Shown one piece after another: positions 1 through 64,000 of a stretch of 64,000 nt of DNA; position 1 is the stretch's first letter; every line of letters begins with the position of its first letter. The stretch lies in the NCBI RefSeq assembly GCF_009914755.1, contig NC_060927.1; one strand, 5' to 3'. This DNA is from the human T2T-CHM13v2.0 reference genome, Homo sapiens. The position numbers and the translations under genes were made by a program. Below the pieces are notes generated by a model that was given only the letters and a program-made list of their open reading frames with translations, searched no databases and was not told where the DNA came from.

Positions 1-89
1 ATAGTATTAACACAAGTACCACAACTGAGATGGAGATGCTGACGCAAGGAAGCCGAACTTGTGGAGAGTTCACCGGCTTTACATGAGCT

Positions 90-440
90 TGTGTGTGGGT
101 GTGCGTGTGTATTTTCTATGCAATGGCACCACATGTGAGTTAATGTGGCCACCACCACTGTCAAGATTCAGGACAGTTCATCACAAGGGTCCTTGTACTA
201 CCCTTTTTTTAAAGCTATGGTCACCTCTCTCTTCCCCCGACTCCCTGGCCATGGCAACCACTAATCTGTTCCCCGTTTCCAAGCTTTCATCATTTCCAGC
301 CTGTTATATAAATGGAATCATACAGTCTGTAACTTTCGGAGCTTGGCTTCTTTGCTCAGCAGAATCCCCCTGAGATCCAAGCAAGCTGCTGTACGTGCTG
401 ATAATCTGTTCCTTTTGATTGCTGAGTGGTATTTCATGGG
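90..440 (-). mobile_element. Old L1M 3'-end fragment
   Basis: 'ataaatggaatcatacagt...tggcttctttgctcagc...ttgctgagtggtatttcatgg' is typical of an antisense L1M 3' UTR. Confidence 0.6.
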
Positions 441-467
441 ACAGACAGACTGTCCCTCATGAGTTCA

Positions 468-549
468 ATTAGGTTGAACCAATGGAAACTGCTATTTTTG
501 AATGTCAAAAATGGTCAAATATGGGCAAGTTCATGCAGTTTAACCTAAT
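468..549. mobile_element. MADE2-like mariner MITE (~80 bp)
   Basis: Terminal inverted repeats attaggttgaacc...gtttaacctaat around a short spacer. Confidence 0.7.
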
Positions 550-552
550 GAG

Positions 553-629
553 ACTCCTGACCTCAAGTAATCCACCTGCCTTGGCCTCCCACAGTGCTGG
601 GATTACAGGTGTAAGCCACCATGCCCGGC
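553..629 (-). mobile_element. Alu left-arm fragment
   Basis: ctcctgacctcaag...gcctcccacagtgctgggattacaggtgtaagccaccatgcccggc. Confidence 0.85.
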
Positions 630-2159
630 TGTAACTGCGCCCGGTTGTAACACTGTTTCTGAGATTCATTCATGTTTATGGCTCTAGTGTGTTCCTTTTT
701 AACTGCTCTATAGATGCCATGATATGAATATGCTGCAAAGACTTATCCCTTCCCTGAGTGCCTCCCTTATTTCCTTCTCCCCTTCACACATTAGACACAC
801 AGTCTTTGGCACCTGCTTCATGCTGGCCCTGTGCCCGCCGCAGGGCCGTGTGAACACCATTAGCTCCTGTCCTGGAGACTCCCAGAACACCAGCTGCATC
901 TCCCCAGCACCTGTCACTTCCTCACATGGCTGCCCGAACACGGGCTGTTTCATGCCTCTGTGCCTTCACCTCTGCTGCTCCTCCCAGGTGGGTCCCTCTC
1001 CCTTCCCTGCCAGGCAAACTTCCTCTTGTCCTTTAAGGACCAGCTCAAATATCTCCTTGTTTTTGAAAACTGCCATGTGGGTCTTTCTTCCCCTGTGTAA
1101 ACAAGCTGAATTCTATTCCTCTCTGGGTTCTCAGGGTCAGTGCAAAGCCCAGCACACAGCAGGTGCTTATTAACTGTTTGCTAGATGGCTTAATGCAGAC
1201 CAGAGTGGTGGGGGAGACTGGTTAATGGTAAGGACGAGATGCCTCCATATGGGCACTGATGTTGGATTCACAGGAGGCTGTGAAAGTGCAGATTTGCAGG
1301 TGGCTCCCATGTGCACCCCCCAACCCCAATGCACACACCCACTCATGCCACTTAATAACATTGAGACAGGTGACTCAGGTGGAGCTGGCTTCAGGGGTGC
1401 TGAAAGACAACAGAGATAAACCCAAACTCTAGAGAGATTCTGAAGACGAAATAGCTATGAACACGCCTGTGTCCCCCTGAAGTACCAGATGAACCTCTCA
1501 CAAGGAGCCCTCTGCATCCTCGTCCTCAGTCTCCCTCATATTACCCAAAAGAGCAGCCCAGACAGGAAGAAGGTGGACTCAGGAAGATGTCAGCATGGAC
1601 TGGCTGTGCAGGGACAGGGAGGACCCTCTGTCAGCAACTGGATGTATCCCTGGCCTATTCTTCCCTCTTCTGCAGCTAGGGCTCGGGCCCAAAGAGCAGA
1701 CCCGATTCACATGGGGGGAATACAGGCATTGACACGCAGTGGTCCTGAGACCTGGGGATGCATAGGAAAAAAAAGAGCCTTTGAACCTAAACCAGGTCCT
1801 CAGTTTCCCCATCTGTAAGATGGAGAGGCTGGAGCACATGCTTTCTAGCTCAGAGAAATATCAACCCTCTCCTTAAAGTGGATGTGGTGAGGGAGGGTAG
1901 AGTGAGGAAGAACTGCAGGTCCCTTGGTGGATGGTACGGGGGCCGTGGATAGGGAGCAAGGCTCAGAGCACCTCCCCGGCTCCCATGGCCATACTGACCT
2001 AAGGCATCCTGTGCCTTGAAAAATGCCCCACTCCCAAGCTCTTTGATAGGTTTTACTAAGAAGCAGAGGAATATTTGACACAGCTTCCCATGTCTGAAGT
2101 TTGGGAAAATAAGTTCTAAGATCTTCCCTTTCTCTCTGCAGTATGCTGTTATTGTGTGC

Positions 2160-2212
2160 TATACATATATATACATATACATATATATATATATCTCACA
2201 CACACATATATA
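2160..2212. repeat. (TA)n/(CA)n microsatellite
   Basis: Directly visible. Confidence 0.85.
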
Positions 2213-2989
2213 TTTGCAATTTTATAATTAACTTTCTGTTGATTTCCAGAGTTTTATGTATTTTCCATAACAGTTTTTTCTCCCTCTACTAATGAAAGAA
2301 AATGACGACACAGAGGACTTAAATAAAAATGCCTAATTACTTATTTGCCCAAGAGAGCTGAGCAGTCCTGCCTGCAAAACACTCAGGATTTTATTACCCT
2401 CTGTGAAATATTTTAATTTTCCTCTAAAAGGATTTCAAACAATCCGTGGTTGCAAATGGCAGAGCTGCCTCCTCCGTAATTCAGTTTGTTTCCATGAACT
2501 TGAGCTCTGAAATTGCCTACGTGCATTACTAAGAATCAGGGACCCTCCCCTTTTCTCTTCTGGCTTTTTGAGATCCTGACAAACCCAGAAGTTTTGCTCC
2601 TGCTGTAAAATTTCCACGAGCCTTTTTATCTCCAGGGCTCCAACTCTGTAAGGGAGTTAAGGCATTGGTATTGTTCCTGTTTTGAGGGACGGAGAACAGG
2701 CCCTGGGGAGAAAAGGCACTTGCTCCTAGTCAGGGACCTGCAGAGGGTCAGGCCTGGGACTGCCCCAGAGCCCCTGATTCCAGTTCCAGCTTGGTCCAGC
2801 ACATTTCTTGGCATGGTGTTGGGCCTTTAGGGAATGCTGGGTGCAGCCATGGTCGTACCTTTGAGAGGACAATTCGTGCTCTTGTTTTGGGATGCTGGGA
2901 AGTGAATGGAGCTAAGATCAATGAATGATGACTTGAAGAGCTACACGTTACGGATAACATTTGCAAAAATGGGATTAAGAAAAACCATA

Positions 2990-3725
2990 GCATATATCAC
3001 CCATTAAGATGGCTACTGTTAAAAAAAAAAGAAACAAAAAATAATGTTGGTGAGGATGTGGAGAAACAGGAACTCCTGTGCACTATTGGTGGGAATCTAA
3101 AATGGTACAGCCACTATGGAAAACAGTATGGTAGTTCCTCAAAAAATTAAACATGAAATTACTATATGATCCAGAAAGTCTGATTCTGGGGAATATGCCC
3201 CAAATAATTGAAAACAGGTACTCAAAGAAATATTTGTATACTCATGTTCAAAGCAGCATTAATCACAAAGTCTAAGAGTTGGACACAACCAACGTGTCCA
3301 TCAACAGATGAATGGATAAACAAAATGTCATTTATCCATACAATGGACTATTACTCAACCTTAAAAAGGAGGGAAATTCTGATACATGCTACCACATGAA
3401 GGAATCTTGAGGACATTATGCTAAGTGAAATAAACCAGTCACAAAAGGACAGAAACTGTATGACTCAACTTTTATGAGTTACTGGAGCAGTCAGATTTAC
3501 AGACAGAAAGGAGAATGGTGGGTGCCAGACATGGGAGGAGAGGGGAATGGAAACTTACCATTTAATGGGTACAGAGTTTTAGTTTTGCAACCTGAAAAGA
3601 GTTCTGGAGATGAGTTGTACAACAATGTGAATGTACTTAATACTACTATATACTTGAAAATGGTCAAGTTTGTAAATTTTATGGTATATATATTTTATGC
3701 AAATTTTTAAAATAAAAAATAACTT
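2990..3725 (+). mobile_element. L1MB-like 3' fragment (end of ORF2 plus 3' UTR)
   Basis: tgttggtgaggatgtggagaaa...ccactatggaaaacagtatgg...gatgaatggataaacaaaatg...A-rich end; explains ORF 3208-3399. Confidence 0.85.
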
Positions 3726-3741
3726 AAAAAGCTCCTAAACA

Positions 3742-4286
<545 letters not shown>

Positions 4287-4902
4287 TCACCACTCTGCTG
4301 AGTTCTTCACGTGCATCACCTTATCATAGGCTCACAGCTGCCTACAAGGCAGGGGCTGCTCTTTCTCTCATTTTAGAGTCATGCACAACTGAGGCCGGGA
4401 GAGGCAAGGCTGCATGGCAAGGAAAGGTCTACTTGGCTAGGAGCCGAAGCAGGGGGTCTGGGCCCTGAGCCCGCAGAGCACCTCTCCCAGAAGCCTGCCT
4501 CTCTCCCTGGCAGAGACCACTGGCTCAGAGTCACCAGGGCAGGGCAGTTGGCCTCATTCATGCCCACATCCCCACCCCACCAATGCCATAGGGCCTCCAG
4601 TGAACATCTGTCCAGTGAATCAATGAATAATTTTGTGTTTGTGTGTGGGGTGCTGCCAACAGGACCCCAGGTGGCACGAAATTTTGGCAGAACTTGGTTC
4701 CCAGAATCATCCTCTAAAGGCCTGGCTTTTGAGGAGAGTGAGGTGGCTGTGCAGGGCCAGTGAGCCCTGGGGTCTTCCCCAGAGTGGGGGAGGGCAGGAG
4801 GTGGGTGCGGGTGTCCGGGACGACAGAAGCCCCCTGGAATGCAGAGGCGCTGCACTCCGGGAGAGTAGACCCCAGGAGCCTTCCCCAGCTCACCAGTGCA
4901 GA

Positions 4903-6215
4903 GTGTGTGTGTGTGTGTGTGATGCATGGGGTGTGTGTCTGTGGTGTGTGTATATGTGTAGTGTACTTGGTATGTGTGTGGTGTGTGTGTGTGTATATGA
5001 TGTGTTTGGTCTGTGTGTCTGTGGTATGTTTGGTGTGTGTGTGGTGCATGGTGTGCGTTTGTGTGGCAGGTGTGTTGTGCGCTGTATGTGTATGGTACGT
5101 ACTGTGTATAGTGTATGTGTTGTATGTGCTGTGTGTGTGTTGTATGTGCACAGTAGGTGGTGTACACGTGTTGTGTGTTTGATGTGTGTGATATGCGGTG
5201 TATATGTGTTGTGCAGTGTGTGTGATGAGTGGTGTGTATGGTGTATGTTGTATGTGTGTGGTGAGTGTTGTGTTTGTGTGTGATGAGTGGTGTGTGTGGT
5301 GTGTGTTGTATGTGCATGACATGTGTGGTCTGTGTGTTGTATGTGTGGTGAGTGGTATGTGTGATGTGTTTGTGACGTGTATTGTGTGTGGTGAGTGGTG
5401 TGTGTATGCTGTGTGTGGAGTGTTGTGTGTGGTGTTTTTTTGTGTGGTAATGTGGTATATGTGTGTTGTGTGTGATGAGTGGTGTATGTATTTTGTGTAT
5501 GTAGTGTGTGTTGTTATGTGCATGGTAGGTGCTGTATGTGTGTTATGTGTGTGATAAGTGATGTGTGTCATGAGTGGTGTATGTGTGCTGCCATGTGTTG
5601 TATGTGTGGTGTGTGTGATGTGTTGTCTGTTTTGTGAGTGTTGTGTGTGTGTTGTTATACGTGTGCTGTATGTGGTGTGTGTAGTGAGTGGTATGCGTGG
5701 TGTATGTTGTATGTGCATGGTAGGTGGTGTATGTGTGTGGTGTGTTGTATGTGTTATATGTGTGGTAAGTGTTGTGTGTGTGTTGTATGTGTGTGGTAGG
5801 TGGTAGGTGGTATATGTGTGTTGTGTGTTTGTGTGATGTGTGTGTTGTGTGTGTGGTAGGTGGTATGTGTGCTGTGTGTTTGCATGATGGGTGTGGTGAG
5901 TGGTGTGTTGTGTTGTGTGTGCATGATGGGTGGTGTATGTGTGGTCTGTGTGATGAGTGGTGTGTTTTGTGTATGTGGTGTGTGTTGTATGTGTGTCGTA
6001 GGTGTTGTGTGTGTGTTGTGTGTTGTATGTGTGTGGTAAGTGGTATATGTGTGTTGTGTGTTTGTGTGATGTGTGTGTTGTGTGTTGTGTGTGTGGTAGG
6101 TGGTGTATGTGTGTTGTGTGTTTGCGTGATGTGTGTGGTGAGTGGTGTGTATTGTGTGCTGGATGTGCATGATGGGTGGTGTATGTGTGGTGTGTGTGTA
6201 TGTGTCACTGTGTGC
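4903..6215. repeat. ~1.3-kb degenerate (TG)-rich simple repeat; CA-rich on the transcript strand
   Basis: Almost only T and G with scattered A; recurring subunits such as gtgtgatgagtggtgt, tgcatggtaggtgg and gtgttgtatgtg. Confidence 0.95.
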
Positions 6216-8199
6216 ATATCAGGGTGAAAGGACTAACAGCTCTGTTCAAAACTGGAATTCCCCATCTGGAGTGATTTCCTTTAAACTCTTCTTCCAGAGA
6301 CGGTGTTCGCCAAAAAAACCAAAAGCAAAACCCTTGTTGAATTCGACACCCAGGCCCCTGCTGTTTCACATACCCCAGGGCCCACCTCCGGACCTCAGTG
6401 CCCTGCTAAGTCCCTTCCAGTATCTTCCACACCTTCTGACCCTCTTGGCTTGGCAGGAGCCCAGTCTCAGGGTATGGCCTGGCTTAGGGGGACTTTGAGG
6501 CTCACTCGAATATTAGATCGAGCCCTGGGTTTGGTCTCAGGAGATCTGAATTCAAGGGCTGTCTCTGCTTCCCCCCTTCCCCTTTCTCCTCGGCCCTCCC
6601 TACTATCTGCTAGGTTTTAAGATTTATGGGAAATACAGCACAGCCAACCCTCCTCCCTTCTGGGGTTATTGGCCTCGTGGCCACCTCCATGTAGAATGGG
6701 GTGTACTGGGGACCTGGGGCTTCACCAGGCGAAGCTTGGCTTATCTATTCAGGAAAACCATCCTGCAGGGGGAATCCTTCCTTCAGAACCACTTCGGGGG
6801 CTCCAGGGAGATTTGTTTTTCTCTCAATAGCTTATGTTTCAGAAATACGCCATAAACTCCCAACAGTTCAGCTCCGCAAGTGCCCATCCTCAGTTTAATA
6901 GTTCAAATGTCAACTGCAGTATCAACCTCCTCTAAAAGAGGTCTAGTGAAGTAGAAAATGTAAGTCCGCTCGGGTGGTTCCAGTACACAGAACAGACATG
7001 GGCAGAACAGGGGGATGTTTTCCCAAGGAAGCGTGGTGCCTCCAGAGGTCGAGGAAAGAGCTATTTCCATCTGAAAGCTCAGCTGTGGCTCGGAGGAGCA
7101 GCAGGACAGCCAGAGCTGCTAGTGGAAGTCTTGACGTACAAAGCACCGCAGACCACAAAGGGAATCTGAGGGTGTGCCAGGGTTTCTGAGGCAGGGAAGC
7201 AATTTCTGACTAAAAGATGATTCACACAGCTTCCCTCAGAGGGCAAGTTTAGTTACTGATGATTAGAAATAAGAATGGAAAGAAAAAAGGCTCTGCCATT
7301 CTCAGAAAGGATGGGGCACAGGGTGGGGCTGGGCCCCTGAGAGGCCTCCCAGCCTGCAGCCTCAGCCCTCACACCACCCTCCTCCACCCGTGCCTGGGGT
7401 GGTTCTTCTGAGCGCTGGGAGGAGAAAGCCCATTAGGGGCTTATTTGCTACCACTGGCTCCCCCCATTTCTCCCAGCCTCACCTCTTGTCATTCTGGCCC
7501 TGCAGAAATGCCCAGGCCACAAATCACCATGTTTCCTAAGTGAGCTACACATCTTAAGATCTCTGGGCCTTTGCAGGGTTGTGCCCCCTGCCTGGAATAC
7601 TCTTGCCCCCTGCCTGCTTGGTGAATTCCTCCAGAATTCTCTGGGCCCAGCTCTGCCACTTGGTGGTGAGCAGCGACCCTGGTAGGTTCCCTTCTGTTTC
7701 TGCAGCGCGGTTTTCCTAGCTGCGAGATGGGAATGGTCCTATTTGGCCAGCTGATCTGAAGGGGATGTTGAGGGTCAAGAAAGACAGTGGCTGGCATAGC
7801 AAACTACAGAGGGGAAAGCTCAGAAAGAGCAGCAGAGGGAAACAGAGTAATGACTGCCATGGATGAGCACCTGCCTGCTCTGTGTCAAGTACTGTGCAGG
7901 GTGCTGTACACACCTCAGTTCGTCTAAGCTTCACAACAGCCCTCGGACAAACAGCCTCATGGCAGAGGTGTGGCTCTGCCCTGAGTGGCAGGGACCTGGG
8001 CCTGGGCTTGGGATTGTACAGATCTGGGTTCCAATCCTGGCTTGGCCTCAGATCTGCTCGGGTACTCTCGGCATGTGGCTTAACTGCTCCAACTGCAGGG
8101 TCCTTATCTACGCATTGGGGTGTGGTGTCACCCACTCTGTGGGTTGTCATACAAAGCAAGGTAGGGAAAGCACTCAGCATTGAGCCTAGCTAAGTAAAT

Positions 8200-8350
8200 G
8201 TTAGCAATAATGATATGCTCACTTTATAGACTGAAAAACAGAGGCTCAGAGAGGTTAAGTAACTGGCTCAGGATCACACAGGTGATGAGTGTTGGGGCTG
8301 GGATATGAACCTGGTCTGTCGGACTTTAGAGCCAAACCTCTTAACCATTG
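8200..8350 (-). mobile_element. MIR SINE
   Basis: gaaaaacagaggctcagagaggttaagtaactggctcaggatcacacagg core. Confidence 0.75.
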
Positions 8351-8756
8351 CTTCCTGAGCTAGGTATTGGAACACCTGGATTCTAACGTCACTAACCCAT
8401 GGGGTGACTTGGGACAAATCCCTTCCCATTTCTCAGAGTAAACTGAGGGGGCTGAACTAGGTGGTCTCTACGGTTTGTGAGTCTTGTAGACCTTGCAATC
8501 TATCCTTGCAAATACTCTTTTTTTTTTTCAGTAAAAGACATCGGCTAATTGGGAGGTCTATGGATCAATGCTGCCTGGATGGCTGAGGGTAGTTGTGGAA
8601 GAGACCAGCTCAACAAGCTGGAGGTAGTGAGAGAGCACTGGTATGGGCCATGGGACTGGATCCAAGGCCAACTTCCTGCCTCTTGCTGCCATACAAGAAC
8701 AAAAAATTAGAAGGTAGAGACATCAGTCCTGCCTTAAGACTCCTATAAATTCATAG

Positions 8757-9255
8757 TCACCCATCCACCCATTCACATATTCATCCATCCATTCGTCCAT
8801 TCATCCATCCATCTATTCATCCACCATTCCATTCCATCAAGCAATCAACACATCTACCCATCCCATCCCATCCATCCACCCATCCACCTACCAGCCAATA
8901 TATCCATGCATCCACTCATCCATCCGCCAATGAACACATCCATCCATCCATTTACCAACCATCACATCCACCCATCCATCCATCTATTCATCCATCCACC
9001 CATCCATCCACCTAACCGCCATCCATCTGTCCATCCACCCATCCACCCATCTATTCATCCACCCACTCATCCATACACCCATCCATGCATTCATCCATCA
9101 ATCCATCCATCCACTCATTCATCCATCCACCCATCCATCTACCTACCCACCACTCATCCATCCATCCCCCCTTCTCCCTACCTATCCCTCATCTCATTGA
9201 TTGCTCATCAACACATTTATCCATCAGTCCATTCACTTACATCACCCATCCACCC
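8757..9255. repeat. ~500-bp degenerate (CCAT)n tetranucleotide repeat
   Basis: ccatccatccacccatcc... directly visible; produces the spurious HP-rich ORFs. Confidence 0.95.
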
Positions 9256-11358
9256 AGCACTTCCCAAAAGTCTATCCAAGGGGGATGAGAGAAGACTCAG
9301 CTGTCTCCTGCTCTTAAAAAGCCCACAGCCTGGCATCAGACAGCAAGAAGACACAGAGGAACTGGCCTCCTTGTGGAGGGGGAAATACAGCATATGGGAG
9401 CCCAGCCCTGCCCAGGGTCTTATTTTCCCAGTCTAGGCTCATTTCCCAATTAAAGCTGATGGGTAGTGAAGCTGGTGGACATTGCATGCCCTTCCTGCCC
9501 TGTCTCCTCTTGTATGGGTTCAGAATGTCCTGCAATCTAGATTTCCTGTCCTGGTTTGGAGGGTGGCCGGATGTCTGCCCTGAGCAGAGCAGCTTGGGCC
9601 TCTTCTCAGTCTTCATCTGAACCTAGAAAGGGGAGCCCCTGAGAGGCTTTTTGCCCCACATGGCTGGCAGGCCCTGGCTGTGAATCTCACCTTCTGGACC
9701 CCAGACCTTTCTTCCCAAGCAGACCGTAGGCTAGAGGTGCTGCAGGGTTGGTATCTATGACCAAAAACCTAGTCTGGACATCAGACTCAGCAGCTAGCTT
9801 TAGGGCATCCATGGGTCAGTTTTGCTGCTAATTGGCTGAATGGTTTTGGGCAATAGCCTTTCCCTCTCTAGCCCTGATGTCTCTGCTCTCTTTATTTGTT
9901 AACCTCTGCATTGCTACAAATGGAATCCTCTTTCGGTGGGTGATTTTATTGCTGAATAACAACAATACTAGTCATACTGAGTGCTGTGTGCCGAGCACTT
10001 TCCATTAACTAACTCACTTTATCCTCACAACAATCCAAGATTCTCCCCCTCCCCTAGGAAACTGAGGCACCAAGAGGTTAAATAATTTGTTTATATTCAT
10101 ACAGCTGGTGAGGGATTTGAACGAAGGCAGTCTGGCTCCAGAGTCCAAGTTTTAACCACTACCCAGTCACACAGAGGCTCTGCTGTCCTTCCCACATCGA
10201 CGGCTGTCAGCTCCCAGCAAAGAGAATAATGTGGCCAGGGAACTTACAAGAAAGACCCAGAAAGACAGGCGCAGGTATCTATGATGCCAGGGTTCCAGGC
10301 ACAGAGGGGACTCTGGTGTCTGAGAGGTAAGGGATCTGGCCTGGGTTACAAACCAAGGACCCCAGTTCCCAGGTCCCTGACCTCCTCAGATGGACCGACT
10401 GACCCCTGTCCTTTATGCCACCTGAAAAGACTCAATCCACCAACATCTGGAAATGACATTTCAGCTTTGCCTCCAGTGCTAAAAAGCACTGCTTAATTGA
10501 GACTCATCACTGTGGAGAGGTTTCCTCAGCCTTCCTGGCAGATCCCAAGAATTCTTTTTGACTATAATTGCATTACACACATCTCAATCCAAGCCCACCC
10601 CACAGGGCTGTGCCCACATGGCTGAAGCCCGTTCTGGGAATCGCCCTGTTCCCCTCTCTGCCAGGTCTGCAGGAGGAGATCATTATCAGCATCCCAGTTA
10701 TTTTAGGAAGTCCTGGGGAGCAGAATAAAGCATCGCTGATCTCCCTTGATTCCCAAATTGGGTGGGGTGGGGGAAGAAGACAAAAACGTCGTCATGTTTG
10801 GCATCACCGCCAGGGTTCTCTATCACTGTCTGCATGGGTCCTCTGACCTACTTTCCCCGTTGTCAGTTCTGCCTCCCTTAGCCTGCTGCTCCAGGATGAT
10901 GCGGGTGGCTGCTCAGCTGCTGTGGAGGGTGCAGGAGCCGCCTCCTCCTCCTTCCCCTACCAGCCCTTGGCTCTTTGCTGCTGACTCACGCTCTCTTCCC
11001 CATTTCGATAAAGCTGCTAGCAGCTCCTACAAACCCAGCCTGATCGAGAAGGTTGCAGCTGGCTCAGGGGCAGAAGGAGGAGGAGGTCAGGGCTCAGCAC
11101 ATTGGGAGGGTAAACAAAAAAGCTTAGCTGATCACCCAGATGCTCTCAAGGCAGAAACGTTCTACATCTGGGAGCTGATGGACATCTGGATGGATGAAGT
11201 TTGGGTTTCTCTTCATCTAGTGCTGAGGCAACCTGTGCTTCTAAACCAGATAGGGTTTACAGCATGGTGAGTCTAGACAGCTTAGCTGAGACAGTAGGTT
11301 GAGAGTTTTTCTTATCAAAATGAATAATATTACTACTATTAGCAACAACAACATCATC

Positions 11359-11870
11359 AGTGGTAGACTGTGAAAATGGCCACAATTATTCTCCTTTCTG
11401 AATCCATGTCCTTACAGCACCTCTCATCAAGAGGTGAAGTTTATTTTACCACTGTGTGAATCTGGGCTGGCCTCCTGACTTACACTGGCCAAGAGAATGC
11501 AGCAAAAAGTGATAACGTGGCGGTTCAGGCCTCAAGAGACTTGCACACTTCTGTCCTCTCTCAAAGGCCTGTTGTCGCCATGTGAACAAGCCCAGGCTAG
11601 CCTGCTGGAGGAGGTGAGACCACACAGGGCAGGGATGAGCCAGCCCAGCTGAGGCCATGCCAAGTCAGCCTACAGTTCTGCCAAGATCAGAGGAGATGTC
11701 CACATGAACCCCCACAGATGCAGGAGGAAGCCTAGCTGAGACCAGAAGAACCATCCAGCTGAACCCAGCTTGAATTGCTGACTCACAGGACTTTGAGTGA
11801 AATACACAGGTTTGTTTCAAGCCACTAAGTTTTGGAGTAGTTTGCTATGCAGCAAAAGCACACTAATGAA
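11359..11870 (+). mobile_element. MLT1 (ERVL-MaLR) solo LTR, F/G/H-like
   Basis: tggtagactgtgaaaatggcc start; ccatgtgaacaagcccaggctagcctgctggag; end aagccactaagttttggagtagtttgctatgcagcaa. Confidence 0.8.
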
Positions 11871-12053
11871 TGTTTGTCTGTGTGTGGGCAGGGGGAGTGG
11901 GGGTTCAACGACAGGATTTAAAAAGCATAATTAACAATAAAGGTTTCTTTGTCACACAAACATTGTAGCAATATTAATAGTATATTAACTCAAACAGAAA
12001 CATGTTGCTTACTATCTGACCATACCAAAATATATTAGCAGGATTTGAGACTA

Positions 12054-12590
<537 letters not shown>

Positions 12591-13759
12591 TTAGTATCTG
12601 AACCATTTAAAGGACTCAGTTAATTGAATTTATTAATTTGGATTACAGAAGTAATCTACATTCTTTACGGGAAGAAGGGGGAAAGATAAATAAGGTTGGT
12701 TCCCTCTCTGAGTACTTTAAGTATTTTTCTCTTATAGACTAACATAAGTAACTATTCCTTATTTGGTCATGAATTTTCTCAAACCTATTATCTTTCACTG
12801 GCGCCTGGCTTTCATTCTCATTTTAATTTTACCAAAAGTAAATAAATTAGGATACAGGAAAATATCTGGAAAAATATCAAAGTATTAATGTCATTATTGC
12901 TAAGTGATAGAATTACAGATTTTTGTCTTTTCTATGACTAACATATATCACTTGCATAATAAAAACCACACATTTCTTTAAAAAAATACACAAAAGGGAA
13001 AAAGAAAACATATCAACTATTAGCTACCATCCAGAACTAGGTACATCTTGTATATCAACATCCTTTTTTTTTGAAATTTATAACAAAAATGGAATATTCC
13101 TATACACAATATTTTCTTCTATCTGCCTTCTTTTCTCTCTGGCCCAACTCCACACTCATACCTTCTTCTAGGCTCTCAAACAAGTAATGCAAATGAAGTA
13201 ATTCTCAAGGAAATACTGTTCTTCATGCAGGCCCTCCTGACATAGTAGCTGAATCAGATGGAGTTCTAGGCTGTGCCTAGGAATTTGATTTCCTTTATTT
13301 TTGCTCCTCATTATAACTCTTTATAACCAGGGTAAAAAAGAATAATAATTTTAATAGAGCTTTATGTTACTAAAAATGAGTATTAGTAGGATTATATTCT
13401 CTGGCAGTTTCTCCTACTATAACTTGTGATAATAGTAATAATAAACGCACGTTGAATGATCAACAGCAACTTGAATTTGCAACATGTTACAGTTTGCAAA
13501 GCCTTGTTGTGAATTACTTCTTGTCCGATGTTTTAAGAATTCTGTGGCACAGGAAAGGATTCTGGTAATCCATTTTGGCAACTGAAGAAATCTAGGCAAA
13601 GTGACCTGACCAGGATCACACACCCGGAGGGGTTTAAAGCTGGGATTTGAACCTACCTCCGTTTAACCTCACAGCCTGGACCTTTCTATTGGGCCTCAGC
13701 CCACCTGTACTCTTTGAAGAGGGTTTGTCTGTTGGGCTCAAGAATCTTTAAGTCCTTAC

Positions 13760-14270
13760 TATCCAATACGGTAGTCACATGTATTGTGACTACACCTATA
13801 GGGTACTGAGCACTTGAAATGTGGCTATTCTGAAGTGAAATGTGCTGTGAGTGCAAAATATACATCAGATTTAGAGGATATTTTGAAAAAATGTAAAAGT
13901 AGTAGTTCATTTATAATTTTTATAGTGATCACACATTGGATTGATAATAAGTTGGATAATAATGTTGGATTTGACATACTGGGTTAAGTACATTATTAAA
14001 ATTAACTTCACTGGTTTCTTTTTCCTTTTTTAAAATAATGTAGCTACTAGGAATTTTTTCTTCTTTTTTAAAAAATTATTTTATTTTGTAGAGATGGGGT
14101 CTCACTATTTGCCCAAGCTGATCTTGAACTTCCGGGCTCAAGCGATCCTCTTGCCTCGGCCTCTGAAAGTGCTGGGGATTACAGGCATGAGTCACCACGT
14201 CTGGCTGCTACTAGGAAACTTAAAATTGCACACGTGGCTCACATTCTGTCTCTTTTTGGGCAGTGCTGAT
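13760..14270. mobile_element. MER33/MER3-like hAT-Charlie element interrupted by a FLAM-type Alu monomer
   Basis: tccaatacggtag...ctgagcacttgaaatgtggcta; monomer at ~14055-14205 (-) flanked by the TSD gctactaggaa. Confidence 0.75.
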
Positions 14271-15653
14271 CTAAGTGGTCAGTCATCTCTGTGCTCTTGA
14301 TGGTGGCTCCCAGGTCCAGGCTCAGAGAGGGCACAGTCTGCCTCTCCTGTGTTGGGGTGCTCTCCTAAGTTTATCAAGTGACTGTAAAAGTACCTAACTT
14401 TAACACTACCTAAGATGAGCGAAGGTAGCGGGTGCCAGAGATACGAACTGCAGAAGGCGCAGAGGCCTAAAAGCATCTGTATATGATTCTCCCAAACCAG
14501 CTCTGTGCAACTTTCAAGGACATCCCCGGGCTCAGTGAAGTGGCTGTGGAGGCCCCCTACTCGTGGCTCTATAACAGTCACCCTCTGCTGGCCCTGGGTC
14601 CCAAAGTAGCCTCTTGTTGTGGCCTGTTTGGGCTTTGGTTTGTGGGGATGGAGTTTCCTCAAGAACCTTAAAACAGGAAGACGATAAGGGCCGTATTTGT
14701 TACACAGAACTGCCACTTTCTGGCGTCTGTCTAGAGATCTCTTTTCTGTATGAAATTACATCGGAGAGCCCAGCCCAAATTCCAGCTTGGAAACTGATGC
14801 TCACCATGCCCTCTGGAGGCTCTGCCAATTTCTCAGAGTGAATGCCTCGTTTATAAACATGGCCACGCCTCCACCCTTGCAGGGACATTCTGGCATGGGG
14901 CACTGGGAAACAGAAGCCCTACGCCCGGCCCTTCGAGGTGGAGAAAACATGGGGCAAAGGGAAGAAAATGAGACCCGGGTGTGAGAACCTGGGGGTGACC
15001 CAGTAGGGTCAGACTCGCAGTGACTGGGCACTGCAGACAGTCATGGCCTGGGTGCAGGTGGAGGTGCAGCTCTGCCATCAGGGTAGCGCTTAGAAAGGTC
15101 CCAGACCAAGCTTCCCCGGAAAACATTCATGACCCCAGCTCTTCATTTAACTGCTTTAAAATTTCTTATATTTTTAGCCTCTTTCCCAAGGGGAGGAGGC
15201 TTCTATGAAATCAGACTTCCTTTTTGTTTTTGGCTTACCCCTCACACTTCAGGGAGCCACCTCTGTGATGAGTTTTACAAGCGCTACAGTTGCCCGCGGG
15301 GCCTACGACTGAGACCGCCAGACTTCTACGTAAATTTGGTGGGGTAAGGATGAATTCTGGCTTGCACGGTGATGTCTTTATTATTTTTTTAAAATTTTTG
15401 AGTTGATTATCAATGTCTAAAAATCACGAGAGTCTACATTAAGTCCAGATTTCTGGCTTCTCTTGGAAAAAGGTGACAATGTGGCAATGCTGGGCCTGCA
15501 CCCCTGCAAGGCGGCGTGTGGCTGGGCTGAATAACAGCTGCCTCTTCAGCCAGGGTATGGCTCTCTGGTTTGCTACAGGCCCCTGGACTCTATGAAAGCG
15601 TCAGAGTTTTGGGGTCCTGCATACATTCTTCTTCCAAGCTCCTAGGGGGTCTA

Positions 15654-16082
<429 letters not shown>

Positions 16083-16379
16083 TCACCTCCCAGCTCTGCC
16101 ACTCCTTGCTTTATGACCTGTGGCAAGTTCTTGAGACCTTGATCCTCACCGAGCCTCAGTCTCCTGCTCTGTACAATGGGGATGCATACTTCCTCCCCAA
16201 GATTTTGTAAGGCTCAAATGTGGTAATAACGCATGCAAAGTGCCCAGCATAGTGCTCGGCAATAGTATGTGCTCGACACATAGTAGGTGCTCAAGAGATG
16301 TGTGCCGAGTGACTGTGTGAATAAAGGAGGAATGGTTTGCATTGAGCTTTCACACAATAATGACGTGAAGTTGGTATCA

Positions 16380-16760
16380 TTTATTTATTCATTTATTCGA
16401 CAAATACCTTTTGAGCACCTATGACACGCCAGGCACATCTTAGTTCCTAGTTTGGGAACTAGGACACAGCAGTAAAGAAGACAAGAGTTCCTGCCCTTGA
16501 GGAGCAGACATTCTAGAGGAGGAGGAAGACAAGAAACAAAAAAACGAATACATGAACAAGACAGTTTCAGATATGGTGACACATTGTGAAGAAAAAGGCC
16601 AGGATGATGTGATAGAAAGTGACATGGGGGACAGGGGTAGGGAGTGGTTACTTTAGCTAGGGTGGCCAGGGAAGGCTTCTTGGAGGAGGTGGTATTTGAG
16701 CAGACACCAGTCGCATGGTGACCTAGGGAAGAACATTCCATGTAGAGGAAACAGCAGGTG
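16380..16760 (-). mobile_element. L2 3' fragment
   Basis: ttattcatttattcgacaaatac...gagcacctatg...ccaggcac...cagggaaggcttct. Confidence 0.75.
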
Positions 16761-18474
16761 GCTTTTTTTTGGATGAGGAAACTGAGGCTCAGATAGGGGA
16801 AGTGACTTGCTTGCAGCCACAGGCAAGAGAAATGCTGTAACGGTAGGAACGCAGCTGGGGACCCATCCTGATCCCCTGGGGCTTCCTCTTCAGTTTAGCA
16901 TGCCCATCCCCCATCTGCTACAGGTGCTACTGCAGGTGCTGCGGAGACTGCTCACACCCGCAGACTCTGACAGAGGAAGAGCCTGCTCAGGTGACTGGGT
17001 CCCCTTGTTGGGAAGTGCCTGGGAATGCACTCCCATCTTAACCTGATGGCCAACATCCAGTGGCTGACGTGTTAGTCCCAAAGCCCAGCCATCTGCTTTG
17101 AGGTAGGACAGACCCTAGAGTTCTGGGCAGCCATGGACTTTATCCTGAAGACAGTGGGAGTCACGGAGGAGGTCTGAGCAGAGGAGGGCAGGGATGGATT
17201 TGGGTTGCTCCAGAGCTCCCATGGGATCGGGAGAGGCTGGGAGTTCTCTGGAAATCTCAGCTGCCCCCGGCTTCTTCCCTAGCGTGGACCTGTGCCCCTT
17301 GCAGGTCTCACCTGAGAGCACCCTGTCAATAGATCCCCTGCCTACCCATCTCAGGGAATTCAGCCAAAGAGAGAGGCAGAGATGGGCTGTGAACCCAGGA
17401 GTGCTTGACTGTGAACTCCATTCTTGGCAGGGCCGAGGTGCAGGAGGGAGAGGAGTGAGGACTTTGAAGGCCATGGGGTTGTTCTCATCGCTTCGTTCCC
17501 GGCCCTGTCAGTGCCATGTTTCCATAGAGTCTTCTGCCTGTGGCGGTGGCGATGGCGGTATAGAGGATAGAGGAAATCCCTGGGCCCATAGCTCTCCACC
17601 CCCACCTCCAGCTGCGGAGCCTCAGAGCCGGCTCCATCCCTGTCTGACAGTCGGAGGGGCTGGAAGCCAAGCTCCCAGCTAGCCGGGAGCTGTCACCAGG
17701 CCCCCAAGTTTAAATTTAGACAGCCAAGCCTGTAATCTGCTTCCCTTCCCCATGCTGTGGTGTCTATAATTAGAGCTGGGGAGACAGCCACAAAGGATCG
17801 AGCAGCCAGGTGGGAAGGCCTTGGCATTTGCTACCTCCTTACCCGGGAGGGGAAGCCTAGGCCGTGCCAGAGGGTCGGGGGCTCACTTTGCAGCTGGGCC
17901 AGCGGGGCTGTCACCAGCCATCACCTGCAGTTACCACTTTAGTTGGGATGCCCAGTTTGTTGTGCGGGGGCTCAGACCATGGGTTTCTCCCTGGGCTCTT
18001 GGCAATGTCCTTCAACCTCTTCAGTTTTTCCTCTGCACTGTGGCCAGGGTGGTCATGATAAAGCCCAAACCCATTCTTGTCTTCCTCTGCTCAAGTCTCT
18101 TCCATGGCTCCCACTGTCCTCAGGATAAAGTCTGTGTTGCTTGGAACTTCAGGCCCTGCACCCTCTCCAGCTGCTGCACCTGCCAAGTGCTAATGCTTTG
18201 TATGCAGAGTCTCCTTTAACTCCCACAGCAGTCTGTGAAGTGGGGACAACTATTATCCTCATTTTACAGATGAGGATACAGAGGCTCAGAGCTAGAAGTT
18301 ACTTTCCCAAGTTCTCACAGCCATTGCCGGACAAGAAGGCAGGCCGTCTGCTACCAGAGCCTTGGATTTGCTCGAGCTTCACTCTTCTGTATCACTGAGT
18401 GCTAATGGAGTGCCTTCTGTACACAGGACTCAGACTGGGTGCTGTGGTAGAGAAAGGTGGGCTTCAGGCACTCA

Positions 18475-19041
<567 letters not shown>

Positions 19042-19575
19042 CTAGGTGGTCCCTTGTCCTTTCCCACATTCAGACAAGACAGACAGGCTTGGGCTCTACC
19101 CAGCTGGTCCTTGGGACCTGTTGTGGGATATTAAGTAGCCACTCGACAGGAGGGACAAAAAAGGAGGCTTAGAACGTAAAAGAGGGCAGCCATGGGAGCC
19201 AAGTCACTATCCCAGTTGGCGTGGCCTCTTCATGCAGGATGGACTGGAGGGCCCGTGACCCTTTTGGACAGAGACTGAGCCAAACTCCCTACCCCTCAAC
19301 CTCTAAGGATCTCAAAGTCTTCAGCTGAATGGGGCGCAGAGTTCAAAGGCTAGGGAGATGCTGGCCCATGGGTATCCCCCTCCTCACCGGTGGACACCTC
19401 TTTATTTGGCCTGGCACCATGCAAATCACAGCTACACCCCCAAGGTCGTCAGACACCTGTAGGAGTGGATGTGTCTGCCTCTGGCCCTTGCCAGTCTCTG
19501 TCTCTGGTGTGACTGTCAGAGCCGGTGGGGAGGGGCCTCAGGGACGACAAACGCCGGTTAAAACAAAAGGGTTAC

Positions 19576-19617
19576 CTTTGCTCTGGCTGGCGTCCACATT
19601 GCCATCCTGCATTTTAC
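19576..19617 (-). CDS. ATP2B2: ATP2B2 alternative site-A micro-exon, 42 nt (w and x variants)
   Basis: TGTAG|GTAAAATGCAG...AGCAAAG|GTAACC; encodes (G)KMQDGNVDASQSK. Confidence 0.94.
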
Positions 19618-20082
19618 CTACACGACAAAGAATTTTAACAGACAACAGAGAACAGACAACACATGGTCGGTCATCACGAAGACGCAACAGGCCACAGACA
19701 TTAATGTCACAGATGAAGGGCGGGCCGTGCTGACTGCATCCCTCTGTGTGGGGATACGGGTTGGGGAGGGCCCTGAAGCAGGAGCAGGCCTGGCCGCACC
19801 TTAGCTGTGGGGCCTGCCAGCCGGGCAACTCTTGATTCTCCAGGGGACTCAGGAGGGAGGTTTCTGCTGGAATACTTTTGGCCTTGAGCGTGTTACAGAT
19901 CAAAGGGAAGTATCAGAGGGTGCAGGGGATTAGAGTCTGCTGGAGGAGGCAGCAGAGAAGCACTCAGGCCCCCACACCAAGCTTTTTGTGACCGATTTGG
20001 TGTTTTCTGGGTTGAGAGAAGGCAAAGGGAAGCTTGTTCAGTTACGTCCTTTTCATTTTCCCACAAAAGAAAACATGCAGTA

Positions 20083-20140
20083 GAGAGAGGGGAGAGGGGG
20101 AGAGAGAGAGAAAGAGAGACAGAGAGAGAGGAGAGAGTGT
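20083..20140. repeat. (GA)n polypurine tract; (CU)-rich on the pre-mRNA
   Basis: Directly visible. Confidence 0.9.
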
Positions 20141-22393
20141 TTCTAGAATGGAGAGGAGTTTGGACAAGGCACTGAGGTCAATGTGTTCCTTAGTTTTGGC
20201 CTTCAAGAGGGATGATCTTTCTCCTTCACACTCTGAAGAGTGTGAAGCCACCCAAGGATGACCCCTTGCCCAATGCCCCTGAGAGTGACCAGAACAAAGA
20301 GTGATCAGGGGTCCCCATGGTGGTATACGAGGGACCTCAAGTGTGGCCGGGTTCTTGATGAAGTGCTCTGGTCCCCAATGGGGGTGCTGACCCCTTGGTA
20401 GGGGTATGGCTCAGGCTACAGCAGCAGGCTAAGTAGTGTCCGTGGGCATCCCCTTCCATACCAGGGCCTGGTGCTGCATCTGGCTGCCCCCCACCGACTC
20501 ATCAGAGCTGCCTGGGAGGCCCCCACTCCAGCCTTGGCCAGGAGCTTGTGGGCTGGGTGTGCAATGTGGGCAATGGAGGCCTCTGTCTCTTGCCTAGCAC
20601 ACCTGCCTTCGCCAGCACCCTCCCATCTACTGGGCCTGCACGCTCACCCAGAGCTCTGCCTGCTCTGCCAACAGGCCTCGCCCCCTTGGGAGGGGTCTGA
20701 GAAGGTTGGCCACCCTTGGATGATGGCTGCAATGGTGATTCTCACAGCTCACATTCCAGGACAGTCCACCACCATGTGCTGGGCACACACATAAGCTCTG
20801 AGATTCCATCTAATCCTCGCCACAGCCTCACCTATGAAGGGTGTGCTTGTATTATACCCATTTATGGATGAGAAACTGAGGCTCAGAGAGGGAGATGAGC
20901 TGCTTGGGTCTCAATGGGTAAATGGAGAGCTGGCCCCAAAGTGCGTGCCTACTTCCGTCCTGCCATTGCTTCTCCAGAAGCTGCCGTCAGGGAGACCATG
21001 GACACCCCTCAGCCCCTCTGAGCCCAGGGGAGGGAAGTTGAGGTGGCACTGCTGGGACAGGGTTCCTGAAGTCTTCATTTCACCACCAACTAGCTGCTGG
21101 CTTTCTATCTCCCAATCTCATCAAGCTTCCACTTTCATAAAACAGGATGAGACATTCACCTCCCAGAGTGTCCCAGTTACCTTCATCATAATCACTTGCA
21201 CGGTTCAGCCTTTTGCAGTTTCAAAGGGCTTTTGCAAGTGTCATCTCTTGTCAGTCTTCCCAGTATCCCTGCAAGGTGGGGCAGGAGGGATTTTCATCAC
21301 TCTCATTTTATAGATGGGGAAACTGAGGCCAAGGGAAGTTCAGAGGCAGCCTGAATTTAGGAGCATCCTCGGAATAGCCCCATGGCTGCAGGATTAGTTC
21401 ATCACTGTCACTGTGCCCACTTTCTGGGTGACTCAGAGGGGAGAAGTGGCTTCCCCGAACCTCGCCCAGCACTGTCTGTTCAAGGGTAAGTGCAGAGCTG
21501 TCCCCATGGCCTCCCATGGCAAAGGATCAGTTGCCCATCCTGGGCTTTAAAGTGAAAGACCCCCTGTGTCTCTACTGTAAAATTCTTTCTACTGGATTAA
21601 AAAACACAAGAGAAAAAAGCTTTTTAGAGTAAGCAGGAATGAATAACAACAATTATTTTTATTTTCTAAAATAATTTTACTGACTGGGCTCAGGGGCACC
21701 AGGGGACTCCACTTCAATAGTTGGTTTTAGAAGGCTCAAAGGGGCCTTTATTTGCATTGCATATTATCAGATGCAATAGCCGGTGTGTGCACTCATTAAG
21801 CCCAGCTAGCACTTTCCTCTTTTATTTCCAGAGTGAACACGTGATCAGAAAAATAATCACCAATGCATATGCTGGAGGAAGGGAAGGATGTTCTGGGAGT
21901 GCTGAGGCACAGATGGCCTGGTTTCTCAGAAGCGAGGGACTTATTTGGGGCTCTCCTGGCCAAACTGGTGCTCGCCTGGCCCTGAACTATGGTGGAACAG
22001 CCAGCTTTGGCCCCATGTGGGATCTGGAGATGGGCTGTATTTCAGGAGAGCTAGGAATGGGGTCCAAGACTGAGCCCTCAGGTGGGGTCTCAGAGGCCCT
22101 TCTCTGTATCTGGAGTCAGATGCACCTTTTCCAAATGGGTCTATTCTCTCTGTGCATCACAAAGGGCATGGGTGTGAAGTGCATGGATTGGGAGGATTCC
22201 TGGTAAGCTGACCTGATACACAAGCTCTGGGGAGAGAGACCACTACCTGGGAGACTTGGGAAATACCACTTCTCTTCCCTGTGCCTCCATTTTCTCCTCT
22301 GTGAAATGGATATCAACTAAGGTGATGTTTATGAAAGGCACTGGAAAATCACTGTGTAAACGTTGGGAGTTAGTAGTAATGTGTTATTATTAT

Positions 22394-22668
22394 TGTTGCC
22401 CAGGCTGGAGTGCAGTGGCGTGATCTTGGTTCACTGCAACGTTGAACTCCTGGGCTCAAGCAATCCTCCTACTTCAGCTTCCTGAGTTGCTGGGAATATA
22501 GATGTGTGCCACTATACCCAGCTAATTAAATTTTTTTTTTTTTTTTTTTGTAGAGATGTGGTCTCACTATGATGTCTAGGCTGGTCTCAAACTCTTGACC
22601 TCAAGTGATTCTCCTGCTTCGGCCTCCCAAAGTGTTGGGATTATAGGCATGAAGCACTGTACCCAGCC
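22394..22668 (-). mobile_element. AluJ-like element
   Basis: Diverged dimeric Alu with gaactcctgggctcaagcaatcctcc (J-type pattern). Confidence 0.9.
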
Positions 22669-22680
22669 CATGATGTATAA

Positions 22681-22999
<319 letters not shown>

Positions 23000-23299
23000 T
23001 AATTAACTGTGATTATAACCATGATTACAGGTCATGTATTACATAGTGACACACTAGTAATGTAAAAGAAAAATAACTAAATAATAATGGCAATCATAAT
23101 GCTTCCAAGATGAATGGACCACACCCATTTTTCAGTTGGGGGCTTGGGGGAGCAGGGTCAAAGGGAAAAATTATCACCCTAATTTTTTTTTTCCATATCC
23201 AAGTCATTGTGATCTGGCTCAGAGGAAGGAGGGGAAAGAACACTTAATTCTCTCTCAATCGGCAAGGTTCCACCTTGTGCCTCTCCACCTGTAATGTGC

Positions 23300-23575
23300 T
23301 CTCACCTGGAGTCTGGAAAGCCTGTTAAAATGCAGATTCTCCTTCAGTTGGTCTGGGGTGGGGTCTGAGATTCTGCATTTCTTTTTTTTTAATTTTTTAA
23401 TTTTAATTTTTATTTTATTATTATTATACTTTAAGTTTTAGGGTACGTGTGCACCCTAAAACTTAAAGTATAATAATAATAAAATAAAAAACTGAGATTC
23501 TGCATTTCTAAGGAGCTCCCAGGTGATGTGCAGGCTTTGGGTCCTGTGATCACATTTTGAATAGCAATGGCTTAG
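23300..23575. mobile_element. MER5A-like DNA transposon (host of the palindromic L1 insertion)
   Basis: tgttaaaatgcagattct...ggtctggggtggggtctgagattctgcatttcta...ctcccaggtgatg. Confidence 0.8.
23383..23491 (-). mobile_element. Ultra-short young L1PA 3'-end insertion with foldback inverted duplication and 18-bp TSD
   Basis: ttattatactttaagttttagggtac.tgtgcac is the antisense L1PA 3' terminus; its inverted copy follows. TSD ctgagattctgcatttct at 23365-23382 and 23492-23509. Confidence 0.9.
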
Positions 23576-23879
23576 AGCATTATTTCCCAGAGTATATTAT
23601 GGGGCAGACCAATTCCACAGGATTCAGCCAGGAAAGGTCTTGCAGTCAAATCAGCCTAGGAAACTCTATGTGACTCTGTAACTCTCCGCTACACACCAGC
23701 ATATTCAAGGCTCTGAGCAGTCCTGTAACCAGGACTAATTCTGTAACCAGGAAGAGATCAATTCAATCCAGTGGTTCTCAAACATCTTTGACCACAGAAT
23801 CCTTTTCTTGGGGTAAAGCCCTCTTAACATCCTTGTGAAACTTACAAGACACACTCCACTGGGAAATCCTGGATCAGGA

Positions 23880-24110
23880 GGAGAAGCACACACTTTAGAG
23901 CCAGCCAGGTCTGGGTTCTGGGTTCAAATCCCAGCTCTGCTACTTTCTAGCTCTGTGACCTTAGGCTAGTGTCTTGGTCTCCTTGAGCCTCAGTCTCCTC
24001 ATCTTTAAAGTGGGGACAATAAAACCTGTATCATGGGGGTGTCATGAGGATTAAATGAGATGGTGAATATGAAATGCTTTCAGCAGTGCCTGGTATACAG
24101 TAGGTGGTCA
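23880..24110 (+). mobile_element. MIR SINE
   Basis: ctgggttcaaatcccagctctgctact...tgtgacctta...gcctcagtctcctcatct. Confidence 0.8.
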
Positions 24111-25600
24111 AGAAATGAACGTTTCCTACAGTTTCTCTTGGGATATTTGGGGTTTTCTGCTGCAGTCTGGAAGTAAAGCTGCCCTTTTTTCTGAGACTGG
24201 CCAGCCTGGATGGGGTCTGTATGTTCACAAAGCTCAGCAGGCTCACTGCCGGGGTGAAGTGGGTGCCCCCTCTAGGTTCCTTCTCTCTCAGCCATGGGTT
24301 TGCCCACATGGGTTCTCCTTGTCACCCTCAGCCACCCCTCCCTGAGGCATGACACCTCCCACTCCCCAAGCTGTCATCCTTCCTCCTCCTGTGCCTGAAA
24401 TAGAGCCATACCAGAATTAGTCCTTCTTGGCAAGGCACTGCTCGCAGAAGTGCCTTACTCAGCCCCGACACCTACTAGGTGCTTCCATCTTTGGGCACTT
24501 TGAATGCAGGTGGCTTGGGGAGAGGTCTAGGGCAGGGGATGGGAGGCTGCGGGGAACAAGTCTCCATATTTTGCAGGAGTGGTGAGAAGTGAATGATATG
24601 ATATAATGGATGAGAAACCCACAGCCCAGTGCCTGGTATGCAGAGACGGTGGGAAAAAGATTTTCCCCTGCCCTCAGCTCCTCTGGGGCAATGTTTTCAT
24701 GATGGAGCCCTAATGGCTCTCAACAGTTCAGGAGTAGCCTGGGGGACTATTATGTCACTTTATTTGGGGATAGGGGTGGTATCTGAGTAAACAAAAGCCT
24801 TGTCTGTTGCTCTGAAGCCAGAAGGGGATAGAAATCCGAAATCTTCTAAAGGCTTTGGGGGCAAGTGAATGGAACTCCTTCTTGCTTGCGTGTAAGGAGA
24901 TTAAGATGCAGACACCAGTACACAGTGCCAGCCCCTCTCCCCCACCCTCCACCCCTGTGACCCAGGACAAACGCTCCAGCACAGGCAACAGCAAGAAACA
25001 CCAGTCCACATCCGAAGGACAGAACCAGGCCCGAGCCCAAGCGAACCCCCTGCCCGTTGGCTCCGTGAAAGAGAAGAGGAAAAACTGTTTACTGCTGGCT
25101 CAGCCATGCTACAGGACAGGGCCAAGGAGCTGAATCCCGGCCTGGGTCCCCTTGCCTCGAGGAAATTTTAGAGTCGAGGACTAGAGCCTTTGCTGGGGAC
25201 CCAGATGCCAGCTTCAGCCCAAGCCCTGATCCCAGGCCTTCTTCCCAAAGCCAGGGCCAGGAATACACTTAGGAGAGGGCCATGCCAGGTGGGACGCTCC
25301 TTCTTGGGAGCCAATCTGAAGCCAAAGTCTCGTCTCTTATCTGGGCTCCATGGGGAGTCAAGGGCTCGACAGGAGCCAGCACCTTTTTGGCAGCTGTGAG
25401 GCTGACAGGTTGCAGAGCTGACTCCCCCGGCTGTGGCTCCTGTCTTAAGCGCCTGCCCCATGTGAGAAGGTGACTGTCCCAGCGGCCCATGCACATCCGA
25501 GATCTGTGCAGTCCAGAACAAGGAAAGAAAGCCCAAAGTTGGGGTGGGGGTGAGAGACGCCCATCCAACCATGACCAGGAGCTCGCCGTGGGAGACATAC

Positions 25601-25660
25601 CATTGACTAGGCTGGCATTCGCACTATCTGCAGCATTTGAAGCTGCCGCACCGTCTGCTG
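25601..25660 (-). CDS. ATP2B2: ATP2B2 alternative site-A exon, 60 nt
   Basis: CTGCAG|CAGCAGACGG...GTCAATG|GTATGT; encodes (A)ADGAAASNAADSANASLVN, the second segment of the PMCA2w insert. Confidence 0.93.
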
Positions 25661-26812
25661 CTGCAGGGGGGTGGGAGGGATGGAAAATGCAGTGTCACAA
25701 TGGAGAAAAGCAACAACGACAAAGACATGAACCAACTTGTGGGGAGATAACATGACTCTATTCTTAAAAAAAAAAATTATCCTTTGGAAACCAAGAAACT
25801 CAAATTTGGGGTGGGGGTGAAATGTTCCATAGAGATGCCGCAGAGGTTGAGGGGAGAAACTCAGACATGGAGGGTCTTTCAAATAAAGCATGGTGGATGA
25901 CCAGGGTGGTTAGCTGGGATGGTGCTGGTCTGTGCTGAGGTCTGGACCCTGCTGGTCCAACCAGTCAAGAGAGTCCCCTGGAAGAGAGGGCTCCATGAAA
26001 TGAGGAGATCTGGCTGCCCATTGGGGGCCAGGAGTGGAAAAATATTCACTAGGCAGTGCAGCGTGGGCACGGACCACTCAGAATGAGTATTCTCCATGAC
26101 CACCATCTCTGTGCATCAGGGTGTTCTGGAAGAACATTTGCTAATGGTGATGACTTTGACTTAACTGGATTCATGCCCTTGATTCAGGCCATTGCCTCCT
26201 TCCTTAACTGGCATTCCAGAGACTGCTTTGGGAACTCCCATGTGAGATGCCCCCCAAATTTAAAAGGTGACATCAAGCATGTTGCATTTTGTATATGGGA
26301 TGGAAAAGGCACTAGTGAATTTTTCTTAATTTAGAAATTAAAAGTGATATGAGATGGCTAAATTCACACCTTTTGCTCTTTCTTGTGGGTAGGGAATAGT
26401 GTTCTATGGGCAGGAAGAGGCCCCACTGGGTGAAGCACACTGTTGCGTGAGGGCATGGGCTCCCCAGGGGTGCTGGTGGGGAGAGCAGGGCCTGAGGGGA
26501 GGGTCCTATGATGGTGAGCAAGCTTTGCATGCTGGTACGCAGGGCTAAGGGTGGTGTAGAGATGGGGGTGGTACCACTTGGCATTGGCTGGTAGGGTGAG
26601 GCACTGTAAGGGCAAGAGGGTGGAGTGGGGTGTTGGCTTGTCCCACAGGGCTGGCATCACAGGAGGGCACAAAGGAGGGTCTGGGGGGTGGAGCCACCCA
26701 CAGGCATGTGGCCTCCTCCAGCTGTGTGCTGGTGGTCTAGGGGCAGGGCCCAATGACCAAAGCCTGCTGCTATTTCTAAAAGCCCATCTACCCTGAGGGT
26801 GTCTTACTGTAC

Positions 26813-26845
26813 CTGGTAGCTGAAGGCCATCCCCCTTCTTCACAC
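26813..26845 (-). CDS. ATP2B2: ATP2B2 alternative site-A micro-exon, 33 nt
   Basis: CACAG|GTGTGAAGAAGGGGGATGGCCTTCAGCTACCAG|GTACAG; encodes (G)VKKGDGLQLP, the first segment of the PMCA2w insert. Confidence 0.93.
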
Positions 26846-28571
26846 CTGTGTGATGATTTTTGAGACATGTTAATGAAGGAGAAGCACACAGCCTCATCTG
26901 CCCATGCGCACGCGCACACACACAAACACACATGTGCATACACACATGGCCATACACCTAGGGTCATCCTGAAATGGGGACATGTGGCGGGCTCTAAGCA
27001 ATGTTCCTAGTGGAGGTGATGGGATGGGAGGGCAGAGGGGGCCCAGCTGAGGCCATGCTGCTCATGGTGGCCTGAGATGCTGGACTGCTCCCCCAGGCTT
27101 CCTCTGCCACATCCCTTCCACATTCCCCATCTTCCTTCTACATGAGGCTATTTTTCTGACATCTCCATCTCACAGGAGTGCAGGTGCATGCTCAGCGAAG
27201 GACCCTGAACTGTGCTTCTGGGGCAGTTGACACTTGTCTTCCTACTGGCATTTAAAAACCACAGATCTGGCCCTGCTAGCATTTTAAAAACCACAGATCT
27301 GGCCCATAGAAGAGTCTGGGGGCGTCTTCCCCTCACTCAAGCCTCAGTGAGGTGAAGACAATGAGTACAGGCTGCTGCATCCTGCCTACCTGCTTAGATC
27401 TGCCTAACTGCTATCATTGTGGAATAGGGCTCAGCCATCCTACCACAGATTCAAACCCAGCATGTGCACACTCTCCTTATGTCCTCTGGGACTCTTAGTC
27501 ACGACTCTTTCCTCAGTTTCAGCCTCAGCACCCCTTTACTCTCTCCAGCCTTCTAATTTCCCAGAACACAGCTCAGCCCCATTGTCCTGCTGGAGGGGCC
27601 ACCATAATCTTAGGGGACCCCCTAGAAAATGGATTTTGCCTTCAGGAACAAGTAATCTTCAGTCTCGACCTAAGCTCTGTGCCTGATTAGCCTCTGAGAG
27701 CTGGAGGGAGCAGGGCTGCCCCTAAAACTCAGTGGGGGAGGCATCTGTCCTCTCATCTCCCTTCTGGGGTTCTAGAAGTTCTGAATGTCACAGATCCTCC
27801 CTTTGTGCTTGAGGAAGGAGACAAAAGACTGAAAATGTGAAAGGGGGGCTATCTTTGAGATCAAGTGTGGGGACAGGTAAGGAGTCAGCTGTGCTGGGAC
27901 CAGAAGCCTGGGCCTTTGGATTTGGGCCTGGCCTGAAGAGACTTGAGCTTTTTGTTTGAGCATCTTTCCCTCTGTTCTGAGAGACAGTTTTAGCCTGGGT
28001 GGTCAGCTCGCTGCATTGAGGAGAGCCCAGTGAATAAGGAATCTTATTTTCAAGGAGGAGGAAGAATCAGAACTCAGACAAGATGGTAGGTCTGGGAGCA
28101 CTGGAGAGTAAACTCATAATGGTTGATTTGGAGCCATGCATCTGGCTACCTTTCCCAGAATCTCCTCTGCCCATGTCTTGGATGAATCTATGCTGGGTGG
28201 ATTTTCATTTCTGCTCAGTGGAGTTGACAATATTGGAAGGAATATGCTTCCAATGGGTGGGGATTTCTACTCAATACTGGAGTGATGATGGGACCAATTG
28301 ATGCTGGCTGTTTCCACCACTTGAGGCTGGAGACTCAACAACATGGTCAGCATCCTTGGCCTGGCCCGGAGGGGAAGGAGGGGCCTCCATGACATGATTG
28401 GACAAGACAGAGACTGGGACAAGACCTGGAGATGGAACAGACAGAGCCTACCTGGCCCATGCAGGCCTTAAGGATGCAGGAGGTGGCTGTCAGCACAGGG
28501 TGCGGACGTAGAAGGCACTCAATAACTATTTTGTTGAGTGAACAAATAAACAAAAAAAAAATGTGGCCTTA

Positions 28572-28811
<240 letters not shown>

Positions 28812-29716
28812 TCAGTCAGCTCCTGGCTCTTTGCCTGCAGAGGTCATGGGGCATCACCTATGGTTAAGATTCACACTGTGTGTGTGGTGGGCTCTTTCAA
28901 GATGCTTTCACCTCAGGACAGTGCTGGGGTGGAAACACTGCTACCTATCAGTTCTCAGGTACCCCAAACATCTCCAGGCCCACCACCTACTACCTGCCCT
29001 GGAGGGTCACTTCCTCCTTCTGTCTCCTTCTCCCCACTCCTCTACCACCCTTACAGATGTAGACATCAAACTCCAGGAGTGTTATCAGTGTCCATGATGC
29101 CACTACACACATTACAAAAATCACAGATTTTTTCATATCACTTTACAGCTATTGCAGCATTGTTGGTGCTCATCTCTATTTTATAAATAAAGTGGTTATG
29201 CAACTGCTTGCTAGATCTTGTTATTCAGTGTTCTAATAAAGTACACTCATTACTATACCACATATTTTTTTTCTACTTTATGCCAATATAATTGGTTTCC
29301 TTTGTGACCTCAGTGGGATCTTGTGGGACCTCATGCATTTCATTTTATGCATTTCAAGGCTTTATTTGGAATAGGTGTGGCACATGATGATACCAGACTA
29401 CTCCAGGGGTCTATGCTGCAAGAAAGGTTAAGAACCACTTTCCTAGAACTTTAGATTTCTCAAACTGGGTTCCAAAGGACCCTGACATTCTTTCCAGGGG
29501 CTGGAAGTGTGGCTATGGTGGGTGAAGGAGGCCTTTGGTCAGGATGGCTCTACTTTTATTTGTTTTATCTTTGGGGCTTCAGTGTCAGCTATTGTTTCAT
29601 GAGAGAGCCTTGTTGCTGCTTGCAGGCAGCCTCTCCACCATGCAGGCTCAGAGAGCAACTTGTCCAACAGCAAGCAAGGGCTTCAGAGGGAGGATAAGCT
29701 GAAGAGAGGGGAGAAA

Positions 29717-30135
29717 TATGGTCTATACACTCAATGGAATATTATTCAGCCTTAAAGAGAAAGAAACTTGAACACAGGCTACAACATGGATGAACCTTGA
29801 GGATACTGCAGTAAGTAAGTGAGCCAGCCAGCCACAAAAGGACCATAAATACTATATGATTCCACCTGCATGAGGTCCCCTGAGTCATCAGCTTCAGAGA
29901 TAGAAAGTAGAATGGTGGGTGCCAGGGGCTGGGGAAGGGAAATGAAAGTTAGTGTTTAATGGGTGCAGAGCTTCAGTTTGGGAATATGAAAAGAGTTCTG
30001 TGGATGGATGGTGGTGATGGTTGCACAAAAACGTGAAGGTGCTTAATGCCATTGAACTGTACACTTACAAGTGGTTAAAATGGTAAATTCTATGTTATGT
30101 GTATTTTACTATTAATATAATTTTAAAAATTGGAA
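29717..30135 (+). mobile_element. L1MB-like 3' UTR fragment
   Basis: caatggaatattattcagccttaaa...acatggatgaaccttgagg...tggttaaaatggtaaatt. Confidence 0.8.
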
Positions 30136-30790
30136 AAAAAAGCCCCCTGAAGCCATGGCCTCACTGGGGAAGCAAAGGTGACCCCAGGAGGACAGCTGGG
30201 ACCCAGTCTGGGAAGTAGACAGCAGCTATGCCCACCCAGTTCTAGCAGCGAGGGAATGCGGCACTGCTGGTCCTTTGTCCTTTGATTGGTGCTGGAAGAA
30301 TCTGGATGCTGGAAGGTTGGCTCTCCAGGCACACATTTTTTTTTCCTGTTTTTATTTTTTTGCTACTCTGGGTAGAAAGCTGTATATGATGCAGGACACA
30401 CTACCTTCTCAGATGGGGGAGTAAGAATTCCACCCTGGCCTGGCTGGACAGTGTCACAGAGGCCTTGACAGCCATGACAGTGACTCTCCGACATGCCATG
30501 CCTTGCTTCTGGAACTCACTTCTGCTTTTCAGAGTTCTCTTTTCTGTCCCCTCGAGACTAGGTGCCACTTCTTCCTGTTTTCAGCATAACTTATCTCTCA
30601 CTGTGTTTTGGTTTGCCTCAGATTTGAAGTCTATGTCAGGAAACTCATTAGAATTGTATCTAAAATAAGGGTTGAGGGGTTCTGGGTCAGACCTAAAGAG
30701 CTTGCCTTAAGCAAGGTATCTGTTTTCACTTTTTAAGTGGTATCACCCACCTTGTCCCTTTCCTTGTAGGATCTGAGTGATATCCCGATG

Positions 30791-30860
30791 TTGTGTGTGT
30801 GTGTGCCTGTGTGTGTGTGCGTGCATGCTTTTGTGTGTGTGTGTGTGTGTGTGTGTGCGC
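30791..30860. repeat. (TG)n microsatellite, interrupted
   Basis: Directly visible. Confidence 0.9.
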
Positions 30861-33800
30861 TTGCAACAATCTAGCCTCTTGGTCTCTGGGGTCTCAGGAT
30901 CTCAAAGTGCTTTACAGAGAGACAGACACTCTCCAGTGATTCCTTTCAGGCACGTAAATGCCAGCCTCTCCCTGCACAGATGCAGAAACCAAGTCATGAA
31001 GGCTCACAGAGGGGGTGTGCGGAACCCAGATTCTCAGATGGCAAGCTCTTTGGCCATTCCCAGGACAGAAGGACAGTGCTTTTTTTCCCCCTTGGCAGGG
31101 CACAGTGGGGACCACAGAATGAGCTCAGACATTGGCTCTAGGCTGAGCAGCCCAGGCCTGGTGGCTTCTCATCACAGGCAGACCCTGGAGCACCCCACCC
31201 TGCTCTGTCACCCTGCTGAGGGCCAGTAACAGGGCCTTGTTCATTATAATAACTTGCTGACAAGATGCCTCCGTGGGCACCAGCTCGGCTTGTTAGGGTG
31301 CTAGGAGGAGGGGCTGTTACATATCAGCATTAGACAGATAAGAAACTGGGGTCTCATGGCGGGTATCACTGGAGACTCTTCAAAGGAGAGGAAGGAACAC
31401 TACGCTGCATTCATAGGGCACAGAAAGCAGTAACAGCCACCCAAGCTGACCTCTGTAGAACACCTACTGTGTGCAGGGCACATGCTGCCCTCCACGCTCA
31501 ATGATCTCATCTAGTCCTCAAACTGGAGGAAACTGAGGCTCAGAGTGGAGGGGTGGACTGCCGAGTCACTCTGCAGGTGAGGGGCAGAGCCTGGACTTGA
31601 ACTCTCTGCTGTCCCTGAGCCTGTTGTCTTTGTTACCTTCCACTTAGCCTCCAGGGGCAAGGCCCTCACATTCTGGTCTGAGACACATTCTGCTCTGAGT
31701 AGAAAGGTTCGCTGGAAATGAAGGCATTGGTTCTCTGGCTTAGGTGGCAACCAAGAGGCTGCTCCCCACCTCCCAACCCAAGACAGGATGGAAAAAGATG
31801 CAGGGGGCCAATTTCCACCCACGATAATCAGACTCCCAAATCACCTTCTAATCTAATCACTCCCATCGCAGCAGGGAGCTGGCAGCTCTACACCCACATC
31901 CGGAGGCAGGGAGGTGGCAGGAGGACGTCAGGGAGGGGCTTAGGCATAGTGCGCTCCCCGCCCAGACCTGGAGATGCCCCAGGGTGTCCTCCAGAGCTGA
32001 GCAATAGCCAGGGCAGGGGAGACGGGGCATCTACAATCCCCAGTCCTCCCTCCCTCTGTCCTCCGGTATCCCCAAGCCTCTGCTCTTACCTGTCTCCCTC
32101 CAGTTCCAATCCCTTCTTCGAGGGTTTGGAGGGCTCCCTGAGGTCCAAACCACTCAGTCAGTGTCCCCTGGATGAGACCTCTGCCTTCTTGGCCCTGGAC
32201 ACTGAGTCCTGTCTCGTGGCCTCTGCCTTTGGAGTGTGCACAGTTCACTGGGCCTTGGTGTCTACCTCCCTGGCCTTTGCTCACAGTGATCACCTGAATG
32301 CCTTTCCCTCACCTCTTGCTCACAACCTCCTCCACAGGATGAATGCCCTTCTCCTTGGGTAGCCCTCCTGACTCCCACTAGGGGACTTCATCTGTCTCCT
32401 CTGAATCACCTGAAGTCTCCTCTGGGGGTGCTTCCAGGCCTGGCTCCTCAACCTGACCATGAGCCCCTTGAAGGCAGTGTCTGAGTGGGAGTGTCCTCTG
32501 GGCCTCCCCCGCACAGCCTGGTTTGGAGCTGCAACTCCAGCACAATTTTTTGTACTATTTTGAACTTTCCAGGGTGGGTATGTATTACATTTATAATTGG
32601 GAATACCAATGTCCCTAATAAATCATCTTTATGTTTTGCAGAGGGTCACATTCATCCCAGCTGTGCCCCCTCCTGCCACACCTCACTGGGCTGTGCCCTG
32701 TCCTCTCCCAGGCCCTCCTGCCAGGGGAAGACTCCAAAGGACTGGGGCATTCCCTAGACCGTTCCCCTTCAGCTCCACGAGTCCCCTGCAGAGGGCAATG
32801 CTTAACACCATGGCAGAAGCAATTAATGGCAGAGCAACAGACATCCAAGTCAAAGCGCAGTGGGCTAAACCTCTCAAAGGACGACCACAGGGGCAGAGGT
32901 GGGAACCTCTTGGGGATGGAGGCCCTGATAGGGCCTTGTGGGACCTCACTGTCCACAGTCCCTTGGGCAGCACTCTGTAGCCCCCACCTCCTCTAACTGC
33001 CCACAGAGCCCTTCAGAATACAAGCACGGGGAGGGGTAGAGAGAGAGCCCTGGACCCAGAAGAGGGCACCTGGGACATGGTGTCTAATTCTGATTGCTAT
33101 GTGACCTTGGGGCCAGCCCCTCTCCTCTCTGGACCTCAGTTTTGTCATCTGTAGAGTGGGGAGGGAGCTGGCTTAGGCCCCATATCTCAGCAATAGTGTC
33201 TTGACACTGTCTAAGGGAGACCAGCCTAGGGCATGTCCTGGGTAGGGTGGACAGCTACATCTCGGGAAGAAGAGGGTGTGGAGAGGCCGGCAGAGGCCCG
33301 TGTGGACAGAATGACCAGATGGCGCCCCCCTTCCCCAGCTCCACAGTCCTTCACTTGACGGACAGACATGGTGGGGTGTCAACTCCATGCCAGGCTCTCG
33401 GGTCTGAGAGAGGTCCCCCTGTGGTCCCTGCCCTCCAGGAGCTCACAGTCTAGCTGGGGTCAAGGAGAGCAGATAGGCACACAGATCCAGAGCAATGCAA
33501 GACAAAACCAAGCCAAGGACATGGCGGGCCGGAAGGGACACAGCCAGGCAAAGGTGGGAGGTGGTCCAGTGTGATGGTAGCGGGCGGGCCGGGCCAAAGC
33601 TCAGCGCCCACGAAGGGAGAAGGTGCCTGAGTGGAGGGTGACAGAGTGGAGTCTTTGCTTGGTGTTCAATAGGAAGCCGCTGAGAGTATTTTTGGGTGGA
33701 GGGGGAGGAAGGAAGAGAATATCTTTTGAGCATTCATGATGTGCCAAGTTCCATCTGAGCCACTTTTCGCTCAGCTGTCACAGTCTGTGAGGTGGTCAGC

Positions 33801-34754
33801 CTCACCCCATTTCACAGATAGGGCATCAGCTCAGGGGGTCACCTCTGCATTCAGCCCAGGAAGGCAGAGCTGGGATGGGAGCTGGTCTGTGGCTCCAATC
33901 TTGTGCTTTTTCCACCTTGTGGACAAAGTTGGTGGGAGAGCTGTCTGGGGCAGCCCCAAGGAGAGAAAGGGGGGCCAGAGCGTGGTGGGGAGCTGCCAGC
34001 TATCCCATGAGTGGGAGGAAATGGGAGCCCAGGCTCAGGGAACACTGTGGTTTCCGTGGATGGTACTGTCTGTCCTGTCCTGCCCAAGCTTCTGTCCCTG
34101 TCCTGGTCCTGTGGAGGGGATGTTCCTTGGTCTCTGACCTGGCAGCAGAGAGTGGCCAGGACCTTCCCAGCTGCAGGCTCAAAGCCCATCCTGGCCTTGG
34201 GCCTGTCCTGAACAGCAGGAGGTGGCTTTCCCTTGCCCTGAGCTGGTCTAGATGGTGGCAGTCTCGGAGTCAAAGCCTTCTGCTGTGGCTTGTGGGGTAT
34301 GCTGAGCCATAGGTAGCAGAACTGGGAAGCCTCCTTTTACAAAATGGGGTTTCTGAGCCCAGATAAGGCGAATGACTGAAGTTGCAGAGGGTGTAGGACA
34401 GTAGGGGCTGGACCTAGGGTTCCTTGATCTCTTGCGTGTGACCTTTTAGGCCTCTCCCTGGATAGGGAGAGGGGAGAGTTCATCTCTTCTAAAAGGGTTC
34501 CTTCAGTGGGGAGAGGCTGTGAAGAAGGGATGGAGGCTATTTCTGGGGGCTATTATCTGCCTCCAGGCACAAGCACTAAACAAAGCCAAAACGATTCCCA
34601 GCCCAGACACAGTCCTTCCATTATTATTGTTATTAATGCAGTTAATAACACACGCTCACAGAGCACGAGGCAGTAGGCAAAGTGTCCCCCTCACAACAGC
34701 CCCCTGAGGTAGGTTTTGGCGCAAGTTCAATCCCCAGCCCCTCCACCCACCACT

Positions 34755-34855
34755 TTCTGGCTCAGAGAGCTTGAGTGATGGCCCAGGGTCACACAGCTGT
34801 GAGTGGTGGAGCCGGGACTTGAACCCGTGCTCTATCCACTACACCCCGCTGCCTC
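34755..34855 (-). mobile_element. MIR SINE 5' part overlapping the miR-885 3' arm
   Basis: Minus strand GCAGCGGGGTGTAGTGGATAGAGCACGGGTTCAAGTCCCGGCTCCACCACTCACAGCTGTGTGACCCTGGGC follows the MIR head and core. Confidence 0.7.
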
Positions 34856-34896
34856 TCATGGAGAAGAGGCAGGGTAGTGTAATGGAGAGAGTGCGG
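34823..34896 (-). ncRNA. MIR885: pre-miR-885 hairpin (5p arm 34865-34886, 3p arm 34833-34854)
   Basis: Minus strand reads CCGCACUCUC-UCCAUUACACUACCCUGCCUCU-UCUCCAUGAG-AGGCAGCGGGGUGUAGUGGAUA-GAGCACGGGU. The arms are complementary and match miR-885-5p/3p as I recall them; miR-885 is known to be intronic in ATP2B2. Confidence 0.93.
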
Positions 34897-35599
34897 GCCG
34901 AGTAGCAGACTGGGCCTTCTGCAGTCACGGTGTCGTCCTAGGCTCCCTGGAGACGGTGGCAGTGGTGGCAGGTCCGGCTCTCCCATGCCTGGCCTTCTGC
35001 TTGGTGGGGTGGGCAGCAGGTCCTGGGATGTGGGCAGAGTCCCAAGAGGGTTTACCGATGTCCTGCATGACCTCATGCTGTTAGTGCTCTGGCTGGCAGG
35101 GGGAAGGGAGGAGGGTGTGTCGGGGTCTCGCGGGGGTTGAGCCATCGGGCCTGCTGGAGCCAGGCCTTGCTGTTTTTTGAAGACAGCCCCGCCATCCTGG
35201 CCCCCTGGCTCCAGCCCCTTCCACTGCCACATTGATGGCATCTAGTCTAGTCCTGCATTTCCCAGTGGAAGTTACTACAAGGAGGCAGGCTCCTGCATGG
35301 GGGCTACAGGAAGAGCCCAGAGCTGGGGTCTGGCTTCCGCCCTGCCCCTGCCCTCTGTGGGGCCTTACACTTCTGCTCTGGGTCTCAGTTTCCCCAGCTG
35401 CAAATTGGGATAGGACCAGGGTCCTCTAGGGATCATTGAATCCCCTGAAATGTTGCAAGATGAGGAGTCTGGGCATCTGTTCCTTATAAGAGGGGTCACT
35501 GCTTTAGTGGAACTCTCACGGAAGTTCATGACCTAGGAGGGTTTAAAAAACACTGGCTTTCCATGAAGACAATGAAAAGATGAGGCGCTGCTCCATGCA

Positions 35600-35990
35600 G
35601 GAGACCAAAGAGGCAGGACATCCAAGTGGCATGCAGGACCCCACATGGATCCTGGCCTGGAGAACGCTGCAGGCACAATTGGCAGAATGTGAATATGGAT
35701 GGCACAGCAGGTAACAGTACCGAATCAATGTCAAGTTTCCTGAATTGATGGCTGTGTTGTGGTTATGCATGAGAATACCCTTGCTCTTGGGAGACACACC
35801 TGCAGTGTCTAGCGGGAGAAGGCCATCACATCTGCATGATGAGGAGGAGAGTGAGATTTGTCAGAGAGCAAAGACGGCAAAAGGTTAGCAACAGCCGAAT
35901 CAGAGTGAAGGGCATGCCCGTATTCTTTGTGCCATCCTTGCAACTTTTCTGAAAGTTTGAAATTATCTTAAAATACAAAGCTAAAAAATA
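35600..35990 (+). mobile_element. Old L1MC/L1ME 3' fragment
   Basis: tcaatgtcaagtttcctgaattg...ttgcaacttttctgaaagtttgaaattat. Confidence 0.65.
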
Positions 35991-38900
35991 GGCCTAGGTC
36001 AGAGTTTGCACTCTAGGTCCCACCCATATGTGGCTTGACCCATAGGGACCTTAAAATGTGGGAATTTCTTGCCAATACTTAAACATTGAGAGCTGGTACA
36101 GGGAAATCTGGATTTCTGGCTCCTCTTGCAAAGTGAGCACTGAGGTCAGATTGGGCTGGCGCTTCTGCAGGCAGCAACAGGAAGCAGCTGTGGTTTGGGT
36201 TTGGCACCTGTGCTCTCCCTACCTGGCCCTGCAGACATATGAGTTTGCAATTTCTGAATATTTTTACTCTGTCCCGTTTGAAGATACACCAGACATGGGC
36301 TCGTGTCTGCCTGTCCGTCCCTGGAGGGTAGGAAGGTAGGGGAAACCTGCCTGGTTTTGATGATTTCCTTGGTGCCCTGAGTGTTGAGGTCATTTGAGTC
36401 TTTCTGAAGGCTGGTCTGCCCTCACTTGTCAGATGGGGAAACTGAGGTTCTGAGGGGCAGAGGCCACAGTGGGAGCTGTTGGAGGGCTGGAACCTGGGCA
36501 TTCTGCCTCCAGATGCCACATTCCTTCCACACCATACAGCACCTCACAACCGCAGGGTTTGTTTGCAAAGGACAGTCACACGTGTGCATGCCTGTGGTCC
36601 CCACAACAGCCCTGTGGGGCAGGCAGTGGAGGCCTCACCAGCTTCCCCATTGCACTGACACAGACACAGAGGCTCAGAGAGGTGAAGGGACCTGTCCAGG
36701 GTCACAGGCCAAGCATGGTTGGACCAACTGACCAGAGCGGAGTGTTTCCTGCCCTCTTCTAAGCTGAAACAGTGCATGAGATGACACTAGGGCTTTCTCA
36801 ACCACCATAACGACACCACAAATGCCCCCAGCCTGGTCTCTCTGTGTTGTTCCTCAAGGATCATCAGACTGGAAGGCCCAGCAAGGCCTCCCCGCTGATG
36901 TAAAGGGCCCATGGTGTCTGGTTGTGCATAAAAATGAGCATCCAAATGGCTGTTATGCAGGGAGTTCAGAACACTGGGGAAGAAACTAATCAAGGAACAC
37001 CCCCTGGGGGAGGCAGGCTGCTGCAGGCTGAAGGTAGGGAGGAGTTGGATGATGAAGAGGAAGGGGGTAGCCCAGAGAGGTGGGAAAGGGGAGACATTTG
37101 AGATGAAGGATGAGAGGGCGAAATGGACATTTCTGGAGGTTCCAGATTTCAACACAACCTCATGAGCTGGGGCTATAATCAGAAAGGGGGGGAAGCTTGT
37201 TGGGGGTCCCTGGCTAAGGAGTAGAGTTGGGATTGGAACCCAGTCTGTTTCACCCCCAAGTCCAGGCCTCACCCAAGGAATGGGGAAGGGAACCAACTCA
37301 TGTTGAGCCTCCCTGTGCAGCACTGTGCTAGGGGATCCACTTACATCATATCATGAATGACACTCCTATTGTCCTCCCAGGGAAATGGGCTCAGAGAAGT
37401 GAAGCCATGTGCCTGAGGCCACACAGCAAGTTCGCTTGAGAGCTCAGGTCCTGTTCAGCTCAGCCTGACACTCTGCTCAGCTTCTCCCCACTGCCTCTGG
37501 AGGACAGAGCCTAAGGTCTGCAGGGCCCAGGGGTGAGCTGGGCACAACCTCCTGAGAGCTTCCAGTTCAGAGCTCCCGGCTGCTCAGACCTGCGTGGGCA
37601 AGAGGATTGTTGCAGAAATGACACTACATAGTAGTGTCGTCTATCTGCATGTGGCCAAGGACAGCAGGGCCTATAAAAGTGAGACCAGTGAGATCCGGTT
37701 GGGTGGTGGGATGGTCGACAAATTTTGTTCTTCATTTTATTTGAGATGGTTTGTGCAGTGCAAAACTCAAACACCATGACGAGGCTGTGTCTGTTTGGGT
37801 CAAGCACAAAGTGGAGTGTCACAGGCTAAAAGTGGGTCCCAGGTGGTCAGGGGGTGACTGCCACAGGGCAGTGGTGGTCAGGGAAGCCTTCATGGAGGAG
37901 GTGGGGCTTGAGCAGATGGAAAAAAGTTAAGTGGGCAAAGAGGAAGAAATGAGACTGGGAAGAGAGGACAGCCTCAGCAGAGGCAGATTGAAGGGAGCAA
38001 GACAAGGTGGATCAGTAGATGGTGGGGGCAGAGTGGCAGACAGGGCATGGTGAATGTACTCTCAGGGCTGGGAGGGGCGCTGAATGCGGTGCCCATTCAG
38101 TAGGTCACCCTCCAACATCCCCACCTGCAGCCTGTCTACATCCTGCTCATAGACAGTCGGTGACGGGGAACTCACTCTCTTACAGGCAGCCTCTTTTGTC
38201 TGATAATGGTCCCAACTGTTACAGAATTCTCTTTCCAATTATACTGCTTTCTATGGAGCCAGCTATGCCCCTTTATCACTTTCTCCCTATGAGTTTGAGC
38301 TGAGCCACACTCCTTTGCCCTGCTGACTCCCACGCAATTGCATTTCTGATGCCAGGGCTTCAGGCTTGCCAAGGAGCTTCACTTTCTTCCATCTGGTTCA
38401 TCCTGTGTCCTGTGATCATCTTTCTGGATCCTGACACTTGCTTTCTTTTTGCCACTCCCTTGTGCTTGTGGGCTCTGAGAGACTGATGGGAACACTTTGC
38501 ACATTGCAACAGGATAGAGCTCCAGGGAAGGCCACTAGAAACCATCCACCAGATTACCAGCGACCCAAGAACCAGCACGAACCCACTGAGATCTCCAGGT
38601 TCCCGCATGCCCCTCTCCTTCCTGCCCACAAGGACATCCTGGAGACCTTGGCTGATGTCTCCTGACATCTAGACGCCCCAGGCGTCTTCCATCAACCCAG
38701 GCTTCCAGCCAGATGGAGACCAAGGCCGCTGGTTCAGCTTGGGCTCAGAGGGCCTGTAGTGGCTTTTTGCAGTCACCCCTTTCTCATCTCAGTGCTCACA
38801 GGCCACCATTCCAAGATGACTGGGAATCCTGCCAAAACCAATGCTGACCCCAGCAGCCCAGGCTTCACGGGACTCACTGGGATCCCTGCTGAGACACGGA

Positions 38901-40499
38901 ATGCCTTCTGTCTGTCCCCAGTCCCCTTGTCCTTCCCCACTAAGGGGTGAGCTCCCTTCTGAGTCTCCAAGGGCCTGCAGGCCTCAGCTCTCCTGGAGGA
39001 TCTCTTGGTCTCCTGGGACTTCTGGCCTCCCTGGAGACACACCGGCCTCTCCAAGTTTTGAGGCTTCTTGACAGAGAGTTGGCACACACAGCCAGAGAGC
39101 TCCCCAAGCTCCCCAAAGCACCTCCTCACTCTCCCCTTATGCTTCTTGTCCTGAAATCTCCTGCTCCCATCCTCTGCCTTCAGCATCGTCTTATTTTTGG
39201 CACCTCTGTTCCCTCTGGGCCCTCCTGCCCCTGCTCCGAGACCCGGCCACCCTATGACTCACTCCAGGCTGGCTGGTTGGCTTCCCATCCATCTCTGCCC
39301 GTCGTATCTTTTCCAGGGTCTCTCTGCACCTGTGCCCTCCTCCTTGGCTGGTTTGTGATGCTGTCAGGCCAGTGATTCTGAACATTCTCTCTCCAGCTTC
39401 CTGCCAGCATCCTCCCCTTTTCCCTCTTCCCCAAACTGTCTGAAGTTTCCATCTTCTTAGGCCCATGCCTGCCCCGGGCTTCCACATATCCAGAGGACAT
39501 ACCTGGCCACTGCCCCCAAGGATGCTCTGTCTGTCAACCACTTCATCCCGGAGGGCAGGACCAGGGCCACAGGGCTGTAACAATTTATTGAAATCTCATG
39601 TGGCCCTATGTTCTAAGAGGTCATTTGGGGCATTCCACGGTCTCTCAGTGAGACCCCGGGGGCTTTGCACTTGCTATCTCTCTGCCTGGAATACTTTTTT
39701 CTTCTCACTGTTCTGATTTTAGGTCAAATGCAACCTTTTCAGACAGGGCTTCCCTGATGAACTCAGATTCCTGTGCCTTTCCTGCAGGTCTCTATACCTC
39801 ACTACAATGGTGGAACATCTTCATCTGACTTACCATTATCTGAAGTTACCTTGCATATTTGCTTGCTTATTACTTTATTGGTTCTCTCCTTTACTAAATT
39901 CTAAGCTCCAGGACAGCAGGGACCTTGTTTGTTTCCTTAACCAGTGGCACACAGTATGTGCTTAACAATTGTTGGTTGAATAAATGCTGGATAAATAAAT
40001 GCCCCCACCTCTATTCTCACTCCTACCATCCTGTCCTGCAGACCTGTTTGTATTTCCAGGACATTCCACACTCCTTCAGACCTCTGTGCCTTTGTACATG
40101 GTTCCCTCTGCTAGGAGGGCCCGTTCTCTACAATTGGACTTGGAAAGCTCCTATTCATCCTTCAAAACCCAGCTCAACGCCACCTCCTCCAGGGAGCTCT
40201 GCTCCTTCCTTGGCTTTCTCACAACACCTTCCTCACACGTCTACTGTGGGATTAGCTGTTGGTAGGCCTGAATCCCCAAGGACATTCAGGCTAGGGGCTC
40301 CCATGGGCAGGGGCTGGGCCTGAATCACTGGTGGGTTGGGGGTGGAGATAGTCCCAGCACTTGGCCTGAGCACCCAGAGTAGCTTTGCAGAGGGTGTTTG
40401 CTGAGCACTGCTGGACAATAAGGCCTTTTGGGCGTCCCTGTGAAAAGGGGCCTCACCTGGCTAGTGTCTCACCCCTGCAGGGTTTCCCCACCTCTTCTC

Positions 40500-40960
40500 T
40501 GCCCCTGTAGCTGAGTGAGCTTGTAAAAATGTAAACATGATCAGCTCACTGCTTAAAACCGTTTCAGAGAATCCTCATCACACTGGGAGTAATTTCCAAA
40601 TGCTGACCATGGCCCATGAGGCCTGACCTGTGGCCTCTCCACTCTCTCTATTTCACTGCAGCCTCCAGCCAGTCCTGCTTCTGGGCTTTTGCCCCTGCTG
40701 TTTCCTCTGCCTGGTGTGTTCTTCCTCAGATAGTCACAAGGCCAGCTCCTCCTCATCACCCACACTCAGCACACCTTTGCCCTGTTTGTTTTCTTCACAC
40801 ACTTCTCTGCTCAGGAATTTTCACATCGCCTCCCTGCTCCTCACTCCGCCACAAGCTCCTCAGGGCTGGGCCTTCCCTGCCTCACTCACTGCTGCAGCCT
40901 TAGTGCCGGGCCCAGTACCTGGCACACAGCTGGTGGCCAGAATGCTTATCACCTGACTGA
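40500..40960 (+). mobile_element. L2 fragment (another L2 fragment at ~39660-40000)
   Basis: tcactgcttaaaacc...gggcttttgcccctgctgtttcctctgcctgg...gtacctggcacacag. Confidence 0.65.
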
Positions 40961-41065
40961 TTCTTTCTCATCTCTGATGAGAGTGGGCTTCGGTGTTCAG
41001 CTTTTTAGTAAACCAAGTCACTAGAAGGCCAATGCCATGAGGGCAGGGATGCTTTGTCTATTTTA

Positions 41066-41455
<390 letters not shown>

Positions 41456-42042
41456 CTAGAGGGCTGGAACATTCCCTTAAAGGTGCGATTACCAGGGAAG
41501 GTTTGCCATCAGGGACAGAATGCCTAGAGCTCCCAGGGTGTAGGAACCAAGATGGTGCCCATAGAAGGCCCATGTACAGCTCAACACTGGAGCTAAGGTA
41601 CACAGCACAAGGCCTGGAGGGCTGAGGTTGGGGCCCTGCAACCCTCGCTTAAGTGGGCATGTACTTTACAAAGTGTTTCTCTTGACCTCGCCTGAACTTG
41701 GAGTGCAGGTCTCCCAACAATTCGTTCTTCTGTAGTCTCAGTTATGGTTTAGGGGAAATATTTTGGAAGGAACCAGTCTCTCTTGGCTAGGTTTAGAAGA
41801 CCGCAACCAAGTCACATCGTCAAGGGGATGTGTGCCTTTTAGGGCAGAGTGAGGAGGGGCACTCCAATCTCTCCCCTACCTTCTGCCTCACCTTACCTAG
41901 GACATATCTGGCTCAAACTCCCTTTGGTGCCAGCCTGCCCGTTTTCTCCATGGCAGTAGCACAGGCCCAGAATATTCACTTATCCACCTACACACTTTCT
42001 AACATCTCCTCTAGCCCAACAAGCATCCATTAACAGTCAAAT

Positions 42043-42225
42043 CAGGGATGGGAAATAGGTTTCATCTAATAAACCCATTCTGAGTATTAGTGATTGTTGG
42101 AGTGCTGTGCTGAGAAGGCTTCTGCGGCTGTATCCAGGCTCTGAGCTGTGACTGATTAGTAATGTCTGCTATGGGTGGAAGTTTGGAGAGTGGTAGCACA
42201 TGTGCCATGTACTTGTCATTTCTGA
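42043..42225. mobile_element. hAT-Charlie MITE (MER117-like)
   Basis: cagggatgggaaataggtttcatc...gtgctgtgctgagaagg...tgattagtaatgtctgc. Confidence 0.55.
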
Positions 42226-42395
42226 TTTAAATGGATTCTGGGATTGTACCCCCTCCAGGAAGTACCCTTCCACCTCCTAAAGGATCTCAGAAGACATCTT
42301 GGTTTGGGATCAGCCTTCAGGAATGCATCCCCTTCCTTGAGCCAATCTCTTTGCATCAGCCTGGCCTGTCCCACCTCTGCCGGAATCCAGCTTTA

Positions 42396-42749
<354 letters not shown>

Positions 42750-44442
42750 TTACAGCTCAGCTCTGCAAAGTAACAAGTGTTAAGAATCAGATGATAATTA
42801 TCCACTTACTCAGTGTGTCTGGGTACCAAGCCCTGTGGAAAGTGCTTCACGCAGATCATCTCACAGGGTATTCCCGCTGCCCATTTCACAGATGTGGAAG
42901 CTGAGGTTTCTCAGAGAGGTCAGGTGACTTGCCCAAGCAATGAAGGGCAAGTAGGAAGCTGGAATGTGAACCCAGGCAGTCTGGCTTCAGAGCCCACCAT
43001 CTTAGCCCCTTCAGTTTTCTGCCTTGGTTCTAGCTGTGAGATCTTGGGCAAATGACTCCCTTTCTGAAACTCATTTTTTCTCATCTGGGTAAGAATATTC
43101 TCTATCTCGGGGACCTATTGTCAGAGTTGAAATTTAATGTGGTAAAGTTCACAGACTCTACAGCACAGACAAGGCACAGAGGAGAGAAAAGAGAATTTTC
43201 TCTAATTGATGAGAAAAGACAAGGAATTTTCTCTAATTCATGAGAAAAGAGAGTAAGTGAGGTATTTTTCTTTTTTTCCAGAACAAAGGCAGCCAATATT
43301 ACACTTGCTTTAGGGTCTGAAAAGGCAGTTTGCCGCTGTCCTCTTCTTCTGTTGGAGTCTCATTACATTGCCCAGGCAGGTTGGGAAGATGAGCTGGTTC
43401 TAATCCTGCTGCTGCCTCTGCATGATTTTGGGTAAGTCATTGCCCTTCCCCGGCTTCAGTGGCCTCATCTGCAAAATAGGGATCACTGAGACCACCTTCC
43501 AGGACTCAGGGAGAGGAAGGTGGAAGCTCCTGGCCAGAGCTCAGCACACAGGAGGTTCTCTAACTCCGTCCTTGTCAGACGTCAGCTGAGGAGTGAGCCG
43601 CCCTCCACAGTGAGGACACTGAGGCTTGAGCTGCAGGCCGCTTGTCTGACTTACAGTGACCCTGCATCCCAACCGTTGCACCACTGAGCCTCCCAGTCTA
43701 GGCCCCAAAAACTCTCGAGGTCTGCCAGGCCCACGGGGTGAACAGAAAAGGAAGAACCTAGGCACATCTGATCTGAAGGCATCAGACCCAAAGGCAGATC
43801 CTACTCATGCAGTGCTGGGCCTAAGGCCCTTCCACGCCCCTCTCTCATCCCCACAAGGGTCCTGAGAGCAAGAGGTGGAGGCCCAGGAGGTGAGGTGCCA
43901 CAGCCAGGACGCACCCAGGCCTTCATTTCCTCTGGGACCTGGGGAGCGGCCATTTCCATGGAAAGGAATCTCCAGCAGCATCGGATCATCCTTCCTGCAA
44001 AACTCAGAGCAGTTCCCCTCCACGGGGGCCAGGTGGGGCACTGGATACCCTGCAAGGCCTGCTGTGCACCCAGCATCCACTTTAACCCTCAAGCTGGCTG
44101 AGAGAAGGGTACCTGTTCAGAGAGAAGCAGAGACTCACCTGGGGTCACATGGCAGATAATGGGGTTTGGATCCAGATCTGGGATCTGACACCAGACCTGG
44201 CCTGTTCACTCTCCCTGAGCCTAGCAGCCCCCTCTGCCATGTGTTTGCCAAAGATTCATGGCTGAGCATCTGGAAATCCAGTCTGTCTCAAGGAACAGAG
44301 AACAGAAGCTTCAAGAGACCCCAGTGGAAGCTTCTGGAAAGCCAGGGGTCAGAAGCAACATGACAAGAAGTCCAAGTGACACTCAAGGAATGTTTATGGG
44401 CATTGGGCTCCTGGAAGGGTGGGGCCCAAGCCTGGGGAGATA

Positions 44443-44538
44443 TGGAATCACTGTGGCCCAGCTGCATGCACCCCTGGAAAATTCCAGGTCTGGAATCACT
44501 GTGGCCCAGCTGCATGCACCCCTGGAAAATTCCAGGTC
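44443..44538. repeat. Perfect tandem duplication, 2 x 48 bp
   Basis: tggaatcactgtggcccagctgcatgcacccctggaaaattccaggtc at 44443-44490 and 44491-44538. Confidence 0.97.
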
Positions 44539-46714
44539 TTGCACTGAACCAGCCGTTCCCTTCGGGCCAGTAAACAATGCCATCATGTGGGGTTCCCAAA
44601 GCCACCTTTCTCCCCATCTTGGGAGTTTCAGACTTCCAGTAATTTTAAACTGTTTAGCAGGACCAGCCTTGGAGTAATGGTAATCATAGCTGTCCTAATG
44701 GTAACCAAGTTTGAATCCCAGCTGCGCTAACTGCTGTGTGCCCATGAACTTGCTATGTAACCACTGTGCCTGCCTTGTTTTGGTTTTTCTCATCTGCAAA
44801 ATGGCAGGTGCTCTCTCATAAGGTGGTTGAGAGGATTAAGAGAGAGCCTTCGGGTAAAACACCCACTGCAGTGAGCACACAGTAAATGCTCAGTTAAAGC
44901 TGGTGATTCTTACTTTCCAGTGTGTGGGTGAGCATTATTGCATTCAAGTTCCACAGCCTGGCTTTATGAAGCCCTGAGGCCCACATTACAGAAGGAGCTC
45001 CTGCTGGATTTGAGTGACATATGATGACGGGAGGAGAGGAAATGGTGAACGGTGCCTCCTGTACCACCATGAATGACACCAATAGAGACTCCAAAGACTG
45101 GGAGACACAGGTGAACCTTGCTAAACAGAAACCCAGTATATGGAAACGCATTTTCTTGGGGCTTAGAGGCATGGAGGGGGAAGGAGTGGGATTACAGAGC
45201 CCCATGCTGCATTTTACAAGACTTTTGTTATCCCCTGCCCCTTGCTATGTGCTCTGGAAATGGGAAGGCTGTTATTTCCCCTGCTGTGTGCTTCCTCAAT
45301 GGGGCCCCCATTAGAGCAGTTACTGGAGCATTTGGACACTTAGAGCAATGACAAGCTTTCGGGTTCTGGAATCGGAAAGACCTAGTTCAAGTCCAACCTC
45401 TGCTGTGTGACTTTAGGTAAGTGACTTGGCCTCTCTGAGCCTCAGATTAGACAGCTGTGAAGTGGGATAACCCAATGGATTTGTGAGCTAAGGGCCTGGC
45501 ACATGATAGATACATGGTAAAAGTTAGACCTCTCCCCTTTTCATGAGCTTTTTTCCTTGGACTGGCCTCTGAAAGCCAAGGGCACAGTGACTGAGTGGGA
45601 TATGCACCCCATTCCAACTCCCAGCCCTACCTGCTGCCCTTGCTGACTCAATACCAAGGAACCCTCTGGGCCTTGGAGGGCACTCACTCTGCCAGCAAAA
45701 GCCGATTAGCTATTGTCTCCAGAGAACTGTCTGCTCGTCACGCGGTGCCAAGGGATGACTAGAAAGTGGGAGTGCAGATCGCTGGGGTAGGGATTCGGCC
45801 ACCTGGAAGCTGTCCGACCCTAGGAACAACTCCTGCTGCCCCTGGAGCAATTAGGGAGAAGAGAATAGGAAGGGGAGGGAAGAGGGGAGTGGGTGGGTCC
45901 TGCTGAGGTCTCCTCTGGGGCTCCCTTGGACTGGGGCAGGGACAGGATCTGGAGACAGTGGCCATAGGGTCCAGGGAACTGCAACTGCTCTTCCTGGACC
46001 TGCGGCTATAGAGGGTGTGGCCTCTCCCTGTCTGTGTAAGCTTGGGGAATCCGCTTGGCCTCTTTGGGCCTGTCTGCATGTTCACCAGTACAATGGTGAA
46101 CCTGCCTCCCAGATGGCTACCAGGGCCTGGTATCCAACAAAGATCCTCAAAACTGGTTGAGCCATAAACATTTTCTAAACACCTACTATGTGCCTATCAC
46201 TCTTTTGGCACTCTGGCACTGGGGGAGCTGTCACCAGCAGGGGGTTAGGGGCACTGAGTGTGCCAATCCTAGCCCTGCCATGAACATGCTGTGTGACCTA
46301 GGACAAGTGCCTAGAGGTCTCTGAGCCAGGTAATCCTTCATGTACAAAATGATGTTGGTAGAGGACTAACAGGCTGCAGAGTTCTGCAGCACCCATAGCC
46401 CTGCCCCAACTGCTTTCTCAGTGATGAGTATGAGATAAGACCTTCCCAAGGTTACACACCAGGAAGTGATATAGCCAGGACTCAAACGAGGGCTCCTGGC
46501 TTTAAGTTTGGGGATGCTTTTATACCCCCTCACTCCTGTTCATCAGGGGGCATCCAGCCCAGGCTGGCCCAGCTTGGCCCAGTGGTTTTAGGGAAAAGAA
46601 TGAGATGAAGTGTGGGGCAGAGCCCCAGGAGTTAGGCATTAGGTAAAACTAGACACTGTGTACAGATAGCAACAGTGTCACGGCTGGACAAGGTCCCTGT
46701 GGTCACTCAGCAAA

Positions 46715-47044
46715 CATAGTCATGAGCCATGCAAGGCCGTTTCTGTCAGTGACAGACTGCATTTACCGCAGTGGTCTCATAATATTATAATACTGCATTT
46801 CTACTGTACCTTCTCTATGTTTAGATACACAAATACCATTGTGTTACAGCTACCTACAGGATTCAGTCTGGTCACATGCTGTGTAGGTGTGTAGCCTAGG
46901 AGCAACGGGCTGCACCATACAGCTCAGGTATGTAGCGGGCTGTGCCACCTAGGTATGTGTAAGCACACTCTACAATGTTGGTATGATGATGAAATTGCCT
47001 TAGAACATGACATGTCCCTGTCGTTAAGCGACACATGACTGTAT
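46715..47044. mobile_element. Tigger3a/MER7-like TcMar-Tigger MITE
   Basis: TIR-like ends (tagtcatg...catgactgta); internal gtagcctaggagcaa...ggct.caccata. Confidence 0.8.
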
Positions 47045-50000
47045 CTACTAACCATCTACAATGGGCCAGGCACAGCGAGAAACTCATACACTCATTGCAT
47101 GTGTGACTCTAATTCCACCCATCAACATTGCCACTGACCAGCCCTGTCTTACAGAGGGAGAAGGTAAGGCCTGGGCAGGGGCAGTCACTTGCTGGGAGTT
47201 GCTGAGCCTGGATTTGAACCCACATCCCACTGGGTCCCGAGCCCCTGCTTTGTCATCTGCTAAGAGCAGGCCTCCCTCTCGGGAAGACGTGTCTTCTGGT
47301 GGGGGTGGTCAGCCCTGTAGTGCTGCCACCATGTTGTATTTCTTGCCTGCCCCCAGACCTGACCCTGGAAGGAGTCCAGTTGCGGGTCTTTCATCCCTGG
47401 CTCTTGAGTTTCTCCCCAGTGCGGGAAGCCTGAGGCCTGACTTGGGGTCCTAGGCCACAACTCTGGGTGAGTCCCCACCCTCCCCTCTTGGAGCTCCAGT
47501 TCCCTCACCTGCCAGATGGGGTGGGGGTGGGGATGCTGTGTACCTGGCTAGCATCAGAGCTCAGGGCTGAGGATGTCCATTCCAAGGCACTTAAGAAAAT
47601 GGCAAGTGATAAATAAAACTGAATGAGTTCAAACACAATGTGAGCACCAGGGATCTGGTGAAGCCGGTGGTGGAAGTCGTCCATCTTTCCTATGGGTGCC
47701 AGGTTATAAATAAGTCCCTCCCTGCCTTCCTTCTTCCTTTCCTTTTCCTCCTTCCCTCTGGCCTGCGCTCCCTCCTTCCTTCCTTCTGCTGACAGGGCCG
47801 GCGTTGCTCCTTCTGTAGAACTTCCTGAGTCTGTTCTGTGCACAGGGCTGCCCGCCCTCTCAGAAGCAAGGCTCTCTGCCTGGCTCAGGCCTTAACTCCT
47901 GGATCTTTAGACCTGGGGCGGAGGCGGGCAGTGGACCTCTGAGGACTCAACATGGCAGGGGCTGGAGGCAAGAGTGACAGGTGCTGGGGCTTTGGAACCT
48001 GTGGCTCTAATATGCTCACACTGTCCACCCCTGCGTTGCTGTAGAGGATACTAGAATTGTGGGGTGTTGAACGTGGCCACTTTTCCAGAAACCAGGAGCG
48101 ATCGGCCATGTGGGGAGTGACACCTGCTTCCTGAGGTTTGCTCAGGGCTCCATGATAAGCGCTTTGCATTATTTCCTTCAATCATCACAAGATCTCCACA
48201 GGGCAAGTGCTATCATTCACCCCCTTTTATGGATGAAGACACTGAAGCTGAGCACATGGAGGGCCGGCCTGGGTCCAGGGCCAGACAGGCAGATCCAGGC
48301 CCTGTGCCTAGGCTCTGATCACTGGACTCTGGTGCCTTCCAAGATGTGGCAGCTGTTGTCAAAAAGAAATTGGGTGCATTTCATGATTTCAAACAAAACT
48401 CACTAGCACCATAGCAATGGCACAATTTCAACACTGGCTGCTCAGGGAGGGCCCTGTTGGGGATCTTTGACCGAAAGTTCCTGGTCTGTGAAATGGGTGT
48501 GAGGGTTCACTGAGAACCCGGACATAAAGTGCCACGTGTGCTGGGTGCTCAGTCACAGCTGGGCCCCAGTCTCTGGAAGGCTGTGTGCAGGGAGAAGGGA
48601 GCCAAGAAGGCCACATAACTGTCCCTGTCAACTTCCCTGGTGAAACTGATGTCTGTCTCAGGGTTTTTTGTTTGTTTGTTTGTTTGTTTTTGCACTTGGT
48701 GGCTGGGGATTGATGGAGCCCCAGCCTGACTTGGGGCACAGGAGCCCTGGAAACATGGAAGGCCCAGAGCTCAGATCTCAGGCCAGGGCGTGGGCTTCCG
48801 GAGAAGGAGTTAGGATGGTCACAAAGCCCAAGAACTTTTGATCCCAGTGAAGCTGGACTGTGTGAAGCTGCCTTGGACCAGGGGCGGCCTGAGCTAGTGC
48901 CCCAGCCAGAGGCAGGGAAGAGCCTTGGAAAGGGCCAGACAGACTCGGGTTGAAAATCCTGCCCTACAGTCTAACGTAGCTTTGTGACCGCAGGCAAGTC
49001 CTTCCCCTCTCTGGGCCTTGGTTTCTGAATCTCTAAGATGGAACATCGCAGCCATCTGTCTAGAGGGTGAGAAGCTCCTCCTGGCACACATGAGGCGCTC
49101 GGTCCATGTTACCCCTCCACCCCCTCCACCACCTGCTATCTGAGTTCTAATCTTGTACTGAATTGGGTTGCATGAGGCCATGTATCCGAGCTGATTCAGT
49201 CCTGTCCCTCTCTGAGGAAACGCAGCTGAGGGACAGGACCGAGGAGCCAGAATGCTTTGGTCTGAGTCATGGTTTTGCTACTTTCTAGCTGTGTGCCCTT
49301 AGCAAGCGATTTGCTGTCTCAGGGCCTTGGTTTCGTGGATAATAATAGCACCTATCTATAGGGTTGTTGTGAGGACTGATAATTAAATGGACTTCTATCA
49401 TAATAGCTCCCAACTAGTGGTAGCTATAAAAATAGTAAGAAGTATTATCATTATGCATTTGTGTTACACTCTTAGCTTTGTTCAAGGCTTATTCAAGTCG
49501 TCATGTACTACCTTCTTTCATATTTGGTATAAAACTTCTTCAAAGAAGGCTGCCTATTGTGCATTTCTTATAATGTCCTATGTGAAAGTTGATCCCAGAA
49601 TTCTCGTAAAGAGAAATGTCATCTTCCTAAATATTTTTCCTCCTTGTTGATAATTTGAGCTATGCAAATCTACCTTTTAGTTTTTAATTTTATTTTTCAT
49701 TTTAAAATTTTTGTTTTATTATTATTATTTTTTAAATTCAGTACTCTTTAGTATATTCCAGCAAATCACCCTAATTCCCTTTCTGTCTTGGCTGCCAGGA
49801 ACCTCAAGTCAGATTTAAATCTCAATCATGGCAGCAATTACAGCTGGTTTCTTTGCTTCCATTCCTTTTCTGGCTGGCTTTCTGTTTGACCGCATCCTGT
49901 GAGATGTATCTCTTGTGTCTTTAAACCCTCTATGGGAAGAGGTCATGTAAGAAATCAACTTATTATGTGTAAAATTGAGGTAGTTGGCCTAATAGACTTG

Positions 50001-50479
50001 GTTATTCAGTTTCTTGGGCAACTTTGGCTTGGGAGGGGGCAGGACAACAGATATTCAAGGGACCTCAGAGACCACCTTCTTATTTAGGGAAAATGAGGCC
50101 CATAATGTTATTTCTTATGTGCTATTAACTTTTAATTTGCTTGTCTGAAGGTGTAGTAGGGTTATCTATTTATGCAGCACATTCATTAGGAAATGTTGAA
50201 TCACAATGAATCACAAAAAAGTATTTACAATATCCTACTGACTGAAAAAGCAGATTATAAAACAGATCAGCCTGCACAGATGTCAGGGTCGCCCTCACCT
50301 GTGTGCTTATTAAAATCCAGCCATCCCTGGACTCTGGAGAGAAAGAACCAGGCTCTCTTAGGATGGGGCCTGACAACGATGTTTTCAAAAGGCTCCACAG
50401 CAAAATCTGAGGACTCTTTATTAGCTGGTGACCTCGAGCAGATTAACCCCCTTTTCTGTGCCTTGGTTTCCTCATCTTT

Positions 50480-50607
50480 TTTTTATATTTTTTATTTCCA
50501 TAGGTTTTTGGGGAACAGGTGGTACTTAGTTACATGAGTAAGTTCTTTAGTGGTGATTTGTGGGAATTTGGTACACCCATCACCCAAGCAGTATATACTG
50601 AACGCAG
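50480..50607 (-). mobile_element. Short L1PB-like 3'-end insertion within a MIR, 15-bp TSD
   Basis: ataggtttttggggaacaggtggt...ttacatgagtaagttctttagtggtgat; TSD ggtttcctcatcttt at 50465-50479 and 50608-50622. Confidence 0.85.
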
Positions 50608-50868
50608 GGTTTCCTCATCTTTAAAATGGGCATTACCATGGCAGCTACCTCAGGGGGTTGTCAGGGCGACATCTCAGCCCAGGGCTTAGCACACTGTAAG
50701 TGCTCAAAAATGCTCACTAAAGTGATTACTGTCACCAGTCCAACCCTTGTGCATTTCACACAGGGAAAACGGGGCTGAGGCCTGGCTCGGCCACCCTTTG
50801 GCTGTGTTGGCTATGGGTGGGGCCCTGCCCCTTGGACCTCGGTTTCTTCCCCTGGGAGGAGAGGATTA

Positions 50869-51213
<345 letters not shown>

Positions 51214-51329
51214 CTAGGGGCAGAAAAGGAGAAACAGAGCAAGAAACTTGCTGGTGGCTGGCCCAGGAGCCCAACATCTCTTCATGCTTTGGGCCCTAAG
51301 TTGGTTCCTGCCAAAAGCCAGAGACACCG

Positions 51330-51771
51330 TGCAGTGGGTTGAATGGCAGCCTCCAAAATATATATCCACATCATGATCCCCGGAACCTGTGAATGTGACC
51401 TCATTTGGGAAAATAGTCCTGTTGTTGTACTTAAGTTAAGGATATCACGATGAGAGCATCCAGGATTATCTGTCTGGGCCCTAAATGCAATGACAGGTGT
51501 CCTTACAAGAGACACAGACACAGAAGGATGATGGCCACGCAAAAACAGAGGCAGAGTTTGGAGTGATGCAGCCATAAGCCAGGAAATGTCTGGGGGCACC
51601 AGACGCTGGAAGAGGCAAGGAAGGATTGTTCCCTGGTCTTCAGAGGGAGGTGGCCCTGCTGACACCTGATTTCTGACCTCTGGCCTCGAGTCATGAGAGA
51701 ATAAAATTCCCTTGTTTTAAGCCACAATCAGTCTGTGGTCATTTGCTGTGGCAGCCATGGGAAGCGAATCC
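51330..51771 (+). mobile_element. MLT1C/D-like solo LTR
   Basis: gggttgaatgg...ggaacctgtgaatgtgacc...tggaagaggcaaggaaggatt...gttttaagccac. Confidence 0.85.
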
Positions 51772-54700
51772 ACACTCCTACAGCCGCCTTGCGCTGGTAC
51801 CCTCCTTCCGCTCTCCCTCCTGTCGAATGCCGCGCAGTGGTTAGAGAAGAATCAGAAGCCACTGCCTGGATTAAAATCCCAGCGTGATGGCCCTCGCTCT
51901 CTGAGCCTCAGTACCCTCTACTGTAATGCGGATGGTGATTGTACTTAACCCATGGGTGGTTGTGAATATCACATGAGGTGATTCATGTGGTCCATGAGCA
52001 TTTATTGAGCACCTACCAAGTGCCTGGCACTGTTGCAGACACTGGAACAGAGCAGCTCACCAGACAGAAGAGTGCCCACTTAGGAGTGGCCCTCACCGTG
52101 GATGCCTTGCAACGTGCTCGGAGCGTGCCTGGTGGACATGCAGCTGACACTGGTACTTTCTCCTCTTCTGGACAAGGGAGTGAGGTGTAGCCAGGTGCAC
52201 CCCTCATCATGTGGGGACCGGACAGAGTGGTAAGGGCCCACTTCCACCCACCATCTGCATTTCCAGATAATTCTTCCAGACTTGCAAGTCCACTCTCACG
52301 CACCTGCTCAAAGGCCTTGGGAGGCTGCTCACTGTCTTTGGAATAAAGCCCGTGTTTCCCAGCCTGGCACCCTGGCCCTCTCTTCTGACCCGCAACCTGT
52401 GTCTGCAGCCTTGGCTTTTGCCATGTGGCTTCCACCCAGCAGAGCCAGGCCAGCACTTTGCCTTCCTCCTGCCACACTGTGCCCATGCTGTGCCCTTCCC
52501 TGCTCTGGCACTGGCCACTGTTTGCCTGTCTATACATCCCCTCCTAAACTCCCTGGTACTGGGGTATGGATGACCCACAGTTGACAAACCCCAGGTGTAT
52601 TTGTACCTTGGAAGAGGGGCCTGGAAGGGTGAACCTCTCATGGAGGAAATTCAGGCGTGTGACCAGGAGGTGCGTGGCTCTGGTGGGGAAGACTCCCTCT
52701 GTCCACTGTCTGCTGTGCCCCTCAGAGGCCGGTGCTTCTCCTTGCTTCAGCCTTCCTTTCAAGCTGCCCCATGTCGCCCCAAGTAGCTGGTGTGCCACTT
52801 TATTTTTCCATGACAAGTGTCCTGTCACACCCCCAGGCCTTTGCTCCTGCTGTTCAGCAAACCGGGAACAGCCTTTCCTCCACTCAGCACTGTGAGCCCC
52901 TCTCAAGGGCTGAGCAGCCTCCCCTCCACCCCAGGAGGACAGTGGCCCTCTGCCTTTACTTGCCACAGTCTTCCCCGCAGCAGGCTTACCACTTCCCCAG
53001 ACCCCTGTCCTACTTGGGCCGTGGACCTTGGGGACAAAGACCAGTCTGATTCCTGCCCCTCAGGGCCTGGCACCTGAAGCCTTACAATTGTCCCACCCAC
53101 TAAATGCAGGTCCGAGTGTTACGAGCCTGGCCCGAGGTGTGCAGCCTGGCCCAAACAGTACAGCAAAAATGGGCCCCGCAGCGGGGCAACGACAGTCCTG
53201 TCATTGACCCAGCAAACCCTAGCTCTTCTTGTGTCTTAGTGAGGACAGATGGGGGTGGACAGGGAGGGGCACACACCCCTCATCAAACCTATGGCCTTCA
53301 GTCTACTCCTGTGAACAGCACTAGCAGCACACTGGGGTTGCAGGACTGGACCATGTGGCTGATGGGACCTCATGGTCTAATATATGGTTTTAGGGTTCTA
53401 ACAGTCTGTTGTTCATTGCCTCTTCACCCATTCATTCATTCAGTTTGCATTCCTGGAGCCCCCACTGTGGGCCTAGCCTGGTGCCAGGTTCTGGGGAGTG
53501 TGATGTGCATGCAACAGACCTGGCTGCCCATGGATGTCAGAGCTCAGTGGTTCCGGGAGTCCAGCAGCCTGTGGTTTGGGAGTCTGTCTTGGGTTCTAGA
53601 TGCGGAGTCTCCTCAGATGCTGACCATGAGATCTCCATCAGGAGCCTCCAAGGGCCAGGCTGGCTGAGACACCCCCACTGGGGGAGCCCAGGGATGGCTC
53701 CCTCCCTAGGAGACCTCACGCCAGCCTGCTTGTTGGTGCAGGCAAGCTCTTGGGATCCCATGTCCTGCATGCAGTGAGAACGAATGAACCCAGAGCCAGG
53801 TTAGGCTCATTTCACAGATGGGGAGACAGGCTGCCCTGAGACCAAGCTGCTGCTGTGGGGCAGCTCCTAGGCCCTGAGAGCCCAGGGTAGCCTTGATCTA
53901 AGTGCGTGGGAACACTTCCTCCACTGTTCTGTGCTGGGCTGGCCATCTGGGAGATCCATGTACAGAGCGTGCAGGCACGGCACACTGTAGCACGATTCCA
54001 GGAACCGCAGGAAGCTTCCCTGTCTTCCTCCTTTTGTCCAATTCTACCCATAGCCAACACCTGGAATTCCTCTACTTGACCTTTATTCCTTTAATTAAAA
54101 GCTCCAATTCCTTTAGACTTTCTGGGAGGGGAAGCCATCATCAGTTCTGGATGCCATGGTGTGAATGAGTTTCATTCAGGCTTTTTCCTGGGAATGAGTT
54201 TTGACAAGGGAGAAGGGAGAGTTCAAGAGGGCCGTGGGCCTCTGAGGGAGGGGCTATGACCAGCCAACACTGGCCTGTTATGGCAGTTTGCTGTGGCTTT
54301 GGCCAGCCAATTCCCTTCTCTGAGCTACAGTTTCCCCATTTCAACAATGGGAGTGTTCAATAAGATGGGTAGGTCCTGAGAATCCCAGGGGATCTGAGGT
54401 CTGCAGGCCCTGAAATGGTTTTCCTGGGGTCTGTTTTCACATTTTGGAGCTCCTCATAAGATTTGGTGCAAATTAAGGTTTTTGCCAAGAAAAAGTAGGT
54501 GAGGCCAGCCAAACTTCTGGGCCCTGCCTGATTGATTCCAAGAGAGGGGGAGTCTCTGAACCTTCTGAGTTCTGCGATTCAGAAGTTCCGGAGTCCACAG
54601 TGTAAATAGTTGATAATGTGGGTGTTCCATTTTGGAAGTCAGGCCATATCATGCTGGGGCTCTGTCATGCTGGGAATCCACAGGCCAGGCATTGAGATCC

Positions 54701-57087
54701 TGAGTCCCAGGACAGCAGACAGAGCAGGGGCTGCAAATTTGAATAGGTGTGGGGGTTGGGTGGGTTTTGTGAATGAGTGAAGTAGGTGAGTGGGAGACAT
54801 TAGGGAGTGGTAGAAACTGGAGCAAACTGAAGAACCTTGGCCCTTCTGAAGAGGACAGCTGCTTCTCAGCTCCTGTGGGGGAATGTGGGCCCAGTGTGGC
54901 AGATCTTCCAATCTTCTAAGAGAAGCTGGACATCTGGAATTTGATGTAAAATCTCCCCATTAAAAACATGCCAGGGCCAAGAACAACATATCTGTGGGCT
55001 GGATTCAGCCCCTAAGTTGCTAGTTTGAGACCCCCAAGGCTATGGATTGGGACAGGGCGATGTGGCTGGAAGGGTGAGGGGTCGGCACAGAGCAGCTTCT
55101 CTGTCCCTCCCTCCCTCTTCCAGGCAGCTCCTTCCCCAGCCCCCGCCCTTGCCCACTCCCCACAGACTTCCGAGAGGCCCTCTGTTCTTCAGAAATAACA
55201 ACTCAGGGCATAAACACATTTGTGTGCTCTGCTAGGACTGTTCCCATGGCAGTTTCCACTACGAGCATCCCAGAATCAAAGTCCAAGGTGGGAACCCTGG
55301 GCACTGAGGCTCACATGGGGCCTCTGAGAAGGTGGAGGTGGTCATGACGTCTCGCTCACTCCCCTCTTCTCAGTGGAAGAACAGCCAAGCCGGAGCTGAG
55401 GAAACCAAGCCCCAAGAACACAGGTGGGGTTTGAACTTGGATGGCCTGCGTTCAAATCCCAGCTCTGGGTGACCTTGGTTAAGTGCTTCACCTCTCACTG
55501 CCTTCATTTCTCCTTTTGCAGGCAACAGCAGTGTCTATTTTACAGGGTTAGGGTGAGGCTTCAACACGATGTCTCACGTAAGGAGTGTAGTGCTGTGCCT
55601 GGCACCGGGTAGATGTACTGTGTCATTATTACCGCCCAGTTTTTAGGCCAGGTGGGAGATTAAGCCAGACGTTCTGGAGAGGAAGACTTTGAACTGGCAG
55701 GATTTCGACAAGATAGGAAGGGGTCAGTCAAGGTGAGGAGAGGCACAGTGGAAGGGCCTTGTGACTGCAGACAAGCCACTTCTCTTCTCTGGGCCTCAGT
55801 TTCCCCACATGTGACATGAAGGATTGGTCTGGTGGAAGGCTAGGGCTGGTGGCTCTGGTACTTGGTATCCAAAGACAGGGGTTTTGAGGACCTGCAGGTG
55901 GAACAGCTTGCCTGGTCCAGCCTACCTGTCATGCCCTTCCCAGGAGCTGAATCTTGTGGTCTCTTTTCCTTTCTGCTGAAAATTAACACACATATTTTTG
56001 GGAGCAGAAACAACAGAGGCTGGTGTGAGAGATGAATGGCGTTCGAGATTCAATTTAGATTAGAGAGCATCTCACCATTTCGCATATTAAAAATTAATAC
56101 AGTGTGTCAAAGATTACCGGACAAAGGCAGCGAGGCCCTGAAAATTCAGAAACACAAATGTCCAGACAGATGCTATGTGGGGTTGTAGGCTTTCAAATGT
56201 CAATTTTCTTTCTGTGTAATTGTAAGCAGAGGTCAGAGCACTAGAGGAGGAGCCAGGTTTTGGTCTTTGTTCTACCACTGACTTGTGAGTGAGCTTGGGC
56301 CAGTTTCACCCCTCGGAGACTCAGTTTTCTCATTCATAAAATGGGAACAAAATAACCTCTAGGCTGGGGAAACCCAAGCACAGAGGAATGTGTGTGAAGC
56401 TCTCTAAACTGTAAAGGCATGCACTTTTACTGTGAAGGTAAAAAAACACTCCAACACTCTCCCAGATTTTTCAACTGTGGGCAGAATCTGTGTGTCCTAC
56501 CATGTACGTAAAAGAAGACAGCCACGGCGCAAAGTGAGGGACTGGCTGTATAGGAACTCCCTGCTGTCACGGCTGCTTGCTGTCAGTGGGTATTTGAGGA
56601 GCCTTGGCCTCAAAGTGCATCTGTATCCAGCTGTCCTGGATACAAACTGGGCTCTTCCCCAGCCTCTAAACCTCTGCCCTGGCCATTCCCATTCCTTTGC
56701 TTGGGGTACCTTCCTCTCTCTTTTTAGCCAATTCTGGCTCCTGCAAACTGCAGTCTCAGGCCATTAAAGAGGTTTCATTTGGTCTGCCCGGTGTTTTAAA
56801 AAAAATGGAAATTTGTTACAAACATTAAAAAGTCAATTCCCATATAGAAATCTTGACATCTAGCTCACCAAGGGCATGTGCCCAGACCTATTAGAGTTGG
56901 AACTCATGTTTGAGAGCCGTCTGACAAACTCCAGCCCCACCTCAGCTCTGTTAAGCAAAGCTCGAGGGACAGTGGTTCTCTTGGGGGCAAAGGGAGCCTG
57001 TGCTTTGGCCCCAGAGCACAGAGCTGGCGACCTGGAGGAAGAGGTACAAGGAGGGGCCTCTGGCTTTATGAGAGGGAAGGACTTTCT

Positions 57088-57712
57088 TTTTCTTTTTCTT
57101 TTTTTTTTTTTTAATTAGAAAGTAAACTTTAATGTCGAAAATGCAAACGGGGAGGGCAGAAAGATCACACAAAAGGCTGTGATTTCACACTTGGAGAGTT
57201 GCACAGCGGCCAGGCAGAGGCGCTCCTCACTTCCCAGATGGGGCGGCAGCCGGGCAGAGGCACTTCTCACTTCCCAGATGGTGGGTGGCGGGGCAGAGCG
57301 GCTCCTCACTTCCCAGATGGTGAGTGGCCAGGCAGAGGGGCTCCTCACTTCCCAGATAGGGCGGCAGCCAGGCAGAGGTGCTCCTCACTTCCCAGACGGC
57401 GGCGGCGGGGGGCGGGCAGAGGGGCTCCTCATTTCCCAGAAGGTGGGTGGCCGGGCAGAGGGACCCCTCACTTCCCAGATGGGGCGGTGGCCAGGCAGAG
57501 GGACTCCTCACTTCCCAGAGGGGGCAAAAGCTGGGCAGAGGCGCTTCTAATTTCCCAGACAGTGGGGCGGCCGGGCAGAGGGACTCCTCACTTCCCAGAG
57601 AGTGTGGGGGCCGAGCAGAGGTGCTCCTCACTTCCCAGACAGTGGCAGGGGCTGGGCAGAGGGGCTCCTCATATCCCAGATGGTGCAGCAGCCGGGCAGA
57701 GGCGCTCCTCAC
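57088..57712 (-). mobile_element. SVA2-type VNTR retroposon, 5'-truncated, 21-bp TSD
   Basis: Poly(A) tail, ~100-bp unique 3' segment, and ~13 units of a ~40-bp SVA-like VNTR (gggcagagg.gctcctcacttcccaga). No SINE-R. TSD tatgagagggaaggactttct at 57067-57087 and 57713-57733. Confidence 0.85.
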
Positions 57713-59449
57713 TATGAGAGGGAAGGACTTTCTAATGGGTGAGCTGAGGATGGATGGATTATTCTGGGAAGGAGGGAGGGAGCATGTTTACACAGAAGCT
57801 GGACGGCCCACAATGGGTGTCCTGCACCAGATGCCAGGCCCCACTCAAGACTCAAGATCCTCCTATCTTAAGGAGGTCTGAGTTCCCCCACCCTTCTCAG
57901 GCCCTCTGAAGCTAGAAAAGGTACCTAGGGTCATACTAAATAGTGCACATCCAGTCATTCATTTACTCATTCAATCAATCACCGAATTTTGATTGAGCAC
58001 CTACTATAAGCCAGACTTTGTTCTATATGTTGGGGACACTACTGTAAGGAAGACAGGAGTGTCAGGAAGGATCGCCTGGCAGAAGTGTAGTTGTAATTGG
58101 GTGAGCTTGGAAGGAGTGAGGGTTGGTCAGATGAAGGGATATGGGTGGGGAGAAGGGCTGTGAAAAGGCAAGAGAAACTCCAAAGGTCTTGGGAAAGGCT
58201 AGAGTGGCTGAAGCATTCCTGGTTTGCTCCTCAGAAGAGGGGTCAGATGGTCCTCAAGGAAGAGGACACATCTATTGTACCCTTTGTCCCCAGTGGCCAG
58301 GAAAGGCTGGGAATAGAAACTGAATTTATAGCATGCCACATGGGGTCAGGCTTACACAGGCCTTTGGGGTGAGAGTGAGAGTGTTCTCTAATGGAGACTC
58401 TGGCTCTTGTAACTCATCTTTTTGCCATCTTCCCCTTGCCTGCTTGGTAGCTCAGTACTGAATACGCAGTTCACCTCTGTGAGCTACACCAGAGGACTCA
58501 GCAGCATGCATCGAGCTGTCAAATCTCCATCCTATTTCTCCTCTCCTCTCTTTGTCTGGATTTCCTAACTTAGGGCATTTAAAATCATTTTGTATGAGAC
58601 AACTTTTATAAGCTACTTATAAAGTGGAACATGGTTAATTAATCAGAATAAAGAAAAGGCTATTGAGGTAGGTAAAGGAGCAGGGGCTGGGTTAGAGGTC
58701 AGAATGAAGGGGCGAGATGAAGGAATGCAGACATTTAACATATGGCTTACTTTCTGCTCTAGTGCTGTACTTGAGGGCAGGGCAGGGTTCTGCTCTTCCC
58801 ATGTGTGGGGCACCTCACACTGAGAGGCTGGGCTGTATCAAAAGTAGAGCCCAACTGGGAGGGACTCAAGGTGAGTTTTCCAGGCCATCCAGGTGACCAC
58901 TGACCTCTTCTCCCCTGTTCTGAGGCCCCATGGGGCTGCACGTCTTTATTTCCAGCAAAGGGACCCCAGAGATTGTTTTCGCCCCTGGTGAGAGCAGGAA
59001 TACACTAACTGCCCTCTGAGGCTGGCTGATATTCAGGGGCACTGTCTGGCTGAGCGGACCTGCCTGCAGCCTCAGCAAATGATTTCAAGAAAAAAACCCA
59101 ACAATAATCACGTCCCCCAAACTCTCCATCCACTGCTCAGAGCTAGTGTGAAAACAGATTGCTCCCCCAGAGTCACCCAGGCCACCGGGGTAGCAGTGAG
59201 GGGGTGGAATTCAGTCGAGGGCAGAACTGTTTCCAGGAGTGGGGGGCTGGGAGCTGGGCGCCTTGTCTGCAGGGCCGGGGGCCATCAGCTGGGATGAGCT
59301 GCATGGTGTGTGACAGCAGCAGGCTAATGGGTAACCTCAGCCCTGGGTTCAAATCCCAGCAGCTCTTTGGTTCAGTGCTGGTGACTTGGGCAAATCATTT
59401 CCCTTCTCAGAGCCACAGTGTTCACCTCTGTGAAATGGGAATAAATGTG

Positions 59450-59650
59450 CACCAGCACACAGCAGTCCCTCAAGAAACCTCCCTCCCCTCCTGCCTTTCT
59501 GGGGACCAGAGATGGGGATGTGTGTGCTGAGGTTGTCCAGAAGCCCCTCCCACCACGGGTGGCCACGTGCCCCCTGTAAGAGCCACTTAATGGACTTGGG
59601 ACAGACAGACAATGCCTCTGTGGGAAAAAAGCCCTGTCTCTGGCATCCCC
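59450..59650. repeat. Copy 1 of a ~200-bp dispersed direct duplication
   Basis: Aligns by eye with 62453-62652; identical 34-bp core. Confidence 0.9.
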
Positions 59651-60695
59651 TGCAGTCTGGGGTTGACAGAGGATTGGGAATATGATGTGTGGAAATAGTG
59701 CTTGGCATATACTGGCCTTCACAAAGGATAGATGCAGCTGTCACTACCACCACCGTACACCACTAATGTTACTCTGGGCCTGGAATATGCATTGCAGGAA
59801 TTTCTGTCTGTGTTGCCGCTGTCTTAGCTTGTGTCACAGAACACCACCACAGCCATAACATGCCCCTACCTAGATCGGGAGACCTGGTTGGCATCTACCT
59901 TTCCTTCCTATGTGACCTTGAGTGGATCACTCAGCCTCTCCGAGGGGCCTTGGGCTGTCTCACTTGAGGATCACACAGAACCAAGGCTCTGACAGTGCTT
60001 TGTAGATGGTAAAGTTGCTCTATGTTGAGCACCCATTATGCAGATGCACACACTGAGGCACAGGGTTCTTCTGCTGGGAAGGCAGCCGAGCCAGGCCTCT
60101 TGCCACAGAGCTCAGCGGCCACCCTGCCCTGTTCCAGCCTGATCTAGTTGGGGGTAGGCTGTGTCTTTCTGCAAATGCCCCACAGTGACCCTATCTGGTG
60201 AAGCCAATGTGAATGCTGATTCACTCCAGCTTGATCCCTGCGACAATGGGGTGCTCAGGAAATTTCAGATAAAACGAATGGTGAGTGCTTTCTGGGGAAA
60301 AACCACAAGGGTGACCTCGTGGCCCTGCTTCGTATATTTAAAATGTAGCCTGAGAGGCACCCAGAAGGCAGGCATGGGCCTTAGTGCCTGTGAGAGGCTG
60401 TCAGTGCATGCATGCGTGCCCGAGGATGTGGCTGAGTCAGTGTGCAGACGCGGGCACACAAAGGTGTGTGGCACAGGCTGAGTGGGGGAGGGCACCACGT
60501 GCTTCATATCCTGTCAGAGGTCAGACAGAGTGGGTAGCTTGCACAGGCATCACTGCTGGGACTGTGGGAAGCCATACCGCTTCAAGACAAAGCAATGAAA
60601 TGGGACAGCGGATCTAGGTCTGGGCCTCACTAGAGACTCCTTCCAGCTCTGTGACCTTGGGCGGGTAACTTCCCCTCTCTGTGTCTTGGTTTCAC

Positions 60696-61131
<436 letters not shown>

Positions 61132-61149
61132 TGAGCTTTCTCCAAGGCA

Positions 61150-61490
61150 CTAGTTCCTAACTTGGTTGTACACTGGAGGCACCAGGGAGCTTTAAAAAAT
61201 ATGAATGCCTAAGCCCCAAACTAGAGATTCTAGTTGAATTGGGCTGGGGCATGGCCCGGACCTTGGGAGTTAGAAGAGCTCCCCAGGGATTGCAATGTGC
61301 AGCAGGGGATGAAAACTTAGTGGTCCCTGGAGCGGCGGCTTCAGCATCACCTGTGGACTTGTTAGAAATGCACATTCTCAGGGCCCACCCAGACCTACTG
61401 AGTCACACACTCTTGGATGGGGCAGGGCCAGCTGCATTGTCCTTGGCAATGGGGATACAGGCTCAGGTTGAAGAGCCACCAGCCTGAGGG
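61150..61490. mobile_element. MER5-family DNA transposon fragments
   Basis: ggagctttaaaaaat...; ttgttagaaatgcacattctcagggcccacccagacctactgagtca. Confidence 0.7.
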
Positions 61491-62452
61491 AGGAGGGTGA
61501 GGAGGAAGCCTAATACTTGCCAGGTGCTTTCGGCACAGCATCACCTTTGAGCCTCGCCAACAACCCTGAGACATGGGGCTTATTGCTGAGGCCTGTCCAG
61601 GTCACACAGTGGGGTGGTGACAGAGCCTGCACTCAGCCTGGGTCGACTGTTCCTTTTCTTCTGTAGGGGCTGCCAGCTCCCACAGGGCCCTTCTCCTTCC
61701 CTGAAAGCTGCCAACAGTCAGGCTCACAACCTCTCTTCCTGCAGCAGAGGAGGTCATGAGTGCTGTGGCTGACAGACCCAGACTTGAGTCCCCAGGTACA
61801 CAGAACACTCTGACCCTTTGTCTCCTACTGGTGGCTGCAGAAGGCTGGAGAAGGAGAAACTAGAAGCTGAGTGGCGAGAAAAAGGAGACTGGAAGAGGAG
61901 ATGAGGCAGTGTGGGGCCAGGAGCTGGTCTTCAAGTTCGGCTGTCACAGCATCCCTGCCCTGATCCGCAACCTTCCATGGCTCCCCATGTCCTCACAATC
62001 ATCCAGTTCCTGGGCTCACAGTGGCCTCTCTGTGAGGTTGTCCCAAAGGACTCCTCCTGCCTCACCTCTAGCCATGCCACATTTATCCCACTCTCCTACC
62101 AAGCCACGGGTCTGCATGTGCCGGGCATTTGCCTCTGACTTGGCACATCTGGCTTCAAACCCAGGATGCCCAACCCTCTGTCGACTTATTTAGTTAGTCT
62201 TGAGAGACCCAGAAGAACGTTTACTATCACTTCCTGAAAGGCTTCCTTGATTTATTCAGCAAGAACAATCTGTCCTCATCCTCCCCTGACAGCATTTGTC
62301 ACCTGGCTCATTTATTCACTAACACACATTTACTGTGCATCTCTCCTGTGCTGGGTTTTGGCCCTGGGGGTCAAACACCAACTGAGACCCACCCTTTGCC
62401 ACTACTGTCTTCTGGTTTCTGATTCCACCATCCCCTAGAGGGAGGCTGCTTC

Positions 62453-62652
62453 CACCAGCACACAGCAGGTCCTTAGGAAACCTCCCCTGGCTCCTGCCTC
62501 TCTGGGGACTAGAGATGGGGATGTAAGTGCTGAGGTTGCCCAGATGCTCCTGCACACATGGGTGGCCACGTGCCCCCTGTAAGAGCCACTTAACAGACTT
62601 GGGGCAGAGAGACAACGCCTCTGTGGGAAAACAGCTTGTGTTGCGGGCATCT
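62453..62652. repeat. Copy 2 of a ~200-bp dispersed direct duplication
   Basis: Aligns by eye with 59450-59650; offset 3003 bp. Confidence 0.9.
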
Positions 62653-63419
62653 GCTGTGATATCGGTCTGTATGGGCTGTCAAGGTAAGTTCAGAACCAGT
62701 CTGATGGTCTGCTATCGTCTGGTGTGCATTGCAGGCATGTATGCAATGCCTAGAGTTTATGATCACATCACGGTGTTGACGGTTCCTGATGGGCAAGGTG
62801 CAGGGTAAGGGGTGTCTCTCTGATACCTAGTGGTCCTAGGTGGGGTTTCCTATGAATCCAGTCTCTGTCATGTGGAGGGGGCAGCATTTACCTGATCCTC
62901 CCTGATAGCATTTGTCACCCAGCTCATTCACAGTTATGTGCTCATAGCAGACCTGACATCTAGACGTGCACATGCACACACAGATGTGGCACACAACTGT
63001 GGATGTGGCACTAGATTGTGGATTTGAATGTGCATAGTGCAGCGCTGGGTGGTTTCTTTGCAAGCATGTGGACGCAATGTCCATTCGCTTATGTGCACCC
63101 ATGTGGACATGGCACAGAACGGGCACACAGAGGCTGTGTTCCTGTAATTCAACACACGTGTGGACACAAGTTTCCACTGATTTAAACCTATCACCTGCCT
63201 TTTCTCCAAGTCAGGCTGAGTTCCCACTCTTCTCTCCACTGTGGGAATTCTTTACTAAACTTCTCCACTCAGGGCTCCAGACTTCCCACATGGGCAGGGA
63301 AGTGGGTGTGGGGGCTGGGGATCTGAGTGGAAGGTGGTGACCAGGACTCATCTAGAAGCTGTGAAAACATCAATGATCTGTACCAAAGAATGGGGGGATC
63401 TAGTGAAGCTGGGGCCCCT

Positions 63420-63590
63420 GAGAAAGGTTTACTGGATAAAATATAGGATACCCAGAGAAATCTGAATTTTAGATAAACAGCAAATCATTTACTACTAATT
63501 AAAAAATTAACAAACTTATTGTTTATTTGCAATTCCAATGTCCCTGGATGCCCTGTATTTTTCTTTGTTAATCTGGCCACCCATCCCTAA
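63420..63590. mobile_element. MER53-like hAT MITE
   Basis: gataaaatataggatacccag...tgaattttagataaaca...ctgtattttttc...atctggccaccc. Confidence 0.6.
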
Positions 63591-64000
63591 GGCTCCCTGT
63601 CCCCTCTCCTCCACATCCGGTGGCCAGCCTCTCTTACCCTCCCATTTGACGGTTGGGAAAATGGAGGCCCAGAGACGCGGAAGCGACTTGATCCAGGTCC
63701 AGGGAGGTTCAGCTCCCTGGGGCTGGACCCTGACCCCTGGCCCAGGCCCTCTCAGCACCCCACAGACACCAGGGAAGGGAACAACGGCTCGGCTTGCTTG
63801 AATGGAGCCTTACTACACACACAAATGACGGCCATTTCATATTCCCTCTGTATCAACCTCACTGAAGAGATCTGGTTCAGCATGCCCAGAGGTGATCTCT
63901 GAGAGGTCTTTGTCTCAGCCCTTTGGGAAAATGGAGGCCAGAAAAGCCCCTTATTCCTCCTTCTGGGGAGGGGCCTCCATGGTTGAGCGCAGACAAGAAG

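What the first reader, a model, noticed from the sequence alone, without database searches (positions are those of the whole stretch)
23365..23509. L1 3' tip folded back into a perfect 38-bp palindrome inside the PMCA2 site-A cassette
Seen: 23407-23444 is the exact reverse complement of 23453-23490 (38/38), with an 8-nt loop. The whole insert sits between two copies of an 18-bp TSD, at a TT/AGAA site on the minus strand. Established: the arm is the extreme 3' end of a young primate L1 (CCCTAAAACTTAAAGTATAAT plus tail), and TT/AAAA-like sites are L1 endonuclease targets. Classical twin priming inverts a different, non-overlapping L1 segment; here the same segment, including part of the tail, is copied. 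Inference: the nascent cDNA end (...TGCAC) snapped back on GTAC and self-primed, making a hairpin de novo in one retrotransposition event. The result is an AU-rich dsRNA stem or DNA cruciform between the 60- and 42-nt alternative exons, a candidate ADAR/Microprocessor substrate or breakage site.
Basis: partly seen in the sequence, partly recalled or inferred. Interest (0 to 1): 0.8.

Follow-up and report, generated by a model that had tools for sequence, protein, structure and literature searches.

The report
L1 tail-end insertion folded into hairpin
A tiny fragment of a LINE-1 jumping gene deep in an ATP2B2 intron carries a perfect 38-bp mirror copy of itself, most likely because the DNA copy folded back and primed on itself as it inserted; it is a rare structural curiosity with no sign of function.

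Summary
There is a 38/38 inverted repeat with an 8-nt loop, 18/18 direct repeats flank the whole insert, and the cleavage site is L1-like (TTTCT/AA). The arms are the 3' tip of an L1: the 21-mer occurs 15,509 times in this genome.

The best reading is one target-primed insertion whose first-strand cDNA (about 70 nt) folded back on a 2-nt microhomology. It copied about 38 nt of itself and then joined the upstream target. This "snap-back" 5' junction is already described for R2 retrotransposon insertions in human cells, so the mechanism is not new. I found no paper applying the term to native L1.

Eight motif scans of the genome (five L1 anchors) found seven such L1 fold-backs in all, each with a 7-9-nt loop. 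Two of the anchors gave none.

Twin priming and a later replication template switch are not excluded, because no ortholog data were available.

The hairpin lies 2.1 and 3.7 kb from the nearest exons. Nothing supports an editing, miRNA or fragility role. Interest is modest.

The parts
23365..23382 (.). Target-site duplication, left copy (CTGAGATTCTGCATTTCT). Its 3' end on the + strand (..TTTCT-3') is the inferred primer for first-strand cDNA.
   Evidence: D1, 18/18.
23383..23406 (-). A-rich tail of the L1 insert (minus-strand sense TTAAAATTAAAAAATTAAAAAAAA). It lies outside the palindrome.
   Evidence: Similar A/T patterns are common in retroposon tails.
23407..23444 (-). Arm L: the L1 3' tip in sense on the minus strand (ACCCTAAAACTTAAAGTATAATAATAATAAAATAAAAA). 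This is the RNA-templated part of the first-strand cDNA.
   Evidence: I1. The 21-mer occurs 15,509 times in the genome. Some other L1 3' ends match at 100%.
23445..23452 (-). Loop of 8 nt (minus-strand GCACACGT). It is the 5'-most L1 sequence of the insert (..GTGCACACGT|ACCC), i.e. the last bases copied from RNA before the fold-back.
   Evidence: The same GTGCACACGTACCC.. string occurs in 190 exact 27-mers in the genome.
23453..23490 (+). Arm R: an inverted copy of arm L (L1 sense on the + strand), inferred to be templated by the cDNA itself. The innermost AC/GT pair is the 2-nt microhomology at the fold-back point.
   Evidence: 38/38.
23491..23491 (.). One extra A between arm R and the right TSD. 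It has no partner in arm L (23406 is A), so it is untemplated or a junction base.
23492..23509 (.). Target-site duplication, right copy. It is followed by AA (23510-23511), the other half of the TTTCT/AA cleavage site.

Best explanation
This is a single L1 target-primed reverse transcription (TPRT) event with a snap-back 5' junction.

Shown by the sequence: an L1-like nick at ..GCATTTCT/AA on the window's + strand, an A-rich tail next to that nick, an L1 3' tip, and 18-bp TSDs around everything.

Inferred steps:
1. The + strand 3'-OH primed cDNA on the A-rich end of an L1 RNA.
2. Synthesis ran only about 70 nt, to ..GGGTACGTGTGCAC-3'.
3. The terminal AC folded back and paired with the GT of GGGT, leaving 8 unpaired nt.
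4. A polymerase (ORF2p itself or a host enzyme such as Pol theta; not decidable here) copied 38 nt of the cDNA.
5. That end, plus one extra A, was joined to the 3' overhang of the other target strand and copied it, creating the second TSD.
6. Second-strand synthesis fixed the palindrome.

The product is a 109-bp insert that can form a 38-bp AT-rich (87% A+T) hairpin in DNA or in the ATP2B2 pre-mRNA. I regard it as a neutral by-product with no function.
For: Anatomy: 18/18 TSD, 38/38 arms and an 8-nt loop. The TTTCT/AA site and the tail sit next to the left TSD.

L1 identity: the tip 21-mer occurs 15,509 times against 0 in the reversed control. Other L1 3' ends are 100% identical over the arm plus loop.

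The inverted arm lies wholly inside the direct segment and ends 1 nt from the TSD. That is what a fold-back before 5'-junction formation predicts.

Precedent:
- R2 insertions in human cells have a defined 'snap-back' 5'-junction class. The cDNA 3' end primes synthesis, most often on the cDNA itself, and then joins the upstream target (PMC11371274, passages; PMC11204384, passages).
- Inverted duplications at L1-induced breaks arise through a small hairpin with 2-bp microhomology (bioRxiv 10.1101/2024.12.14.628481, passages).
- A structure of snap-back synthesis by a related RT shows two 3' nucleotides annealing upstream (PMC11761039, passages).

Class: eight motif scans of the own genome, using five L1 anchors, found 7 distinct L1 fold-back loci including this one. 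Their loops are 8, 7, 8, 8, 8, 9 and 7 nt, although spacings of 0-30 or 0-60 nt between anchors were allowed. A second locus (L078) has a 17/18 TSD enclosing its composite.
Against: - No orthologous or polymorphic empty site could be examined, so 'one event' is inferred and not shown.
- The junction between arm R and the TSD has no microhomology, and nothing explains why copying stopped after 38 nt.
- Clear TSDs enclose the composite at only 2 of the 7 loci. The rest break down as follows: L079 is AT-rich and ambiguous, L006 has only 6 bp seen by eye, L076 has none, L077 lies in tandem repeats, and L010 is an internal patch.
- L010 has the same 8-nt loop but sits inside a longer L1. The geometry is therefore not specific to 5' junctions and could also come from replication template switching.
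- Two further anchor scans found nothing, so the class is rare and perhaps confined to the palindrome-rich last ~100 nt of L1.
- All scans needed exact 12-16-mers in both arms and favour small loops by roughly two-fold.
Confidence: 0.62

Rival explanations
1. Twin priming on the A-rich 3' end. After second-strand cleavage, the other target strand's 3' end (..CTCAG-3') primed a second cDNA on the L1 RNA at the AAAAA run. That cDNA ran 38 nt to ACCC and was joined to the first cDNA through the 2-nt GT/AC overlap.
For: It gives the same final sequence. The overall layout (inverted 5' part, direct 3' part, one TSD pair) is that of 5'-inverted L1s. Twin priming is the standard model for these (review PMC10760644, passages, which also notes it lacks experimental validation).
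Against: The inverted segment lies entirely within the direct segment. Two cDNAs would have had to copy the same 38 nt of RNA and stop 8 nt apart. There is no complementarity between ..CTCAG-3' and the A-rich priming site, and the arm has one more A than the template run. Independent stops should give a wide spread of spacings, yet all 7 fold-back loci have 7-9-nt loops. I could not read Ostertag & Kazazian 2001 (not held), so how much junction overlap they reported is unchecked.
Confidence: 0.15
2. Post-insertion replication template switch. An ordinary 5'-truncated L1 3' end inserted first. Later a replicating strand looped back on itself, copied 38 nt, and returned to the original template, replacing whatever lay between the L1 piece and the TSD.
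For: Template-switch mutations create perfect hairpins in one step and are common in primates, with over 6,000 suitable hairpins reported (PMC10710096, abstract and passages; related papers seen only as a search listing). Locus L010 shows an internal inverted patch with the same 8-nt loop inside a longer L1, which fits this mechanism.
Against: The inverted arm ends 1 nt from the TSD, so the return point would have to coincide with the insert boundary by chance. L078 also has its inverted arm close to the TSD, 7 nt away.
Confidence: 0.13
3. Two independent L1 insertions in opposite orientation, or an assembly artefact.
For: L1 tips are very abundant (15,509 copies of the 21-mer).
Against: One 18/18 TSD pair encloses both arms, and there is no second TSD. 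The arms are identical over 38 nt, including the A/T-rich stretch. Only 3 head-to-head tip pairs with spacing of 60 nt or less exist in 3.1 Gb, and all have hairpin-size loops. The structure is 84 nt, far below read length in a telomere-to-telomere assembly (the assembly name comes from the hub's note).
Confidence: 0.03

Closest known systems
'Snap-back' 5' junctions of R2 (PRINT) non-LTR retrotransposon insertions in human cells (PMC11371274; PMC11204384)
   Same: The cDNA 3' end primes extra synthesis on the cDNA itself. Antisense insert sequence is then joined to the upstream target. It occurs on 5'-truncated insertions.
   Different: Those are engineered R2 insertions into rDNA in cultured cells, read from sequencing libraries. 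This is a fixed, endogenous L1 insertion at a TTTCT/AA site with an 18-bp TSD. Loop lengths and microhomologies for R2 were in figures and supplements I could not see.
Twin-primed 5'-inverted L1 insertions (Ostertag & Kazazian 2001; known to me only through the review PMC10760644 and from recall)
   Same: An inverted 5' part and a direct, polyadenylated 3' part within one TSD pair, joined at a short microhomology.
   Different: In twin priming the inverted part comes from L1 sequence upstream of the direct part. Here it is a copy of the direct part itself, which gives a hairpin instead of an inversion.
Inverted duplications at L1-induced double-strand-break ends via small hairpins (bioRxiv 10.1101/2024.12.14.628481)
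   Same: Self-annealing of a 3' end with 2-bp microhomology and a small hairpin, at a TPRT site.
   Different: There the duplicated material is flanking genomic DNA in cancer or induced-L1 clones. Here it is the L1 cDNA, in the germline.
Replication template-switch mutations that create hairpins or miRNAs (PMC10710096)
   Same: One-step creation of a perfect inverted repeat of a few tens of nt by an intrastrand loop-back.
   Different: Those arise during DNA replication at existing sequence and return to the original template. Here the arm ends at an insertion junction inside a TSD pair.

Membership tests
L1 (LINE-1) TPRT insertion | Sequence is an L1 3' end followed by an A-rich tail | tested here: met
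   The 21-mer occurs 15,509 times in the own genome, control 0. Some other L1 3' ends match over arm plus loop at 100%. A 24-nt A-rich tail lies next to the left TSD.
L1 (LINE-1) TPRT insertion | Target-site duplication of about 7-20 bp flanking the insert (size range recalled) | tested here: met
   18/18 direct repeat at 23365-23382 and 23492-23509.
L1 (LINE-1) TPRT insertion | Endonuclease site resembling 5'-TTTT/AA-3' on the primed strand (consensus recalled) | tested here: met
   The + strand reads ..GCATTTCT/AAGGAG, with one C in the T run.
Twin-primed 5'-inverted L1 | Inverted segment derives from L1 sequence 5' of the direct segment, roughly contiguous with it | tested here: not met
   The inverted arm (23453-23490) is the reverse complement of 23407-23444, which lies inside the direct segment. 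The direct segment extends 8 nt further 5' than the inverted one.
Twin-primed 5'-inverted L1 | Complementarity between the second target strand's 3' end and the internal priming site on L1 RNA | tested here: not met
   The overhang ends ..CTCAG-3' and the priming site would be an A run. There is no match, plus one unpaired extra A.
Snap-back 5' junction of non-LTR retrotransposition | [quoted passage not shown] | tested here: met
   38/38 reverse complement starting 8 nt from the end of the direct L1 segment. Definition taken from PMC11371274.
Snap-back 5' junction of non-LTR retrotransposition | Antisense insert sequence is joined to the upstream target | tested here: met
   Arm R ends at 23490, there is one A, and the TSD copy starts at 23492.
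Snap-back 5' junction of non-LTR retrotransposition | Arose in the same event as the insertion | not testable with these tools
   This needs primate orthologs or pangenome haplotypes, and no such collection was available.
Replication template-switch mutation | The ancestral state at the locus lacks the inverted copy but has the surrounding sequence | not testable with these tools
   No outgroup sequence was available. The coincidence of the arm end with the TSD argues against it.
pri-miRNA / known RNA family | Reaches an Rfam gathering score | tested here: not met
   Best matches are MIR8562 at 44.7 bits against 211, and mir-586 at 39.3 against 89. All hairpin matches are far below threshold and occur on both strands.
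pri-miRNA / known RNA family | Stem of about 35 bp with an apical loop of 10 nt or more (as stated in PMC10710096) | tested here: not met
   The stem is 38-40 bp, but the loop is 8 nt, or 4 nt in the RNA minimum-energy fold.

The most novel reading that the evidence does not exclude
Germline L1 integration occasionally finishes by a stereotyped snap-back. The cDNA 3' end anneals by about 2 nt some 7-9 nt behind itself and is extended on the cDNA before joining the target. If this fixed geometry holds in a full census, it is a fingerprint of the polymerase that completes L1 5' junctions (ORF2p or Pol theta). It would also be a second one-step source of perfect hairpins inside genes, besides replication template switching. 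The ATP2B2 site would be its cleanest example.
Probability: 0.35. Interest if true: 0.5.

Novelty: new member of a known kind. Interest (0 to 1): 0.33.

Why it matters
How L1 completes its 5' junction and second strand is still unsettled; the review PMC10760644 notes that even twin priming lacks experimental validation. A fixed insertion that records a cDNA fold-back, plus six genomic look-alikes with the same loop size, gives a sequence signature. That signature could be counted in complete genomes and compared with de novo insertions in polymerase-deficient cells. For ATP2B2 itself nothing suggests a consequence, because the hairpin lies kilobases from the site-A exons.

Tried and rejected
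- **Dating by the ACGT variant.** There are 190 exact 27-mers, but 15 alignable copies of 20 sampled fall on two L1 backgrounds with 8.2% mean pairwise difference. Five were dropped because their median distance exceeded 0.2, probably truncated copies aligned to flank. The variant does not define one lineage, so I rejected it as a clock.
- **Dating by arm and TSD identity.** There are 0 differences in 56 paired nt. P(0) is 0.33-0.57 at 10 Myr and 0.04-0.19 at 30 Myr, for assumed rates of 0.5-1e-9 per site per year (rates recalled). This is too weak to date the insert.
- **A sibling from the same source.** L013 shares a TTAAAATTAA..AATTAAAAAAAA tail. The same pattern occurs in 24 places against 9 in the control, mostly Alu tails, and only 1 of 24 is a true L1PA tip. 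My pattern also missed this locus by one A. I rejected it as evidence.
- **Rfam.** Only sub-threshold generic hairpin matches.
- **Ostertag & Kazazian 2001.** Not held.
- **'ORF2p' with 'snap-back'.** 0 papers.
- **'LINE-1' + 'snap-back' + 'target-primed reverse transcription'.** 5 papers, 4 listed, all on R2 or group II intron-like RTs.
- **Two extra anchor scans.** 0 loci.
- **Not possible with these tools.** Orthologs, pangenome haplotypes, RNA editing and small-RNA data could not be examined.

Full report
**What is there**

The window's + strand reads as follows:
- an 18-nt direct repeat CTGAGATTCTGCATTTCT at 23365-23382;
- a 24-nt T-rich run at 23383-23406;
- a 38-nt arm at 23407-23444;
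- 8 nt, ACGTGTGC, at 23445-23452;
- the exact reverse complement of the arm at 23453-23490;
- one A at 23491;
- the 18-nt repeat again at 23492-23509, followed by AAGGAG.

The inverted repeat is 38/38 and the direct repeat is 18/18.

This cannot be chance. The minus-strand RNA folds at -52.2 kcal/mol against -13.3 +/- 2.9 for 200 shuffles, and 0 of 200 shuffles fold as well. The DNA strand folds at -34 kcal/mol, z -12.3. The L1 tip 16-mer occurs in the 64-kb window only at these two places.

**Identity**

Read on the minus strand, the insert is ..GTGCACACGT-ACCCTAAAACTTAAAGTATAATAATAATAAAATAAAAA-TTAAAATTAAAAAATTAAAAAAAA. The tip 21-mer occurs 15,509 times in the window's own 3.1-Gb genome and 0 times in the reversed control, so it is a very high-copy element's end.

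A search with the whole 109-nt insert found only this locus spanning positions 1-109. All other matches covered either 1-72 or 71-109, meaning single L1 3' ends read on one strand or the other. The search had 552 candidates, scored 40 and reported 80 matches.

I read 16 of those copies: eight loci returned and eight more of its matches fetched. All 16 were therefore chosen for similarity.
- All 16 carry ..ACGTA-CCCTAAAACTTAAAGTA..
- All 16 carry AATAATAATAAAA after the tip.
- 15 of 16 continue with T and more A's.

Two unselected copies have a shorter AATAAAAA end. The A/T-rich outer half of the arm is therefore the element-encoded 3' end of some L1 lineages, not a private poly(A) tail. At most the last five A's of the arm, plus the extra A, are tail.

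**Insertion signature**

The T-run, which is the tail on the minus strand, abuts the left TSD. So the + strand end ..GCATTTCT-3' was the primer, and the nick was TTTCT/AA. Tail, TSD and nick site together are the marks of L1 target-primed reverse transcription (features recalled from general knowledge; each was met here).

**Mechanism**

The direct L1 segment runs 8 nt further 5' (GCACACGT) than the inverted copy. The two share a 2-nt overlap (AC/GT) at the inner end of the stem, and the inverted copy ends 1 nt from the TSD.

The simplest history is as follows. First-strand cDNA was made for about 70 nt. Its 3' AC then paired with the GT eight bases behind it. A polymerase extended it for 38 nt on the cDNA itself. 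The end then switched to the other target strand's overhang and produced the second TSD. Every step after priming is inference.

The same pathway has been described from sequencing of R2-based insertions in human cells as a 'snap-back' 5'-junction class:
- The template is 'most commonly the cDNA itself' (PMC11204384, passages).
- A structure of snap-back synthesis by a group II intron-like RT shows two 3' nucleotides annealed upstream (PMC11761039, passages).
- The PRINT paper's reference list includes Pol theta end-joining work, which I have not read.

Which enzyme acted here cannot be told.

**Is it a class?**

I ran eight scans of the own genome for an L1 motif facing its own reverse complement, using five different L1 anchors.
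- Tip anchors: 16-mers with gap 0-30 found 2 loci. 12-mers with gap 0-30 found the same 2. 12-mers with gap 31-60 found 1 more. Outer 13-mers with gap 14-44 found the same 2.
- A GTGCAC-region anchor found 2 loci, one of them new.
- A GGCACATG-region anchor found 3 loci.
- Two anchors further upstream found 0 and 0.

That makes 7 distinct loci including this one. All reversed-pattern controls gave 0.

Dissected with one script, their loops are 8, 7, 8, 8, 8, 9 and 7 nt. Their arms are 38 (0 mismatches), 42 (3), 27 (0), 30 (2), 22 (0), 23 (0) and 54 (1).

The narrow loop range is the most interesting by-product, because independent priming events should not stop 7-9 nt apart. There are several caveats:
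- The scans need exact motifs in both arms.
- They favour short loops by about two-fold.
- I do not know how many L1 copies carry each anchor.
- One locus (L010) is an inverted patch inside a longer L1, not a 5' junction.
- L076's loop looks like a further L1-tip fragment.
- L077 sits beside tandem repeats.

TSDs enclosing the composite are clear at 2 of 7 loci: this one at 18/18 and L078 at 17/18. L079 is ambiguous at 11/12 and AT-rich. L006 shows only 6 bp by eye. None is found at L076.

**Rivals**

Twin priming on the A-rich end would give the same sequence. It requires two cDNAs over the same 38 nt of RNA, a primer (..CTCAG-3') with no match to the site, and a coincidental 8-nt offset. I could not read the original twin-priming paper, only a review's summary.

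A later replication template switch is a documented one-step source of perfect hairpins (PMC10710096, abstract and passages). It fits L010, but here it needs the return point to coincide with the insert boundary.

Two independent insertions, or an artefact, are very unlikely given the single TSD pair and the identical arms.

**Age**

The age could not be determined. The ACGT variant occurs as 190 exact 27-mers, on two L1 backgrounds. Fifteen alignable copies of 20 sampled differ by 8.2% on average, with five dropped as unalignable. This argues against a very recent lineage but does not date this insert.

Zero differences in 56 paired nt is compatible with anything up to roughly 20-30 Myr (rates assumed). 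'Young' is therefore unproven. My guess, from recalled L1PA ages, is that the insert is shared with other apes.

**Function**

The insert is 2,091 nt downstream (in the transcript's direction) of the 60-nt exon and 3,747 nt upstream of the 42-nt exon.

All Rfam matches over the hairpin are generic AU-rich miRNA-precursor models at a fifth to a half of their gathering scores, on both strands.

The stem length suits a pri-miRNA, but the loop is below the 10 nt or more quoted in PMC10710096.

A perfect 38-bp AU-rich duplex in a brain-expressed pre-mRNA could be edited by ADAR, and a perfect AT-rich palindrome could in principle extrude. Both statements rest on general knowledge and neither was tested here.

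**Verdict**

The snap-back reading is the best one, at about 0.6, and it has direct precedent in another non-LTR element. So this is a new (L1, germline) member of a known kind, not a new mechanism. The functional suggestions are unsupported.

Noticed in passing
window 23328-23341 versus 23367-23380 (and 23494-23507): The target site was already one arm of an older inverted repeat (AAATGCAGATTCTC / GAGATTCTGCATTT, 14 nt, 93%, 25-nt spacer). The L1 therefore landed inside a pre-existing palindromic repeat of unidentified family. There are weak sub-threshold Rfam matches to mir-544 and mir-1289 there.
   Followed up: no
window 22374-22988: Four minus-strand matches to the SRP RNA model, plus sub-threshold mir-3135, mir-1268 and mir-1285 matches. 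This looks like two Alu elements about 400 nt from the insert and coincides with the masked stretch 22378-22994.
   Followed up: no
L006 1480-1570 (G000:C2:103792081-103792171): A second short L1 3'-tip hairpin with the same layout as the finding: 42-nt arms with 3 mismatches, a 7-nt loop, and a TT/AAGATT-like site with only a 6-bp repeat seen by eye. It is probably an older event.
   Followed up: partly
L078 1498-1552 (G000:C2:77493906-77493960): An L1 3' end of about 90 nt with a 23-nt perfect inverted arm, a 9-nt loop, and a 17/18 TSD (ATAAAATGTCAYAAACCA) enclosing the whole. Seven extra nt lie between the TSD and the arm.
   Followed up: partly
L010 1500-1561 (G000:C11:81391701-81391762): Inside a longer L1, about 10 nt of normal sequence is replaced by a 27-nt inverted copy of the downstream L1 tip region, with an 8-nt loop. 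This is a two-jump template switch, either by RT or in replication, and not a 5' junction.
   Followed up: partly
L076 1491-1558 and L077 around 1380-1500: L076's 8-nt loop (ACCCTAGA) looks like a further fragment of the L1 tip, which hints at more than one switch. L077's inverted arm is preceded by tandem repeats of about 40 nt built from L1-like GTATACATATGT pieces.
   Followed up: no
L013 (G000:C11:58335145-58335225): An ordinary L1 3' end whose tail shares the TTAAAATTAA..AATTAAAAAAAA pattern with the finding's tail. The same pattern is frequent in Alu tails, so common descent is not established.
   Followed up: yes
five L1 3'-UTR anchors, own genome: All seven fold-back loci lie in the last ~130 nt of L1, a stretch dense in short self-complementary motifs (ACATGT, GTGCAC, GTATAC, CATATG). 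Two anchors further upstream gave none. Local palindromes may favour snap-back, but the denominators are unknown.
   Followed up: partly
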